A stretch of DNA of 64,000 nt. Source: Gemmatimonadota bacterium. Lineage in GTDB: Bacteria; Gemmatimonadota; Gemmatimonadetes; Gemmatimonadales; Gemmatimonadaceae. The notes under the pieces are model-generated. The model did not search any database and was not told where the DNA came from. It was given only the letters and a program-made list of their open reading frames with translations. The translations under genes and the position numbers were made by a program. How positions within the stretch are numbered: the first letter of the stretch is position 1; each line of letters begins with the position of its first letter. Below, one piece after another: positions 1-64,000 of the stretch. Where the stretch lies: assembly GCA_031372565.1 (NCBI GenBank), contig JANMLN010000002.1, forward strand, positions 1-64,000, written 5' to 3'.

Positions 1-21
1 GCGAAGGAGCTGCAGTACACT

Positions 22-229
22 GTCGTCCTGAGCGCAGCGAAGGACCTGCTTCTGGTTTGTCGTCGTGCGTGCGCGAAAAAGCAGGTCCTTCGACTGCGCG
101 CCCCGCCGGGGCGCTTCGCTCAGGACGACGGGGGAGCGAAGGACCTGCTTCTGGTTTGTCGTCGTGCGTGCGCGAAAAAGCAGGTCCTTCGACTGCGCGC
201 CCCGCCGGGGCGCTTCGCTCAGGACGACG
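22..229. repeat. REP-like palindromic doublet, tandemly duplicated (95-bp identical direct repeat at 36-130 and 135-229)
   Basis: Arm GTCGTCCTGAGCGCAGCGAAGGACCTGCT at 22-50; the inverted arm carries an extra GCGCCCCGCCGGGGCGC hairpin; period 99 bp; a further partial arm at 1-13. Confidence 0.9.
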
Positions 230-233
230 CAGC

Positions 234-689
234 TCAGTCCGACGCGGCTCCGTCCGCCGCCAGCGGCTTCCCCTCGTGATCGGCGATCATCACCCACACC
301 GAGCGCGTGCGGCGGGAATAGAACAACCGCACCGTCACGTCGCGCGGCGACTGCTTGAAGGCAAAGTGATACTGGAACGTGGCATCCAGCGATTCATGCA
401 CCACCCCTTCCTTGAACCGCCCATAGAACTGCTGGACCTTGGTGCACGGCGCCACTTCGGTGAAGAAGTGCTTGCCGATCTGTGCCTGCTGCGGCAGCGA
501 GGCCAGGCGCGACTCGACGAGGTTGTACTTGAGGATGCGCCCGCTCGTGTCGAGCTGGATCATGCCATAGGGCAAGGCATCGAGCTCATCCGAGCTCATC
601 CGGTCGACGGCATCGAGCAGCGCGTCCTTGACCGCGTCATCGGGCGACGGCGCGTGGACGGAGGGGTGGGAATCAGGGGAAGTCGTCAT
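234..689 (-). CDS. pyp: Photoactive yellow protein (PYP)-family PAS protein
   Basis: LPYGMIQLDTSGRILKYNLVE...IGKHFFTEVAPCT...FYGRFKEGV matches the PYP signature, with Tyr42, Glu46 and chromophore Cys69 equivalents; ATG at 689 chosen inside ORF 234..905. Confidence 0.85.
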   Translation of the reverse strand: MTTSPDSHPSVHAPSPDDAVKDALLDAVDRMSSDELDALPYGMIQLDTSGRILKYNLVESRLASLPQQAQIGKHFFTEVAPCTKVQQFYGRFKEGVVHESLDATFQYHFAFKQSPRDVTVRLFYSRRTRSVWVMIADHEGKPLAADGAASD

Positions 690-784
690 CTGCGTTGGGC
701 GAAGTCGGAAGTGGCGCATTCGGTTCCCGCGGGCAGTCGTCTCCACGTCACTCATCTGTTTCTTTGCGACGGAGCACGCCGCAC

Positions 785-3700
785 GTGACCGCCGCTGACG
801 CCCAGTACGTCGAACTCCACTGCCACTCGGTCTTTTCACTGCAAGACGGTGCCGGTGAGCCCGAAGCGCTCGTCGCGCGCGCGCGCGACCTCGGCATGCC
901 CGCACTCGCCCTCACCGATCACGACGACCTGGGGGGCGCCGTTCGCTTCTCGCAAGCCGCCGCGACCGCCGGCATTGGCGGGATCCTCGGGGTCGAACTT
1001 ACGCTGCGCGTGCCGGCACGCACGCACCTCGTGCTGCTGGCCGAAACGCGCGAAGGCTACGGCAACCTCTGTACGCTCGTCACGCGCGCGCGGCTCGACA
1101 CCCCGCGCGGCGATCCGTCGGTGACGCTCGATACGCTGGCCCGCCATGCGAACGGGCTCGTCGCGCTCACCGGCTGCCCGCGCGGCTGGGTGCCGCGCCT
1201 CATCGCCCGCGGCGAGGACGATGCCGCCTGCACCGCGCTCGCCACGCTCAGCGACATCTTCGAGCGGCGCGTCTGGGTGGAATGCTGGGACCACCACCTG
1301 GGCGAAGAGCGCGCGATCGTGCGCGGCCTCCTGGCCTGCGCGCGCGCGTTGGCACTGCCCTGGATCGTCACCAACGACGTGCACTACGTGCAGGCGCGCG
1401 ACCGGATCGTGCACGACGTGCTGCTGGCGCTCAAGCACCGGTTGCCGCTCGACCAGATGGGGACGCGCCTCCGCCCCAACGGCGAGTGGTACCTCAAGGG
1501 CGCCGCGCAGATGCGGCGCCGCTGGCAACACGATGACGCCGGCGTGCGCGCCACACTCGATGTCGCGGCGCGATGCGCCTTTCGGCTGGGCGACGTGAAG
1601 CCCGCGCTCCCCGTCTTTGCGCTGCCGCCAGGGGTGAGCGCCGACGAATACCTCGCGCGCCTGGTCGCGCAGGGTGCGCATGAACGGTGGGGCTCGCCGG
1701 GCACCGCGCGCCGCACCCCGAAGCACGACGCGCAGCTGCGCCACGAGCTCGCGATGATCGGGCGGCTCGGACTCGCGGGCTACTTCCTGATCGTGTGGGA
1801 CATCGTGCGCTTTGCGCGACGCGAGGGCATTCTCTGCCAGGGTCGCGGCTCCGCCGCCAACAGCGCCGTGTGCTACTGCCTCGCGATCACGGCGGTGGAT
1901 CCGGTCAAGCTCGAACTCCTGTTCGAGCGGTTCCTGAGCGACGAACGGCAGGAAGCGCCGGACATCGACATCGACATCGCACACGAGGAGCGCGAACGGG
2001 TGCTGCAGTACGTGTACGAGCGCTACGGGCGCGAACATGCGGCGATGGTGTGCGAACACATCACCTGGCGCGGCCGCAGTGCCGTGCGCGACGCCGCCCG
2101 CGTGCTCGGCTTCTCCGTCCAGCAAGCGGATGCGCTCGCGATGTTCAGCGACCGGTTCTCGGCCAAGGCCACCGCCGAGGCGCTGCGCACGGGGAGCGGG
2201 GCCGATCCGTTCGCGCCGGCGCGGGAGGACGCGATGGGGCCGGACAACTACGAGAAGGAGCGCGATGCGGCGCGGGCGCTGGAGCACGCGGCGCGGCGGG
2301 ACGAGCGCGCGGTGTCGGAGCGGTTGGGGCGGTCGTTGGTGCGGGGGACGGAGGCGACGACGGTGGCGCGCGCGGTGAAGGCGGCGGCGCGGGGGGAGGC
2401 GCTGGAGGGGAGCGGAGGACGGCCAAGCACGGCCGACCACAGAGGCACAGACGCCGCACCGAAGGGCACAGGCGCCGCACCGAAGGACACTGCGGCGGGG
2501 AGCGACGGCGATGCGCTGCTCCGGCGCGTGGGGTTGGACCCGCAGGATCATCGCGTGCGCATGTTGCCGATGATCGTCGAGGGGCTGCATCAGGCGCCAC
2601 GCCACCGCTCGATTCACGTGGGCGGCTTCGTGCTCACGCGCGAGCCACTCCTGACCGTTGTCCCCATCGAGCCGGCAAGCATGGCGGATCGCACCGTGAT
2701 CCAGTGGGAAAAAGACGACCTCGATCCCGTGGGCCTCATCAAGATCGACCTGCTGGGCTTGGGGATCCTCACGGTGCTGCAGCGCTGCTTGCGCCATGTC
2801 CGACAGACGCGCGGCATCACGATCGACCTGGGGCAGCTCGACATGGCCGATCAGTCCGTCTTCGATGACATGTGCGCCGCCGATACCATCGGGGTCTTCC
2901 AGATCGAGAGCCGCGCGCAGATGAACACGCTGCCGCGTCTCAAGCCGCGCTGCTTCTACGATCTCGTGGTCGAGGTCGCGCTCATTCGCCCCGGCCCGAT
3001 CCAGGGCGAGATGGTGCACCCGTACCTGCGGCGGCGGAGTGGCGAGGAAGTCGTCACCTATCCGCATCCGTCGCTCGAGCCGATCCTCAAGCGCACACTC
3101 GGCGTGCCGCTCTTCCAGGAGCAGGGGATGCAGGTGGCGATCGCGGCGGCGGGGTTCACGCCGGGACAGGCCGACCTGCTGCGCCGCGCGATGGGGCACA
3201 AGCGGAGCCACGAGCGGATGGCCGCCATCTGCGAAGAGATGATCGAGGGGATGAAGCGGAACGGCATCCCCGACGACGTCGCACGCCGGATCTACAACCA
3301 GATCAATGCCTTTGCCGACTACGGGTTTCCCGAGAGCCATGCGGCGAGCTTTGCGCTGATCGTCTACGCGAGCGCGTACCTGCGCCACTACTATGCGCCC
3401 GAGTACCTCGCCGCGATGCTCAATGCGCAACCGATGGGGTTCTATGCGCCGGGCACGCTGATCGAGGACGCGAAGCGGCACGGGGTGGAGGTGCGCGCGG
3501 TCGATCTCACGGTGAGCGGGTGGGACCATGTGCTGGAGCGCCGGCAGCCGGAGCGCCACCGTCATCCTGAGCGGAGCGCAGGAGCTGCTTCACCCGCACA
3601 CCAGCAGGTCCGTCGCTCCGCCCAGGACGACATGCCCGCCGTGCGCCTCGGCCTCCGTCTCCTCCGCGGACTCGGCAGTGCCGCGCGCACCAAGCTCGAG

Positions 3701-4369
3701 ACCGCACTCGTCGACGGTCCGTTCACGAGCATCGCCGACGTCGTCCATCGCACGCGTCTCGATCGCAAGGCGCTGCGCGTGCTGGCCGAAGCGGGTGCCT
3801 TCGACTCGATGGTGGCGCACGAGCCACCGGAGAAGCGGCGGCGTGCGGCACTCTGGCAAGTCCTGGCCGCCGAGCGTGGGACGGCGGGGCCGCTCGCGCC
3901 GCGTACCGCGAGCGATGCCTCGGGGACGGAGCGCGTGCCAGCCATGACGCGCCTCGCACTCACCGAGGCGGACTATCGCATGACCGGCGTGTCGCTCGCG
4001 GGGCACCCGATGACGCACGCGCGTGCGGCCCTGAAGCGCGAGGGTGCGCGCACGGCGCGCGACCTGCTCACGCACGGCCGCGACGACACGTGGACGACGA
4101 CGGCGGGACTGGTGATCTGCCGTCAACGGCCGGGCACCGCCAAGGGATTCGTCTTTCTCACGTTGGAAGACGAGACCGGGATGCTCAACGTGGTGATCAC
4201 GCCCACGCTCTTCGAGCAGCATGCGCTGCTGGTGACGACAACGCCCCTGCTCGTGGTGCGCGGCGTGCTGCAAGTGGAGGGGTTGGTGGTGAACCTCAAG
4301 GCGCGGGCCTTCCGCGCGCTGGACGTGCAGGCAGGGGCGGAGCACTACCGGAGTCATGATTTCCGGTGA
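785..4369 (+). CDS. dnaE2: Error-prone DNA polymerase III alpha subunit DnaE2
   Basis: PHP domain (YVELHCHS, LTDHD, NDVHY), QGRGSAANS, PDIDID, KIDLLGLG, YGFPESHAASFA, OB fold RQRPGTAKGFVFLTLEDETG, C-terminal SHDFR tail typical of DnaE2; GTG start at 785. Confidence 0.93.
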   Translation: MTAADAQYVELHCHSVFSLQDGAGEPEALVARARDLGMPALALTDHDDLGGAVRFSQAAATAGIGGILGVELTLRVPARTHLVLLAETREGYGNLCTLVTRARLDTPRGDPSVTLDTLARHANGLVALTGCPRGWVPRLIARGEDDAACTALATLSDIFERRVWVECWDHHLGEERAIVRGLLACARALALPWIVTNDVHYVQARDRIVHDVLLALKHRLPLDQMGTRLRPNGEWYLKGAAQMRRRWQHDDAGVRATLDVAARCAFRLGDVKPALPVFALPPGVSADEYLARLVAQGAHERWGSPGTARRTPKHDAQLRHELAMIGRLGLAGYFLIVWDIVRFARREGILCQGRGSAANSAVCYCLAITAVDPVKLELLFERFLSDERQEAPDIDIDIAHEERERVLQYVYERYGREHAAMVCEHITWRGRSAVRDAARVLGFSVQQADALAMFSDRFSAKATAEALRTGSGADPFAPAREDAMGPDNYEKERDAARALEHAARRDERAVSERLGRSLVRGTEATTVARAVKAAARGEALEGSGGRPSTADHRGTDAAPKGTGAAPKDTAAGSDGDALLRRVGLDPQDHRVRMLPMIVEGLHQAPRHRSIHVGGFVLTREPLLTVVPIEPASMADRTVIQWEKDDLDPVGLIKIDLLGLGILTVLQRCLRHVRQTRGITIDLGQLDMADQSVFDDMCAADTIGVFQIESRAQMNTLPRLKPRCFYDLVVEVALIRPGPIQGEMVHPYLRRRSGEEVVTYPHPSLEPILKRTLGVPLFQEQGMQVAIAAAGFTPGQADLLRRAMGHKRSHERMAAICEEMIEGMKRNGIPDDVARRIYNQINAFADYGFPESHAASFALIVYASAYLRHYYAPEYLAAMLNAQPMGFYAPGTLIEDAKRHGVEVRAVDLTVSGWDHVLERRQPERHRHPERSAGAASPAHQQVRRSAQDDMPAVRLGLRLLRGLGSAARTKLETALVDGPFTSIADVVHRTRLDRKALRVLAEAGAFDSMVAHEPPEKRRRAALWQVLAAERGTAGPLAPRTASDASGTERVPAMTRLALTEADYRMTGVSLAGHPMTHARAALKREGARTARDLLTHGRDDTWTTTAGLVICRQRPGTAKGFVFLTLEDETGMLNVVITPTLFEQHALLVTTTPLLVVRGVLQVEGLVVNLKARAFRALDVQAGAEHYRSHDFR
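3561..3631. repeat. REP-like doublet inserted in frame in dnaE2
   Basis: GTCATCCTGAGCGGAGCGCAGGAGCTGCT - 13 nt - AGCAGGTCCGTCGCTCCGCCCAGGACGAC; translated as RHPERSAGAASPAHQQVRRSAQDD. Confidence 0.88.
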
Positions 4370-4653
4370 CGCCACCGCAACACGCGAGTCGCGGCCGGTC
4401 CCAACGCGAACGCGCGGTAGATCGCATGCGTGGGTCCATGGGGTTCGTCTCCAACCAAGGCAGCGCAAGGGTCTCACCGCGTCCCTGCCGCGCGACTGGA
4501 GCGCGCGCGCTCGAATGGGCGGGGACACCGGACGAGGGTACATTCGTGGCGTTCGATGCGCGGTTACGAGGGGCGGCCTCACGCGAAGGGTTCGAGGTCG
4601 TTCCGTAGCGCGCTGCACGCCGTCCGACCGCCATCCCCCCCGCCCCGCCCATC

Positions 4654-5124
4654 ATGCGCCGCTTCGCACTCGCTCTGCTCGTCGCTGTCGCGACCCCGCT
4701 CACCGCGCACGCCCAGGACGCGCGCGCGCAGCTCCTCGCGATCGCCGACTCGGCGCTCGCCGCCATCACCCGGGGCGACGTCGTCGCCCTCACGGACCTG
4801 ATGATCCCGGAAGCCGTGCTCTTCCCGACCAGCGACCGGAATGGCGCACCGACCTACGCCGCGCACACGCGCCAGCAGCAGCGCACGACGCCATTCCGCA
4901 ACAGGATCGTCGAGCGCGGTTGGAACGGCGAAGCGCGCGTGGCTGGACGCACGGGCACCGTCTGGCTGCCGTACGACCTGTACGTGGACGGCGCATGGAG
5001 CCACTGCGGCGTGGACACGTTCCTGTTCGTGGAAACGGCCGGTGGTTGGAAGATCAGCGCGATGAGCTGGAGTGTCGAGCAGCCGCCCGTGTGCCGCAAG
5101 CATCCGAAGGGGCCGCCCGCTTGA
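4654..5124 (+). CDS. Secreted NTF2/SnoaL-like protein
   Basis: Signal peptide ending AHA-Q; VWLPYDLYVDGAWSHCGVDTFLFV...GWKI; paralogous to 26045..26539. Confidence 0.75.
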   Translation: MRRFALALLVAVATPLTAHAQDARAQLLAIADSALAAITRGDVVALTDLMIPEAVLFPTSDRNGAPTYAAHTRQQQRTTPFRNRIVERGWNGEARVAGRTGTVWLPYDLYVDGAWSHCGVDTFLFVETAGGWKISAMSWSVEQPPVCRKHPKGPPA

Positions 5125-5127
5125 TAG

Positions 5128-5288
5128 CCTGAGCGCAGCGGATGTTGTCATCCTGAGCGCAGCGGACGTTGTCATCCTGAGCGCAGCGAAGGATCTGCTT
5201 GTCGCGCGTCAAGAAGCAGGTCCTTCGCTCCGCTCAGGACGACAGCGCGCTCACGCCGACAGCGCGCTCACCACGACCGCGCGCTCAC
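5128..5288. repeat. REP-like doublet (5171-5243) with two upstream 24-bp partial duplications and three downstream GACMGCGCGCTCAC copies
   Basis: Read directly; lies between convergent genes. Confidence 0.9.
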
Positions 5289-6040
5289 GACGACGGCGCG
5301 TACTTCCCCGGGGTCACCCCGGCAAGGCGCCGGAACGCGGCCACGAACGCACTGGTGCTCGCATACCCGACGGCGAATCCGACCAGCGTCACCGTCATCC
5401 CATCGGCCAGCAGCGTCATGGCGTGCACGAGGCGTGCGCGCTGACGCCACGCGCCGAACGAGAGTCCCGTCTCGGCGCGAAACAGGCGCTCGAGTGTTCG
5501 GACGCTCGCATGTGCCTGCTTCGCAATCTCCGCCACAGCTGCGACCGCAGGCTCGGCGCGCACGTACTCGGCGGCGCGCCGAGCGCGCGCGTCAGTTGGC
5601 ATGGGCAGCTCGACCGGCGCGACGCGCACGACGACCAGCTCGTCCAGCAGGAGCGCGAGCAGTCGCCCTTCGACGGGGGTGGTGCGCGTGAGGGTACCGA
5701 GCTGAAGCGCGCGACGCAGCAATTCGCGCAAGAGCGGCGCCACCTGGATCACGGATGGTTCGCGCGGGAGCCGGCGACACAACGCACGCACGAGATACAC
5801 GCGACGGAGCACCCCGTCCCCCGCCATGCGCACATCGTGCGCGACCGTGGGCGGCATCCAGACGGCCTGCTGCGGCGGCACCACCCACAGCGCGCTGCCG
5901 ACGTTGACCGTGATGACGCCGCGCGAGGCCCAGATGAGTTGCCCCCACTCACTCTTGTGTGCGCGCCACGTGTAGCCGGTGCTGAATCCGACCGAGACCG
6001 CGCGCAGTTGCGGCCGAGTGGGTTGGCGAGAATTCGACAT
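5285..6040 (-). CDS. AraC-family transcriptional regulator (cupin + HTH)
   Basis: HKSEWGQLIWASRG, WVVPPQQAVWMPP, SVRTLERLFRAETGLSFGAWRQRARL, VGYASTSAFVAAFRR. Confidence 0.9.
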   Translation of the reverse strand: MSNSRQPTRPQLRAVSVGFSTGYTWRAHKSEWGQLIWASRGVITVNVGSALWVVPPQQAVWMPPTVAHDVRMAGDGVLRRVYLVRALCRRLPREPSVIQVAPLLRELLRRALQLGTLTRTTPVEGRLLALLLDELVVVRVAPVELPMPTDARARRAAEYVRAEPAVAAVAEIAKQAHASVRTLERLFRAETGLSFGAWRQRARLVHAMTLLADGMTVTLVGFAVGYASTSAFVAAFRRLAGVTPGKYAPSS

Positions 6041-6124
6041 TATGTGGCAATCTGGCGCTAGCTCACGCATCCGGCAAATCGTACGTTGTGCGCATCCTCT
6101 CCCTCTCGCCACCGAGGTCGCCGC

Positions 6125-6538
6125 ATGGCCCCGCCGCACCCTCCGCAGTCGCCGGTCCGCCACTTCGCCATTAATGCCGACGATCTCCCACGCGCGCAGC
6201 ACTTTTACGCGCACGTGTTCGGTTGGCAGTTCAACGCGTGGGGTCCGCCCGGCTTCTTCATGATCGAAACGGGCTCGGCGGACACGCCGGCCATTTTCGG
6301 CTCACTGCAGGGCCGACGCACGCTGATCGAGGGCGAGCGCATGAACGGCTTCGAGTGCACGATTGCCGTGCCGGATATCGATGCCGCGGCACGGGCCATC
6401 GTCGAGGCGGGGGGGACGATCCTCATGCCCAAGGCCACCATTCCGACCGTTGGACATCTGCTCTGGTTCCGCGATACGGAGGGGAACGTGGCGGGCGCGA
6501 TGCAGCCGGATGCGCGCCCGTTGCGCGATGATGCGTAG
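6125..6538 (+). CDS. VOC/glyoxalase-family protein
   Basis: HFAINADDLPRAQHFYAHVFGW...IPTVGHLLWFRDTEGN. Confidence 0.88.
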   Translation: MAPPHPPQSPVRHFAINADDLPRAQHFYAHVFGWQFNAWGPPGFFMIETGSADTPAIFGSLQGRRTLIEGERMNGFECTIAVPDIDAAARAIVEAGGTILMPKATIPTVGHLLWFRDTEGNVAGAMQPDARPLRDDA

Positions 6539-6574
6539 AGGCGCGGGGGGAGCGACGACAGCGGAGCGACGGGT

Positions 6575-6648
6575 GTCATCCTGAGCGAAGCGAAGGATCT
6601 GCTTGTCGCGAACGACAGAAGCAGGTCCTTCGCTTCGCTCAGGACGAC
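6575..6648. repeat. REP-like doublet
   Basis: GTCATCCTGAGCGAAGCGAAGGATCTGCT...AGCAGGTCCTTCGCTTCGCTCAGGACGAC between convergent genes. Confidence 0.92.
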
Positions 6649-6655
6649 AGCGCGC

Positions 6656-7225
6656 TCACCGTCCGACCGGCATCGTTCCCTTGGGCTCGTTGGCCCCGCG
6701 GTGGCACATCACGCAGGTCGTCTTGTCGTACTCCGCGTCCAGTTCCTTGATGCGGCTCAACTGCACCGTGTTGATCTCGTTCGTCATCGCCTGCATCTGC
6801 AGCGCGATCCGCTTGTTCTTCTTGGAGTCGTCGGGAAAGTTGGTCGTCACGTGGCAGTTGTTGCAGGTCCAGCCAAGCCCGCGGCCGTACTGCGAGTCCA
6901 TCATGCGGAGGAAGTCACCGGCCGGCATCTCTTTCGAGAGCGTCACGTTCTTGAACACGACCCCCGCCGGCTGATTCTCGCGACCCGCGATCGTGCGGAG
7001 CAGCGAATCCACCATCGCTCGGCGCACGGTATCCTGCCGGAACGGGTTGGGGGGCTCGCGTCGACGCGTGGTTCCTGGCTGGGCGCCCGGAGTCTCGGCG
7101 GTGGGAGCGCCCGTCGTCGCGACGCCCGCGGTCGTGCCCGCGGGTGCCGGCGGTTGTGCGGGAGGCGTCGGGGAGCAGGCGATGGCAGCGAGAGTGAGCG
7201 TGGCGAGCAGAACGACGGTACGCAT
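6656..7225 (-). CDS. Diheme c-type cytochrome lipoprotein (reaction-centre cytochrome c subunit-like domain)
   Basis: Lipobox AIAC; VFKNVTL; CNNCH and CVMCH; KRIALQMQAMTNEIN. Confidence 0.8.
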   Translation of the reverse strand: MRTVVLLATLTLAAIACSPTPPAQPPAPAGTTAGVATTGAPTAETPGAQPGTTRRREPPNPFRQDTVRRAMVDSLLRTIAGRENQPAGVVFKNVTLSKEMPAGDFLRMMDSQYGRGLGWTCNNCHVTTNFPDDSKKNKRIALQMQAMTNEINTVQLSRIKELDAEYDKTTCVMCHRGANEPKGTMPVGR

Positions 7226-7335
7226 GCAGCCTCCGACAGGGTGGGTTCTGGGGTGACTCCCCGAAGATAACGATCCGGGGGGCGCGACTGCTGCGCGGGG
7301 TCAGCGATGGAGCGGCGCAGTGCGTTCGGGGTACA

Positions 7336-7364
7336 AGCAGGTCCTCCGCTTCGCTCAGGACGAC
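7336..7364 (-). repeat. Solo REP-like arm
   Basis: AGCAGGTCCTCCGCTTCGCTCAGGACGAC in a divergent intergenic region. Confidence 0.85.
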
Positions 7365-7436
7365 GGGTGCGCGCTGTAGTCGGGCCGCAGCCATTGATAG
7401 ATTGAGCAGGCAACGTCTGCTTCGGCTCCCTCCCTC

Positions 7437-7973
7437 ATGCGACCCGTGACGCCTCCAACGCCGTCCTTGCACGACGACACCGACTGCACCGGTTGCCCTG
7501 TGGACACCGAGCGCCGCGCTTTCTTTCGCACCGCAACGGCCACCGTCGCTGCGGCGCTCGCCGGCCTGGGCGCGGCCCCGCGCATCGCGGAGGCCCTCAT
7601 GGTGCATCGCGTGACCGGGCGCCGCGTTGGCGCGACCGTCAAGTACGCGATTCCTGCCACGGACTCCGTGCAGATCGACAAGGCGAACGAGGTGATCGTG
7701 ATCCGCTGGGAGAAGTCGATCGTCGCGTGCGCGCTCTCCTGTCCGCACCAGAACACGGCGCTGCGCTGGAGCGAGGCGGACAAGCGGTTCATCTGCCCGA
7801 AGCACAAGTCGAACTACACACCGGTCGGCGTGTTCATCGAAGGGCGCGCGACGCGCGGCATGGACCGGTTGGGCATCAGCAAGGTCGGCGGCGACATCCT
7901 GGTCGACCCGGACCAGCTCTTTCGCGAAGACGAGAACCCGGCCGAGTGGAAGGCCGCGCTCCTGGCGGTATAG
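7437..7973 (+). CDS. Tat-exported Rieske [2Fe-2S] protein
   Basis: ERRAFF twin-arginine motif; CPH and CPKH Rieske boxes. Confidence 0.85.
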   Translation: MRPVTPPTPSLHDDTDCTGCPVDTERRAFFRTATATVAAALAGLGAAPRIAEALMVHRVTGRRVGATVKYAIPATDSVQIDKANEVIVIRWEKSIVACALSCPHQNTALRWSEADKRFICPKHKSNYTPVGVFIEGRATRGMDRLGISKVGGDILVDPDQLFREDENPAEWKAALLAV

Positions 7974-8024
7974 CGATGCGCCGCACCGCGGTCGCGCCGT
8001 GCTCGCCGGAGGCGTGAGGCGCCC

Positions 8025-8648
8025 ATGTCCACGCCCCTGATCGGCGACGACGGTCGCGCACGCTGTCACTGGTGTGGCACGCTCCCGGACTACGTGGCGT
8101 ACCACGATGCGGAGTGGGGCTTTCCGGTGTCCGACGACCGACGGCTGTTCGAGAAGCTCTGCCTCGAAGGGTTCCAGTCGGGCCTGTCATGGCTCACGAT
8201 TCTGCGCAAGCGCGCGAACTTCCGTCGCGCCTTCGCCGACTTCGACGCCGCCACCGTCGCGCGCTTCACCGAGCGGGACATCACGCGCTTGTTGGGCGAC
8301 GCGGGGATCGTGCGCCATCGCGGCAAGATCGAGGCGGCGATCAACAACGCGCGCCAGTGCATGGACCTCGTCGACGCCGACGGGTCGCTGGCGGCGTTCG
8401 TGTGGAAGTTCGAGCCGGCCAGGCAGGAGCGGCCCCTGTCGCGCACGTGGGACGTGTTACGCACGATCACGACGACGCCGGGCTCGATCGCGATGTCGAA
8501 AGAGCTCAAGCGGCGCGGCTGGAAGTTCGTCGGTCCGACCACCGTGTACGCCTTCATGCAGGCGATGGGGTTGGTGAACGATCACGTGGACGGCTGCCAT
8601 GTGCAGGTCACGGCCGATCGCGCGCGCCGGCAGTTCGCGCGCCCGTAG
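8025..8648 (+). CDS. tag: DNA-3-methyladenine glycosylase I
   Basis: RCHW, YHDAEWG, LFEKLCLEGFQSGLSWLTILRKR, GWKFVGPTTVYAFMQAMGLVNDH. Confidence 0.95.
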   Translation: MSTPLIGDDGRARCHWCGTLPDYVAYHDAEWGFPVSDDRRLFEKLCLEGFQSGLSWLTILRKRANFRRAFADFDAATVARFTERDITRLLGDAGIVRHRGKIEAAINNARQCMDLVDADGSLAAFVWKFEPARQERPLSRTWDVLRTITTTPGSIAMSKELKRRGWKFVGPTTVYAFMQAMGLVNDHVDGCHVQVTADRARRQFARP

Positions 8649-8713
8649 ACCGCGGCCGCAGAAACACCGTTCACCTGATTGACGTCTCCCGCGCACCGCG
8701 CTATCAACAGGGC

Positions 8714-10411
8714 ATGCGTCATCGCCTCCTCATCGCGCTCGCACTCGCGGGCGCGCCCGCCGCGGAAGCACAGACCCGCACGCCGCCTCCCGCCGACCTC
8801 GTCGTGCATCACGCCGCGATCTGGACGGTCGACGCGGCGAACCCACGTGCGCAGGCGATCGCGATCTCGGGGGGCACCATCGTGGCCATCGGAAAGAACG
8901 AGGCCATCATGCCGCGCGTGGGTCCCAATACGCGTGTCATCGACGCCCACGGACGCACGGTGCTGCCCGGCTTCACCGACACGCACGTCCATTTCCTGAG
9001 CGGCGCACTCGGTCTCGCACGCGTCGACCTGGAGGGCGCCAGGGATGTGGCGGAGCTGCGCACGCGTCTCGCACGCTACCGCGACGCGCATCCTGGGACG
9101 GGGTGGATTCAGGGACGGGGCTGGAACTACGCGATGTTCGGACGCGAGGCGCTGCCCCACAAGAAGTACCTCGACGACCTCTTTCCCGACCGGCCCGTGC
9201 TCCTGAGCGGCTACGACGGGCATACGAGCTGGGCCAACTCGAAGGCGCTCGCGCTCGCGGGGATCACGACGTCGACGCCCGATCCGACCAACGGCACCAT
9301 CGTGCGCGATGCCAACGGCGAACCGACGGGTGCACTCAAGGAGAAGGCCAGCAGTCTCGTCGGACGCCTCGTGCCCGCGCCCACGCGCGCCGAAAACGTC
9401 CAGGCGCTCGTGGCGGGGATGAAGCTGGCGGGTTCGCTCGGCGTCACGCGCGTGCACTCCGCGGGCGGGGACTTCGAGGTGCTCCCGCTGCTCGACTCGT
9501 TGCAGAAGGCGGGCGCGCTCACTGTCCGCTTCGACATCGGCTACTTCGTGAATCCGCCGTCACTCGCGTCGGCGGACCTCGTCGCGATCGAGGATGCCCG
9601 CACGCGGTACACCGGTGATTGGCTCTCGGGCGGCCTGATCAAGATGATGATCGATGGCGTCATCGAGTCGCACACCGCGGCCATGCTCGGGCCGTACACG
9701 GACCAGCCGACCACGAGCGGGACGCTCTTCTGGGAGCCGAAGGCGTTCGCCGACGCGGTGCGCGTGCTGGATGGCAAGGGGCTGCGCATCATGACACATG
9801 CGATCGGCGAGTTGGGCGTGCGCACCACGCTGGACGCCTACGCGGCCGCCAGAAAGGCCAACGGCGTCCGCGCGGATCGTCGGATGCGGGTGGAACACAT
9901 CGAGACGATTGCCGCCGCCGACATCAGGCGGTTCGGTGCGCAGGGCGTGATCGCGAGCATGCAGCCGCTCCATGCGTATCCCGACGTGAATACCACGGCG
10001 GTGTGGGCGCGCAACATCGGCCCCGAACGGGCGGGCCGTGCGTGGGCCTGGAGGCGCATCGCGGCGGGCGGCGGCAAACTGGCGTTCGGTTCGGACTGGC
10101 CCGTGGTGACGCTCAATCCGTGGCCCGGTATCCAGGTCGGTGTGACGCGACAGACCGAAGCCGGGGTACCAAAGGGTGGGTTCGTGCCGTCGGAGCGGCT
10201 CAGCGTGGCCGACATGGTCGCGGGCTACACGCTTGGCAGCGCATACGCAGGCGGACGCGAGTCGAAGGAGGGGACGTTGACGGTCGGCAAGCTCGGCGAT
10301 CTCATCATCCTCGAGGATGATCCGTTCACGTCGGCGCCGGCACGTCTTGCCGGCATGCAGGTCGACGCGACCATCGTCGGTGGACGCGTGGTGTACGAAC
10401 GTCGCAAGTGA
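8714..10411 (+). CDS. Secreted amidohydrolase (Amidohydro_3/YtcJ-like)
   Basis: Signal peptide; PGFTDTHVH, HAIG, RVEHIE, FGSDWPV, GTLTVGKLGD. Confidence 0.88.
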   Translation: MRHRLLIALALAGAPAAEAQTRTPPPADLVVHHAAIWTVDAANPRAQAIAISGGTIVAIGKNEAIMPRVGPNTRVIDAHGRTVLPGFTDTHVHFLSGALGLARVDLEGARDVAELRTRLARYRDAHPGTGWIQGRGWNYAMFGREALPHKKYLDDLFPDRPVLLSGYDGHTSWANSKALALAGITTSTPDPTNGTIVRDANGEPTGALKEKASSLVGRLVPAPTRAENVQALVAGMKLAGSLGVTRVHSAGGDFEVLPLLDSLQKAGALTVRFDIGYFVNPPSLASADLVAIEDARTRYTGDWLSGGLIKMMIDGVIESHTAAMLGPYTDQPTTSGTLFWEPKAFADAVRVLDGKGLRIMTHAIGELGVRTTLDAYAAARKANGVRADRRMRVEHIETIAAADIRRFGAQGVIASMQPLHAYPDVNTTAVWARNIGPERAGRAWAWRRIAAGGGKLAFGSDWPVVTLNPWPGIQVGVTRQTEAGVPKGGFVPSERLSVADMVAGYTLGSAYAGGRESKEGTLTVGKLGDLIILEDDPFTSAPARLAGMQVDATIVGGRVVYERRK

Positions 10412-10421
10412 GGGAGGACCG

Positions 10422-10871
10422 ATGCGTGTGCGAAGGTGGGGTCTGATGCTGGCCGCCAGCGTCATGGTCGGGTGTGGCAAGGCGGCGACGGAGCCGACCG
10501 TCAACTACCAGCCGCTGATCGCCGCAGCGCAGATCAAGTGGACGGCGAACCGCCCGGTGAACTACTCGTACGACTATCTGCTGTCGGGGTATTTCGTCTC
10601 CTTCGCGGATCGCACGATTCGCGTGCAGGTGCGGGGCGATACCGTCAGCGCGATCGCGACGGTCGACTCGGGCCCGGCGCTCGTCCTCCAGCGCAGCTGG
10701 TTCACGACCATCGACGGGCTGTTCGCCAAGCTCTCGACGGAGGCGCGCAACGGGACGATCGTGGCCGCCATCTTCGATCCCACCCTCGGTTACCCGGTCG
10801 CGTACAGCACGTCGGGACCGGCGGACGCCAGCGGGTCGGGCTTCGTGCGGGCGTTCGCCGCGCTTCCATAG
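10422..10871 (+). CDS. Lipoprotein, DUF6174-like
   Basis: GGAGG ribosome-binding site; lipobox MVGC; NYSYDY and FDPTLGYP. Confidence 0.65.
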   Translation: MRVRRWGLMLAASVMVGCGKAATEPTVNYQPLIAAAQIKWTANRPVNYSYDYLLSGYFVSFADRTIRVQVRGDTVSAIATVDSGPALVLQRSWFTTIDGLFAKLSTEARNGTIVAAIFDPTLGYPVAYSTSGPADASGSGFVRAFAALP

Positions 10872-10964
10872 CCGGATGTCCGGCGACTGCCGGGCAGCGA
10901 GACGCGTTAGACTCCACAACGGCAGAGCCACCGCGGCCTGCCGCGCCCCATTCCGAGGTTCGCC

Positions 10965-11324
10965 ATGGTGACCGTGACGCAAACAGGTCAGTCGATGCGT
11001 TTCGAGATCGAGGGGTTCGACAAGTTTCTCGCCCTCAAGGGACACCTCGACCTGCCGTTGTCGCACATCAAGGGCGCCCGGGTGGATCGCGAGGCGGCCA
11101 CGGGATGGTGGCATGGCGTGCGCATGCCCGGAACGTCCATTCCCGGTCTGGTCACTGCCGGGAGCTTCTATCAATCCGGCCGCATGGTGTTCTACGACGT
11201 GCACCACGCAGAGCAGGCGATCGTCGTCGAGCTCGATGACGACAACTACGATCGGCTCATTGTCGAGGTGCGTGACCCCGAGGGGACCGTGCAGCTGATC
11301 AACGCGGCGATCGCGGGTCGCTAA
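10965..11324 (+). CDS. Conserved hypothetical protein (PH-like fold likely)
   Basis: GVRMPGTSIPGLVTAGSFY...YDRLIVEVRDP; coding-like codon usage. Confidence 0.7.
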   Translation: MVTVTQTGQSMRFEIEGFDKFLALKGHLDLPLSHIKGARVDREAATGWWHGVRMPGTSIPGLVTAGSFYQSGRMVFYDVHHAEQAIVVELDDDNYDRLIVEVRDPEGTVQLINAAIAGR

Positions 11325-11470
11325 CCGCGCCCACGGGCGTCGTGCCGCGTGGCGTCGAAGCGACGGCGGCGTCAACCGCAAGGTGTGTGTCGGGCGACAG
11401 TACCCCTCGCGAAGTCGGCGATCCGGACGCATCGTTCGAGTCCCCCATCCGCGTACCGTCGAGCGCCCCG

Positions 11471-12136
11471 ATGAAATCCTCCGCGACCACCGTCGACGGC
11501 TACGTCGCCGCCCTGCCTGCTGACCGCCGCGAGATCGTCGCGCGGGTCCTCGAGGTCATCCGCAAGAACATCCCGGCCGGATACGACGAGAGCATTCTCT
11601 GGGGGATGCCATGCTGGTCGGTTCCGCTGTCACGCTACCCGAACACCTACAACAAGCAGCCGCTCATGATTGCCGCGCTCGCGGCGCAGAAGAACCATTA
11701 CGCGGTGTACCTGGTGTTGCCGGATCAGAAGCCCTGGTTCGTCTCGGCATACAAGAAGACCGGCAAGCGGATGGACATGGGCGGGTCGTGCGTGCGCTTC
11801 AAGAAGCTCGAGGAGCTGCCGCTCGCGCTCATCGGCGAGGCCGTGGCGAAGGTCGGCGTGGAGGCGTACCTCGCGTACTACGAACGCGTGCACGGGAGCC
11901 CGACAGAGAAGGCGCGCGTGAAGTCCGAGGTGAAGGCGGCGGTCGGAAGTGCGCGGACACCGACCGTCAAGCGTGTGGCAAAGACGTCGAGCACGAAGGC
12001 CGTCGCGGTGCGCGCCGAGGCGCGCAAGGAAGCCGTGCAGTCGAAGGCGGGCACCGTGCGTCGTGCCAAGAAGACCGCGCCAAGGAAGACCGCCGCGCGC
12101 AAACAGGCGGCCGCTCGGCGAAAGAAGGCCCGCTGA
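11471..12136 (+). CDS. DUF1801 (YdhG-like) protein with a Lys/Ala/Arg-rich tail
   Basis: TVDGYVAALP, YPNTYNKQPL, LAAQKNH, DMGGSCVRFKKLEELPL. Confidence 0.85.
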   Translation: MKSSATTVDGYVAALPADRREIVARVLEVIRKNIPAGYDESILWGMPCWSVPLSRYPNTYNKQPLMIAALAAQKNHYAVYLVLPDQKPWFVSAYKKTGKRMDMGGSCVRFKKLEELPLALIGEAVAKVGVEAYLAYYERVHGSPTEKARVKSEVKAAVGSARTPTVKRVAKTSSTKAVAVRAEARKEAVQSKAGTVRRAKKTAPRKTAARKQAAARRKKAR

Positions 12137-12185
12137 CCGACGCTCGCTGACCATCCATCATGCAGCAACCTCAGGAGCGTATCGC

Positions 12186-12830
12186 GTGAAGAAGATTGGG
12201 GTGTTGGGTTCCGGCGCGGTGGCACAGACCCTCGCGGCCGGTGCCCGGAAGCATGGGTACGAGGTGATGATTGGCAGCCGCTCGCCGGGAAAGCTGGCCG
12301 AGTTCGCGGCGAAGGCCGGCGTGGGCGCAGGGACCTTTGCCGAGGTGGCCTCGTGGGGTGACGCGGTGATCCTTGCCGTGAAGGGAACGGCCGCGCTGGA
12401 GGCGTGCACGCTCGCCGGCGCCGCGCATCTCGCTGGCAAGCTGGTGATGGACGCCACCAACCCGATCAGGGAAGCGCCGCCGACCGACGGCGTGCTGAGC
12501 TTCTTCACGACCTTTGATCAGTCGCTCATGGAGCAACTGCAGGCCGCGTTCCCGGATGCCCACTTCGTGAAGGCGTTCAGCTGCGTCGGCAACGCGCTGA
12601 TGGTCAATCCGCAGTTGGCCGGTGGGCCGCCGACGATGTTCATCTGCGGCAATGATGCCGGCGCCAAGGCCGAGACCGCGACGTTGCTGACCGCGTTCGG
12701 TTGGGAGGCCGAGGACATGGGCACCGCAGCCGCCGCCCGCGCGATCGAGCCGCTGTGCATCTTGTGGTGCATTCCGGGGTTCCGGCAGAACGACTGGATG
12801 CACGCCTACAAGGTGTTGCGCCCGGCGTAG
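12186..12830 (+). CDS. NADPH-dependent F420-reductase-like dinucleotide-binding enzyme
   Basis: IGVLGSGAVA, DATNPI, VKAFS, FICGND, ARAIEPL. Confidence 0.85.
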   Translation: MKKIGVLGSGAVAQTLAAGARKHGYEVMIGSRSPGKLAEFAAKAGVGAGTFAEVASWGDAVILAVKGTAALEACTLAGAAHLAGKLVMDATNPIREAPPTDGVLSFFTTFDQSLMEQLQAAFPDAHFVKAFSCVGNALMVNPQLAGGPPTMFICGNDAGAKAETATLLTAFGWEAEDMGTAAAARAIEPLCILWCIPGFRQNDWMHAYKVLRPA

Positions 12831-12906
12831 GGCGTGGCGACCGGGTGAGCGTCAGGACAGGGGGCGCTCAGGAAGCCCGCCCTGGGTTGGCAGGGCGCCG
12901 GCGCGC

Positions 12907-13515
12907 CTACGTGGCATTCGGCTGCGTGCCGCCGGGTCTGTGCGCCGCCAGCGCCGCCTCGATGCGCCTGTCCGGCACGAGCCAGATGATCGCGACCGTC
13001 ATGAACAGTCCCTGCGCGATCGCGGTATGGACGAACGCCAGCGGAATGGACGCCACATAGAGCGCCAGCGACAGCTTCCCCTTCCGGTCATCGCCCAGCG
13101 CCTGACCGAGCACCGAGTCGCTGCCGTGGTGCGTGACCAGCGACCGACTCAGGATCGTGTACGCGATCGCGCAACACAGGAGCACCGCCGCATACAGCGC
13201 GACCGGCGCAGCCTCGCCATGGCTCTCGCCCATCCAGCTCGTGACAAACGGAATGACCGAGAGCCAGAACAGGAGGTGCAGGTTGGCCCAGAGCACGCCG
13301 CCGCTCACGCCGTGGACCGCCTGCAGCATGTGATGGTGATTGACCCAGTAGATCCCCACGAAGATGAAGCTGAGCACGTAGCTCAGGAACACCGGCAGCA
13401 GCGGCACCAGATCCGACAGGTGGCTGCCATGCGGGACCTTGAGCTCGAGGACCATGATCGTGATGATGATGGCGATCACGCCGTCGGAGAATGCTTCGAG
13501 GCGGCCCTTATGCAT
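12907..13515 (-). CDS. TMEM175-family potassium channel
   Basis: RLEAFSDGVIAIIITIMVLEL, YWVNHHH, WLVPDRRIE. Confidence 0.93.
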   Translation of the reverse strand: MHKGRLEAFSDGVIAIIITIMVLELKVPHGSHLSDLVPLLPVFLSYVLSFIFVGIYWVNHHHMLQAVHGVSGGVLWANLHLLFWLSVIPFVTSWMGESHGEAAPVALYAAVLLCCAIAYTILSRSLVTHHGSDSVLGQALGDDRKGKLSLALYVASIPLAFVHTAIAQGLFMTVAIIWLVPDRRIEAALAAHRPGGTQPNAT

Positions 13516-13555
13516 GAGGCGCTCCCATGATCAGCCCGGTGATCTGCACGCCCGG

Positions 13556-15010
13556 TCAGGCGGGCACGTCGGCATCGGCCTCGACTTCCACGAGGTATTC
13601 GTCGCCCACCAGCCGCGCCTCCACGAGCGTGTTCGCCGGCGTGATCTCGCCGAACCGCTCGCCATGCGCGCGCGCGACCGCTTCCCAGTGCGCGACGTTC
13701 GACACGAAGACGCGTGTGCGTACCACGTCGTCGAGGGCTCCGCCGAGCGACTCGATCGCGCCCTGCACCTTGTCGAGTGCGAACACCATCTGCGCGTACG
13801 GATCCGCGCCGCCGATCAGCCTGTCGCCATGTGAGGCGGTCGTGCCACTCACGTGAATGCGAGTCCCGACACGCACCGCGCGCGCGTAGCCGTACATCGT
13901 CTCCCAGCTCGTGCCGCTCTTGACCTGCCGGCGGCCGTGCGGACCGTCGACCACACGATACGGCGTCGGGAACGACCCGAGGTGATGACTGAGGTCCCCG
14001 CTCGCCGTCAGGAAGGGCGGCTTGCGATACTCGTCCCCGCAGTCGCCCGGGATCGGCGTGAACTGCTCGAGCGCCGCGGCGAGTTCCCCCTTGGCTGCGG
14101 TATCGAGCGCGAAGCTGAACAACCGCTGCGTGTCGTCCAGGTGCGCGCTCTGACTGAGCCGGGCACCGATGATCACCCCGCCCATGCCGGGCTGCTCCAG
14201 CACCCATCGGCTCGCCACATTCGCGATGGACACGCCGAGCCGCCTGGCCACGCTGTCCGCCGCGTGCAGCACGCGCTGGAACGCACTCCAGCCGCCCGCC
14301 GTGTCGATGAAGCGCTTGTACTTCATCTGGCTCCACGTCCCGAGTCGCTCCATCTCGGGCTCCGGCTTGCCCAGCCACTTCTCGCTCAGGAACCCGCCCG
14401 CGAGGGTGCCGTACGCGAGAATCTTGATGCCGTGCGCTTCGGCGTACGCGCCGAGCTTGCCCGTGGCGCGACGATCGATGAGCGAGCAGCACACCTGATT
14501 GCTCACGAACGGAATCCCGCTCGCGATGGCAACGGCCAGGTGCGCGGTGTCGAAGTTGCACGCGCCGAGCGCGGCAATCAGCCCCTCGTCCTGGCACTCC
14601 TTGAGGTAGAACAGCGCGTCGAGCCAACTCGGATCGGCAAAGCGCCACGCGTGGAACTGGAGCAGGTCGATCCGGTCACCGTGCATGCGCGAGAGCGCAC
14701 GCGTGACCGCCTCGCGCACGTCCGCGCGCGTGACCGGGCCCGGCTTGGGCACCCACTTGGTGAAGAACTGCGCGGGCGGTGCGCCCGTGATCGCGCGATA
14801 GCGACCCACGATGTCTTCGGCGGAGCCGTAGTGGTCGGCCATGTCGAACGTGGTCAGGCCCGCCTCCACGTACGGCTGCATCGATCGTGCGGCCGCATCG
14901 AGGTCGAGCGTGCGACCGTCGCGCTCCATGTCCGCCACCTGCCACATGCCGGTGAGCGCGCGCGCCATGGTGAGTCCGGGCGCCAGCGTGATCCGTTCCA
15001 CCTCCGTCAT
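13556..15010 (-). CDS. Aldo/keto reductase fused to a C-terminal Rid (YjgF/YER057c/UK114) domain
   Basis: GMWQ, TFDMADHYG, FTKW, IDLLQFHAW, AYGTLAGG; then GYARAVRVG..HVSGTT...VVRTRVF...LVEVEADA. Confidence 0.85.
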   Translation of the reverse strand: MTEVERITLAPGLTMARALTGMWQVADMERDGRTLDLDAAARSMQPYVEAGLTTFDMADHYGSAEDIVGRYRAITGAPPAQFFTKWVPKPGPVTRADVREAVTRALSRMHGDRIDLLQFHAWRFADPSWLDALFYLKECQDEGLIAALGACNFDTAHLAVAIASGIPFVSNQVCCSLIDRRATGKLGAYAEAHGIKILAYGTLAGGFLSEKWLGKPEPEMERLGTWSQMKYKRFIDTAGGWSAFQRVLHAADSVARRLGVSIANVASRWVLEQPGMGGVIIGARLSQSAHLDDTQRLFSFALDTAAKGELAAALEQFTPIPGDCGDEYRKPPFLTASGDLSHHLGSFPTPYRVVDGPHGRRQVKSGTSWETMYGYARAVRVGTRIHVSGTTASHGDRLIGGADPYAQMVFALDKVQGAIESLGGALDDVVRTRVFVSNVAHWEAVARAHGERFGEITPANTLVEARLVGDEYLVEVEADADVPA

Positions 15011-16521
15011 GCAACGCCTCCTTCGGGGGGCAGTTCTCGAAAGCGCGCTTCGGCATCGATGCCGCTCGCGGCCAGCTTGGCCCGTTCGCGCCAGTAGATG
15101 ACGGTTGCCACCGCCATGACGCCCAGCCAGACTGGCGTACTGCGGTAGTACCAGGCACGCGCGGGTGCGGCCACGTCCTTCCACACACCCACGGCCAGCA
15201 GCGATCCGAGCAGCACGATGCCGATGGATGCCAACAGTGTCTGCAGCGCCCGCGACTTGAGCACCGTCACGCGCGCCGCGATCGCCGGATTGACGCGCGG
15301 CAGTGCGATCACCGTTGCGCACATCAGCATGAAGTTCACCAGCATGCTGGTCACGAGGATGTCGACGCCGAGAAAGAAGTCGGACGCGAAGTGGCACCCC
15401 AGAATGCCGACCGTGGCCATGACGGCGCTCGCGATGATCGCCACGTGTGGCGTGCGCCACGACGGATGCACCGCGGCCACGCCCGCCGGAAAGACGCCGT
15501 CTTCGGCCCAGGCGAACATCAGTCGTGACACCGCGAGCAGCATGCCCGGCAGATCGTTGATGAGCGACACCGCCGCACCCGCCACGATGGCCAGCGTCCA
15601 GCCGGGCGAGAGCACGTAGCTCAACAATCCCGGCGCCGTGACGTCATGCTTGCCCGCCTCCTCCGCGACGAAGCTCCACGGCACGATGTGATACACCGCG
15701 CCGGCGAACAGGAAGTAGAAGACGCCCACCGTGATGACCGCAATGCCGGTCGCGAGCGGGAGATTGCGGGCAGCGTTCTTCGCTTCGCCACCGGCCTGCG
15801 CGATCGCATCGAAGCCGATGAAGCTGGAGAACAGCACGGTTGACGCGCTCAGGAATGTTCCCCAATTGAACGGCGCATCCGTGGCCGGGACCGTGCGCCC
15901 GGGCTCCTTGGCGGCCAGCCCCGCAGCGAAGTCCGACTGGTCGTACTGCGTGCCCGCGAAGATCACGATGGCGCCGAGCACGAACATGACGACCATCAAC
16001 GGAATGAGCGTCTTCTCCACCGCGCCGACACCGCGGAGATTCACGCCGACGAAGGTCCAGAGGAAGACGAGCGCGACGACGAGCCGGATCGGGCCATGAT
16101 CGAGCGCGGCGCCCAGCAAGGGAAAGCCGGCCGGAATCGCCACATCCCGCAGGAACGGCGGAATCACGTAGGACACGACCCCGATCGCGATGCAGAGTCC
16201 GAACCACTGCGAGAAGCTGGCCACGAATCCGAGATACGGATTGAGACCGCGGCTCGCGTACACGTAGCTGCCACCGGCGCGCGGCATGGCGCTGGCCAGA
16301 ATCGCGTACGAGAGCGCGGCGAGCACCGCGGGTACTGCCGCCGTCAGGAAGGCGCCGAGCACCCAGGGGCCGATGCCCGGGACCGTGCGCTGCAGTTGGA
16401 AGGGGACGATCTGGATGCTTGCCCCGATCATCGAGCAGATGCCGGTGGCCACGAGCCCGAGCAAGCCCATGCTGCGCACGAGTCCGGGAGCGGCGGGCGC
16501 CGCTGGCGATGGTGTGGTCAC
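15007..16521 (-). CDS. APC-family amino acid permease
   Basis: About 12 TM segments; MPRAGGSYVY, FIGFD, SRLMFAWAEDGVFP, TPHVAI. Confidence 0.9.
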   Translation of the reverse strand: MTTPSPAAPAAPGLVRSMGLLGLVATGICSMIGASIQIVPFQLQRTVPGIGPWVLGAFLTAAVPAVLAALSYAILASAMPRAGGSYVYASRGLNPYLGFVASFSQWFGLCIAIGVVSYVIPPFLRDVAIPAGFPLLGAALDHGPIRLVVALVFLWTFVGVNLRGVGAVEKTLIPLMVVMFVLGAIVIFAGTQYDQSDFAAGLAAKEPGRTVPATDAPFNWGTFLSASTVLFSSFIGFDAIAQAGGEAKNAARNLPLATGIAVITVGVFYFLFAGAVYHIVPWSFVAEEAGKHDVTAPGLLSYVLSPGWTLAIVAGAAVSLINDLPGMLLAVSRLMFAWAEDGVFPAGVAAVHPSWRTPHVAIIASAVMATVGILGCHFASDFFLGVDILVTSMLVNFMLMCATVIALPRVNPAIAARVTVLKSRALQTLLASIGIVLLGSLLAVGVWKDVAAPARAWYYRSTPVWLGVMAVATVIYWRERAKLAASGIDAEARFRELPPEGGVA

Positions 16522-16528
16522 GTCGTGG

Positions 16529-17704
16529 TCAGCTCGAGTAGTAGGCGGCGTTCTCGTCCACGTATCCCTTGGTCAGGTCGCATCCGTACGCGGTCGCGGT
16601 CCCCTGGTCGACGCCGAGCGTGATCACCAGGTCGACGACCTCGTGCTTGAGCGTCGCGCGAACGATCGCCTCGTCGAAGGCCATGCGCGCGCCGCCCTGC
16701 ACCACCTGCGTCCCGTTGACCCACGCATCGGTCGCCGCCGGGTTGAGCGTGACAGTCGGCGTCTTGCCGATGGCCATGAGGATCCGTCCCACATTCGGGT
16801 CCGCGCCATGGACCATCGTCTTGATGAGCGGCGAGTTCACGATGGCCTTGGCAATCACGCGCGCCTCGTGCGGGTCCTTGGCGCCGCTGACCGTGACACG
16901 CAACAGGTGCTCGGCGCCCTCACCATCGCGTGCGAGGATCTCGGTCATGCGCATGCACCCTGCCTCGAGGGCGGCGTAGAACGACGGCTCGTCCACGGCG
17001 CCCGCGAGTCCGTTCGCCATGAGGACGCAGGTGTCGCTCGTGCTCGTGTCGGAGTCGACCGAGAGCATGTTGAACGAGACGTCCACCGCGCGGCGGAGCA
17101 GCCGGTCGAGCGTCGCGGCGTCGAACGCGGCATCCGTGAAGATGTACGCCAGCATCGTCGCCATGTTGGGTTCGATCATGCCGGACCCCTTGGCGACCCA
17201 CGTGATGGTCGCATCGCCCACGCGGGTGCTCAGCGCCTTGGGATGCGAGTCCGTGGTCATGATCCCCTGCGCGCCAACGAGCGGGTCGCTCTGGAGCTCG
17301 GCGCGCATGCCCACGACCCCCGCCTCGATCTTCTCGATCGGGAGCGGCACGCCGATGACGCCGGTCGAGCTCACGAGCACCCGATCAGGGGTGGTGCCGA
17401 GCTCGAGCGCGGCCGCGCGGGCCATGCGTCGCGCGTTGGCGATGCCGGCCTCGCCGGTCGCGACGTTCGAGACTTTCGAGTTGACGACGATACCTCGAAG
17501 GACGCCGCCCGCGATGGTTTCGCGGCCCAGGATGATGGGCGCGCCGGGGAACTGGTTGCGCGTGAAGACGGCGGCGACCGCGGCGTCGACGTCCGATGCG
17601 AAGAGCGAGAGGTCGCGGCCGCTCTGCTTGAGGCCGACCAGGCGCGAGCTGCAGCGAAAGCCGCGCGGAAAGGCGGCGGGCGTGTCGGGGGTGAAGCCGG
17701 GCAT
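16529..17704 (-). CDS. argJ: Ornithine acetyltransferase/N-acetylglutamate synthase ArgJ
   Basis: SSTGVIG, IMTTD, KGSGMIEPNMATML (autocleavage site), DSDTSTSD, ARDGEGA, GCDLTKGYVDENAAYYS. Confidence 0.92.
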   Translation of the reverse strand: MPGFTPDTPAAFPRGFRCSSRLVGLKQSGRDLSLFASDVDAAVAAVFTRNQFPGAPIILGRETIAGGVLRGIVVNSKVSNVATGEAGIANARRMARAAALELGTTPDRVLVSSTGVIGVPLPIEKIEAGVVGMRAELQSDPLVGAQGIMTTDSHPKALSTRVGDATITWVAKGSGMIEPNMATMLAYIFTDAAFDAATLDRLLRRAVDVSFNMLSVDSDTSTSDTCVLMANGLAGAVDEPSFYAALEAGCMRMTEILARDGEGAEHLLRVTVSGAKDPHEARVIAKAIVNSPLIKTMVHGADPNVGRILMAIGKTPTVTLNPAATDAWVNGTQVVQGGARMAFDEAIVRATLKHEVVDLVITLGVDQGTATAYGCDLTKGYVDENAAYYSS

Positions 17705-17719
17705 GGCGGGGAGGGGGAA

Positions 17720-17818
17720 AGCAGGTCCTTCGCTTCGCTCAGGACGACAACGCAAGCAGGTCCTTCGCTTCGCTCAGGACGACAACGCAGGCAGGTCCTT
17801 CGCTTCGCTCAGGACGAC
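17720..17818 (-). repeat. Three tandem REP-like arms (period 35 bp)
   Basis: GCAGGTCCTTCGCTTCGCTCAGGACGAC at 17721, 17756 and 17791. Confidence 0.93.
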
Positions 17819-17887
17819 GACGCGTTGCGCACGACGTCGGCGATCGGAGAAGCTACGCCCTTGCCTGCCCCACCGCTCGGCTTGCCG

Positions 17888-18556
17888 TCACCGCGGACGT
17901 CGTTCCGGAGGTGGCCCCTTCGGCCGCTCACCCGGAGGCGGCCCTCGGCGACCATCCGGCGGCGGTCCGTCGAACGGCGGCGGTCCCATGCCATCTGGTG
18001 GCGGTCCGCGGAACTCGCCCGGTGGACCACGACGATCCTCGGGCCGCCCATCCTCTCCGTGCATCCCCGGCGGGCCGCCACGCCGCATCGAGCGCCCCTG
18101 CCCCGGCATGGGCAGGAAGCCACGCTGCGGCTTGGTCGCCTCGTACAGCTTCAGCTGCTCTGGTGTGAGCAGTGCGCCGATGGCGTCGAAGGTGGAATCC
18201 GTGATGGCGCGCAGCCGCGGCAGCACGCCGGCCATCACCGAATCGGCCTTGCGGCGCTGCACTTCCATCAGCGCGCGGATCGCCAACCGCTGCGAGTCGG
18301 TCGGGTTGAGTTGCTCGAAGTAGCGCGGCACGCGCAACGAGTCGTCGCGCGTCCGCGGCTCGGGCCGGCGCGGAGGACCGTTCTGCGGACCATCGGGACC
18401 CTCGCCCTCTGGCGGCCGCATCCCGAACGGCGGCGGACCATGTTGGCGGGTGCGCTCGAAGGCGACACCGAGCGCGGCCCCCGTGCCGAACACGACCGCC
18501 AGGATCAGGAACGCCTGCCACTGGATGCGCGCGATTGCCGAAACAGGTTCGTTCAT
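17888..18556 (-). CDS. Membrane-anchored Spy/CpxP-like (LTXXQ) protein with Gly/Pro-rich repeats
   Basis: N-terminal TM segment; LNPTDSQ and LTPEQ motifs; GPP repeats; third gene of the ECF operon. Confidence 0.7.
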   Translation of the reverse strand: MNEPVSAIARIQWQAFLILAVVFGTGAALGVAFERTRQHGPPPFGMRPPEGEGPDGPQNGPPRRPEPRTRDDSLRVPRYFEQLNPTDSQRLAIRALMEVQRRKADSVMAGVLPRLRAITDSTFDAIGALLTPEQLKLYEATKPQRGFLPMPGQGRSMRRGGPPGMHGEDGRPEDRRGPPGEFRGPPPDGMGPPPFDGPPPDGRRGPPPGERPKGPPPERRPR

Positions 18557-18942
18557 GGCGTGCTCCCTGCCACGGCCGGGCTCACGCCCTCGACCACGCT
18601 CGCGTACGCGCTCGGCACCCCGAGCCACTCGGCGACGGAGGCCGAATCGCTGAGCGTCGAGGCAGGCGCGGACGCCACGCTCAGGCTCGTACTGCTCGAC
18701 GACCGCTGCGGCACGACGAACAGCGCCAGCGCCGCGGCGGCCGCGAGTCCGGAGAAGCTCAGCACAGGGCGGCGCCACTGCACGACGATGAGCGAGAGCG
18801 TCGGCTTCGCGCGCCGCCGTTGGAGTTCACGCGTGCTCGCGCGCATGATGGCGGCGACGCCCGCGTCGAACCGGAGAACATCGAGCGGCGCTCCGAGGGC
18901 AGACATGTCGATCGGATCAGGGGTGGGTTCATCAGGCGACAT
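18553..18942 (-). CDS. Putative single-pass anti-sigma factor
   Basis: Overlaps the sigma stop codon; one TM segment (LAAAAALALFVV). Confidence 0.6.
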   Translation of the reverse strand: MSPDEPTPDPIDMSALGAPLDVLRFDAGVAAIMRASTRELQRRRAKPTLSLIVVQWRRPVLSFSGLAAAAALALFVVPQRSSSSTSLSVASAPASTLSDSASVAEWLGVPSAYASVVEGVSPAVAGSTP

Positions 18943-19495
18943 CGGAACTCCCGAGCAGGCGGCGCATCGTCTTGCGCGCCGCGAAGAGGTGTTGCTGCGA
19001 CATCCCGACCGAACAGCCGACGCGCCGGGCGATCTCGCCATGCGAGAACCCGTCACGATCGAAGAAGAGGAGCACGGCGCGCTGCATCGTCGTCAGTTGG
19101 TCGAGGGCGGTCGAGAGGCGCACGCGAAGCTCGGCGTTCTCGGCATCCCTGGCGGGGTTGGACTTGCCGACAGGGTCGATCTCGTCGAGCGGTTCGGCCT
19201 TGCGTACGCGTTGCTTGTCGCGCAGGTCGTGCGCCACGTTGCGCACGATCTGGTGGAGCCACGCGCTGAAGCGCGCCGGGTCGCGGCACTGCTCCAGCCG
19301 TTCGAGGGCGCGCACGAAGGCATCCTGCGTGATGTCCTCGGCGTCCTGCGGATCGCGCATCGCCTGCTGCGCGACGACCAGCGTCGCGCGGTAGTGACGG
19401 CGCACGAGCAACTCGAACGCAGCGGCATCACCGCCACGGCTACGTGCCACGAGATCGGCATCGGATTCCTCAGTCACCGCGCCCGGCGGTCGCAA
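18932..19495 (-). CDS. ECF RNA polymerase sigma factor
   Basis: GDAAAFELLVRRH, DAEDITQDAF, FSAWLHQIVRN, FSHGEIARRVG; start either TTG 19495 or the nearby GTG. Confidence 0.92.
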   Translation of the reverse strand: MRPPGAVTEESDADLVARSRGGDAAAFELLVRRHYRATLVVAQQAMRDPQDAEDITQDAFVRALERLEQCRDPARFSAWLHQIVRNVAHDLRDKQRVRKAEPLDEIDPVGKSNPARDAENAELRVRLSTALDQLTTMQRAVLLFFDRDGFSHGEIARRVGCSVGMSQQHLFAARKTMRRLLGSSDVA

Positions 19496-19831
19496 GGGTT
19501 CCGAGGGCGCGCATCAGGTTGGCCACGTCCACCGCGAGCCGCGGCGAGGCGTGATATGGTCCCTGGAGCGAGGGCGGACGTACTTCCTTGTTGCGGCCCC
19601 ATCTGTCTGCCGTGATCATCATGCGTGAACGGTGGCGAGTCGGACGTACATGTGCCAGTCCGTGCCGTGGCGTTCGGCGAGACCACTGGCCTGGGGCGGG
19701 TCAACTGGCGCATGGGGGAGCAGGTGCGGGTGGCTGCTGCCTAGACGGGGAGCCCGCCTCCGACCTTAGTGGGGCGATCTTCTGCCTGCGTCTGGCGGCG
19801 TGTGGGGTCCGGGAGGCACTTTCCCCGGGCG

Positions 19832-20365
19832 ATGCATCCCCAACTGTCCGCCTGGCTTGGCGAGCTCGACGCCTGCACCGCGCACGCTCGCCGACTGGCC
19901 GAGCGCGCGGGGGATTCGGGGTTTGCGCGTCGTCCGCCAAGCGGACGCTGGAGCCTGGGCGAGCATCTCGCACACCTGAACCTCACCACCGAGGCGTACC
20001 TGCCGGTGTTGGAGCGCGTACACGCTGCCCAAGCGACCGCTCCGCGCGATGAGCGCCGCTCCTATCGCCGGGACTGGCTCGGCGCGTTCCTCTGCTGGAC
20101 CCTCGAGCCACCGGTGCGGTACCGCTTCAAGACACCGCCCGCCTTTGTGCCCCAGAGCGATGCGCCGCGTGCGCAGGTTCTGGCCGCCTTCGAGCACTTG
20201 AACGCACAGTTGGCGCGCTGTGTCTCGAGCCTCAGCGGACTCGACCTGAACGGATCACGCATCGTGTCCCCCTTCGCCGCGAGCACGACATACAACGCCT
20301 GGGCCGCGATCACGGTGCTGACCGTGCACCAACGGCGGCATTTGTGGCTCGCTGCGCATCCATGA
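19832..20365 (+). CDS. DinB-family protein
   Basis: WSLGEHLAHL...HQRRHLW. Confidence 0.8.
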   Translation: MHPQLSAWLGELDACTAHARRLAERAGDSGFARRPPSGRWSLGEHLAHLNLTTEAYLPVLERVHAAQATAPRDERRSYRRDWLGAFLCWTLEPPVRYRFKTPPAFVPQSDAPRAQVLAAFEHLNAQLARCVSSLSGLDLNGSRIVSPFAASTTYNAWAAITVLTVHQRRHLWLAAHP

Positions 20366-20435
20366 CGTCCGGCATGACGTCGGTATCCCACTCATCGCTG
20401 TCTCCGGCTGTCTCCCTTCACGTGCACACCACGCC

Positions 20436-22019
20436 ATGACCATCCTGACGAGCCCCTTCCCCGACGTCGCGATACCGGACCTGACACTGGTGGACTACGT
20501 CTTCCAGCACGCAGCCCGTCTCAAGGACAAACCCGCGATCACCTGTGGCATGACCGGACGGAGCTACACGTTCGGCCAGCTGCACGGCGCCATCCGCGCC
20601 TGTGCGGCGGGTTTGCATGCGCGCGGCATCGGACGCGGCGACGTGGTCGGGCTCGTGAGCCCGAACGTGCCGGAGTACGCCATCGCCTTCATGGCCCCCA
20701 CGCTGCTGGGCGCGTGCGCGAGCACGGTCAACCCGGTGGCCACCGCCGACGAGATCGCGGCGCAATTCAAGGACTCGCACGCCAAGATCATCGTGACGAT
20801 CCCGATGTTCGCGGAGAAGTGCCTCGACGCCGCGGCCAAGTGCGGGGCACAGGAGGTGTACGTGTTCGGCGAGGCGCCGGGCTGCACGCCGTTCATGTCG
20901 CTCATCCGGCCGGACCTGCCCGTGCCGCACGTGACCATCGATCTCGACAACGACCTGTGCGTGCTGCCGTACTCCAGTGGCACGTCGGGCATCCCCAAGG
21001 GGGTGATGCTCACGCATCGCAACGTCGTGGCCAACATGGAGCAGACGATCCACTCCGCCGTCTCGCTCTTCGAGGATGACGTCGTCATCGGCCTGCTCCC
21101 GTTCTTCCACATCTACGGCATGGTCGTGATCATGGCCGGCGTGCTCGTGCAGGGCGCATCGATCGTGACACTCCCCAAGTTCGAGCTCCCGAACTTCCTC
21201 GAGACGATCCAGAAGCATCGCATCACCGTGGCGAACATCGTTCCCCCGATCGTACTCGCGCTCGCCAAGCATCCGATCGTCGACAACTACGACCTGAGCT
21301 CGCTCCGCTTCCTCGGCTCCGGCGCGGCCCCGCTCGGCGAGGAACTCGCCAGCGCCGCAGAGAAGCGGCTCAAGATCATCGTCCGCCAAGGGTACGGACT
21401 CACCGAGACGAGCCCCGTGACGCATTTCCACCCGCTCGATGGACCGCGCGTGGAGCATGGCTCGATCGGGCCGCTGGTCGCCAACACCGAGGCGCGCATC
21501 GTGAACGTCGACACGGGCCAGGACGTGGCGGCCGGCGAGCGTGGCGAACTCTGGCTTCGCGGCCCGCAAGTCATGAAGGGCTACCTCAACAGGCCCGACG
21601 CGACTGCCCTGTGCATGACCGAGGACGGCTGGTTCAAGACGGGCGATGTTGCGATCGTCGACGAGACCGGGTGGTTCACGATCGTCGACCGCGTGAAGGA
21701 GCTGATCAAGTACAAGGGGATGCAGGTGGCGCCGGCCGAGCTCGAAGCGCATCTGCTCTCGCATCCCGCGATCGCCGACGCGGCCGTGATCCCCATTCCC
21801 GACGAGGAAGCGGGCGAGATCCCCAAGGCGTACGTCGTCATCCGGAGCCCGATCACGGGCGACGAGATCATGGCGTGGATCGCCGAGCGTGTGTCGCACT
21901 ACAAGAAGATCCGTGCGGTGGAGATCACCGACGCGATCCCGAAGAGCCCGTCAGGGAAGATTCTCCGGCGGTTTCTGGTCGACCGTGAGCGTCTTGCGCG
22001 CGAGGGGAAGGTGTCATGA
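20436..22019 (+). CDS. 4-coumarate--CoA ligase-family acyl-CoA synthetase
   Basis: LPYSSGTSGIPKGVMLTH, LPFFHIYG, QGYGLTE, GELWLRGPQVMKGY, DRVKELIKYKG, PKSPSGKILRR. Confidence 0.88.
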   Translation: MTILTSPFPDVAIPDLTLVDYVFQHAARLKDKPAITCGMTGRSYTFGQLHGAIRACAAGLHARGIGRGDVVGLVSPNVPEYAIAFMAPTLLGACASTVNPVATADEIAAQFKDSHAKIIVTIPMFAEKCLDAAAKCGAQEVYVFGEAPGCTPFMSLIRPDLPVPHVTIDLDNDLCVLPYSSGTSGIPKGVMLTHRNVVANMEQTIHSAVSLFEDDVVIGLLPFFHIYGMVVIMAGVLVQGASIVTLPKFELPNFLETIQKHRITVANIVPPIVLALAKHPIVDNYDLSSLRFLGSGAAPLGEELASAAEKRLKIIVRQGYGLTETSPVTHFHPLDGPRVEHGSIGPLVANTEARIVNVDTGQDVAAGERGELWLRGPQVMKGYLNRPDATALCMTEDGWFKTGDVAIVDETGWFTIVDRVKELIKYKGMQVAPAELEAHLLSHPAIADAAVIPIPDEEAGEIPKAYVVIRSPITGDEIMAWIAERVSHYKKIRAVEITDAIPKSPSGKILRRFLVDRERLAREGKVS

Positions 22020-25000
22020 TGCGCGCGGCCGCTGGTGCGCTGATGGTCATGGCGCTGTATGGCGCCGTGTCGGACGCACAGGGTCCCACGCGGCCGGATC
22101 CGCGCGAGGCACTCACGTGGCGCCCGATCGGTCCGTTTCGGGGCGGGCGCACCAAGTCCGCGGTCGGTGTACCGAGCAGACCGGGAACGTTCTACATCGG
22201 CGCGGTGAATGGCGGCATCTGGCGCACCACGGACTTCGGCCACACGTGGAAGCCGGTGGCCGACGCCATGACCAGTGGATCGATCGGTGCGCTCGACGTG
22301 TCGAAGTCGAACCCGAGCGTACTCTACGCCGGTAGCGGCGAGGGGATGCAGCGCCCCGACCTGTCGATCGGCAACGGGCTGTGGCGGAGCACGGATGACG
22401 CACGCACGTGGACGCACCTGGGGCTCGAGGATGCGCAGCAGATCACGCGGATCGTGATCGACCCGAAGAACCCGAACCGGCTCTTCATCGCGGTGCTCGG
22501 GCATCCGTACGGGCCCAACGTGGACCGGGGCATCTTCCGCTCGACGGACGGCGGTCGCACCATCGAGAAGGTGCTGTACCGGAACGAGAACACGGGGGCG
22601 GCCGAGGTGGTCATGAGTCCCGACGACCCCAACACGCTCTGGGCGGTACTCTGGGAATCGCGACAGGCGCCCTGGGAGAACGGCGTCTTTTCGGGACCGG
22701 GCTCGGGCCTGTTCAAGACCACGGACGGTGGAACGACGTGGACTCGCCAGACTGTCGGCCTCCCGACATTCGAACAGGACCAGCTTGGCCGCATCGGGCT
22801 CGCGGTGGCACCCGGCAATGCCAACCGGCTCTACGCCACCGTGGACGCGCGCAACGGCAAGGGCGGCATCTATCGCTCAGACGACGGTGGCGCATCATGG
22901 ACACGCACCACGAGCGACGATCGCGTGTGGGGGCGCGCATCGGATTTCGCCGCGCTCACGGTCGATCCGAAGAACCCCGACATCGTGTGGAGCGCGAACG
23001 TGGTGACCTGGCGCTCCACCGATGCCGGCGCGACGTGGACGGCGATGCACGGCGCACCCGGGGGCGACGACTATCAAGGGCTGTGGATCGACCCCAACAC
23101 GCCCCGCACGATGCTGCTGATCGCGGACCAGGGCGCGCTGGTGACGGTGAACGGCGGCGAGAGCTGGAGTTCCTGGTACAACCAGCCCACCGCCCAGTTC
23201 TACCATGTGATTGCCGACAACGCCTTCCCGTATCGCGTGTGCGGTGGACAGCAGGAGTCGGGCTCGGCCTGCGTGCTCTCGCGCGGGCCACTCGGCCAGA
23301 TCACGTTCCGCGACTGGAGCCCGGTGGGTGTGGACGAGTACGGCTACGTGGCGCCCGATCCGCTCGATCCCGACATCATCTACGGCGGACGCGTCACTCG
23401 CTGGGACCGCCGCACGGGCCAGGTCACCAACGTCGCGCCCAAGGCGTTTCGCTCGACCGACTATCGCACGCTGCGGACGGCCCCACTGCTCTTCTCGCCC
23501 GTCAACCCGCGCAAGCTCTACTTCGGCACCAACAGCGTGTGGGAGACGGTGAATGGGGGAACCGACTGGAGGCAGATCAGCCCGGATCTCACCCGACGCG
23601 ACTCGGTCGTGCCGCCCAACGTGGGTTCGTACGCTGCGCTCCCGGCGGCCACCGCGCGCCATCCCGGCGTCGTGTACACGCTGGCGCCGAGCCCGAAGTC
23701 GGAGCGCGTGCTGTGGGCCGGGACAGACGATGGCCTCATTCACGTGACCACGGACGCCGGGAGGAGCTGGACGAACGTCACGCCCGCGGGTCTCGTCCCC
23801 TGGGCCAAGGTGTCGATGCTGGAGGCTTCGCCGTTCGATGTGAAGACCGCCTACGCGGCGGTGAACACGATCCGGCTCGACGATCAGCGCCCGCAGCTCT
23901 GGCGGACGCGCGACGGTGGCCGCACATGGACGCGCATCAACGACGGCATCGGTCCAGGTACCACTGTGAACACGATCCGCGCCGACCGGAAGCGGGCAGG
24001 GCTGCTGTTTGCGGGCACCGAGCAGCAGGTCTTCGTGTCGTATGATGACGGCGATCGCTGGACGACGCTCCGACGCAACATGCCGGCAACGAGCATTCGC
24101 GATCTCTGGATCAAGGACGACGACCTGATTGCCGGGACGCACGGTCGCGGCTTCTGGATCCTCGATGACATCGCGCCGCTCAGGCAGCACGACGCACTGG
24201 CCAGCGGCGCGGTACTCTACGCGCCCTCACGCGCCACGCGTGTACGCAACAACCTCAACACCGATACACCGCTGCCGCAGGAGGAACCCGCCGCGCCCAA
24301 CCCGCCGGAAGGGGTGGCCATCGACTACTGGTTGCCGGCGGACGTGTCCGGCGTGGTCTCGCTGGAGATCGCCGACAACGCGGGCCGAGTACTCCGCCGC
24401 ATCGCAAGCGACGATCCGGCCGACGCACCGCTCGCTGGACGCAACATCCCCGACTACTGGATTCGTCCGTTCCAGCCGCTGCTGACGACCGCGGGGGCGC
24501 ATCGCTACACCTTCGACTTGCGGCATGCCGCACCGCGCGTGCCGTCGGCGCAGTACTCGATGGCTGCGGTCATCGGGGATACACCGCGAGAGCCGGGCGG
24601 GTCATGGATCCCCGCCGGGCGTTACGTGGTCACGCTTCGTGTCGGCGAACAGCCGACGTCTCAGCCGCTCGAGGTGCGCCTTGACCCGCGCGTGAAGACC
24701 CCCGCCGCGGGACTTGCCCGCATGTATCAGCTCTCCCGACAGCTCGACTCCGGCATCGCGCGCGCGGCGGAGGTGCTCGATGCCATCCGGCCACTTCGCG
24801 CCAAGGTGGTCGGCGCGCGCGACAAGGCGACCGGGCCGCTCGCCGACTCACTGAGGACGTTCGAGGATCGCCTCGGTCGCCTGGCAACTGCCGGTGCGAC
24901 CAGCGCACCATCTCTCGCGCGCATCCGCAGCGAGCTCGCGCAACTCTTCGCGTTGGTGGAGGAGGCGGACGCGGCCCCCACCACCGCCGTCACCACGGCG

Positions 25001-25123
25001 TCGCGCGAGAAGCTGTCCGACCTCGCCACACTCCTCGGCACGTGGAAAGCCGCACTCCGCACCGAGCTCCCCCGTCTCAACGTCCTGCTCACGGCAGCGG
25101 CGCTTCCCGAGATCACGCCCTGA
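22016..25123 (+). CDS. Secreted BNR/VPS10-repeat beta-propeller (putative glycosyl hydrolase)
   Basis: WRPIGPFRGGR; many S/T-x-D-G-G-x-T/S-W Asp-box repeats. Confidence 0.85.
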   Translation: MMRAAAGALMVMALYGAVSDAQGPTRPDPREALTWRPIGPFRGGRTKSAVGVPSRPGTFYIGAVNGGIWRTTDFGHTWKPVADAMTSGSIGALDVSKSNPSVLYAGSGEGMQRPDLSIGNGLWRSTDDARTWTHLGLEDAQQITRIVIDPKNPNRLFIAVLGHPYGPNVDRGIFRSTDGGRTIEKVLYRNENTGAAEVVMSPDDPNTLWAVLWESRQAPWENGVFSGPGSGLFKTTDGGTTWTRQTVGLPTFEQDQLGRIGLAVAPGNANRLYATVDARNGKGGIYRSDDGGASWTRTTSDDRVWGRASDFAALTVDPKNPDIVWSANVVTWRSTDAGATWTAMHGAPGGDDYQGLWIDPNTPRTMLLIADQGALVTVNGGESWSSWYNQPTAQFYHVIADNAFPYRVCGGQQESGSACVLSRGPLGQITFRDWSPVGVDEYGYVAPDPLDPDIIYGGRVTRWDRRTGQVTNVAPKAFRSTDYRTLRTAPLLFSPVNPRKLYFGTNSVWETVNGGTDWRQISPDLTRRDSVVPPNVGSYAALPAATARHPGVVYTLAPSPKSERVLWAGTDDGLIHVTTDAGRSWTNVTPAGLVPWAKVSMLEASPFDVKTAYAAVNTIRLDDQRPQLWRTRDGGRTWTRINDGIGPGTTVNTIRADRKRAGLLFAGTEQQVFVSYDDGDRWTTLRRNMPATSIRDLWIKDDDLIAGTHGRGFWILDDIAPLRQHDALASGAVLYAPSRATRVRNNLNTDTPLPQEEPAAPNPPEGVAIDYWLPADVSGVVSLEIADNAGRVLRRIASDDPADAPLAGRNIPDYWIRPFQPLLTTAGAHRYTFDLRHAAPRVPSAQYSMAAVIGDTPREPGGSWIPAGRYVVTLRVGEQPTSQPLEVRLDPRVKTPAAGLARMYQLSRQLDSGIARAAEVLDAIRPLRAKVVGARDKATGPLADSLRTFEDRLGRLATAGATSAPSLARIRSELAQLFALVEEADAAPTTAVTTASREKLSDLATLLGTWKAALRTELPRLNVLLTAAALPEITP

Positions 25124-25124
25124 C

Positions 25125-25625
25125 ATGTCGATCGAACTGACGCATCTCGCGCGTGTCTTCGCACGCGATATCGCCACGGCCAAGGCCGAAGTGCTGAAGT
25201 ATCCCGACGACGCCGCGCTCTGGACGATGCTACCGGGGCTCCCGAACGCGGGCGGTACCCTCGCGCTGCACCTGGCAGGCAACCTGCGGCACTTCATCGG
25301 AGCCGGCATCGGGCAGTCCGGCTACGTCCGCGACCGCGATGCGGAGTTCGCCGCGCGCGACGCCACCCGCGAGGAGATCGCGGCACGACTCGATGCCGCC
25401 GCGATCGAGGTCGCAGCGGCGCTGTCCAAGGTGCCGGCAGACTTCCTCGAGATCGCGCCTCCGCTCACGATGCCGGGCAAGGTGACGCTGACGGTTCCGA
25501 TGGCGCTCCTGCATCTCCTCACCCATCTCGCCTACCACATCGGTCAGCTCGACTATCACCGACGCATGGTGACGGGTGAGAGTGCCGGCGTTGGCGCGAT
25601 GAGCTTCGTCCCGCTCGCCGACTGA
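25125..25625 (+). CDS. DinB/DUF1572-family protein
   Basis: NAGGTLALHLAGNL, YVRDRDAEF, HLAYHIGQ. Confidence 0.82.
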   Translation: MSIELTHLARVFARDIATAKAEVLKYPDDAALWTMLPGLPNAGGTLALHLAGNLRHFIGAGIGQSGYVRDRDAEFAARDATREEIAARLDAAAIEVAAALSKVPADFLEIAPPLTMPGKVTLTVPMALLHLLTHLAYHIGQLDYHRRMVTGESAGVGAMSFVPLAD

Positions 25626-25633
25626 ACACGCGC

Positions 25634-26020
25634 ATGCCGCTCGCGCTGCTGCATGTCCCCGGACGCGTCGCGATCTGCCGCCTCGGGCCGACCGAGCCCG
25701 TGCCCTCGTGGGCCACGACTGGCGACTTCGTGAGCATCACGCGCACGCACGACGAGCTGAGTGTCGTCTGTAATGCGGCCGGCGTACCGGACAACATCCG
25801 CGCCGAGCGTGATCTCACGGCGCTACGGGTCGAAGGCACCCTCGAGCTCACCATGGTCGGCGTGCTGTCGGCGCTTGCGGCGCCACTCGCCACGGCTCGC
25901 ATTCCGATCTTCGTGGTCTCCACCTTCGACACCGACTGGCTGTTGATTCGCGAGTCGCACTATGACATCGCAACTCGAGTGCTGCGAGAGGCCGGCGTTG
26001 CGGTGCGCGAGTCTGCCTGA
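25634..26020 (+). CDS. ACT-domain (CASTOR-like) protein
   Basis: SITRTHDELSVV, VGVLSAL, IFVVSTFDTDWLLI. Confidence 0.88.
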   Translation: MPLALLHVPGRVAICRLGPTEPVPSWATTGDFVSITRTHDELSVVCNAAGVPDNIRAERDLTALRVEGTLELTMVGVLSALAAPLATARIPIFVVSTFDTDWLLIRESHYDIATRVLREAGVAVRESA

Positions 26021-26044
26021 TTCCCTTCCCCAACCGGTCACCGC

Positions 26045-26539
26045 ATGCGCCCGATTCTCCCTTGCTCACTGCTCGCTGCGCTTGCGTTGACCTGTCCCGT
26101 GTCCGCGCGTGCGCAGGTACCGGCGGATCGCACGCGGGCCGAGATTCTCGCGACCATCACGACCCTGTTCGACGCCATGCGACAGGCCGACTCGGCCAAG
26201 GCCCGGACCGTGCTGCACCCGAAGACGGTGCTGGTGAGCGCGTCGGAACGCCCGAATGGTGGCGGACCGGCGGTGTCCGTCGACCCGGTGAATGGGTGGC
26301 TGGCATCGATGGCGACGCCGCACGCCGAGGTGTACGACGAGCGGCTGCGCAACCCGATCGTGCAGGTGGACGGGAATCTGGCCAGCGTGTGGGTGGAGTA
26401 CGTGTTCTACATCGGCTCACGCCTGAGCCACTGCGGGGTCGACGCGTTTCAGTTGGCGCGGGATGCGACGGGCTGGAAGATCGTGGCGCTTGCCGACACG
26501 CGCCGACGCGCGGGATGCACGGAGATTCCGCCGGGATAG
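26045..26539 (+). CDS. Secreted NTF2/SnoaL-like protein
   Basis: Signal peptide; ASVWVEYVFYIGSRLSHCGVDAFQL...GWKI. Confidence 0.8.
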   Translation: MRPILPCSLLAALALTCPVSARAQVPADRTRAEILATITTLFDAMRQADSAKARTVLHPKTVLVSASERPNGGGPAVSVDPVNGWLASMATPHAEVYDERLRNPIVQVDGNLASVWVEYVFYIGSRLSHCGVDAFQLARDATGWKIVALADTRRRAGCTEIPPG

Positions 26540-26567
26540 CGCGGGGGGGGGCAGCGGAACTGCACAC

Positions 26568-26595
26568 GCAGGTCCTTCGCTGCGCTCAGGGCGAC
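26568..26595 (-). repeat. REP-like arm (partner arm degenerate)
   Basis: GCAGGTCCTTCGCTGCGCTCAGGGCGAC, 1 nt from the patatin stop codon. Confidence 0.85.
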
Positions 26596-26596
26596 G

Positions 26597-28735
26597 TCAG
26601 AACCAGCGCCCGATGCGCACGAACAGCTGGCGCCTGCCATCGCTGTTGCGCCCTTCCTGAACGACGATGCGCCCGAGCGGCGTTCGTGCCTCGATGCCGA
26701 TCCGCGCGCCGTACGACCACACGCCGGCGTACGCGTCCAGCAGACCGGGGCGACTCGACAGGAACTGGTTGCCGAAGGAGATCGCACCGGCATCGAGATC
26801 GAGACGGACGCGCAGCAGCGTGGTGAGCCGCTGTCGGATCGTGACGCTCCCGACCACGGTGTGCTCGCCACGATTCTCGCTCGTCCGCAATCCCGGGAAT
26901 CCCTCCCAGCCGCCGAGCGTGAACCACCGCTGCGCTGGCAGGCTGCTGCCCCATCCGATGCTCGCATGGGGCCGGATCTCGACGTCCCCGACACTCCAGG
27001 CGGTCGCCAGCGCCAGCGTGCCTTGGAGGTACTCGTTGGTGACCCAGGCCTCGAACCGCACCGCATCACTCTCGTCATCGAGCAGCTTCCGCAGCTTGGC
27101 GTACACGCCACCAGCCATGGTGCGACCACGCGTCGGCTCGATCCAGCTGTGTCCGATCACGGCCATGTCCCATTCGTAGGCACGGAGCCGTTTGCCAAGC
27201 CCCACCGAGAGCAGCGCCTCGTTGGTGTTGATGGGCGACACTTCGATGAGATCGGTTCCCGCGCTGACCAGTCGCCGCACCTCCTCGTTGGCAACCGCGA
27301 GTCGCAGACGCACCGGCACGACACTCGACAACGCGACCTGCTGGCGTTCCACCGCCAGCGCCACCTCCTGTCGATACTTGCCGAAGGCGGCGGAGATCGC
27401 ACCCGCGTACTCGGTCCGCAGCAGCCCGCGCTGCGCCGCGCCAACCCAGAGACGACCGACCATGTCGTTGTCATAGGCGACACCGAGTGCCGTGACGCGT
27501 GACGGAGTCCGATCCACGCTGACGTCGAAGCGGGCGATGGAGTCGTTACCCGTCGGATTGAGCCACACGGCGGTGTAGTCCTGCGATGTCCCGAGTGCAT
27601 CGATGGACACGCGAAGGGAGTCGAGCGGCAAGGGCCTTCCGGGGGTCAGGCCCAGGGCGCGACGGAGCGCCATCCGGTCCACCGGGAGCTCATCGGCGAT
27701 GGTCACGAGTCCCGCGCGCACGGGCATGGCGCGCGCGCGCGCTTCGCCGAGCGGCCGCAGGCAGCGGGCCGTGCCAAGCGCCGCATCGGCGGCCAGGCGC
27801 CCGCTCGCGAACAACGAGTCGGCACGCTCGCGTGAGAAGTCGAGATTGGGCGTGTCTTCCGTGTTGTGGCGGATCATGATGTCGTCGGCCCCGAGCGGGA
27901 TCGAGTCGTTCCAGAAGAGGAACTCGCCCAGCTGCGACGCGATCGTCAACGGATCGCGGTGGGAGCGCAGATCGATGCCCTTCGACGGCAGCGCCGAGAT
28001 GATCAGTCGCGTCGCGCCCAGCTCACGCGCGATCTTTGCGGGCACGTTCTCCGTCAACCCGCCATCGACGAGTGGACGACCGTCGATCTCGATCGACTGG
28101 AAGACCAGCGGAAGGGCGAACGACGCACGCACGGCGCGCGCGAGATCTCCCGTTCCGAGCGCGACGGCCCGCCGAGTGCGCAGGTCGGTCGCCACGGCGC
28201 GAAACGGGATCGGCAGGGAGTCGAACGCGCCGCGAGCCAGGAGATTGCCGCGCAGCATGATCCCGGAGAGCAGCGCGTTGAGCTCCCCCTCGCGGACAGA
28301 GCCGGTCTGCAACCGGTAGCCCGTCGCGGGATCTCGCTCCCACAGCGCGAGCACCGGCAGATCGCCGAGGACCGAGGGCAGCTCGGGATCGTACCCGCGC
28401 ACGATGCTGGAGAGGGGCAGGTCGCGCACGATCCGTTCGATGTCCGCACCGCTGTGGCCGGACGAGTAGAGCGCCCCGAGAATGGCACCGATGGAGGTGC
28501 CGACAATGAGGTCGGGACGAATGCCGAGGGAGTCGAGCGCACGAAAGACCCCGGCGTGCGCGAACCCCTTCGCGCCGCCGCCGCCCAGCACGAGCGCGGT
28601 GCGCGCCGGTTCGCACGCGTCGACCCGCTGCGCGGACGCGCGCACGGCGGGGCACATCAGCACGCACGCCGTCGCCAACATCACCGGATGGCGACGTCGA
28701 CGCGAGATGCCGAAGGGCCACAAGCGGGGTATCAT
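26597..28735 (-). CDS. Patatin-like phospholipase with a C-terminal beta-barrel (PlpD/type Vd-like)
   Basis: LVLGGGGAKG, GTSIG, DGG; C-terminal amphipathic strands ending IGRWF; start 28735 or 28681. Confidence 0.82.
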   Translation of the reverse strand: MIPRLWPFGISRRRRHPVMLATACVLMCPAVRASAQRVDACEPARTALVLGGGGAKGFAHAGVFRALDSLGIRPDLIVGTSIGAILGALYSSGHSGADIERIVRDLPLSSIVRGYDPELPSVLGDLPVLALWERDPATGYRLQTGSVREGELNALLSGIMLRGNLLARGAFDSLPIPFRAVATDLRTRRAVALGTGDLARAVRASFALPLVFQSIEIDGRPLVDGGLTENVPAKIARELGATRLIISALPSKGIDLRSHRDPLTIASQLGEFLFWNDSIPLGADDIMIRHNTEDTPNLDFSRERADSLFASGRLAADAALGTARCLRPLGEARARAMPVRAGLVTIADELPVDRMALRRALGLTPGRPLPLDSLRVSIDALGTSQDYTAVWLNPTGNDSIARFDVSVDRTPSRVTALGVAYDNDMVGRLWVGAAQRGLLRTEYAGAISAAFGKYRQEVALAVERQQVALSSVVPVRLRLAVANEEVRRLVSAGTDLIEVSPINTNEALLSVGLGKRLRAYEWDMAVIGHSWIEPTRGRTMAGGVYAKLRKLLDDESDAVRFEAWVTNEYLQGTLALATAWSVGDVEIRPHASIGWGSSLPAQRWFTLGGWEGFPGLRTSENRGEHTVVGSVTIRQRLTTLLRVRLDLDAGAISFGNQFLSSRPGLLDAYAGVWSYGARIGIEARTPLGRIVVQEGRNSDGRRQLFVRIGRWF

Positions 28736-28795
28736 TCCATAGAACGGTATGCGCCCGCTCTCGGGTGCGACACCCCACCTCCTCCCCGAACCGGC

Positions 28796-29530
28796 ATGTC
28801 GTCGAACCGCTTGATCGTCGGGGCAACACTGGCCCTCCTCAGTGCACCCTCGCTCGCGGCCGCGCAGCCGAAGCCCTCGAAACCGCTGGAGCTTTCGGCT
28901 GACCTGGGGTTCGTGAACACGACCGGCAACACGGAAGTCACGACGCTGACCGCCAACTACAAGGTGGGCGTCACATCGGGACCGTGGAAACTGACGCACT
29001 ACTTCGGCACGGTGTACGGCAAGCTCAAGGACAGCGTCAACACGAGCATCTGGCGAACCGGGGTGCGCGCGGATCGTTTGTTCACCGAGCGGTTCGGCCT
29101 GTTCGGGCTCGTGAACTTCGACAAGAACCGGTTCGCCGGCATCGCGGGGCGGTGGGAACAGGGCGCTGGAGCCCAGTGGAAGGCGGTCGCGGAAGCCGAC
29201 GACAAGCTGGACGTGGAACTCGGTCTCTCCGCGATTCAGCAGCAGGCCGTCACCGCCGTGCCCGATCGCAACTTCGCCTCGGGACGCACGGCGTTCAGCT
29301 ACAAGCACAGCTTCTCCGACAAGACCTATTTCCAGCAGAATGCCGAGTATCTGAAGAACCTGCAGAACGGCCCGGACTGGCGCATCAACTCGGAATCGTC
29401 GATCGTCGCGCCGCTGTCTGCCGGATTGGGCATCAAGGTGAGCTATGTGATCCGCTACCAGAACCTGCCCGACCCGGGGTTCCGGGCGACCGATCGGATC
29501 TTCGCCACCGGAATCCAGTACAATTACTAG
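28796..29530 (+). CDS. DUF481 (YdiY-like) outer-membrane beta-barrel protein
   Basis: Signal peptide; LGFVNTTGNT, NRFAGI, terminal GIQYNY. Confidence 0.85.
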   Translation: MSSNRLIVGATLALLSAPSLAAAQPKPSKPLELSADLGFVNTTGNTEVTTLTANYKVGVTSGPWKLTHYFGTVYGKLKDSVNTSIWRTGVRADRLFTERFGLFGLVNFDKNRFAGIAGRWEQGAGAQWKAVAEADDKLDVELGLSAIQQQAVTAVPDRNFASGRTAFSYKHSFSDKTYFQQNAEYLKNLQNGPDWRINSESSIVAPLSAGLGIKVSYVIRYQNLPDPGFRATDRIFATGIQYNY

Positions 29531-29633
29531 GTCGTCCTGAGCGAAGCGAAGGACCTGCCTTTCCTAGGTCGTCCTGAGCGAAGCGAAGGACCTGCTTTTA
29601 CCAGGTCGTCCTGAGCGAAGCGAAGGACCTGCT
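29531..29633 (+). repeat. Three tandem REP-like arms (period 37 bp)
   Basis: GTCGTCCTGAGCGAAGCGAAGGACCTGC at 29531, 29568 and 29605. Confidence 0.93.
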
Positions 29634-29654
29634 TCCCCGCCTTTCAGCTGCCTC

Positions 29655-30173
29655 ATGTCACTCCGCTCGATTCGCACCTGCTGCTGCGCCGCCGCGCTCC
29701 TCTCCGCACCGACGACGGTAGCCGGTGCGCAGAGCGCGGGCAGCGACTCGGCCGACGCCAGAGCCGACAACATGTGGCACGCGTCGGCACGCATGGGAAC
29801 GCTCGCCGTCGGAATCCCACAGAAAGTCTCGGCGTCGTTTCTCCTCGGCGCGGAGCGATACTGGGGCGCGGGCACGCGGCGCAACACGCAGATGTGGTAC
29901 CTGCGCCTCGAACCCGGCCTGTCGGCGAGCAAGGTGGCCATCGGCGTGGGGGCCTGGCAGTTGGCCGACCAGGGCGGCGGCGCGTCGCTGCAGGCAGCGG
30001 TGTTGCGGACGTACGGAAGCCCGTGGTCCACTCCCAAGGACGAGACCTACTGGGGGGTGGAGGCGCGCGGGTTCGTCTGGCTCGTCGGTCCCTGGGTCGG
30101 CTATTACCAGAATGTCGACGGACGCGGCCTCAAGGACGCATTCGTGAGCGTTGGCGTCGCGGTCGGCTTCTAG
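29655..30173 (+). CDS. Hypothetical secreted/outer-membrane protein
   Basis: Signal peptide ending AGA-Q; beta-strand pattern with terminal Phe (VSVGVAVGF). Confidence 0.65.
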   Translation: MSLRSIRTCCCAAALLSAPTTVAGAQSAGSDSADARADNMWHASARMGTLAVGIPQKVSASFLLGAERYWGAGTRRNTQMWYLRLEPGLSASKVAIGVGAWQLADQGGGASLQAAVLRTYGSPWSTPKDETYWGVEARGFVWLVGPWVGYYQNVDGRGLKDAFVSVGVAVGF

Positions 30174-30189
30174 CGACAGCGCTGGCACC

Positions 30190-30657
30190 ATGGCGGACCA
30201 GATGCGGCTCGATCCTGCCACCTTCGATCCGATGACGCTCCTGCCGCATCGGTACCCGTTCCTGCTGCTGGACCGGATCACCGACGTGGAGGCGGGCAAG
30301 AGCGCGCGGGGCATCAAGAACGTGACGGGTGGCGAATGGTGCGTCGGTGAGACCGGCGGCGCGGATCGAGCCCGCGACATGCCGCATCTGCTCATCGTCG
30401 AGTCGCTCGCGCAACTGTCAGCCGCGCTGTTCGCCACGCTGATGGTCGGTGCGGAAGGAGCCGTCGGCTACTTCATGGGGATCGACCGGATGCGCTGCCG
30501 CGGGAGGGCCCGCCCGGGCGACGTCCTCCAGCTGTCAATCACGCTTCGCCAGTTCCGACGCGGCGTGTGCAAGACGCACGGGGTGGCTCGCGTGGGAACC
30601 GTCGATGTCGTACGCGCCGACCTGACGACGATCCTGCGCGCGACGCCCTCCACGTAA
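30190..30657 (+). CDS. FabZ-like hot-dog fold protein (catalytic HFP motif absent)
   Basis: LLPHRYPFLLLDRI, KNVT, LIVESLAQ, PGDVL. Confidence 0.8.
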   Translation: MADQMRLDPATFDPMTLLPHRYPFLLLDRITDVEAGKSARGIKNVTGGEWCVGETGGADRARDMPHLLIVESLAQLSAALFATLMVGAEGAVGYFMGIDRMRCRGRARPGDVLQLSITLRQFRRGVCKTHGVARVGTVDVVRADLTTILRATPST

Positions 30658-30714
30658 CGCAGTGCTCACCGCGCGCATGCTGCTCGTCGGTTCCCGACCG
30701 ACCACGCCGACAAC

Positions 30715-31602
30715 GTGAGCCTCGCGCGCGTGGCGGTCACCGGCGCCGGAGGCAAGCTCGGGCGCATTCTGCTCGACGACCTGTTGTCACACGGGTACGA
30801 GGTTGTCGCCATTGACCGGGTGGCATCGGACCGCGTGCATGCGCGGCTCGAGCACCGGACGCTCGACCTCGTGGATGCCGCCGACGCAGACGCAGCCCTC
30901 GCGGGGTGCCGCGCGCTCATCCACCTCGCTGCCATCACCGATCCGGTCAGTCAGCCCGCGCCCCTCATGTTTGCCACCAACGTGCAGGGCACCTTCAACC
31001 TGCTCGACGCTGCCGCACGACGGGGCCTCGAGCGCGTGCTGCTGGCATCGAGTCAGTCGGTGCTTGGTCACCCGTGGGCGTCACAGCTCCTGCCACTCGA
31101 CTACGTCCCGGTCGATGAGGATCATCCGGCGCGACCGGTCGATCCCTACGCGCTGAGCAAATTGCTCGGCGAACAGATGGGATCGTACGCGGCACGCACC
31201 CACGGCCTGCGCGTGCTCTCGCTCCGCTTCCCGTCTGTCTGGCTGCCGGAGCACTTTCCATGGCGCCCGAACGTGCGGCTCACCGAGTTGGAGCAAGCAG
31301 CCAAGAGCATGTGGGCATACGTGGACGTGCGCGACGCGGCGCGGGCCTGCCGCCTCGCGCTCGCCGCGACATGGGAGGGCCACGAGGTGGTGAACATCAC
31401 GTCGCGGTGGGCCATCGGCGCCGCCCCGGTCCGTGAGTTGCTCGCGGCCTGGTATCCCGGCACCACCGACATGCGTACCGAGCTGGATGACTGCACGGCG
31501 ATCTTCGACTGGCATCGCGCCGAGCGATTGCTGGGCTTCCGCGCACGCTTCCGCTGGTTGCCCGACGGGATTCATGATGTAAGCGAGGAGGCATCCTCGT
31601 GA
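30715..31602 (+). CDS. NAD-dependent epimerase/dehydratase (extended SDR)
   Basis: VTGAGGKLG, HLAA, NVQGTFN, YALSK, YVDVRD. Confidence 0.88.
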   Translation: MSLARVAVTGAGGKLGRILLDDLLSHGYEVVAIDRVASDRVHARLEHRTLDLVDAADADAALAGCRALIHLAAITDPVSQPAPLMFATNVQGTFNLLDAAARRGLERVLLASSQSVLGHPWASQLLPLDYVPVDEDHPARPVDPYALSKLLGEQMGSYAARTHGLRVLSLRFPSVWLPEHFPWRPNVRLTELEQAAKSMWAYVDVRDAARACRLALAATWEGHEVVNITSRWAIGAAPVRELLAAWYPGTTDMRTELDDCTAIFDWHRAERLLGFRARFRWLPDGIHDVSEEASS

Positions 31603-32426
31603 ACCCACGCGTCACCGTGTTGGCCACCGGCCTCGACTTTCCGGAAGGGCCGGCCTTCGCGCCCGACGGCTCGCTCTGGTGCGTCGAGGCGCGCGGCGGC
31701 GCTCTCGTGCGCTGGTCCGCGAGCGGCATCGTGCGGCACAACTCGGGGGGTCTTCCCTGCGGCTTGGCCTTCGACGCGAGTGGCCGGGCCTGGTTCTGCG
31801 ACGCCCGGCAGATGGCCGTGCGCTGGTACGATCCCCGTCGCGATGTGTGGGAGACCGTCGCCACGACGGTCCATGGTGCCCCGCTCAACGCGCCCAACGA
31901 TCTCGCCTTCGACGCGCTCGGCAATCTCGTGTTCAGCTGTCCAGGCGATTCGCGTTTCGAAGCGACCGGATCCGTCTGCTGTCTGCGCCCGGACGGTGCG
32001 GTCACCGTGCTGCACGCGTCCCTGCGCTTTCCGAACGGCATCGCCTTCTCGGCCGACGGCTCGACGCTGTACGTCGCCGAGACTTACGGCATGCGGGTGT
32101 GGAAGGGAAGTTGGAACGCCGACCGTGCGGAGTGGTCCAACGCGGCGCCGTGGGCGGAACTCGGTGGGGAGCCGGGCCCGGACGGCTTGGCGCTCGGCGC
32201 CGATGGCCTGCTGTACGTGGCCGCGCTGCGCGCTGGCTGCGTGAAGGCCGTGGCGGCGAGCGGCACGGTGGTCGCCACGTACGAGGTGCCCGGCCCCCGC
32301 CCGACGAACGTGACCTTCGATCCGTCGGGTGCCTTGGGCATGATCGTCACGGAAGCGGAGCAGGGCACCCTGCTCTCGATGGCCCGCGTCGGTCCGGGCG
32401 TTCCCCCGTTTCGACCCGTGCTTTAA
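31599..32426 (+). CDS. SMP-30/gluconolactonase/LRE-family protein
   Basis: FPEGP, PNDLAFD, FPNGIAFS, PDGLALG, PTNVTF. Confidence 0.9.
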   Translation: MNPRVTVLATGLDFPEGPAFAPDGSLWCVEARGGALVRWSASGIVRHNSGGLPCGLAFDASGRAWFCDARQMAVRWYDPRRDVWETVATTVHGAPLNAPNDLAFDALGNLVFSCPGDSRFEATGSVCCLRPDGAVTVLHASLRFPNGIAFSADGSTLYVAETYGMRVWKGSWNADRAEWSNAAPWAELGGEPGPDGLALGADGLLYVAALRAGCVKAVAASGTVVATYEVPGPRPTNVTFDPSGALGMIVTEAEQGTLLSMARVGPGVPPFRPVL

Positions 32427-32519
32427 GGTCGCTCCCGCTGGCGCGACTCCGGCCGCGTCGCCATTCTCCAGCGTTGCCCGCCGCGTGCGCAAAGTCGTCC
32501 CTCACCCGTGAGCCGTCCG

Positions 32520-33023
32520 ATGCCGGTCACTCTCAAGATCAACGGCAAGTCCACGACCGTGGACGCCCCGCCGGACATGCCGCTTCTGTGGGTTCTCCGT
32601 GACCTGCTCGATCTCAAGGGCACCAAGTTCGGGTGCGGTATCGCGCAGTGCGGCGCCTGCACCGTGCACTTGGCGGGGGTTCCCATACGCTCCTGCTCCA
32701 TGCCCATCTCGGCCGTGTCGGGACAGGACATCACCACGATCGAGGGGTTGAGCAAGGACGGGACGCATCCGGTGCAGCGCGCGTGGGAGGAGATCGACGT
32801 CCCGCAGTGCGGCTACTGTCAGGCCGGGCAGATCATGGTGGCGGCATCGTTGCTCAAGACGAAGAAGAATCCGAGCGATGCCGACATCGACGCTGCCATG
32901 ACCAACATCTGCCGTTGCGGGACGTACAACCGGATCCGTTCTGCGGTGCACCGCGCGGCCGCCCTCCAGTCCGGCAAGGTGACGAGCGCCGCCGGCGCCG
33001 GCCAATCCCCCAACGAGCAGTAG
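32520..33023 (+). CDS. Isoquinoline 1-oxidoreductase-like small subunit, 2x[2Fe-2S]
   Basis: [34 protein letters not shown]. Confidence 0.92.
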
Positions 33024-33032
33024 GAGGCGACC

Positions 33033-35177
33033 ATGACTGCACCCGCGCTGGATCGCCGCCGTTTCCTGCAGGTCACCGCCTTGGCTGGTGGTGGATTGCT
33101 CGTCGGGAGCTACGCCCGCACCGCCCTTGCTGCACCGTTCGGCGCCGAGGGCGACGCGCAGCTCAATGCCTTCGTGCGCATCACGGCCGACGGCAAGATC
33201 ACGATCATGTCCAAGAATCCCGAGGAGGGTCAGGGGATCAAGCAATCGCTGCCCATGATCATCTGCGAGGAACTCGATGTCGAGTGGTCACAGGTGACGA
33301 TCGTGCAGGCCGACAGCGACGAGTCGAAGTACGGCGTGCAGTTCGCCGGTGGCTCGCTCTCGACCCCCATGAACTTCGACAATCATCGGCAGGTCGGAGC
33401 GGCCACGCGCGCGATCCTGGTGGCCGCGGCGGCCAAGACGTGGAACGTGCCCGCCGCCGAGCTGACAACCGCGAAGGGCGTGGTGACGCACGCGGCGTCC
33501 AAGCGTTCGCTGTCGTACGGAAAGCTCGCGGCGACGGCGGCCACGCTGCCGATGCCGGACCTCAAGACGGTTCCGCTGAAGGACCCGAAGACCTTCACGC
33601 TGTTGGGCAAGCGGATTCACGGTGTCGACAACAAGGCGATCTTCACGGGCAAGCCGCTCTTCGGCATCGACGTGACGGTGCCCGGCATGCTGTGTGCCGT
33701 GTTCGAGAAGTGCCCGGTGTTCGGCGGCAAGGTGGTGAGCGCGAACATCGACCACGTGCGCAAGCTCCCGGGAGTGAAGCACGTCGTGGTGGTGAACGGC
33801 GTGGGCACCGCGCTCGACGGCTTGATGCCGGGCGTTGCGGTCGTGGCGGACAGCTGGTACAACGCGAAGATGGCGCGTCAGCAGCTGCAGGTGACGTGGG
33901 ACGAGGGCACCACCGCCCAGCAGAGCTCGGCCTGGTTTGCCGCACGCGCCGCTGAGCTGCTGGCCAAGCCCAGCGAGAAGACCGTGCGCAAGGATGGCGA
34001 TGCCGCTGCCGCGATCGCCGGCGCGGCCAAGACGGTGGACGCCACCTACTTCTACCCGTTCATCAGTCACGCCACGCTCGAACCGCAGAACTGCACCGCG
34101 CACGTGAAGGACGGCAAGGCGGAGATCTGGGCGCCGTCGCAGACGCCGCAATCCGGACGAGACCTGGTCGCCAAGTCGATGGGGCTCGCGCCCGCCGACA
34201 TCACGATCCACCTCACGCGCATCGGCGGCGGATTCGGGCGGCGGCTCAAGAACGACTACATGGTGGAGGCGGCGTGGATCTCGCGCGAAGTCGGCGCGCC
34301 GGTCAAGCTCGTCTGGACACGCGAAGATGACATGCGCCACGGTCACTACCGTCAGGCGGGCTTCCACAAGATGACCGCCGGCCTCGATGCCAAGGGCTCG
34401 CTGGTCGGCTGGCGCAGCCACGTGATTCTCGAGAACGTGCGCGTGGGCGAGTATCCGGGCCGCTTCGTGCCCAACTACTCGCTCGAGCTCTCGGCGCTGC
34501 CGCACGGCATCCCGACCGGGGCGCTGCGAGCACCGGGGTCGAACGGCATTGCATTCGCCATTCAGGGCTTCCTCGACGAGTGCGCCGTGGCAGCCGGCAA
34601 GGATCCGCTGCAGTTCCGCCTCGACCTGCTCACGCCGGCCGTGCCCGCCGTCCAGGGCGACAGCTTTGACGCATCCCGCATGCGCGCGGTCCTCGAATCG
34701 GTGCGCGACCGGTCGGGGTGGGGGAAGCCGCTCCCCGCCGGGCGCGGCAAGGGCGTCGCGTTTCACTTCAGTCACCGCGGGTACTTCGCCGAAGTGGTCG
34801 AGGCGAGCGTCGATGCCAGGGGCGCGGTGACGGTGCATCAGGTGTGGGTCGTGGGCGACATTGGCCACACGATCACCAACATGAGCGGCGCCGAGAATCA
34901 GGTGCAGGGGGGCTGCATCGACGGTGTGTCGGCGGCGCTGGGGCAGGAGATCACGATTGATCGGGGGCGCGTGGTGCAGGCGAACTTCGACCAGTACCCG
35001 CTGCTCCGCATGGCGCAGTCGTTCTCGGTGGACGTGTCCTTCATCCGGTCGCAGAATCCGCCGACGGGGCTGGGTGAGCCGTCGCTGCCACCGGTGATAC
35101 CAGCGCTCACCAACGCGATCTTTGCCGCCACGGGCAAGCGGATCCGGTCGCTGCCGATCGGGAACCAGTTGGCGTAG
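33033..35177 (+). CDS. Isoquinoline 1-oxidoreductase-like molybdopterin large subunit (Tat-exported)
   Basis: DRRRFLQ; EEGQG, HATLEPQNCTA, GGGFGRR, WTREDD, PTGLGEPSLPP. Confidence 0.92.
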   Translation: MTAPALDRRRFLQVTALAGGGLLVGSYARTALAAPFGAEGDAQLNAFVRITADGKITIMSKNPEEGQGIKQSLPMIICEELDVEWSQVTIVQADSDESKYGVQFAGGSLSTPMNFDNHRQVGAATRAILVAAAAKTWNVPAAELTTAKGVVTHAASKRSLSYGKLAATAATLPMPDLKTVPLKDPKTFTLLGKRIHGVDNKAIFTGKPLFGIDVTVPGMLCAVFEKCPVFGGKVVSANIDHVRKLPGVKHVVVVNGVGTALDGLMPGVAVVADSWYNAKMARQQLQVTWDEGTTAQQSSAWFAARAAELLAKPSEKTVRKDGDAAAAIAGAAKTVDATYFYPFISHATLEPQNCTAHVKDGKAEIWAPSQTPQSGRDLVAKSMGLAPADITIHLTRIGGGFGRRLKNDYMVEAAWISREVGAPVKLVWTREDDMRHGHYRQAGFHKMTAGLDAKGSLVGWRSHVILENVRVGEYPGRFVPNYSLELSALPHGIPTGALRAPGSNGIAFAIQGFLDECAVAAGKDPLQFRLDLLTPAVPAVQGDSFDASRMRAVLESVRDRSGWGKPLPAGRGKGVAFHFSHRGYFAEVVEASVDARGAVTVHQVWVVGDIGHTITNMSGAENQVQGGCIDGVSAALGQEITIDRGRVVQANFDQYPLLRMAQSFSVDVSFIRSQNPPTGLGEPSLPPVIPALTNAIFAATGKRIRSLPIGNQLA

Positions 35178-35276
35178 CGCTCGTACTCGTCGGCGTGGCC
35201 GGCAACTCGGGCAACCTCACCAACGATGCAGACGTTACAGCGCTCGCGATCGAACTGGACGCCGCTTTGTGCTCGC

Positions 35277-36110
35277 GTGAACCGATCGACCCTTTCACAC
35301 CGACGTCGGTTGTTCCTGCCGATCGTCGCGTTCTGCCTCCCTGCCGCGACCTCCGCGCAGTCCCACTACGCGCGCCCGCGATCCGACACGCTGCACTACC
35401 GCGAGGTCACCAACGCCGACATACGCATCAGCTCGCCGCAGGGCGCGATCACCGTCACGAGCGAGCAGGAGTCGCAGATCGCCCTCACCTTCGGCGGCCT
35501 CGACTCGGCGCGCGCGTGGTACGAGTCCCTCCTGCTCTCGTCCACATCCCCGCAGGGCACGCTCACGCCCGAGACGGACGCGCTGCTCAAGCAGCCCTTC
35601 CATCTCGCGTTCACCGCGCGCGGCGGCGTCACGCTCCAACGCGCCCCCGCCCTGCCGGCACCGATCGCCGCCATCACCGACCTCAAGCATCAGTTCGACG
35701 ACTTCTTCGTGCGGCTTCCCGATGGCCCGCTCACGATGGGCCGTACGTGGCATGACAGCACCGCGCTGGGTGACAGCACGAGCACCACGTGGTACCGCCT
35801 CCGCACCATCGCGCACTACACCGTGAAGGGCGATACCCTGTTCAATGGCGAACCGGCGCTGGTCATCGGCATGACGCAGGAGATCACGCTCACCTCGGGC
35901 GGCCCCGTGCCGGACCAACCCGTGACCTCGAGCCAACGTCTCGAGGGCAGCGATAGCGGTACCGTCATCTTCTCCCTGACTCGCGGGCGCATGCTCGCGC
36001 GCCAGCGTACGGGCGCGCTCACCGGCAGCATGACGTTCACGACATCCGCCGGCGCCACCATGATGCCGCAGCGCTATGGTTTCGATTCACGCATCGACCT
36101 GCTGCCGTAG
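35277..36110 (+). CDS. Hypothetical secreted protein
   Basis: Signal peptide ending TSA-Q; beta-rich; coding-like codon usage. Confidence 0.65.
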   Translation: MNRSTLSHRRRLFLPIVAFCLPAATSAQSHYARPRSDTLHYREVTNADIRISSPQGAITVTSEQESQIALTFGGLDSARAWYESLLLSSTSPQGTLTPETDALLKQPFHLAFTARGGVTLQRAPALPAPIAAITDLKHQFDDFFVRLPDGPLTMGRTWHDSTALGDSTSTTWYRLRTIAHYTVKGDTLFNGEPALVIGMTQEITLTSGGPVPDQPVTSSQRLEGSDSGTVIFSLTRGRMLARQRTGALTGSMTFTTSAGATMMPQRYGFDSRIDLLP

Positions 36111-36116
36111 CGCGCC

Positions 36117-37310
36117 CTACTTCACCACGATCGGCGCCGTCCAGCGGAACGTGCCCCACGACAGCACCAGTGCGCCGTGCCTCGCATCCGTGCTCGTGAT
36201 GTCGATGGTGAACTGCTCAACGGGGGCCGGGGGCGCGTCGACCTGCATGGAGGTCATCCCCACGTCGCGCGCCTCGTCGTAGTTCGTGCCCCACTGTCCC
36301 GTCTCGGCGCTGATCACGAGATCGGCCTTGCCAGACGCGCGCGGCACCGTCCACAGCGTGTACATGCCCGCCGCGAGCGGCACTCCGCCAAGGGTGATCG
36401 GGGCGCTCGTCGTGAACTGCGTGGCCGCATTCGCGCCCGTGCGCCAGACCTGGTCATAGCGGATGACGCTGCCGAGCAGCACGCGGCCGCGCGCGAGTGG
36501 CCGGCCGTAGTCCACCGTGATGGTGGCCGCGCCAATCGTGCCACGCACCGTATCGCGCACGCTCAGTTGGTTCGCGCCGCGCTTCTGCTCCGCGGCCAGC
36601 ATGTGCCCCGCGCTCGCCTCGACGTCGGGCAGCCGCGGGATACGCACCATCTGCACCTTGTACGTCGAGCGCTCGCCCGAGTACGACTGCAGGCGACCGG
36701 TGGAATCGACCACGGCGTCCCCGATGCCGGAGAGCCAATCGTGCCAGATCTCGACCTTGCCACCGCCCAACGGATGCACCCAGCCATCGTGCAGCGGGAA
36801 CTGGCTGACGTCGAAGTCCGGGTAGAACTGCTTGAGCGGTACGCTGTCGCCGCTCGGGAGCTTGAGTATGCTGGCACGCGCGAGTGCAGCCGCGATGTAG
36901 CGCTCCGCCAGCGCGTAGCTCTGCGGCACGTGCGGCAGCGCGAGTGCGCCGGCCACCCCCCACGCGAAGCGCTTGGTGCCGTTGCCATCCTTCGACTCGA
37001 CGATGGCGGAGTCGGCGGTGATGTCGGCGGTCACGCGCCGCTGCCGATCCTTCGCGTTCGGTGCGTTGGGCGTCGAGATGATCATGTCGAAGTGCCGGAT
37101 GCTGCCGTCCGGCGCGAGCACGATCTCCGTATGGCGCTGCCGGACAAAGGGCCAGCGATCGACCGCGTCCGACTGGATCGCGTCACCACGGCGCGCGACC
37201 GCTTCGACCGCCACCGTGTCGCGACCCAGCAAGGTGACAAAGCCGTACTGCTCGGCGCTCCGATCGACGCACGCGGTGAGCAGGAGGCAGGCAAGGGCAA
37301 GGCGCGTCAT
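36117..37310 (-). CDS. Lipoprotein with a C-terminal DUF2911 domain
   Basis: Lipobox LTAC; ITVDYGRPLARGR, VWRTGANAATQF, QWGTNYD. Confidence 0.85.
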   Translation of the reverse strand: MTRLALACLLLTACVDRSAEQYGFVTLLGRDTVAVEAVARRGDAIQSDAVDRWPFVRQRHTEIVLAPDGSIRHFDMIISTPNAPNAKDRQRRVTADITADSAIVESKDGNGTKRFAWGVAGALALPHVPQSYALAERYIAAALARASILKLPSGDSVPLKQFYPDFDVSQFPLHDGWVHPLGGGKVEIWHDWLSGIGDAVVDSTGRLQSYSGERSTYKVQMVRIPRLPDVEASAGHMLAAEQKRGANQLSVRDTVRGTIGAATITVDYGRPLARGRVLLGSVIRYDQVWRTGANAATQFTTSAPITLGGVPLAAGMYTLWTVPRASGKADLVISAETGQWGTNYDEARDVGMTSMQVDAPPAPVEQFTIDITSTDARHGALVLSWGTFRWTAPIVVK

Positions 37311-37447
37311 GGGCGTATCGGGATGGTGGAGTTCGCACGGCACGGGTCAGGACGTCGCCGGCCGGCACCGTGCGGCCCGGGTGGCTCGCGCCATGCGCCC
37401 CGGGGCGTACATTAGCGTCTGTCCCACTTACGGAGCCCGAACCGCCC

Positions 37448-39244
37448 GTGTTTCTCACGTCCCCAAAGTCGCAGACCGCCTACGACGTCATCGTCGTCGG
37501 CTCGGGTGCTGGCGGTGGCATGGCCGCCTACCAGCTCGCCACCTCGGGCCTCAAGGTGCTCGTGCTCGAAGCGGGCCGGCACTACGACCCCGTGCGCGAG
37601 ACGCCCATGTTCAACCTCCCGCGGGAGGCGCCGCTCATGGGTGGCGGCACGCGCGAAAAGCCCTTCGGCTTCTACGACGCGACGGTCGACGGTGGCTGGG
37701 ACGTGCCGGGCGAACCCTACACCAACGCGCCGGGCTCGAACTTCATGTGGTGGCGCTCGCGCATGCTCGGCGGACGCACCAACCACTGGGGGCGCATCTC
37801 GCTCCGGATGGGCGAGTACGACTTCAAGCCGAAGACGCGCGATGGCCTCGGCGCCGACTGGCCGCTCACCTACCAGGAGCTGGCGCCCTACTACGACAAG
37901 ACCGAGCTGCTCATCGGCGTCTTCGGTGGTGACGAGGAACTCGAGAACACGCCGCGCTCCTCGCCCGGCGTCCTCATGCCGCCGCCCAAGCCGTTTGCAA
38001 CCGAGCTGCTCACCCGCAAGCACGCCGCCCGCCTTGGTGTGCCCGTGATTCCGATTCACAAGAGCATCATGACGCAGCGACAGGATTACCTGACGCTGCC
38101 CAGGCGGATCCACCCCGACAATCCGCTCGCGCAACGCGTGCTGGCGCAGAGCATGAAGAGCCGCCAGGCCTGCTTCTACGCGACCGAGTGCGGCCGCGGC
38201 TGCTCGATCAAGGCGAACTTCCAGAGCACCACGGTGCTCATTCCGCCGGCGCTCCTCACCGGCAACTGCGACATCGTGCCCGATGCGATGGTGCGCGAGG
38301 TGCTGGTCGATGCCAAGGGCAACGCGACCGGTGTGCGCTACATCGACAAGGTGACCCGCACGGAGCGTGAAGCCAAGGCGCGCGTCGTCGTGCTCGCGGC
38401 CAGCGCTGCGGAGACGGCCCGCATCCTGCTCAACTCGAAGAGCCGGCAGTTTCCCAATGGCGTCGCCAACTCCAGCGGCCTCGTCGGCAAGTACCTGATG
38501 GACACCGTCGGGGCGGGGCTCAGCGTCCAGATTCCCGCGCTCGAGAACCTGCCGCCTCACAACACCGACGGCGTGAGCGGCGAGCACCTGTACATGCCGT
38601 GGTGGCTGTACAAGGAGCAATTGCGCGGCGATCTCGGATTCGCGCGCGGGTATCACATCGAGTTCGGCGGCGGTCGATCGATGCCCGGCCCCGGCATCTT
38701 CGGCGGACTCGAGCAGTACACCAACGGCGCCTACGGCAAGCGGTTCAAGGAGGAAGCGCGCCGCTACTACGGCTCCTTCATGTACTTCGACGGCCGCGGC
38801 GAGATGATCCCCAACGAGGACTCCTTCTGCGAGATCGATCCGGACGTGGTCGACCAGTGGGGGATTCCCGTGCTCCGCTTCCACTGGAAGTGGTCGGACC
38901 ACGAGACGCGCCAGGCCGCACACATGGTCAAGACGTTCGCGGAGATCGGCGCGGCGATGGGCGGCACCGTGGTGGGCGGCAAGGTGGAGACCGACGGCGC
39001 CAAGGCCATCGCGCGCGGCGGACAGATCATCCACGAAGTGGGGACGTGCCGCATGGGGGACGATCCGCGCACGTCGGTGCTCAATGCCTACCAGCAGAGC
39101 TGGGACGTCAAGAACCTGTTCGTGACCGACGGCGCGCCCTTCGTGTCCAACGCCGACAAGAACCCGACCCTCTCGATCCTCGCGCTCGCCTGGCGCACCT
39201 GCGACCACATCAAGAGCGAACTCGCCAAGCGGAACATCGGATGA
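37448..39244 (+). CDS. GMC-family oxidoreductase (glycoside/gluconate dehydrogenase-like flavoprotein)
   Basis: VVGSGAGGG, LGGRTNHWGR, CFYATECGRGC, IHEVGTCRMG, KNPTLSILALAWR. Confidence 0.92.
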   Translation: MFLTSPKSQTAYDVIVVGSGAGGGMAAYQLATSGLKVLVLEAGRHYDPVRETPMFNLPREAPLMGGGTREKPFGFYDATVDGGWDVPGEPYTNAPGSNFMWWRSRMLGGRTNHWGRISLRMGEYDFKPKTRDGLGADWPLTYQELAPYYDKTELLIGVFGGDEELENTPRSSPGVLMPPPKPFATELLTRKHAARLGVPVIPIHKSIMTQRQDYLTLPRRIHPDNPLAQRVLAQSMKSRQACFYATECGRGCSIKANFQSTTVLIPPALLTGNCDIVPDAMVREVLVDAKGNATGVRYIDKVTRTEREAKARVVVLAASAAETARILLNSKSRQFPNGVANSSGLVGKYLMDTVGAGLSVQIPALENLPPHNTDGVSGEHLYMPWWLYKEQLRGDLGFARGYHIEFGGGRSMPGPGIFGGLEQYTNGAYGKRFKEEARRYYGSFMYFDGRGEMIPNEDSFCEIDPDVVDQWGIPVLRFHWKWSDHETRQAAHMVKTFAEIGAAMGGTVVGGKVETDGAKAIARGGQIIHEVGTCRMGDDPRTSVLNAYQQSWDVKNLFVTDGAPFVSNADKNPTLSILALAWRTCDHIKSELAKRNIG

Positions 39245-39945
39245 GCCACGCCCCCAAGACCCCCGGCAACGACGACGCGACCTCCCGGCGGAGCGTCCTC
39301 AAGACCATGGCTGCCGGGATGGCCAGCCTCCCGGTTGCGACCGCACTCGGCGGACGCGCGCTTCCCCTCGCGCCCGCCGTTCCGGAAACGGCGGACGGCA
39401 GCGAGATCCTGGCCAACGCGCCGCGCACGGGACCACGCGGAACGCCCAGCGATCCCGACCTCCTGCACCCGAAGAAGGACTGGCCACGATTGCTCACGGC
39501 TGGCGAGTTGGCAACGCTGACCGTGCTCTGCGACACGATCATTCCGGCGGATGATCACGGACCGGCCGCATCGGCGGCTGGCGTACCGGCGTGGATCAAC
39601 GAGTACGTGAGCCACCCGTCGGATGGCTCGAAGCGCGATCTCGTCCGTGTGCGCGGAGGTTTGGCGTGGCTCGACGCCGAGTCGAAGCAGCGCTTCGCCA
39701 AGTCGTTCCGGACGCTCACGATGGCCGAGCGGCACCAGATCTGCGACGACATCTGCTTTCTGCCGAACGCGAAGTCCGGGTTCAAGGCGGCTGCGCGCTT
39801 CTTCGACCTCGTGCGCGACCTGTCGTCGAGCGGATACTACAGCTCGGATGCCGGGATGAAGGACCTGCGCTACATCGGCAATGTCGCACTGCCCAAGTTC
39901 GACGGGCCGCCGCCGGAAGTACTTCGCCACCTCGGGCTGGAGTAG
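39241..39945 (+). CDS. Gluconate 2-dehydrogenase subunit 3-family (Tat partner) protein
   Basis: SRRSVLK; DTIIPADD, GLAWLD, GYYSSDAGMKDLRYIGN; overlaps the GMC stop codon. Confidence 0.88.
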   Translation: MSHAPKTPGNDDATSRRSVLKTMAAGMASLPVATALGGRALPLAPAVPETADGSEILANAPRTGPRGTPSDPDLLHPKKDWPRLLTAGELATLTVLCDTIIPADDHGPAASAAGVPAWINEYVSHPSDGSKRDLVRVRGGLAWLDAESKQRFAKSFRTLTMAERHQICDDICFLPNAKSGFKAAARFFDLVRDLSSSGYYSSDAGMKDLRYIGNVALPKFDGPPPEVLRHLGLE

Positions 39946-39972
39946 CCGCGCCGGTCCAACGGCGCTCCGTCG

Positions 39973-40542
39973 TCAGGCGCGGCGGGCGGCGAGCAGGTTG
40001 AGATGGTGGCTCTCGTGATAGTGCGCGAACATCAGCATCTCACGCACGGTCAGGCGTCCGAGCAGCGGATGCTTGATCGCGTATCGGTCGAGCGCCGCTT
40101 CATCCCATCGACGCGCACCTGCCACCACCTCCGCGTGCGCCATGCACCACCGGTCGATGACCTCACGCCGGTAGCCGTCCAGATCCGGCGGCAGCGGCTT
40201 CGCCTCCGGCGCGAACGGCCCGGCCTGACCGCCAGCCGACAGCGCCGCACGATACGCATCGATGAGCGTGAGAAAGCGGCGCGACTCCGCGCGGGGCGAT
40301 CCGAAGGCGACGCGCAGCATGAACCGCGGAACCGTCAGCCCCTTGGCAATCGCGAAATCCGACTTGGCAAGATGCCGCACGTGATCGCCGGGCGACCAGC
40401 GATCCCCCTGCGCACGCACGAACTCGTCGACCGGAATGCCGGCGAGATACTCGGCGGCTGCCCCGCGCAGCTTCACCATCGCGGAGACGAGCTCCACGCC
40501 CGAGTACGGTGTGCCCGGATCGAATGGTAGTGCAGCAGTCAT
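39973..40542 (-). CDS. DinB-family protein
   Basis: WSPGDHVRHL, HPLLGRLTVREML..HYHESHH. Confidence 0.85.
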   Translation of the reverse strand: MTAALPFDPGTPYSGVELVSAMVKLRGAAAEYLAGIPVDEFVRAQGDRWSPGDHVRHLAKSDFAIAKGLTVPRFMLRVAFGSPRAESRRFLTLIDAYRAALSAGGQAGPFAPEAKPLPPDLDGYRREVIDRWCMAHAEVVAGARRWDEAALDRYAIKHPLLGRLTVREMLMFAHYHESHHLNLLAARRA

Positions 40543-40625
40543 GCGGGAAAGGTCGTCCGCTACCCGCGTGACCGCTACACCCCCCCTCTGGACAACCACG
40601 GGTCAGCGCTGTCGTTTCCGCTCCC

Positions 40626-41921
40626 ATGACTGACGACACGACTGCGTCTCGCCGCGACTTCCTCGGCTTCCTTGCCGGAAGCCCGATCCTCATGGCCGCC
40701 GGCCTCGATGGTCACGTGCTCCGCGATCTCACGGGCGCGAGTCCGCGTCGTACGGCGGCGGCCCTGCTCGAGGCGCAGAAGGCGGTGCAGGACGCATCCG
40801 TCATCACCAAGGCCAGTCAGGCGCTCAATGTGTTCGACTTCGAGCCGGTGGCGAAGAAGAAGATCCCCGTCGCGCACTGGGCCTACATGGCGACCGGCAC
40901 CGATGACGACGGGACCATTCGCGCCAATCGTGACGGATTCGACCGGTGGGCGCTCAAACCGCGCCGCCTGGTGGACGTCAGCAAGATCGACGCGAGCGTG
41001 ACACTGTACGGCACGCGCTACCCGACGCCGATCGTGATCAACCCCGTCGGCAGCCAGCGGGCTTTTCATCCGGAGGGCGAGTTGGCCGTCGCGCGTGCGG
41101 CCAAGGCCAAGGATCACCTGCAGGTGCTCTCGACCGTCGCGACCACATCCATCGAGGACGTGATCGCTGCCCGCGGTGGCACCGTCTGGTTCCAGCTCTA
41201 CCACGAGACAGATTGGGCGCGCACCCGGCAGATGGTCCTGCGCGCCGAGAAGGCCGGTGCCGCGGCCATCGTCTTCACGGTGGACTTGAACGGCGGGAGC
41301 AATCGCGAGACGATGATCCGCGGAGCGCGTGCCGACACGCGCACCTGCACCACCTGTCACGTGGGCGGCGCGCCGATTCCCGGCATGCAAGGGGTGAGCG
41401 ACCGGGACAATCGCCGCAAGCCGAACCTCGTGGGCTACCGTGACGATCCACCCATTCCGGAGATCGGTACCCCGACCTGGGAGTTCATCGATCGCCTGAA
41501 GGCCACCCTCACGACGGCCAAGGTCATGGTCAAGGGGATCGTCACGCGCGACGACGCCGAGCTGGCCGTCGCACGGGGCGTGGACGGTCTCTTCGTGAGC
41601 AACCACGGCGGACGTGCCGAGAACTCGTTGCGCGCCACGATCACGTCACTGCCCGACGTGATCGAGGGGACGCAGGGGCGCATTCCCGTCATCTGTGACG
41701 GCGGCTTCCGGCGTGGCACCGACGTCTACAAGGCGATGGCGCTCGGGGCCTCATCCGCCGGCATCGGACGCCCCTACATCTGGGGGCTCGGCGCCTTCGG
41801 ACAAGAAGGAGTCGAGATGGTGCTCCACCTGCTTCGCAAGGAGTTCGAACTCGTGATGCGGCAGATGGGGACCGTCAACATCGCCTCCATCTCGCGCAAC
41901 GCGATCACACCACGCGTGTAG
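40626..41921 (+). CDS. Tat-exported FMN-dependent alpha-hydroxy-acid oxidase with a CxxCH insert
   Basis: SRRDFLG; PRRLVDVS, WFQLY, VKGI, SNHGGR, DGGFRRGTD, GRPYIWGL; CTTCH at 41346-41360. Confidence 0.9.
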   Translation: MTDDTTASRRDFLGFLAGSPILMAAGLDGHVLRDLTGASPRRTAAALLEAQKAVQDASVITKASQALNVFDFEPVAKKKIPVAHWAYMATGTDDDGTIRANRDGFDRWALKPRRLVDVSKIDASVTLYGTRYPTPIVINPVGSQRAFHPEGELAVARAAKAKDHLQVLSTVATTSIEDVIAARGGTVWFQLYHETDWARTRQMVLRAEKAGAAAIVFTVDLNGGSNRETMIRGARADTRTCTTCHVGGAPIPGMQGVSDRDNRRKPNLVGYRDDPPIPEIGTPTWEFIDRLKATLTTAKVMVKGIVTRDDAELAVARGVDGLFVSNHGGRAENSLRATITSLPDVIEGTQGRIPVICDGGFRRGTDVYKAMALGASSAGIGRPYIWGLGAFGQEGVEMVLHLLRKEFELVMRQMGTVNIASISRNAITPRV

Positions 41922-42080
41922 TGGTGCGCTGCTGGCCGGCTGGAGGTCGGCAGGCGCGGACCGCATCGACGGAGAAACCGCAGGCGCTGGCTGCGTCGCG
42001 TGTTGGCCCCGGACGTGCGACCCGCTGGCGGCCGCGCGGCCGGTCGCCAGATTCCACGCATCCACTTCCTGGTCTCCCAC

Positions 42081-42530
42081 ATGATCGCTGATCGCCTTGA
42101 CCGCGCCGACCAGTACGGCGGCCTGCCTGCGCGCATTCGCACCGCCATCGACTGGCTGCGTGCCACCGACCTCGCGGCGCTGAGCGTCGGTCGCGTCGAC
42201 CTCGAGGGCGACGCCCTCTTCGCGCTCGTGCAGGAGTACGACACGAAACCGATGGCGGACGGCCTCTGGGAGGCCCACCGGAAGTACATCGACGTGCAGT
42301 ATGTCGTGCGCGGCCGCGAACGCATGGGCTATACACCGCTCGAGACGATCACCATCACCAAGCCGTATGACGAGGAGAAGGACTACCTCAACGGCACCGG
42401 GCCGGGCAGCTTCGTCGATGCGCCCGCCGGCATGGTCTTCGTGCTCTGGCCCGGCGACGCCCACATGCCGGGCATGCAGGTGGACGGGCCGGAACCGGTA
42501 CGGAAGATCGTCCTCAAGGTCGCCGTGTAG
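42081..42530 (+). CDS. YhcH/YjgK/YiaL (DUF386) family protein
   Basis: WEAHRKYIDVQYVVRGRE, YDEEKD, PGDAHMP, KIVLKV. Confidence 0.92.
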   Translation: MIADRLDRADQYGGLPARIRTAIDWLRATDLAALSVGRVDLEGDALFALVQEYDTKPMADGLWEAHRKYIDVQYVVRGRERMGYTPLETITITKPYDEEKDYLNGTGPGSFVDAPAGMVFVLWPGDAHMPGMQVDGPEPVRKIVLKVAV

Positions 42531-42565
42531 CGCCCGGTCGCCGCGACCTGCATGACCGGCGCGAC

Positions 42566-45559
42566 CTACCGGGTCCGCGCGGATCGCTGCACCATCACCG
42601 CTCCCGAACGCAGCTGCGCCTGCGTGTAGACCTCGCCGTTCTTCACCACGACCTGCACGCGCCGAGCGTCCGTGATGGACACGAGCGGATTTCCCTCCAC
42701 GGCGATCAGGTCCGCCAGCTTCCCCGGCGCGATCGTGCCGAGATCCTGCTCCACGCCGACGATCCGGGCGAACGCGCTGGTCGCCGTCATCAGCGCTTCA
42801 CGCGGCGTGAGGCCCGCCTCCTCCACGTAGTTCTGCAGCTCGACCTGCAGACCGAGGCCGAACGGGATGATCGGCGAGTCGGTCCCCGCCATCACGCGCC
42901 CGCCCCCGGCCAGCACGCGCCGGACGGTCTCGCCAAGGGACTTGACCATCGCCGGCGTGGTCGAGTTTGGCGTGATCACGGTCGAACGCGCACTGGCCTT
43001 GAGCCCGTCCACGTACGCGGGACCGTAGGCGATGAGGAGCCGGGGGTCGTCGAGCAGTGACGGGTTCTTGCCCACGGCCACGCCGAATCCTCCCTGCAGC
43101 GCCACCGTCGGCGTGATGCTCATGCCGCTCGCCGTCAGCAACGCGATCAGGTCGTCGTACGACCGCGACATGCGGCTCATCTTCGGACTGTAACCCCGGC
43201 GACTGGTGCCGCTGATGTGCTCGGTATGATCCATCCCGATCGCCACCGCGGGATAGATCTCGTGCGACGCGACCGGAATCCCGTTCGCATGCGCCACCTC
43301 GACGATTCGCGCCTGCAGCGCGTCCGGAAGCCGCACGTACGTCTTGATGAGCGAGAAGTCGAGCTGCGACGCGCGCTCCAGCTCCTGCGCGAGCTGCGCT
43401 CCCGGCGTCATCGCGTTGTTGAAGTTGTAGTAGATGCGCTCCCCATCGAAGATCCGTCCGGTCGAGAGCGCGCGCAGCCCGACGCGCACCCCCGCCTCCA
43501 CCGCTTCGCGGCGCTCGCGCATCTGGAACGGCTCGCTCGCCGGGTCGCGCACCGTCGTGATCCCGTACGAGAGCCACGTGCGCCCCAGCCCTTCGCCCAC
43601 GCCGAACCCTTCGTGCGCGTGCGCGTCGGCCAATCCGGGCATCACCGTGTACGCGCTCGCATCCACCACGCTATCGCGGTGCAGCGCCGTCGCGTGCGGC
43701 ACCACGCGCGTGATCCGGTGGCCCCGCACCACCACGTCCACGTTCTCGCGTACCGCCTGTGCCGTGCCATCCCAGAGCCGGCCCGCATGCACCACGACCG
43801 TCCGCGCGGGGTGCGCCCGCGTCCACGTGAGCGGCACGGGGACTGCGCGTGTCAGTCCCGATACGACATCCACGGCGCGCAGCCCATCGGTGGCCTGATA
43901 CAGCACCGTGCGACTGTCTCCGCTCCAGCTCGGCCCGTTGGCCAGTTCGCTCGACAATCGCGTGGGTGCGCCGATGAGCTCGCCCGTCGGCGACACGGGG
44001 ACCGTCCACAGCAGACCATCGAGGACATACGCCATCCGCTGGCCATCGGGGGACCAGACCGGCCCGTCGTTGCCGCGTGTGCTGATGCCGCGCCCGCTCG
44101 GTAGCACCACCCATCGGTCGCCCTTCCCTTGCGTATCGAACAGCAGGATCTCGTTGCGTCCCTCGCGATAGCGGCCGGAGTTCGCGTGCAAGGCGGTCAC
44201 GGCCAGTGTGCGTCCATCCGGACTGAACGTGACGCGCGACGGCAGGAAGATGCCGGTCTTGACGATGCGTACCGTGCCGGTGGCGACCGACACCGCCTGA
44301 ATCTCCGTGCCGAGACTCCGCTGCGCCTGAAAGACGATCTCGCGTCCGTCCGGCGTCCAGGCCGGCAGTCCGGCGCCGCCGACGATCGTGGTGAGCGCGC
44401 GCTCGCTGCCGGACGCCACGTCGCGCAGCCAGAGCTCCATCGTCCCGCTCTTGTCGCTCACGTACACGATCGTGCGTCCATCGGGTGACCACGCGGGGTC
44501 GAACTGGACGAACGGATCCCGGGTGAGCTGCGTCAGCGCACCGCGTCGCAGCTGGTACAAGTCGCCGAGGGCGCCAAAGACGATCGTGGTCCCATCAGGG
44601 GAGAGCGCCGGACTGAGGATGCCGCGCACCGGCTCGGGCTTGGACGACTCGAAGTCACGTCGCCGCCTCGCGTAGGCCGTCCGCGTGAACTGCACACGCC
44701 CGTCGAAGGCCACGTCGGTGACTGGACCGCCCGTCGCGCTGACGCGCCGCATCTTGCCATCACCCGTGTACAGCAGCTCCTCGTTCGAGAGCCATGCGGC
44801 GCGGAACGGAAACGGATCGCTGCCGGCCGGCGAGATGACGCGTGGCTCTCCTCCCTTGCCGGCGATCATCAGGCGCATGTCGCCAAAGACGTAGTCGGTA
44901 AACGCGATGCGATTGCCATCGGGACTCCACGACGGGGCCGTGGGCGTCCCGGGTGAGGCGACCCAGCGTGACTGCACCCCCGCGGCGTCTCGCACCCAGA
45001 TGCCGCGTCCGCCCGCGCGCAGGCTCAGGAACGCGATCGCGCCGGTGCCGCGATGCACCGAGGGGGCCGCATCATCGGCGGGATCGGTGGTGAGCTGCGT
45101 CAGCGCACCGGTCGCCAGCTCCATCTGCCAGATGTCGTAGTTCCCGGAACGGTCGGAGCTGAACACGATCGAGCGACCGTCCGGCGTATAGTCGGGCTCC
45201 CGCTCGTCGAAGTCGCCGGTGGTGTGCTGGCGCAGGTCGCTCCCGTCACGCGCGATGCTCCAGATGTGCCACGTACCGTCCTTGTAGCTCTGGAAGGCAA
45301 TGCGGCTGCCGTCCGGACTCCACGCGGGTTGCCGCGCCTCGGCGAGCAACTCGGTGAGCACCGTCGCCGTGCCGCCGGTGGCCGGCAGGGTCCAGATGCG
45401 CCCCACGAGATCGAACGCGATGGTGCGTCCGTCGGGCGACAGCGCCGCGGCGATGTTGGTGCCCTCGCGCAGGCGCAGATCGACCGCGCGGGTTTGGGCG
45501 TGCGCGGCCGGCACGGAGCCGAGCGCGAGGAGGCAGGCGAAGCGGGGGAAGAGGCGCAT
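42566..45559 (-). CDS. Secreted TolB-like (PD40) propeller + amidohydrolase
   Basis: Repeated WSPDG motifs; MPGLADAHAH, AGTDSP, GTIAPGKLADL. Confidence 0.88.
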   Translation of the reverse strand: MRLFPRFACLLALGSVPAAHAQTRAVDLRLREGTNIAAALSPDGRTIAFDLVGRIWTLPATGGTATVLTELLAEARQPAWSPDGSRIAFQSYKDGTWHIWSIARDGSDLRQHTTGDFDEREPDYTPDGRSIVFSSDRSGNYDIWQMELATGALTQLTTDPADDAAPSVHRGTGAIAFLSLRAGGRGIWVRDAAGVQSRWVASPGTPTAPSWSPDGNRIAFTDYVFGDMRLMIAGKGGEPRVISPAGSDPFPFRAAWLSNEELLYTGDGKMRRVSATGGPVTDVAFDGRVQFTRTAYARRRRDFESSKPEPVRGILSPALSPDGTTIVFGALGDLYQLRRGALTQLTRDPFVQFDPAWSPDGRTIVYVSDKSGTMELWLRDVASGSERALTTIVGGAGLPAWTPDGREIVFQAQRSLGTEIQAVSVATGTVRIVKTGIFLPSRVTFSPDGRTLAVTALHANSGRYREGRNEILLFDTQGKGDRWVVLPSGRGISTRGNDGPVWSPDGQRMAYVLDGLLWTVPVSPTGELIGAPTRLSSELANGPSWSGDSRTVLYQATDGLRAVDVVSGLTRAVPVPLTWTRAHPARTVVVHAGRLWDGTAQAVRENVDVVVRGHRITRVVPHATALHRDSVVDASAYTVMPGLADAHAHEGFGVGEGLGRTWLSYGITTVRDPASEPFQMRERREAVEAGVRVGLRALSTGRIFDGERIYYNFNNAMTPGAQLAQELERASQLDFSLIKTYVRLPDALQARIVEVAHANGIPVASHEIYPAVAIGMDHTEHISGTSRRGYSPKMSRMSRSYDDLIALLTASGMSITPTVALQGGFGVAVGKNPSLLDDPRLLIAYGPAYVDGLKASARSTVITPNSTTPAMVKSLGETVRRVLAGGGRVMAGTDSPIIPFGLGLQVELQNYVEEAGLTPREALMTATSAFARIVGVEQDLGTIAPGKLADLIAVEGNPLVSITDARRVQVVVKNGEVYTQAQLRSGAVMVQRSARTR

Positions 45560-45646
45560 CGCGCAATAGTGCGCCGCGCGCAGGTCGAACGCCAGCAGTC
45601 GTCGGGCGCTGGTCGTGGGGTGCAGGTGGCCCGCAGGCGGGGGCCG

Positions 45647-46279
45647 TTAGTACGCCAACCCGACGCGCTGGTTCACGTACTCGCGGCGCTCGATCTCGTC
45701 GACGAGGAAGCCGGCGAGATCCTCGCAGGAGATCTGCTTGCCAGCCAGCGGCATGCGGCTCCCTCCATTGCGAAACTGTCGCGTGCGCGTGCCGGACACG
45801 ATATCCGGGGTGCACGCCACCGTCCACTCGAGCGTACCGGCAAGCATGGCGCGCCATGCGGCGTCATGTTCGGCCGAGATCGCGCGGAACACCTCCGGAT
45901 AGCGCGGCGAGGCGCGTCGCTGACCGCTGCCGTCGTCGGCGTCCAGGATGCCGCCACCGGCCACCGCGAGCACGCGCGTGATGCCGAGCCGCTCCCCGGC
46001 CTCGATGATGTGCGCCATCCCCGTGCGCAGCGTGCCGACGGGCGCGCGAAAGTTGTCATCGCCCAGCGCACTGATCACCACCTGCGCGCCGGTGAGCGTC
46101 GCCTCGACCGCCGCGAGATCGGTGACATCGCCCGGCGTGATGTGCGCACCGGCGTGCACCGCCCCGAGCCGCGCGACGTCGCGGACCAGCAACCGTAACT
46201 CATGACCGGCGTCGCGGGCGTACTCACAGACACGAGAGCCGACGCGTCCCGTCGAGCCAAAGACCGCGAGCGTAATCAT
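45647..46279 (-). CDS. NAD(P)H-binding flavin/biliverdin-reductase-like protein
   Basis: VFGSTGRVG, GDVTD, LEWT, ISCEDLAGF. Confidence 0.85.
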   Translation of the reverse strand: MITLAVFGSTGRVGSRVCEYARDAGHELRLLVRDVARLGAVHAGAHITPGDVTDLAAVEATLTGAQVVISALGDDNFRAPVGTLRTGMAHIIEAGERLGITRVLAVAGGGILDADDGSGQRRASPRYPEVFRAISAEHDAAWRAMLAGTLEWTVACTPDIVSGTRTRQFRNGGSRMPLAGKQISCEDLAGFLVDEIERREYVNQRVGLAY

Positions 46280-46399
46280 TGGGGGCGGATGAAGGAACGC
46301 GCACGGTTCCGGCACGACCGGCACATGACCCGTATTATATCAGGCGACACCGTCTCGCCCCGATGCCCATGCGCGCTACACCAACGGCTGATCGCGATC

Positions 46400-47557
46400 T
46401 CAGGCGTCGTCGGGCGTGACGCTTGGCGGCGCGGCGAGCGCCTTCATGGCGGATACCTGCGCCGCGTCGAGCGCACGATCGGCGTCGACGCGCAGGGTCG
46501 GCTGCACGCCCACGCGCTCCCACTCCAGCCCGGTCCGGGGGTCCGACACGCGGGTGACCGAGATGCCCACGGTGAAGCCATGACCCACGGAGAACGACTC
46601 CACCATGTGACCGGCGCCGGCCGTGCGATCGCCGACAACGGTCGCGCGGCCGGCGTTCTGGAGGATGAAGGCGAACTCTTCTGCGGCGGACGCGGTGAAG
46701 CGACTGGTGAGCACATAGAGCGGGACATCCGTGCGACGCGGACCTGGCACCTTCGCGAATGAGCGCATGGTGTACGGCGTGCCCGCGCGGCTCGTCACGC
46801 GAATGGTCGCACGTGGCGTCGCGTCGAGGAAGTGCGACGCCACCAGATGGCTCATGATGCCCGATCCGCCGCCATTGCGCCGCACGTCGATGATCATGGC
46901 GTCGGTGCGTTCGAGCAACCGCAGGGCGTCCTCGACGGCGTGCTCCATGCCCGGCGCGCCCATGAAACCCGTGATCTCGAGGTACCCGATGTTGCCGGGC
47001 AGCACCTCGGCGCGGCCGATGCCGAAGTTGCGTCGGCGCGCGCTCTGGTAGCGCGGGTCCTTGAGGAGACGCACCGGCACGTCGCCCGGCTGCTCCGAGA
47101 AGCCACCCGGTACGCGCCGCCGCGCCACGCTCGGCTCCGGCTCGGGTCGGCTGCCCGGGCCGGCGTCGCCTCGCGCCGCGGGGCGCCGGAGGGGCGCGGC
47201 GTCCTCGCCCTCGAAGTTCACGCTCAAGTGCAGGTCGTGATTCACGGCGCGGAGGTCGCGCGTGAGCAGCGACTCGAGGGCGTCGGTGGTGGTCGCGGTG
47301 TCGTACGCTCCCGCCTGGCGGCGTGCCCGCACCGTCGCGGCAATGAGACGCGCGGTGTCGGCATCCACGTACGTGCGCTCAACGAACGCGATCACCGAAT
47401 CCACGACGTCACGCCGTTCGACGGGCGTCAGGCGGCGAGTCTCCGCAGTGGGCAGGGGTGCCGCGATGCGTTGGGCTCCGACAGGGGCGGCGGCGGCGAG
47501 TGCCAGTGCCCACGCAGCGGCGAGGCGGGCGATCGACGAACAGATCGGGCGGGACAT
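46400..47557 (-). CDS. Secreted S41-family peptidase (IRBP-like)
   Basis: HDLHL, GNIGYL, IIDVRRNGGG, TASAAEEF, VGDRTAGAGH, WERVGVQP. Confidence 0.9.
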   Translation of the reverse strand: MSRPICSSIARLAAAWALALAAAAPVGAQRIAAPLPTAETRRLTPVERRDVVDSVIAFVERTYVDADTARLIAATVRARRQAGAYDTATTTDALESLLTRDLRAVNHDLHLSVNFEGEDAAPLRRPAARGDAGPGSRPEPEPSVARRRVPGGFSEQPGDVPVRLLKDPRYQSARRRNFGIGRAEVLPGNIGYLEITGFMGAPGMEHAVEDALRLLERTDAMIIDVRRNGGGSGIMSHLVASHFLDATPRATIRVTSRAGTPYTMRSFAKVPGPRRTDVPLYVLTSRFTASAAEEFAFILQNAGRATVVGDRTAGAGHMVESFSVGHGFTVGISVTRVSDPRTGLEWERVGVQPTLRVDADRALDAAQVSAMKALAAPPSVTPDDA

Positions 47558-47579
47558 GGAACCTCGAGATGCAGATGGA

Positions 47580-47676
47580 GACAAAGGTATACGTTTGTCA
47601 CCCGGCGGGCGTCACAGGTTGCATTTGCCATTGGTCGATGCCCTCCCCGCGTGCGCTGCGGATGTATACCTTTCCG
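47580..47676. promoter_or_regulatory. Two GTATAC-core palindromes, putative GntR operators
   Basis: GACAAAGGTATACGTTTGTC (47580-47599) and CGGATGTATACCTTTCCG (47659-47676) in the divergent S41/GntR gap. Confidence 0.65.
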
Positions 47677-47678
47677 AC

Positions 47679-48356
47679 GTGCCGCTCACCCCCTACCTCC
47701 GCCTCCGCACGCTCGTCGTGCGCGGCACGCTCGCCCCGGGGCAGGCGGTGAGTGAGGCCGGCCTCGCCGTGCGACTGGGCGTGAGCCGCACCCCGGTTCG
47801 GCAAGCCATGCAGCGCCTGCTCGCCGAGGGACTGCTCGTCATCACCGGCGGGGGCGCGCGTCCGCGCGTTGCGGTGGCCCCGCTGGATCAGGACGAGGGG
47901 CGCGAGTGCTATCTGGCCGTTGCGGCGCTCGAGGGACAGAGTGCACGCACCGTTGCTGGTTGGCCGGCCGCCACGCGGCGCGCGCTTGCGGAGCACCTGT
48001 CCGCGCTCGACGTCGCCTTTCGGACCGCCTCTCTGAGCGCCCGACCGTCCAACGACGTGCTGCACGATCGACATGCCGCCTTTCACGAACGACTGCGCGC
48101 GGCGACGGCCGGTCCGGTGATCCGCGACCTGCTCGCGCAATTGTCGCCGCGTCTGGAGCGGTATCAGTGGTTCCACGCACCACTCACCCGCAAGGCTGGC
48201 CTGGGCTTCGCGCATACGCACGCCGAGCACGCGGCGATCATTCGTGCCGTCCGCCGCGGCACGGCCGATCAGGTCGAGGCGCGCGTGCGCGCGAACTGGG
48301 AGCGCGCAGCCGAACGACTGCGCCACGCCATGGCGGGAGGCGCGCACACCGCATGA
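47679..48356 (+). CDS. GntR-family regulator (FCD domain)
   Basis: GTLAPGQAVSEAGLAVRLGVSRTPVRQAM..LLAEGL; FHE..., EHAAII. Confidence 0.88.
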   Translation: MPLTPYLRLRTLVVRGTLAPGQAVSEAGLAVRLGVSRTPVRQAMQRLLAEGLLVITGGGARPRVAVAPLDQDEGRECYLAVAALEGQSARTVAGWPAATRRALAEHLSALDVAFRTASLSARPSNDVLHDRHAAFHERLRAATAGPVIRDLLAQLSPRLERYQWFHAPLTRKAGLGFAHTHAEHAAIIRAVRRGTADQVEARVRANWERAAERLRHAMAGGAHTA

Positions 48357-49372
48357 CGCCACCGTTCCGGAATCCATCCGGCGTCGAATTCGACTCGCGC
48401 GGCCTGCCCCGCTGGATCTTCGATCGCGTCCGGCAGCGCCTCCCGCGCCCCCCACGCGCGCCGATCACGGGAGTGGCGCCCGACCTCGCGTACCTGCGCG
48501 CCAACCGGACCGACACCACGGTCACCTGGCTCGGGCACGCGGCCGTGTTGCTGCAGGTTGGGGGCGTGAACATTCTCACCGATCCGATGCTGACCGACTG
48601 GGCATCGCCCGTCGCGTTCTTCGGTCCGCGTCGCCACCAGCCCCCCGGCATCGCGCTGCGCGATCTGCCGCACATCGACGTGGTGCTCATTTCGCACGCC
48701 CATTACGACCATCTCGACCGCCCCAGTGTGCGTGCGCTCGCTCGGCAGCCCGGTGGGGGCCCGCACTTCCTCGTGCCGGCTGAACTCGACCGCTGGTTCA
48801 CCCGCAACGTGCCGGGTGTGGATGCGCGCGGATCGCATCGCCGGGTGCACGCGCTGCCGTGGGATGCCTCGATGCCGGGCCCGGGCCCCGCCGCCGACAT
48901 CGCGTTCCACTTCCTGCCCGTGCAGCACTGGGCCAATCGCACGGTCTTCGCGCGCAACGACACCGCGTGGGGCAGCTGGGCGATCATTCACCCCACCTTC
49001 CGCTTCTGGTTCTCCGGCGATCTCGGCTACTCGGAGGATCCGCGTCGGATCGGCGATCGGTTCGGCCGTTTCGATCTGGCCGCCATCGCGATCGGCGCCT
49101 ACGAGCCGCGCTGGTTCATGCGCGCACAGCACGTCAATCCCGAGGAAGCGGTGCAGGTGATGCACGACGTGCGGGCCGCGCAGGCGTTCGGCATCCACTG
49201 GGGCACGTTCGCCCTCACCGATGAATCACTGGACCAGCCGCCGCGCGACTTGCTCGCCGCAACGGCTGCCCGCGGCATGCCGGCCGATCAGTTCACGACG
49301 TGGCGACACGGGGAGACGCGTCGCTTTCCGGCCGGCGTGCCAGGTAGACCAGCAGCGCCGGGCAGCCCATGA
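48353..49372 (+). CDS. MBL-fold metallo-hydrolase (RomA/NAPE-PLD-like)
   Basis: TWLGHA, LTDP, SHAHYDHLD, GAYEPRWFM..QHVNPEEA, IHWGTF. Confidence 0.9.
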   Translation: MTPPFRNPSGVEFDSRGLPRWIFDRVRQRLPRPPRAPITGVAPDLAYLRANRTDTTVTWLGHAAVLLQVGGVNILTDPMLTDWASPVAFFGPRRHQPPGIALRDLPHIDVVLISHAHYDHLDRPSVRALARQPGGGPHFLVPAELDRWFTRNVPGVDARGSHRRVHALPWDASMPGPGPAADIAFHFLPVQHWANRTVFARNDTAWGSWAIIHPTFRFWFSGDLGYSEDPRRIGDRFGRFDLAAIAIGAYEPRWFMRAQHVNPEEAVQVMHDVRAAQAFGIHWGTFALTDESLDQPPRDLLAATAARGMPADQFTTWRHGETRRFPAGVPGRPAAPGSP

Positions 49373-49625
49373 GCAGCGTGGCGGGCCACCACGCCTTCGA
49401 CCGCCCGCTCGCCTTGAGATCGCGCCACAACCAGACCAGCACGACGGCGGTGAACACCGCCATGTCGTTCCACGCCATGAACACCATCGGATCGCGCTGC
49501 AGCGTGTCCCAGGCGTGGCTGAGCGCCGCGCCGATGGAACCGTTCTGCGCCATCCATTGCTGGAACGCGTACTGTTCGTAGACGAAGAACAACACGGCGT
49601 AGATCACGTACCGGGGACGTCGCAT
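49293..49625 (-). CDS. Small membrane protein (DUF2834-like)
   Basis: Three hydrophobic segments; DPMVFMAWND; 3' end overlaps the MBL gene. Confidence 0.6.
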   Translation of the reverse strand: MRRPRYVIYAVLFFVYEQYAFQQWMAQNGSIGAALSHAWDTLQRDPMVFMAWNDMAVFTAVVLVWLWRDLKASGRSKAWWPATLLMGCPALLVYLARRPESDASPRVATS

Positions 49626-49718
49626 GGCGTCTGGGCGTGGAATGAAGGGTTCGGCTGCGTGTCGTCATGCGAAGCCGCGACGATGGCCGGCGCTGCGTGT
49701 GCGCGCGTCCGCTGGCGC

Positions 49719-50666
49719 CTACCCGACGCGCTTCCGCGCGAGCGGACGTGCGAAGGCATTGGTTGGGTTGTGGATGTTGATCGTCATGATCTTCTTCCAC
49801 AGTTCCATGGCGGCCGCCTTGTCGCCGGTCTTCTCGTAGGCCTGCGCGAGCAGCGACAACACGAACGGGTCGTTCTGCTGCGCCTGCTTGAGCTCCGTGA
49901 TCGCCGTCGTCATGTCGCCACCGAAGAACGCGACGTAGCCGGTGAGGTACGGCATGAAGCTGAGCTGGCCGGGATTGGTCCCCTTGTCGAGGAACCCCTT
50001 GGCGTGCCCCACGTGCATCAGCGCCTGCGCCTTGTCGCCCTTGCGCGCCGAGAGCCGCGCGAGCGCATTGTGCCAGCGGAAGTTCCAGAGGTCCTTGGCC
50101 GAGTCCGGCAGCACCGACTGCTTCATGGCCGCGTCGTAGCCGGTCTTGTACCACTCCTGCGCCACCTTCAGGTCGCCACTCTCGAGACAGAGACGCGCGA
50201 GCTCGTTGGCCACCCCTGCGGCCGCGTCGAGATCCCCCTTGGCCACTTCAGCGTCAAACGCCTGCTTCGCGAACTTGACCGAGTTACCGCAATCCTGCTC
50301 GAAGGCGTACGAGAACGCCATGTTGCGCAGCGCGCCGCCCTTGGCCTCCGGCTTCGCGACCTCGATGGCCGTCGCGAGATACTTGCGCGCGTCGCTGTAC
50401 CGGCCGAGGAGATCGAGCGCGACGCCACTCGACAGGTTGGCCTCGTACATCTTCGGATCGGCGGCCAGTGCCTTGGCGTACTCCTTGAGCGCTTCCTCGT
50501 GCTTGCCCTGGTTCGCGAGCTTCCGGCCCTCGCGCACGGCATCGCCCGCCGGGCCTGCGGGCAACGGGGCGCCCTGCGCGCGCAGGGTGCCAACCGGCAA
50601 CAGGACGGCAACGACCGCGAGAGCGGTCAGGGCGAGCGCGCGTAGCGTGCGGACGACGAATGACAT
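49719..50666 (-). CDS. Secreted TPR-repeat protein
   Basis: Signal peptide ending LRA-Q; helical TPR-like repeats. Confidence 0.8.
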   Translation of the reverse strand: MSFVVRTLRALALTALAVVAVLLPVGTLRAQGAPLPAGPAGDAVREGRKLANQGKHEEALKEYAKALAADPKMYEANLSSGVALDLLGRYSDARKYLATAIEVAKPEAKGGALRNMAFSYAFEQDCGNSVKFAKQAFDAEVAKGDLDAAAGVANELARLCLESGDLKVAQEWYKTGYDAAMKQSVLPDSAKDLWNFRWHNALARLSARKGDKAQALMHVGHAKGFLDKGTNPGQLSFMPYLTGYVAFFGGDMTTAITELKQAQQNDPFVLSLLAQAYEKTGDKAAAMELWKKIMTINIHNPTNAFARPLARKRVG

Positions 50667-50823
50667 GGGATGACCGGGCAAGGTGGGAGGAGAGGGTGGA
50701 GGCAAGCCGGCGACGGCCGCCCGAGAGGAGGCTAGCGTGCCCGGTTCGTTGGCGCCACGGCTGGTTGCCGTCCCCTGCCCTGCCACCCGCTCCGGCCGCC
50801 CGTCCGAGAGATATGTTGGTGAA

Positions 50824-51972
50824 ATGCCTCGTCTTCCCATCCACCGCCCGCGCGCCGCCATTGGCCTCGCGCTCCTGATCGCCTGCGCGTCCACAGCGTC
50901 GTCCGCACAGGTCCGCCGCAACGAGCAGCAGAAGCCCCCGGCGATGACGATCGACGAGTACGAGCCCACGTCGATGCTCATCACCAAGGCGACGCCGGTC
51001 GTGCGCGCGCGCTTTCCGTTTGTCGACATCCACGGGCACCAGAACTTGTCGATGGGCGACGATCCGCTGGCGGCGTTGGTCGGACAGATGGACAAGATGA
51101 ACCTCAGGACGATGGTCAACCTGAGCGGCGGCTCCGGGAGCTCGCTTGCGGCTCAGGTGAGCAACGCCCGCAAGAAGTACCCGGGCCGGTTCGTCGTCTT
51201 CGCCAACATCGACTGGAATCGCGTGACCGAGCCCGACTTCGGTGCCAAGGCGGCCGCGCAACTCGAGCGCGACGTGAAGGAAGGCGGCGCCGCCGGCCTC
51301 AAGATCTTCAAGAATCTCGGCATGGACACGTACTGGGCCGATGGCTCGCGCGTCCGGACCGACGACCCACGCCTCGCGCCCATCTGGGACAAGTGCGGCG
51401 AGCTCGGCATTCCGGTACTCATTCACACCGCGGAGCCGCCGGCCTTCTTCCTCCCGGTGGACAAGCGCAATGAGCGCTACCTGGAGCTCACGCAGTTTCC
51501 GGGTCGGACGCGCCCGAGCGACAAGTATCCGCCCTTCGATTCGCTGATCGCCGAGCAGCACCGGATGTTCAAGCGGCATGCCAAGACGACATTCATCAGC
51601 GCACACCTCTCGTGGCTCGGGCAGGATCTCGCTCGGCTCTCGCGCACGATGGACACGATTCCGAACATGGTGGTCGAGGTCGCCGCGGCACTGTACGAGA
51701 TTGGCCGCCAGCCCAAGGCCGGGCGTGCGTTCTTCCTCAAGTACCAGGACCGGATCCTGATGGGGAAGGACACCTTCGGCGACGAGACCGAGTACGGCGT
51801 GTATTTCCGCATCTTCGAGACCGGCGACGAGTACTTCCCGTGGTACCGGCGGCGGCATGCGTTCTGGGGGATGTACGGACTGGAGCTCCCCGACGACGTG
51901 CTCAAGAAGGTGTACTACAAGAACGCCCTGCGCATCGTGAAGGCCATCGACCCATCGAGCTTCCCGAAGTAG
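50824..51972 (+). CDS. Secreted amidohydrolase_2-family protein
   Basis: FVDIHGH, GLKIFKNLG, PVLIHT, DRILMGKD, VLKKVYYKNA. Confidence 0.88.
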   Translation: MPRLPIHRPRAAIGLALLIACASTASSAQVRRNEQQKPPAMTIDEYEPTSMLITKATPVVRARFPFVDIHGHQNLSMGDDPLAALVGQMDKMNLRTMVNLSGGSGSSLAAQVSNARKKYPGRFVVFANIDWNRVTEPDFGAKAAAQLERDVKEGGAAGLKIFKNLGMDTYWADGSRVRTDDPRLAPIWDKCGELGIPVLIHTAEPPAFFLPVDKRNERYLELTQFPGRTRPSDKYPPFDSLIAEQHRMFKRHAKTTFISAHLSWLGQDLARLSRTMDTIPNMVVEVAAALYEIGRQPKAGRAFFLKYQDRILMGKDTFGDETEYGVYFRIFETGDEYFPWYRRRHAFWGMYGLELPDDVLKKVYYKNALRIVKAIDPSSFPK

Positions 51973-51976
51973 CGCT

Positions 51977-53338
51977 ATGGGTGCTGCGCCGCTGCCACCA
52001 CCGTCGCAGGAGCCGCTCCCGTTCTGGGTCGCGGCCGTGCTTCGTCGTCGCGGCATCTATCTGGCCGCGCTCCTCGCAGGCACCGGCCTCCTTCACCTCG
52101 TGGGGTCGTTCGGCGTGTCGTGGGACGACTACGCGGTGCTCGGCACCCTCTTCGTCTCGGCAGAGCTGGCGCAGCGGATCGGCAGTCGGGCACGCAGCGT
52201 CGGGGAGCAAAGTGCCATCCTCGAGGCGTTCTTCGTGGTCGAGGTCCTCCTCCTCGGCTGGACCACGTGGTGGATGAGCGGAACGCGTTGGCTCGGACCT
52301 GCCGCGCTGCTGTTCGAGCTCATCTTCGCCAACATGGCGCTGCCCAGGCGCGCCGCGCAGCGGATCACCGTCCTTGCCATCGTCACGTACCTGGCGATCG
52401 TGTGGGCGGAGGAACTGGGGATGATCGTGTCGAAGCAGTCGTTTGGCGTTCCCTCGTACCTTGGCAATTGGCATGTCGCGGTGGGCGCCTCGATCGGAGG
52501 AACGGTCCTGATGCTGTTCGCGGCCGAGGCGCAGCGGCGTTACGCGGCGTTGCTCGCCGCGCAGGAGTCGCGCCGCGCCGCCGGCGATCGCCTCCAGACG
52601 CTCGGACGCTTCAGCACCGCGATCGCGCACGACGCGAGCAACGTCCTCACGGTCATCCGGCTCAACGTCGAGGAGTTGGAGCAGCTGCTGCCGGAGGGAC
52701 ACGCCGGTCGCGAGGCGGTCCTCGCGATCACGGCGGCCGCACAACACGGCAGTGCCCTCTCGCGCCAGCTGCTCGCGTACGGACGGCGACAATCACGTGC
52801 TCCGGTGCGCCTGAACGTCGGCACCGCACTGGCGCACATCGAACCGTTCGTGTCGAGGCTGTTGGGCGCCGCGATCACGCTGCGCATCCGCGTGTCATCG
52901 CCGGCACCGGTGATCATCGGTGACCCGACGCAGTTCGAACAGGTCGTCGTCAACCTGTTGACCAATGCCCGGGACGCCATGAACGGCCGCGGCACGCTGC
53001 GCGTCGGCGTTGACCAGGTACTCGCAGACGGAGCGGCAGGCCTGCCGCTGCTCGCGGACGAGCGAGCGGCGGACCATGTGGTCGGTACGGCTCCGTCCGA
53101 CGGTCGCTGGTGCCGCATCAGCATCCTGGATGATGGGAGCGGCATCCCGGAGGCGACCCTGCCGCGCATTCTCGAGCCCTTCTTCACGACCAAGGCCGAG
53201 GACAAGGGCAACGGGATCGGCCTCGCCACCGTGCAGGACGTGCTCGGCGGCGCGCGCGGACAGCTTCGCATTGCCACCGCGCATGGGCGCGGCACGCGAG
53301 TGGACGTGTACTGGCCCTCGGCACCGGTGGACGGGTAG
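51977..53338 (+). CDS. Membrane sensor histidine kinase (no receiver domain)
   Basis: Multi-TM N-terminus; IAHDASNVL, NLLTNARDAM, DDGSGI, PFFTTK, GNGIGLA. Confidence 0.9.
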   Translation: MGAAPLPPPSQEPLPFWVAAVLRRRGIYLAALLAGTGLLHLVGSFGVSWDDYAVLGTLFVSAELAQRIGSRARSVGEQSAILEAFFVVEVLLLGWTTWWMSGTRWLGPAALLFELIFANMALPRRAAQRITVLAIVTYLAIVWAEELGMIVSKQSFGVPSYLGNWHVAVGASIGGTVLMLFAAEAQRRYAALLAAQESRRAAGDRLQTLGRFSTAIAHDASNVLTVIRLNVEELEQLLPEGHAGREAVLAITAAAQHGSALSRQLLAYGRRQSRAPVRLNVGTALAHIEPFVSRLLGAAITLRIRVSSPAPVIIGDPTQFEQVVVNLLTNARDAMNGRGTLRVGVDQVLADGAAGLPLLADERAADHVVGTAPSDGRWCRISILDDGSGIPEATLPRILEPFFTTKAEDKGNGIGLATVQDVLGGARGQLRIATAHGRGTRVDVYWPSAPVDG

Positions 53339-53344
53339 CCCGCG

Positions 53345-54745
53345 CTACGCCGCGATCTTGACCTCGATCGCGCGCCACTTGCCTTGGCGGAACCGCACCA
53401 CGCTGAGCACGGCGCGCGTGAAGTGACCGCACACCACCGCGGTCCAGATATGGTGCGACTGCAAGGTGCCGGTCGACTGGATAACCGTGCAGATCCCGAG
53501 CGGCACCACGATCTGGCTCACGATGGAGATGATGAGCGGGCTCCGCGTGTCGCCCGTGCCTTGCAGCGCGCCCGTGTAGCTCAGCGCGACCGTGATGAAG
53601 AACCCCGAGAGCGCGAGGTAGCGCAACAACTCGACCGCGATATCGGCCGCTGGTCCGCCGTCCATGCCGAAGATGAGCAGCAACGGACGCGGGATCACGA
53701 CGAACAGCAGTCCGAAGAACGCCGCGACGCCGATGCCAAGCTTGGCTGCCGCCGCGGCCGCCTGCGCCGCACGATCGGGATGGCCCGCGCCGAGGTTCTG
53801 CCCTGCGACGGCGGCGGTGGAGCCCATGAGCCCGACGGATGTCCACGTGATGAACGAGAAGAGCTCGGTGTAGCCCACCGACCACGCCGCCTGCGACTCG
53901 GCGCTCTGCGACAACGAGCCGATGAAGCGCAGCAGGAAGACACCGGCGACGTTCATCGCGATTCCTTGAATACCCGCCGGAAGCCCGAACTCGAAGAGCG
54001 CCTTGATGACGTCCCAGTCCGGCTTGTACGAGGAGAGCCCCTTGAACGAGACGACCCAGGCGCCGGCCCACAGTTGGCGAATGGCGAACAGCCCGACCGA
54101 CGCGCTGGCGAGCGACGTACCGATCGCTGCGCCGGTGGTGCCCAGGCGCGGAATCGGGCCCCACCCGCGAATCAGCAGGATATTGAGGACGATGTTGAGC
54201 ACGGTCATCGTGACGCCCAGGCGGAGCGGCGTCTTGGCGTCGCCTGCCGCGCGCAGTGCGCCACCTAGCATGAAGAACAGCATCATGCCGATGCTGCACG
54301 TGAACATGATGCGGAGAAACGGCGTCGCCTCGGCGCGGACCGCATCGGTGGCATGCACGAGGTTGAGCAGCGCCGGTGTCGCGAAGTAGCCGACCGGGGC
54401 CAGCACGAGGAACGAGAGTGAGGCGGCGGTGATGAACGCCTGGTAGACGACGCGATTGACCTTGTCGCGGTCGCCCGCGCCGGCGAAACGCGCCGCGAGC
54501 ACCCCCATGCCGGTGAACAGCGACCCGACGAACACCATCACGACGAGGAAGATCTGCCACGACACGCCGATGGCCGCGTTGGCCGTGAAGCCCACGTAGT
54601 TGCCGACCAGTGCGTGATCGATGACCCCTTGCAGCCCCGCGATCATGTTCTGGACCATGGTCGGCCAGGCGATGCGCCAGACGGCGGCGGGGATGGGACC
54701 CTCGACGATCGAGCGATCCAGCGTTTTGGGCTTGGGAGGGGCCAT
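53345..54745 (-). CDS. MATE-family efflux transporter
   Basis: LRAAGDAKTPL, NIVLNILL, GTTGAAIGT, GQNLGAG, LQGTGDTRSP. Confidence 0.93.
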   Translation of the reverse strand: MAPPKPKTLDRSIVEGPIPAAVWRIAWPTMVQNMIAGLQGVIDHALVGNYVGFTANAAIGVSWQIFLVVMVFVGSLFTGMGVLAARFAGAGDRDKVNRVVYQAFITAASLSFLVLAPVGYFATPALLNLVHATDAVRAEATPFLRIMFTCSIGMMLFFMLGGALRAAGDAKTPLRLGVTMTVLNIVLNILLIRGWGPIPRLGTTGAAIGTSLASASVGLFAIRQLWAGAWVVSFKGLSSYKPDWDVIKALFEFGLPAGIQGIAMNVAGVFLLRFIGSLSQSAESQAAWSVGYTELFSFITWTSVGLMGSTAAVAGQNLGAGHPDRAAQAAAAAAKLGIGVAAFFGLLFVVIPRPLLLIFGMDGGPAADIAVELLRYLALSGFFITVALSYTGALQGTGDTRSPLIISIVSQIVVPLGICTVIQSTGTLQSHHIWTAVVCGHFTRAVLSVVRFRQGKWRAIEVKIAA

Positions 54746-54879
54746 AAGCGTGGTAGCTTGGACCGCCGCGCCGGGTTCTTCAAGGGCGGGCGCCCGGGCG
54801 GCGCGTCGTTGCTATCTTGGGCGGCGTGGTTGCGAACTACGCACCGCTGTTCGTTGGGAACTTCGCCGAGGATTCGACC

Positions 54880-55278
54880 ATGCAGCATGTTGTGCGTCGT
54901 TCTGTCGTCGTCCTGGGACTGCTGCCCATGCTTGCGGCCTGTGGCGAGACGCTCGCGTCGCGGGTCGAGAAGTCGATGGACGGCTGCCTGGCCCAGCGGA
55001 ACCCGCTGTTTGTGGCGGGGCGTGGCGCAGAAGCGGTGCAACTGCCGCTCACCCCCGAGGTCGAGGCGATCGCGAGAAAGCTCGACTATCCTGGCGCGTT
55101 CCGGCAGTTCAAGGGCTTGGCCGAGAAGGCCGCGACGCAGGCGATTCTTACCTGCGCGCTCGATCTGGCGGCGCACTTCTCGCTGCCGGAGGGGAAGGAG
55201 TTCGTGCAGCTGTACACGAAGCACCCGAATGCGGACGTGGCGGCGGCGGCGCAGCGATACGTCGCGCGGTACAAGTAG
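54880..55278 (+). CDS. Hypothetical lipoprotein
   Basis: Lipobox LAAC; coding-like codon usage. Confidence 0.65.
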   Translation: MQHVVRRSVVVLGLLPMLAACGETLASRVEKSMDGCLAQRNPLFVAGRGAEAVQLPLTPEVEAIARKLDYPGAFRQFKGLAEKAATQAILTCALDLAAHFSLPEGKEFVQLYTKHPNADVAAAAQRYVARYK

Positions 55279-55323
55279 GGGCGGTGCCCGCGGCACCTCG
55301 CCGCGTTGGCGCGCACGACCGAG

Positions 55324-57042
55324 CTACTTCTTGCTCCTCCGCACGGGCGCTCTCGCGGCGCCCGTCTTCGTTCCCGGCTTCTTCCCTGCCGCCGGTGCCG
55401 CCTGTTGACCCTTCGCCCCAGGCGCGCCCGCCACCACCACCGCACTCTCGATCCCCACGCGATCCACCGCCGTCACCACCACACGCACCACCGAGTCACC
55501 CACCGGCGCAACCGCGACCTGCCGCTGACTGCCGGGCAGAACGATCGTCCGCCACGCATCGCGCGCCAGCACGCGAACCGTCCAGTGCGCCACATCGCGC
55601 CCAGTGCCGGGCGCGAGCCGGACCACCTGTTCGCGAGACGCAGAATCTCGCGACAAGGTCGCCGTGGGCGCCGCCATCGGCCGCCGCTCGAGCCACGGCG
55701 TGGCAGGCGCGAGCGCGGGCACCTGGTACACGTCGCGCTTGAGCCGATCAAAGATCGGGTCCACGGGTGCGAGTGGAACAACCGGGGTTGGCGCCGCGCC
55801 CAGCGCTGCGGTGGACGCCCCCGCCGTGACGCTGTCGCGCCTCGACGCCGGAGATGCGGGCGCCGCGACAACCGGTGGCACTGGCACCACGGGCATCAGC
55901 GGCCGCATGCTGAAGTGGATGTCGCCCCCCGTCTTCGCTGCGCGACTCGCCCGCACCTGATTGCTGATCTCGTCGACCCCCCACGCTCCCGTCGGGTTCG
56001 CACCGCGCGTGGTGTAGTGCCCGGGCCACACGTGCCGCTGCTTGCGATTCTCGCCCAGCCACCAGTCCAGCAGCACCGGATACGCCTGCGGCACCTGGGC
56101 AATCGGCCAGTAGAGTTGCGGTGTGAAGTAGTCGACCCACCCTTCGTGCAGCCAGCGCTTCGCGTCCGCGTACAGCTTGGCGTACGCATCAAACCCCTTG
56201 ATCTGCGCCGGATTCCCGGGACGCCAGATGCCGAACGGGCTGATGCCCACCTGCACGTGCGGCTTGAGCTTCTTGGTGCGCACGTACATCTGCTCGACCA
56301 ACAGGTCGACGTTGCGGCGCCGCCAATCATCGCGCGCGAGCGTGCCACCCCCCTTCTGGTAGCGCGCGAACGACGCGCCATCCGGGAACTCCATCGGCTG
56401 ACCGTCCGCGCCGTTCTCCGGATACGGATAGAAGTAGTCGTCGATGTGAACGCCATCGATGTCGTAGCGCTTCACGATGTCGGCGATCACGTCGAGCGTG
56501 CGCTTGACCACCCGCGGCTCCCCGGGATCCATCCACAGGGACTTGCCATAGGTGCGCACCAACTCGGGATGCGTCACGCTGATGTGCGTGCCGGCGCTGG
56601 GACTCGTGGCGCTCGCGTGGCGCGCGCGGTACGGGTTCACCCACGCGTGCAGCTCGAGCCCGCGTGCATGCGCTTCCGCGACCGCGAACGCGAGTGGATC
56701 GTAGAACGGCTCCGGTGCACGCCCTTCGAGGCCAGTCAGATACGCCGACCACGGTTCCAGCGCCGAGGGGTACAGTGCATCAGCGGCAGGCCGCACCTGC
56801 AACAACACCGCATTCAGATTGAGCGTGCGCGCCCGGTCGAGAATGGCCAACAGCTCGGCCTGCTGCTCGAACGTGGACAGCCCGGGCTTGGTCGGCCAAT
56901 CAATGTTGGCCACCGACGCCACCCACACACCGCGGAACTCGCGCGGCACCTGCGGCGGCGCGCTCGACGCCTGCCCCGACATCTCTCCCGACATGACCGC
57001 GATCGCCACGGCGGCCCAGCTGTGTCGCATCCTCATGCGCAT
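55324..57042 (-). CDS. Glycosyl hydrolase-like 10 (YddW/DigH-like) protein
   Basis: REFRGVWVASVANIDWP, LQVRPAADALY, ELHAWVNPYR, DGVHIDDYFYPY, GISPFGIW, PQLYW. Confidence 0.9.
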   Translation of the reverse strand: MRMRMRHSWAAVAIAVMSGEMSGQASSAPPQVPREFRGVWVASVANIDWPTKPGLSTFEQQAELLAILDRARTLNLNAVLLQVRPAADALYPSALEPWSAYLTGLEGRAPEPFYDPLAFAVAEAHARGLELHAWVNPYRARHASATSPSAGTHISVTHPELVRTYGKSLWMDPGEPRVVKRTLDVIADIVKRYDIDGVHIDDYFYPYPENGADGQPMEFPDGASFARYQKGGGTLARDDWRRRNVDLLVEQMYVRTKKLKPHVQVGISPFGIWRPGNPAQIKGFDAYAKLYADAKRWLHEGWVDYFTPQLYWPIAQVPQAYPVLLDWWLGENRKQRHVWPGHYTTRGANPTGAWGVDEISNQVRASRAAKTGGDIHFSMRPLMPVVPVPPVVAAPASPASRRDSVTAGASTAALGAAPTPVVPLAPVDPIFDRLKRDVYQVPALAPATPWLERRPMAAPTATLSRDSASREQVVRLAPGTGRDVAHWTVRVLARDAWRTIVLPGSQRQVAVAPVGDSVVRVVVTAVDRVGIESAVVVAGAPGAKGQQAAPAAGKKPGTKTGAARAPVRRSKK

Positions 57043-57113
57043 CGCCCGATGGAGTTGAAAACGGAACGGTGTCCGGACAGGGATGCCCGCGCCATCTGCT
57101 GCTTCGGGCGCTG

Positions 57114-57926
57114 TCACTTCTGACCGGCGATCGGACGCGCCCAATGCGGCGCCGTGCTCCACTGCGCCGGATCGAACAGCGCTGCCGGCAACGCGCGACC
57201 GGCCTGCCAGTCGAGGTAGTCTTCGGTCTGCACCAGCTTGCCCTGCACGTGAAAGGTGCAGTGGATCGCGAGCAGTCCCTCTCCGGCCGGGCGCACATCG
57301 CCCAGGCGCATGTCCATCACCGGCGCGCCGCGAACCGGCACGAAGATGGCGCGCAGCACCATCCGGTTCTGCGCATCGACCCAGAACTGGGGACTCGTGG
57401 TGTCGCTCACGCTCGTGACGCCCACGATCCACACCGGTCGCCCATCGAACGTGCTTGCGACGGTCGGCTTCGAGAGGTCGACCTTCGTCACGGCGAGCTC
57501 GGCCACGGTCCGCTCCACCGGTTGCACGTAGACACCTTCGATGAGGGGCAGCAGCGAATTACCGCCCGCCGACTGCGCCACCTGCTTGCCGCCGCGGAAG
57601 ATGCGCGCCGAGTCGGGGGTGTAGAGGACGCCATTCCCCTGCGCGAGGTCGCCCGTGTCGATGCGCAGCTGCGTCGGTCCATTCTCCGGCTGTCGCACGC
57701 TCTCGTACCACGTGCTCACGCTCGGCGTCCCGTCCGGCGCGTACGTGGTGGTCTTCTGGACGAAGGTCAGCGTGGTGTACCAACGGCCGTCGTACGCGGC
57801 GCGCATGTCGCGCAACACGTCGAGCCCGGTGGCGGGCACCGGGGTCGCTCCTCGCCGTGCGACGGCACAACCGGAGAGCGCAGCCATCGCGGCGAGGACA
57901 AACAGGGTGGATCGACGTGTGTTCAT
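57114..57926 (-). CDS. Hypothetical lipoprotein (LolA-like fold possible)
   Basis: Lipobox LSGC; YDGRWYTTLTFVQKT, LRIDTG, QFWVD. Confidence 0.7.
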   Translation of the reverse strand: MNTRRSTLFVLAAMAALSGCAVARRGATPVPATGLDVLRDMRAAYDGRWYTTLTFVQKTTTYAPDGTPSVSTWYESVRQPENGPTQLRIDTGDLAQGNGVLYTPDSARIFRGGKQVAQSAGGNSLLPLIEGVYVQPVERTVAELAVTKVDLSKPTVASTFDGRPVWIVGVTSVSDTTSPQFWVDAQNRMVLRAIFVPVRGAPVMDMRLGDVRPAGEGLLAIHCTFHVQGKLVQTEDYLDWQAGRALPAALFDPAQWSTAPHWARPIAGQK

Positions 57927-57999
57927 GGAAGGCGAGCCGATTCGAGGAGATGCGACAACGGAACGTGCCCCGCCCTACGAGTGCGGTTCGCCAAATGCT

Positions 58000-59814
58000 T
58001 CACGCCGCCCCGATCCCCAACCGTGCCAGCACCGCGGCCCGACGCTCGTGCACGGTCAGCACGACCAGATCGCCCGGCGCCGCCCACGCCATGGCCAGCT
58101 GCACCGCTTCGGGTTCACTGTCGGCACGACGCAGCTGCTCCGGCGCCGCACCACACGCCGTCAACTCGGCCATCATGATGTCCGCCACCGATCCTTCGGC
58201 ACGACCGCGCGCGAAGTGCCGCAGCTCCTTGGCAATCACGAGATCGACCGGCACCGTGGTCCACGCCGCGCGCGCCATCGCGCGCAGCGCCTCGTCGTTG
58301 CGGTCGCCCGCCGTACCGATGACAACGGCGCGACGCCGCGCAGGCAGCGACGCGGTCGCATGCAGCAACGCCGCGACGGCTGCCGCGTTGTGCGCGTAGT
58401 CGAGCACCACGTCGACGCCCTGGACGCGGTGCCGCTCGAGACGACCAGGGTTGTCCTCCGGATCCGCACCAAAGCGCGTGAGCGCCGACTGCACGATGCC
58501 CATGGGAACGCCGAGCGCGCTCGCAGATGCCGCCGCCATCAGCGCATTGGACAGGTTGAAGCGCGCGGCACCGTCGAGCGTGCTCGGCAGCGCGTGCACG
58601 GCGACGACGGGTTCATCACCGGCGGCGCTCCGCCGCACGAGCATCCCGTGCACCACGGTCCAGGCCTCGGCCGAGCGCCAGAGCTGCCCCGCCGCCGGCG
58701 GCATCACCTCGGCGGCCGCCGCTTCGGTGAGCGCGTCGGAGGCGAGCAGATCGGCGGTGGCAAGGGCCGACATGCGGACGAGCGGGTGATCGGGGTCGAG
58801 CGAGCACCACACGATGCGCGCCCCCGTCGCGGGCCCCATCGCGCGCAGCGTCGGGTCATCGGCGTTCAAGACCAGTGTGCCATTGGTGCGCACCGCGCGC
58901 GCCACGGTGAGTTTCACATCGGCCAGCGCGTGCACATCGTGGATGCCGTAGTCGCCGAAGTGATCAGCCGACACATTGGTCACCACGGCCACGTCGGCCT
59001 CGTACATGGCGAGGCCGCGACGCAGCAGGCCGCCGCGCGCCGTCTCGAGCACCGCGGCACGGGCGCGCGCGTCGCGGAGTGCGAGCCGTGCGCCCGCGGG
59101 TCCCGAATAGTCGCCGCCATCGACCAACTCGCCGTCCACGAACACGCCGAGCGTCGAACTCATCGCGACTGGGCCCACCGCTTCGCGCAGAATGGCCGAG
59201 AGCATGCGCACGGTCGTGGTCTTGCCGTTGGAGCCCGTCACGAGCACGATCGGAATCCGGTCGTACTCGGGCCAGGCGATCGACGCCACCTCGGGCAGCT
59301 GCGCGATCGACCAGGAGCGTGCGCTCTGGCCGGTCCCGAGCGTGAGCGCATCGTTGTCGACCAGCACCGTGATCCTCCGGTCGCGCGCCTCACGAACCAG
59401 GTCCGCCAGATGCCACGACCGCTCGTCGTCGGCCATGATGCCGAGCGCGATGGCGGCATCGGCCACGTCAGGAAGCGCGTCCGCGGGTGCGCTGTGCCGC
59501 GCACGCACCAGTGCTTCGCCTCGTGCCCACGCCTGCTCGTTGAGCTCGGTGCCGGTCATGAGCGCATCCACCGGGACGCGCACGAAGCAACTCGCACCGT
59601 CCGGCGTCCGGCGCCAGACCGGCGACACGGTCCACCCGAGCGGACGTGCCAAGGCAACCGCGGCGTCACGCCACGCCGCCACGAACTCGTCGGCCAACGC
59701 GAGCTCTTCCGCCCGGAACTCGACATCGATCACGGCACCCGGGTCATCGCCAAACCGGTTCGGACCCATCAGGCGGCGCGAGTCGCGGATCGCCGGTGAT
59801 GCGAACTCGTCCAT
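58000..59814 (-). CDS. CphA paralogue: N-domain-like region + Mur-ligase (M) domain, no ATP-grasp domain
   Basis: RRLMGPN N-terminus; VTGSNGKTTTVRML, VLETARGGLLRRG, NVSADH, VLNADD, PGR, LDYAHN. Confidence 0.82.
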   Translation of the reverse strand: MDEFASPAIRDSRRLMGPNRFGDDPGAVIDVEFRAEELALADEFVAAWRDAAVALARPLGWTVSPVWRRTPDGASCFVRVPVDALMTGTELNEQAWARGEALVRARHSAPADALPDVADAAIALGIMADDERSWHLADLVREARDRRITVLVDNDALTLGTGQSARSWSIAQLPEVASIAWPEYDRIPIVLVTGSNGKTTTVRMLSAILREAVGPVAMSSTLGVFVDGELVDGGDYSGPAGARLALRDARARAAVLETARGGLLRRGLAMYEADVAVVTNVSADHFGDYGIHDVHALADVKLTVARAVRTNGTLVLNADDPTLRAMGPATGARIVWCSLDPDHPLVRMSALATADLLASDALTEAAAAEVMPPAAGQLWRSAEAWTVVHGMLVRRSAAGDEPVVAVHALPSTLDGAARFNLSNALMAAASASALGVPMGIVQSALTRFGADPEDNPGRLERHRVQGVDVVLDYAHNAAAVAALLHATASLPARRRAVVIGTAGDRNDEALRAMARAAWTTVPVDLVIAKELRHFARGRAEGSVADIMMAELTACGAAPEQLRRADSEPEAVQLAMAWAAPGDLVVLTVHERRAAVLARLGIGAA

Positions 59815-59860
59815 CGGTTCTCGGGCAGCCGGTGTTGTCGGGTGCGGCGTCTGCGCCACC

Positions 59861-62746
59861 CTAGTCGTCACCCGCGCGGGCGAGCAGCACACCGCGCTCG
59901 TCGCGGATGACGGTCGCATCGTCGGCCAGCACGCCGGCCATCGGGACGGGCTCCACGCGCACCGGGGTCGCGACCGGAGGCGCGGCGGTGGCGCGCACGT
60001 CATCGTCGGCGGGTGCCATGTCGGTGACCTGCGCACGGGGCACGGCGCGCGCGGCGTGCACCGCGTGGGCGTGCGGCTCCGCATCACGCGCCCCCGCGCC
60101 ACTGCTCCGGAAGTTCACGATCTGCTTCCACCCGCGCGCGAGGGCGTCGGCGAAGACGAGCAGCAGATCACCAGGCGCTGCCATGCGGAGCGCCGCGTCG
60201 ATCGCCTGCTGTTCATCGATGATGACGGTGATCTGGTCCGGACGCACGCCGTACTCGACGAGCGCCGCGGACAACATCCGCGGTACTTCCTCCTCGCCGC
60301 GCCCCCGCAGCGCGTCGTCGCGGCGGCAGATGACGTGATCGAAGCGCGCGCGCGCCGCCACTTCGGCGATTGCACGAATGTCCTCGTCGCGCCGGTCACC
60401 GGGGGCCGAGAGCACGAGCAGGCGCCGTCCCTTCACATCGAGCCGATTGGCCAGCTGGCAGAGTTCGTTGATGGCGTGTGCGTTATGCCCGTAGTCGAAG
60501 AGCACGCGGAACGGGTGCTGGTCGTACACGTTCAGGCGGCCCGGCGCCTGGAAGAACGACGAATCGAAGGTGCGGAGCCCGTGGCGGATATCCTCGAGCT
60601 TGACCCCCATGGCGTAGGCCATCGCGGCCGCGAACATCGCGTTCTGCACATTGTGCAGCGCCTTGCCCTCGAGCGTCGCCGGAATCAGGTGCGTCCACAA
60701 CAGCGGGATGTGGGCGCCCTTGTCGTAGATCGTGATCATCTCGCCGTTGACGCCCTGCTCGAGCGCAATCGCGCGCCCACCCGCGCGGATGTGCTCGCGC
60801 ACGAGCACGTGACCCGGATCCATCGTCACGTAGCACACGTGCCGGGCGTCGGTGTACGCCGCCATGCGCAGCGTGAGCGGATCGTCGGCGTTGAGCACCG
60901 CCGTGTCGCGCGCGATCTCGACGACGGTGCGCTTGACCTCCGCCAACTGTTCGACCGTGTCGATCCCCTTCTGCCCCAGATGATCGGGCTGGACGTTGAG
61001 GACCGCGGCCACGTCCACATGCCGTGTGGCCATGCCGGCGCGCAGCAGCCCGCCACGCGCCGTCTCGAGCACCGCCACGTCCACCGCCGGATCGGAGAGC
61101 ACGATGCGCGCGGCGGTCGGGCCGGTCATGTCGCCTTCGACCGTCCGCTGGCCGTCGATGTAGACACCGTCGGTGGTGGTGAGTCCCACGCGCTTGCCCG
61201 CGAGTTTGTGGATGTGAGCGAGCATGCGCACGGTCGTCGTCTTGCCGTTGGTGCCGGTCACCGCCGCGATCGGAATCGTCGCGGGTGACTGCCGCGGGAA
61301 GAGCATCTCGATGACCTTGCCCGCCACGTCGCGCGGCCGCCCTTCGCTGGGCGCCATGTGCATCCGGAAGCCGGGGGCCGCGTTCACCTCGCAGATCGCG
61401 CCGCCCACGTCCTTGTACGACCGGGTGATGTCGGGCGACAGGAAGTCCACGCCGCCGACATCGAGGCCGATCGCCTGGATCGCGCGCACCGCCATCTCGA
61501 CGTTGTCGGGATGCACGACGTCCGTCACGTCGGTCGCCGTTCCACCCGTGCTCAGATTCGCGGTCAAGCGCAGGAAGACCTCGTCGCCCGCAGCCGGGAC
61601 CGACTCGGGGGTCATGTCGCGCTTCGCCAGCAACCCCAGCGCCTGCTCGTCCAGCTCGATGCGCGTGAGCACCTTCTCGTGCCCGATCCCGCGGCGCGGG
61701 TCCTGATTCACGAGCTCGACGAGCGCGCGCACGGTGTGCGATCCATCGCCGACGACGTGGCCCGGAAGACGCTTCGCTGCGGCGACCAGTTCGCCGTTCA
61801 CCACCAGCATGCGATGGTCGTGCCCGGTGATGAAGCTCTCGACGATCACCGACCGCGAGTGTTCCGCCGCGCGCGCGAATGCCGCGCGCACCTCGTCTGG
61901 CGTCAGCAGGTTGACCGCAACACCACGCCCGTGATTGGCATTGTATGGCTTGCAGACCACCGGGTACCCGATGCGTTCGGCGGCACTCACCGCGCGTGAT
62001 GCGGACTGCACGAGACGCTGACGCGGCACCGGGAGCCCCAGATTCGCGAGGATCTTGTTCGTCTCTTCCTTGTCAGAGGCGATCTCGACCGCGATGTGCG
62101 ACGTGCGACTGGTGACCGTTGCCTGGATGCGCTGCTGGTGCTTGCCATACCCGAGCTGAATCAGCGACTGGTCATTGAGCCGCAGCCAGGGAATCTCGCG
62201 CGCTTCGGCCGCGTGCACGATGCTGGCCGTACTGGGCCCGAGCGCGCGACGCTGCGCATAGCGGATGAACTCGTCGCGCGCCGCATCCCACGTCCAGTCG
62301 GCCGGTTGATCCTCGGGCCGCAGCGCAGCGGGGAGCAACGAGCCGAGAAGGTGCAGGGCGACGTCCGCCGCTTCGTGCCCGACGTCCTCCTGCTCGTACT
62401 CGATGACGACGTCGTAGACGCCGGGACGCGCGGTCTCGCGCGTCTTGCCGAAGGTGACCTTCACCCCCGCCGCGTTCTGCAGCTCGATCGCCACATGTTC
62501 GAGGACATGGCCGAGCCACGTGCCGTCGTCCTCGGTCATCCGGCGCACGAAGCCGCCCGGTTCACCGTACGAGCAGCCGTGCTCGGCGAGGCCGGGGAGC
62601 GCCACCAGCAGGGCATCCACGAAGGCGCGCCCGAGCTTCATGGTCGGCCACGCCTCGAGCGGCCCGAGGTCGAGTTCGAGCCGGATGACCGGGAAATGGG
62701 CGTAGTGGCTCGGGCCGACGTAGGTCGAGCGATCGAGAATCTTCAT
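59861..62746 (-). CDS. cphA: Cyanophycin synthetase CphA1
   Basis: N domain C..HVLEH; LGPSTASI, ATP-grasp KPYNANHGRGV...ANLSTGG...EVNAAPG; Mur domain VTGTNGKTT, ETARGG, DYGHN. Confidence 0.95.
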   Translation of the reverse strand: MKILDRSTYVGPSHYAHFPVIRLELDLGPLEAWPTMKLGRAFVDALLVALPGLAEHGCSYGEPGGFVRRMTEDDGTWLGHVLEHVAIELQNAAGVKVTFGKTRETARPGVYDVVIEYEQEDVGHEAADVALHLLGSLLPAALRPEDQPADWTWDAARDEFIRYAQRRALGPSTASIVHAAEAREIPWLRLNDQSLIQLGYGKHQQRIQATVTSRTSHIAVEIASDKEETNKILANLGLPVPRQRLVQSASRAVSAAERIGYPVVCKPYNANHGRGVAVNLLTPDEVRAAFARAAEHSRSVIVESFITGHDHRMLVVNGELVAAAKRLPGHVVGDGSHTVRALVELVNQDPRRGIGHEKVLTRIELDEQALGLLAKRDMTPESVPAAGDEVFLRLTANLSTGGTATDVTDVVHPDNVEMAVRAIQAIGLDVGGVDFLSPDITRSYKDVGGAICEVNAAPGFRMHMAPSEGRPRDVAGKVIEMLFPRQSPATIPIAAVTGTNGKTTTVRMLAHIHKLAGKRVGLTTTDGVYIDGQRTVEGDMTGPTAARIVLSDPAVDVAVLETARGGLLRAGMATRHVDVAAVLNVQPDHLGQKGIDTVEQLAEVKRTVVEIARDTAVLNADDPLTLRMAAYTDARHVCYVTMDPGHVLVREHIRAGGRAIALEQGVNGEMITIYDKGAHIPLLWTHLIPATLEGKALHNVQNAMFAAAMAYAMGVKLEDIRHGLRTFDSSFFQAPGRLNVYDQHPFRVLFDYGHNAHAINELCQLANRLDVKGRRLLVLSAPGDRRDEDIRAIAEVAARARFDHVICRRDDALRGRGEEEVPRMLSAALVEYGVRPDQITVIIDEQQAIDAALRMAAPGDLLLVFADALARGWKQIVNFRSSGAGARDAEPHAHAVHAARAVPRAQVTDMAPADDDVRATAAPPVATPVRVEPVPMAGVLADDATVIRDERGVLLARAGDD

Positions 62747-62794
62747 GACACGCGGCGCGAAGGGGGGATGCGAAGGCGGCGCTTTGCGCTGCGC

Positions 62795-63613
62795 TTACTC
62801 GTCGGACAGGACAGCGGAGGCGGGCTGCGCCGTCTTCGTGGCGAGGTCGAAGGTGGCGCCGGGGCCCAGCACCGAGACCCGCACGCCCGTCAGGGTGATG
62901 GGCTCATGCGGCAACGCGAGCGCCACCGTGTTGAGGCCGACGCCGCTCGCATCGACGATGGTGACGGCCCCTTCGCCCATGACCTCGATCGTGTCGTCCG
63001 GACGGATCACGGCGGCGGTGTTCTCGTCGACCCCGAGCCCGAGGTGCTCGGGCGCATACGCAATGGCGGTCAGCAATCGGCCGAGCCGGTCCCGCTCGCG
63101 GAAGTGCTGGTCGATGATGAACCGATCGGTCAAGCCGAAGCCGGCCGCCATGGTGACCATGCCAGCCCGGGGCGACGGGCCTTCATCGCCGCGCGCGATC
63201 ATGAAGCGCGACATGATGGCCGCACCGGCCGACGTCCCCGCCACCGTCACGCCGTCGGCATGCCGCTGCTGCAGGAGCGCGTGCGCGGGGGTACCGCCGA
63301 CGATGCTCGTGAGGCGCAGTTGGTCGCCCCCGGTGATGAAGATGCCGGTCGCGCTCCCCAGCTCCTCGAGCCAATCGGCATCATCGCAGTCGCTGCGACG
63401 CTCGAACGGCAGGGCCTTGGCGCGAGCGACGCCGAGTCGCGCAAAGGCGCGCTCGTACCAGGTCCCCATGTCAGGCTCGAGGGATGCGGTCGGGAGGATC
63501 GCAATGCGCGCCGCGCGCCCGCCGGAGAGGCTGATGAAGCGCTCGAGGATGTGATCGTCCGAGAGCTTGCCGCCGATGGGGATCAGGGTGCCACGCGTCG
63601 GGCCAAAAAGCAT
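62795..63613 (-). CDS. cphB: Cyanophycinase
   Basis: LIPIGG, ILPTAS, FITGGDQLRL, GTSAGAA nucleophile motif, IDQHFRERDRLGRL, GVDENTA. Confidence 0.93.
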   Translation of the reverse strand: MLFGPTRGTLIPIGGKLSDDHILERFISLSGGRAARIAILPTASLEPDMGTWYERAFARLGVARAKALPFERRSDCDDADWLEELGSATGIFITGGDQLRLTSIVGGTPAHALLQQRHADGVTVAGTSAGAAIMSRFMIARGDEGPSPRAGMVTMAAGFGLTDRFIIDQHFRERDRLGRLLTAIAYAPEHLGLGVDENTAAVIRPDDTIEVMGEGAVTIVDASGVGLNTVALALPHEPITLTGVRVSVLGPGATFDLATKTAQPASAVLSDE

Positions 63614-63796
63614 GCAAGCGAAGTGTCGGAGACGGAGGGCGCGGTGCTGCTCAAAGCTACCGTGTCCCGGGCGTGACGGCGACTGGGGCGGCGCGGTCGC
63701 CGAGGACCAGCCGCCCGAGCCCATCGCCCTTGTGTCACCGCACTCCAGCGGTCCATGTTCGGCGAGTAACTCCTGCGGTCTCTTGCCGGATGCCTC

Positions 63797-64000
63797 ATGC
63801 GCCTGTCTGCCCGCCTCGCTCTTGCCGCCGTGCTGGTCACCCCGCTGCGCGCGCCGCTCCTTGCACAGCTTCCCGGCTGCACACCGCTGCCGCCCGGCAG
63901 CGCTCGGAGCGGCCCCGCCTTCGCCTTCAACGCCGTGCGCGAGGACGTGATTCACGCCGTGGGCACGGGGACGATGGTGGTGGGCGCCAACGCGACCATC
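63797..64000 (+). CDS. Partial secreted protein (possibly MBL-fold), runs off the window
   Basis: MRLSARLALAAVLV...LLAQ signal peptide; FNAVREDVIHAVG...GANATI. Confidence 0.5.
   Translation, partial: MRLSARLALAAVLVTPLRAPLLAQLPGCTPLPPGSARSGPAFAFNAVREDVIHAVGTGTMVVGANATI

Follow-up and report, generated by a model that had tools for sequence, protein, structure and literature searches.

The third gene of the cyanophycin operon in the 64,000-nt stretch of Gemmatimonadota DNA analysed here (the window) encodes a paralogue of cyanophycin synthetase 1 (CphA1) that consists of an N domain, a remnant of the G-domain start and a complete M domain of the Mur type, and that lacks the ATP-grasp core; this architecture was confirmed. 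On the combined analysis, we consider it somewhat probable that the protein is an old CphA1 paralogue of the cphA' family and an active, trans-acting, ATP-dependent amide ligase working on cyanophycin or on short precursors of it. The activity, cyanophycin as its substrate and the bond made are what we infer.

Operon layout and domain architecture

The first operon gene, cphB (62795-63613, minus strand), starts at 63613 with the M of MLFGPTRG and encodes a cyanophycinase of 272 aa (TIGR02069, E 7e-67, and Pfam Peptidase_S51, from a scan of a 229-aa part). It is followed on the same strand by cphA1 (59861-62746), the 961-aa product of which is a full-length cyanophycin synthetase 1 (TIGR02068, 1127 bits against a cut-off of 850) with Pfam matches to Cyanophycin_syn (PF18921), ATP-grasp families, Mur_ligase_M and Mur_ligase_C. 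This product is laid out as an N domain with C58/H80xxE83H84, an ATP-grasp G domain, a Mur-type M domain and a variable tail, and among solved structures it is nearest to 7lgn from T. morbirosei (1039 bits) and to 7lgm from A. baylyi (1021 bits). The tail ends in a conserved RDERG motif, which is common to the partner CphA1s and lies behind a variable linker; the 39-aa tail, a very short query, gave no match at E<=10 against PDB sequences. The third gene, of the cphA' type (58000-59814, minus strand; 604 aa plus stop), begins after a gap of 46 nt from the cphA1 stop. An in-frame GTG at 59859, 2 bases past that stop, would give a protein of 619 aa and could be the true start, since close homologues have approximately 10 extra N-terminal residues. 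A scan of 57400-64000 for promoters and terminators found neither kind of site, and the third protein would be translated from a transcript shared with cphB and cphA1.

HMM domain mapping, a check proposed in the initial annotation, found only Mur_ligase_M (residues 192-342, 76.8 bits, cut-off 24) and Mur_ligase_C (residues 457-586, 55.7 bits, cut-off 28.4) in the third protein, with no ATP-grasp and no Cyanophycin_syn match. Both Mur families were matched by 35 of 35 family members, while none of the 35 matched ATP-grasp families or PF18921, the cyanophycin synthetase N domain, at E<=1. The protein scored below the cut-offs of the full-length models TIGR02068 (333 bits, cut-off 850) and NF010623 (292 bits, cut-off 877), as well as of the MurE model TIGR01085 (86 bits, cut-off 257). 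By BLASTP, residues 187-586 aligned with residues 491-864 of the CphA1 encoded upstream (154 of 402 positions identical, 38%; E 4e-61), and by profile-profile alignment (hhalign) residues 92-165 aligned with its residues 127-204 (E 9e-5, probability 59%; E 1.4e-4 and 52% in a repeat). The latter alignment recovered the match of LVREARDRRI...LTLGTG to IVHAAEAREI...IQLGYG that had been noticed in the initial annotation. In the third protein, GPN lies at position 17, LTLGTG at 157-162 and TGSNGKT at 193; in CphA1, IQLGYG lies at 196-201 and TGTNGKT at 497. From the two spacings to the P-loop, approximately 265 residues are absent from the third protein, in agreement with the loss of ATP-grasp sequence estimated in the initial annotation.

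Four segments can be delimited. Residues 1-110 (59485-59814, minus strand) form a cyanophycin-synthetase-type N domain, with a strand-strand-helix unit occurring twice, a GPN loop at 17-19 and no HxxEH. Residues 111-186 (59257-59484) comprise a linker and, by hhalign, the relic of the G-domain start (LVREARDRRI...LTLGTG), which abuts the M domain. The Mur-ligase core (Mcore, residues 187-455; 58450-59256; Pfam Mur_ligase_M) carries the P-loop (193-200), T221, E257, D284-H285, K301, N317/D320 and N420/N423. Within it, residues 349-377 (58684-58770) are a 29-aa insertion confined to the closest relatives of the window protein (5 of 35 rows of alignment A1) and predicted to be disordered, with pLDDT <50 over residues 353-381. 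The Mur-ligase C-terminal lid (Mlid, residues 456-604; 58003-58449; Pfam Mur_ligase_C) carries R458, D472, H475, N476, G503-R505 and R536-G-R538.

Fold comparison agreed with this division. The AF2 model of the full-length protein (pLDDT 90.1, pTM 0.90) had CphA1 chains as its top PDB matches (E 2e-35, TMq 0.75-0.81) over approximately 912 alignment columns, so that N and M domains are both matched and the G domain falls in a gap; TMq against MurE was just approximately 0.5. For a model of residues 1-186 alone (pLDDT 94), the 13 top PDB matches all belonged to CphA1 or CphA2 (E 3.9e-7 to 2e-3, TMq 0.45-0.58). In these models the N domain is recognisable by fold only: sequence profiles did not detect it in residues 1-87, hhalign covered 88/92-165 only, and fold comparison alone succeeded. 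Matches of residues 1-186 in the ESM Atlas scored 0.80-0.88, under the 0.9 level, and one cluster (0.80) had PF18921 on 57% of its members, a weak hint at most. Pfam, BLASTP and fold matches thus agree on a CphA1 paralogue with N and M domains and without the ATP-grasp core, as the initial annotation had claimed.

Catalytic residues, genomic linkage and divergence of the family

The Mur-ligase motifs, described earlier as intact, proved to be so across the family: all members (65 of 65) have the P-loop GxNGK[ST], and the window protein additionally carries LETARGG, DH, K301, LNADD, PGR, D-x-x-HN and GDR. Of the motifs of the Mur ligase superfamily it has the P-loop, the Mg-binding Glu, the Lys in the position where MurD/E/F have their carbamylated Lys, and D-x-x-H-N. 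Residues conserved at 90% or more both in the family and in CphA1 are the P-loop, T221, E257, D284-H285, K301, N317, D320, N420, N423, R458, D472, H475, N476, R505, R536 and R538, and among the family-wide conserved residues are the counterparts of K499, T522, E558, R731 and H748, ATP/Mg ligands of TeCphA1. R458 and H475 align with R731 and H748 of TeCphA1, two residues in contact with ATP (PMC9427784), and D284-H285 corresponds to the D585/H586 pair of SuCphA1, the M domain of which is inactivated by the D585A H586A mutation (PMC9262961). The N-domain site is lost, also as described earlier, with HxxEH in the first 200 aa of none of 65 family members and C..HxxEH in 64 of 64 neighbouring CphA1s; a Cx19HxxEH metallopeptidase site has been reported in 83% of CphA1 at nr70 (PMC9262961). 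In CphA1, an N-domain loop with Y14/I17 packs on the M domain (PMC9262961), and by our reading this is the GPN loop retained in the third protein.

Of the positions with 90-100% conservation in the CphA1 M domain, dozens vary in the family, including K514, Y529, D531, E663, Y674, D675 and H679, as well as H686, R721, R786, D789, D810 and D811 (window CphA1 numbering), and few are conserved in the family alone (R247, T279, W336, F337, D454, N455, A502 and P522). As judged from sequence, this pattern fits a substrate site that is changed or looser, and would also be compatible with a role that is mainly structural.

A profile search with the N-terminal part returned 878 clusters, counted at 50% identity, at E<=1e-3, of which 648 reached <=1e-10 and 250 <=1e-30. 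Linkage was assessed in the 80 loci most similar to the window protein; the genes of more distant members may be located elsewhere. Among the 67 informative loci (at least 3.3 kb of upstream sequence), a full cphA1 lay directly upstream on the same strand in 64 and nearby on the opposite strand in 2; cphA1 was thus within 10 kb in 66 of 67 loci, across several phyla, and cphB was also present in 61 of 63. The co-occurrence with cphA and cphB that the initial annotation had put forward as a check was therefore found. One locus (L051) has a family gene with no cphA1 within 8.8 kb. No conserved downstream gene was found among loci with at least 1.5 kb of downstream sequence, the largest downstream family occurring in 7 of 70. 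The ORFs extracted from the loci were 541-626 aa long in 64 of 67 cases, and one ended at a contig edge. Long forms of 843 and 876 aa (L021 and L080) were rejected as artefacts of start-codon choice in open high-GC frames overlapping cphA1.

In a tree of M domains, the family and the neighbouring CphA1s separated cleanly (support 1.0, branch length 1.15). Mean pairwise identity was 0.43 within the family versus 0.67 among the neighbouring CphA1s (1431 pairs, 54 loci), and summed branch lengths were 31.2 and 9.2, respectively, values which indicate that the family evolves much faster than the CphA1 beside it. The identity of a family member to the M domain of its own neighbour was always low (0.31-0.41), implying that the duplication is old. 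Divergence of the family and of CphA1 was correlated (r = 0.90), as is already expected from shared descent alone.

Proposed function and alternative explanations

A trans-acting side-chain ligase on cyanophycin is a plausible function from the analysis as a whole. The N domain is plausibly a polymer-holding domain, with putative polymer binding, packed on a complete Mur-type M domain. The protein would bind the chain in the groove between N domain and Mcore. A free carboxylate, in analogy to CphA1 that of the beta position of an Asp without a side chain, would be phosphorylated, and an amino acid would then be joined to it. Lacking the G domain, it cannot extend the Asp backbone, and lacking the HxxEH site it cannot cut primers; with many CphA1-invariant M-domain residues lost, it may use another amino acid than CphA1 or not precisely the same acceptor. 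Against this reading stand the fast evolution of the family, the many variable positions that are conserved in CphA1, and the one locus with no cphA1 nearby. A more specific version, which we put forward tentatively as possible though doubtful, is that CphA' would be a trans-acting isopeptide ligase of its own specificity, placing a non-Arg residue on the side chains of backbone Asp or adding a C-terminal cap that halts extension by the CphA1 G domain. If so, the cyanophycin of the bacteria with cphA' (Gemmatimonadota, Lysobacterales, Colwellia and others) would be a variant controlled in its chemistry or its length, and CphA' would lend itself readily to polymer tailoring. The CphA1 of A. baylyi is active on its own. 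In the 2013 table of PMC3646047 that enzyme belongs to Group VI, and Group VII has no Acinetobacter entry; an enzyme of Group VI that is active alone, without a Group VII protein, suggests that cphA' is not generally needed for polymer synthesis.

The gene might instead encode a partner subunit docked on CphA1, for example on the G-core surfaces that the M domains of other protomers cover in tetrameric CphA1s, and tune rate, chain length or granule formation, its own catalysis being secondary; we regard this as unlikely. The CphA1s of T. morbirosei and A. baylyi are dimers, and in the window CphA1, which is nearest to these two enzymes, the G surfaces would as in a dimer be free. Consistent with docking are the apparent co-transcription of the gene with cphA1 in nearly all loci, the contacts of Mcore with three Gcore modules in solved tetramers (PMC9427784), the RDERG tail of the partner CphA1s, which could be a docking peptide, and the fast evolution of the family with its few family-specific invariant residues. 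However, the catalytic residues are invariant across phyla, which a purely structural subunit would not need, and the co-divergence with CphA1 is explicable by shared descent alone. A complex prediction between the CphA1 G domain (160-490, alignment A3) and the whole third protein (A1), made without controls, scored 0.00 in 2 runs, which weighs neither for nor against docking. Distinctly unlikely, in our view, is a role as initiator, in which CphA' would join Arg to free Asp or very short oligomers and so make beta-Asp-Arg or (beta-Asp-Arg)-Asp-type primers de novo, shortening the slow primer-free start of CphA1. The retained M-type chemistry residues agree with this, CphA1 is very slow without primers, the smallest primer being (beta-Asp-Arg)-Asp (PMC9262961), and the altered substrate-site residues could reflect a small-molecule acceptor. 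Yet all 64 of the 64 partner CphA1s have the primer-generating C..HxxEH site and should thus already be primer-independent, the CphA1 M domain requires a chain ending in an unmodified Asp (PMC9427784), and the polymer-binding N domain predicted to be kept in CphA' points to a polymeric substrate.

That CphA' would be a Mur-type ligase for a target other than cyanophycin (a cell-wall peptide, another polyamide or a cofactor tail), adjoining cphA1 by descent only, is very improbable. The one locus without cphA1 nearby and the loss of many CphA1-specific M-domain residues speak for it, whereas the family profile prefers solved structures of CphA1 (E 1e-102) over those of MurE (approximately 1e-22 to 1e-26), the N domain has the cyanophycin-synthetase fold, linkage to cphA1 within 10 kb is nearly universal in the sampled loci, and no conserved gene follows it. 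The shortfall of approximately 265 residues relative to CphA1 could also suggest that the gene is a cphA1 duplicate truncated by decay or accident, and the initial annotation had named erratic truncation as an outcome that would count against it; this explanation, to which we give practically no weight, is refuted by the stable ORF length, the clean split from the neighbouring CphA1s on a long branch, the low identity to the own neighbour with the old duplication behind it, the invariant catalytic residues and the confident fold prediction.

The making of cyanophycin is commonly attributed to one enzyme. In many non-cyanobacterial lineages, however, a second ligase that is widespread, conserved and apparently active is encoded beside cphA1, which leaves part of this pathway unexplained, and if cphA' alters composition, chain length or initiation, the one-enzyme picture would be revised for the bacteria that carry it. 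Cyanophycin serves to store nitrogen and is under study for industrial applications as well (PMC9262961, PMC10273328); a separate side-chain ligase, if CphA' is one, would be available for engineering the polymer. The domain borders, structural model, catalytic residues, positions differing from CphA1 and natural cphA1/cphA' pairs of harmless bacteria given here are supplied for testing.

Comparison with known ligases and the cphA' genes

The third protein shares with the CphA1 M domain (PDB 7lg5, 7wae, 7lgn and 7lgm) the Mur core and lid, the same catalytic residues and an N domain packed on Mcore, but CphA1 is a single chain with ATP-grasp, whereas the third protein is separate and has neither ATP-grasp nor HxxEH. 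With CphA2 (PDB 7ta5 and 8fxh) it has in common that it is a reduced paralogue with a retained N domain (N-domain fold E 2.6e-4 to 2e-3) and a single working ligase module. CphA2 retains the G domain and repolymerises beta-Asp-Arg dipeptides (PMC10206079); its G domain is active and its M domain reduced, whereas the third protein lacks the G domain and has a complete M domain, and in architecture the description as a mirror image of CphA2 is therefore apt. MurE and the other peptidoglycan Mur ligases are alike in superfamily, fold and ATP/acyl-phosphate chemistry, but their similarity is far weaker, and the third protein differs from them in its cyanophycin-synthetase N fold and cyanophycin gene context.

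A 2013 study reportedly dealt with cphA' of Ralstonia eutropha. In the supplement (Fig. S2B and Table S2) of another paper, Vollmers et al. 2013 (PMC3646047), the two genes are entered as cphA, in Group VI, and as cphA', in Group VII ('cyanophycin ligase-like protein'), a scheme credited there to Fuser & Steinbuchel 2007. The initial annotation had stated that no characterised example was known, and this may still hold: a full-text search found, in the literature that it covered, no paper on the activity or the N-M architecture of a G-less CphA paralogue, and the passages and supplements of PMC3646047 covered here give neither domain architecture nor function for cphA'. The family itself, on the other hand, is already in the literature under that name. 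By synteny in the same genera, and not by sequence comparison, we infer that the third gene of the window belongs to cphA' (Group VII): it immediately follows, downstream, a Group VI-type cphA in a cluster of the order cphB-cphA-cphA', and no difference from Group VII cphA' is known, the window copy coming from a genome that its nearest named hits mark as Gemmatimonadota-like and having its 29-aa insertion. For Octadecabacter arcticus, supplementary Fig. S2B of PMC3646047 shows the genes in the order cphB-cphA-cphA', and consecutive Group VI and VII accessions are given for Colwellia, Congregibacter, NOR5-3, Plesiocystis and Francisella (PMC3646047). Among the loci sampled here, the order cphB-cphA1-third gene recurred in five from Colwellia (L022, L041, L058, L068 and L077) and one from Congregibacter (L074).

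Gene arrangement and architecture of the third protein

Three minus-strand genes occupy the final 6 kb of the window, the G+C content of which is 0.66-0.72 (per 2 kb): cphB (62795-63613; 272 aa; cyanophycinase TIGR02069, E 7e-67 on the scanned part), cphA1 (59861-62746; 961 aa; TIGR02068, 1127 bits relative to a cut-off of 850) and a third gene (58000-59814; 604 aa). The cphA1 product had Pfam matches to Cyanophycin_syn, ATP-grasp families, Mur_ligase_M and Mur_ligase_C. The intergenic gaps are 48 nt (cphB/cphA1) and 46 nt (cphA1/third gene), and no terminator-like sites were found by a scan of 57400-64000. An in-frame GTG at 59857-59859, 2 bases past the cphA1 stop, could instead be the start codon of the third gene, which would then encode 619 aa, and the position of this GTG suggests translational coupling to cphA1; the closest homologues carry approximately 10 additional N-terminal residues. 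On the same strand, 3' of the third gene, lie a 270-aa ORF without a Pfam match (57114-57926), the N-terminus of which appears lipoprotein-like to us, and a long ORF listed as 55324-57432 with a GHL10 glycosyl-hydrolase-like domain, the true start of which is probably further inside because the listed span overlaps the 270-aa ORF. Neither ORF was conserved beside homologues of the third protein (here called the family) at other loci, and no conserved gene downstream of the family was found across loci.

The initial annotation had described the third gene as a cphA paralogue without the ATP-grasp (G) domain, and BLASTP, Pfam, profile-profile alignment and motif spacing all showed this reading to be right, with each listed element present (collinearity, the LTLGTG match, a gap of about 265 residues and the absence of HxxEH). 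Residues 187-586 aligned with CphA1 491-864 (154/402 identical, E 4e-61), and the only Pfam matches were two Mur-ligase domains. Residues 92-165 aligned with CphA1 127-204 in two profile-profile runs (E 9e-5 and 1.4e-4), and LVREARDRRI...LTLGTG is homologous to the CphA1 stretch in which the N domain ends and the first G-domain strands begin. LTLGTG is at 157-162 and the P-loop at 193, the matching points in CphA1 being 196-201 and 497; from this spacing, approximately 265 residues, the ATP-grasp core, are absent. HxxEH was found in all 64 adjoining CphA1s and in the first 200 aa of none of the 65 family members examined. A 29-aa Ala-rich insertion in the core of the Mur-ligase (M) domain (58684-58770), predicted to be disordered (pLDDT <50), is confined to five of the 35 rows of the family alignment, namely the window protein and the four sequences closest to it.

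The N-terminal part was recognisable by fold only. None of 35 members matched PF18921, even at E<=1, and hhalign failed to cover residues 1-87. The AlphaFold2 model of the whole protein (pLDDT 90.1, pTM 0.90; low only at 353-381) had CphA1 chains as its best PDB matches (E 2e-35, query-normalised TM-score (TMq) 0.75-0.81), over about 912 alignment columns and therefore spanning the N and M domains with the G domain as a gap; the TM-score of MurE was about 0.5. Residues 1-186, modelled separately (pLDDT 94), had CphA1 or CphA2 (the reduced synthetase keeping the G domain) as all 13 best matches (E 3.9e-7 to 2e-3, TMq 0.45-0.58), followed by unrelated folds with TMq <0.3. These models identify the N-terminal part as a shortened cyanophycin-synthetase N domain; in our reading of the secondary structure, the missing part would be the CphA1 region that contains the Cys and the loops surrounding the metallopeptidase site. 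The GPN loop is retained; by our reading, it corresponds to the SuCphA1 loop that bears Y14 and I17, packing on the M domain (PMC9262961).

Distribution, linkage and descent of the family

The family is real and widespread. At E<=1e-3, a word-indexed protein search matched 7752 proteins; of the top 120, 117 spanned 539-645 aa (116 of these with 95-100% query coverage) and the remaining three were fragments of 334-396 aa, so that the homologues are not the erratic truncations the initial annotation had allowed for. Searching an N-terminal profile (36 sequences) against 1.84 billion cluster representatives gave 878 clusters at E<=1e-3, falling to 648 at a threshold of 1e-10 and to 250 at 1e-30. 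Among the 150 matches listed, the longer proteins were mostly 550-660 aa (one of 757 aa), with many shorter fragments and no protein of CphA1 length. Source names were 'Mur ligase family protein', 'Mur ligase', 'cyanophycin synthetase' and 'UDP-N-acetylmuramyl tripeptide synthase', and no family-specific curated NCBIfam or Pfam model was found.

Linkage was assessed in the best 80 of 375 confirmed genome matches, and the figures thus cover the part of the family closest to the window protein. These loci span Gemmatimonadota, Lysobacterales, Burkholderiales, Colwellia and other Alteromonadales, Steroidobacteraceae, Acidobacteriota, Myxococcota, Alphaproteobacteria and others. The proposed co-occurrence with cphA and cphB was borne out: of 67 loci whose upstream sequence reached 3.3 kb or more, 64 had a complete same-strand cphA1 immediately upstream, and of 63 that had cphA1 and 4.5 kb or more of upstream sequence, 61 had cphB as well. 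The family is thus almost always tied to cphA1. Two loci had a nearby cphA gene on the opposite strand: in L020 (655-5885) the third-type gene is divergently oriented to a more distant cphA, which shares 35-51% identity with the window CphA1 and has a cphB beyond it, and in L060 (10001-14032) a convergent cphA1 matched in pieces only. No cphA1 was found within 8.8 kb in L051 (3226-9853), the neighbours being a family-2 (GT2) glycosyltransferase, an amidohydrolase, an aldehyde dehydrogenase and a C-N hydrolase. In a Congregibacter locus (L074, 4990-6729), the cphB position holds two weaker opposite-strand Peptidase_S51-like matches (31-33% identical to the window CphB) and no typical same-strand cphB.

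A tree built from the M domains of 65 family members and 64 adjoining CphA1s placed the family and the CphA1s on either side of one branch (support 1.0, length 1.15), and members were on average 0.354 identical to the M domain of their own neighbour (range 0.309-0.407; 54 loci). With the family profile, cyanobacterial CphA1 reached 348 bits, at least as high as the 326-331 bits of the gammaproteobacterial type, so the duplication is an ancient one rather than something recent and local. The family is evolving faster than the CphA1s of the same genomes, with a mean pairwise identity of 0.43 versus 0.67 (lower in 1431 of 1431 pairs) and a summed branch length of 31.2 versus 9.2. The two distance matrices correlate (r = 0.90), which is not evidence of interaction, since shared descent alone would yield such a correlation.

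Vollmers et al. 2013 (PMC3646047) drew a gene in the corresponding position in Octadecabacter arcticus, where the cluster runs cphB - cphA (Group VI) - cphA' (Group VII, 'cyanophycin ligase-like') - iaaA. That paper credits both groups to Fuser & Steinbuchel 2007 and lists 31 Group VI and 28 Group VII sequences, with consecutive accessions in Colwellia psychrerythraea 34H, Congregibacter litoralis, NOR5-3, Plesiocystis pacifica and many Francisella strains; in its table, Acinetobacter sp. ADP1 and Mycobacterium marinum have Group VI without a Group VII partner. Because five Colwellia loci and one Congregibacter locus carry cphB-cphA1-third and no further cphA-like gene, the family was equated with Group VII, by synteny in the same genera and not by sequence comparison; the window gene would be a further cphA', from a Gemmatimonadota-like genome. 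The family is not mentioned in the passages covered of four recent structural or bioinformatic papers (PMC10206079, PMC9262961, PMC9427784, PMC10273328), and no publication dealing with its activity emerged from full-text searches. A Francisella 'cphA' deletion had a regulatory phenotype in broth culture, the available passages not specifying which of the two genes was deleted (PMC2763202).

Active site and proposed function

The P-loop GxNGK[ST] was present in 65 of 65 members, and T221, E257, D284-H285, K301, N317/A318/D320, N420, N423, R458, D472, H475, N476, G503/R505/D507, R536 and R538 were at least 90% conserved in both the family and CphA1. By alignment, this set covers the equivalents of the ATP- and Mg-binding TeCphA1 residues K499, T522, E558, R731 and H748 (PMC9427784), and of SuCphA1 D585/H586, the double mutation of which inactivates the M domain (PMC9262961). 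Many positions 90-100% conserved in the CphA1 M domain are variable in the family, including (window CphA1 numbering) K514, Y529, D531, E663, Y674, D675, H679, H686, R721, R786, D789 and the D810-D811 pair ahead of the RGR motif. Part of these probably served G-domain contacts, and others may line the Arg site. Few positions were conserved in the family alone (R247, T279, W336, F337, D454-N455 before PGR, A502 and P522).

The third protein is the N-plus-M unit of CphA1 without the G domain and with intact catalytic residues. Attachment of Arg to the beta-carboxylate is carried out by the M domain in CphA1 (PMC9427784). The best-supported reading, in which we infer activity, substrate and product alike, is an ATP-dependent amide ligase that would act in trans on cyanophycin chains or short precursors, forming the amide at a free carboxylate, and that would be unable to extend the backbone or cut primers. 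The shift in which residues are conserved suggests an acceptor or amino-acid specificity different from that of CphA1. Alternative roles, as a subunit docking on CphA1, as a synthetase making primers or dipeptides de novo, or as an unrelated ligase, are less well supported than this trans-acting ligase. A decaying truncation of cphA is excluded by the data.

CphA1s preceding a family member share a C-terminal (V/I)RDERG(V/I)R..E..D after a variable low-complexity linker (59864-59935 in the window, at the C-terminus of cphA1, and the same region in the 80 loci). When 39 aa of the window CphA1 tail were searched against PDB sequences, nothing matched at E<=10, and the CphA1 chains of A. baylyi and T. 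morbirosei were likewise not recovered. The motif might be a docking peptide.
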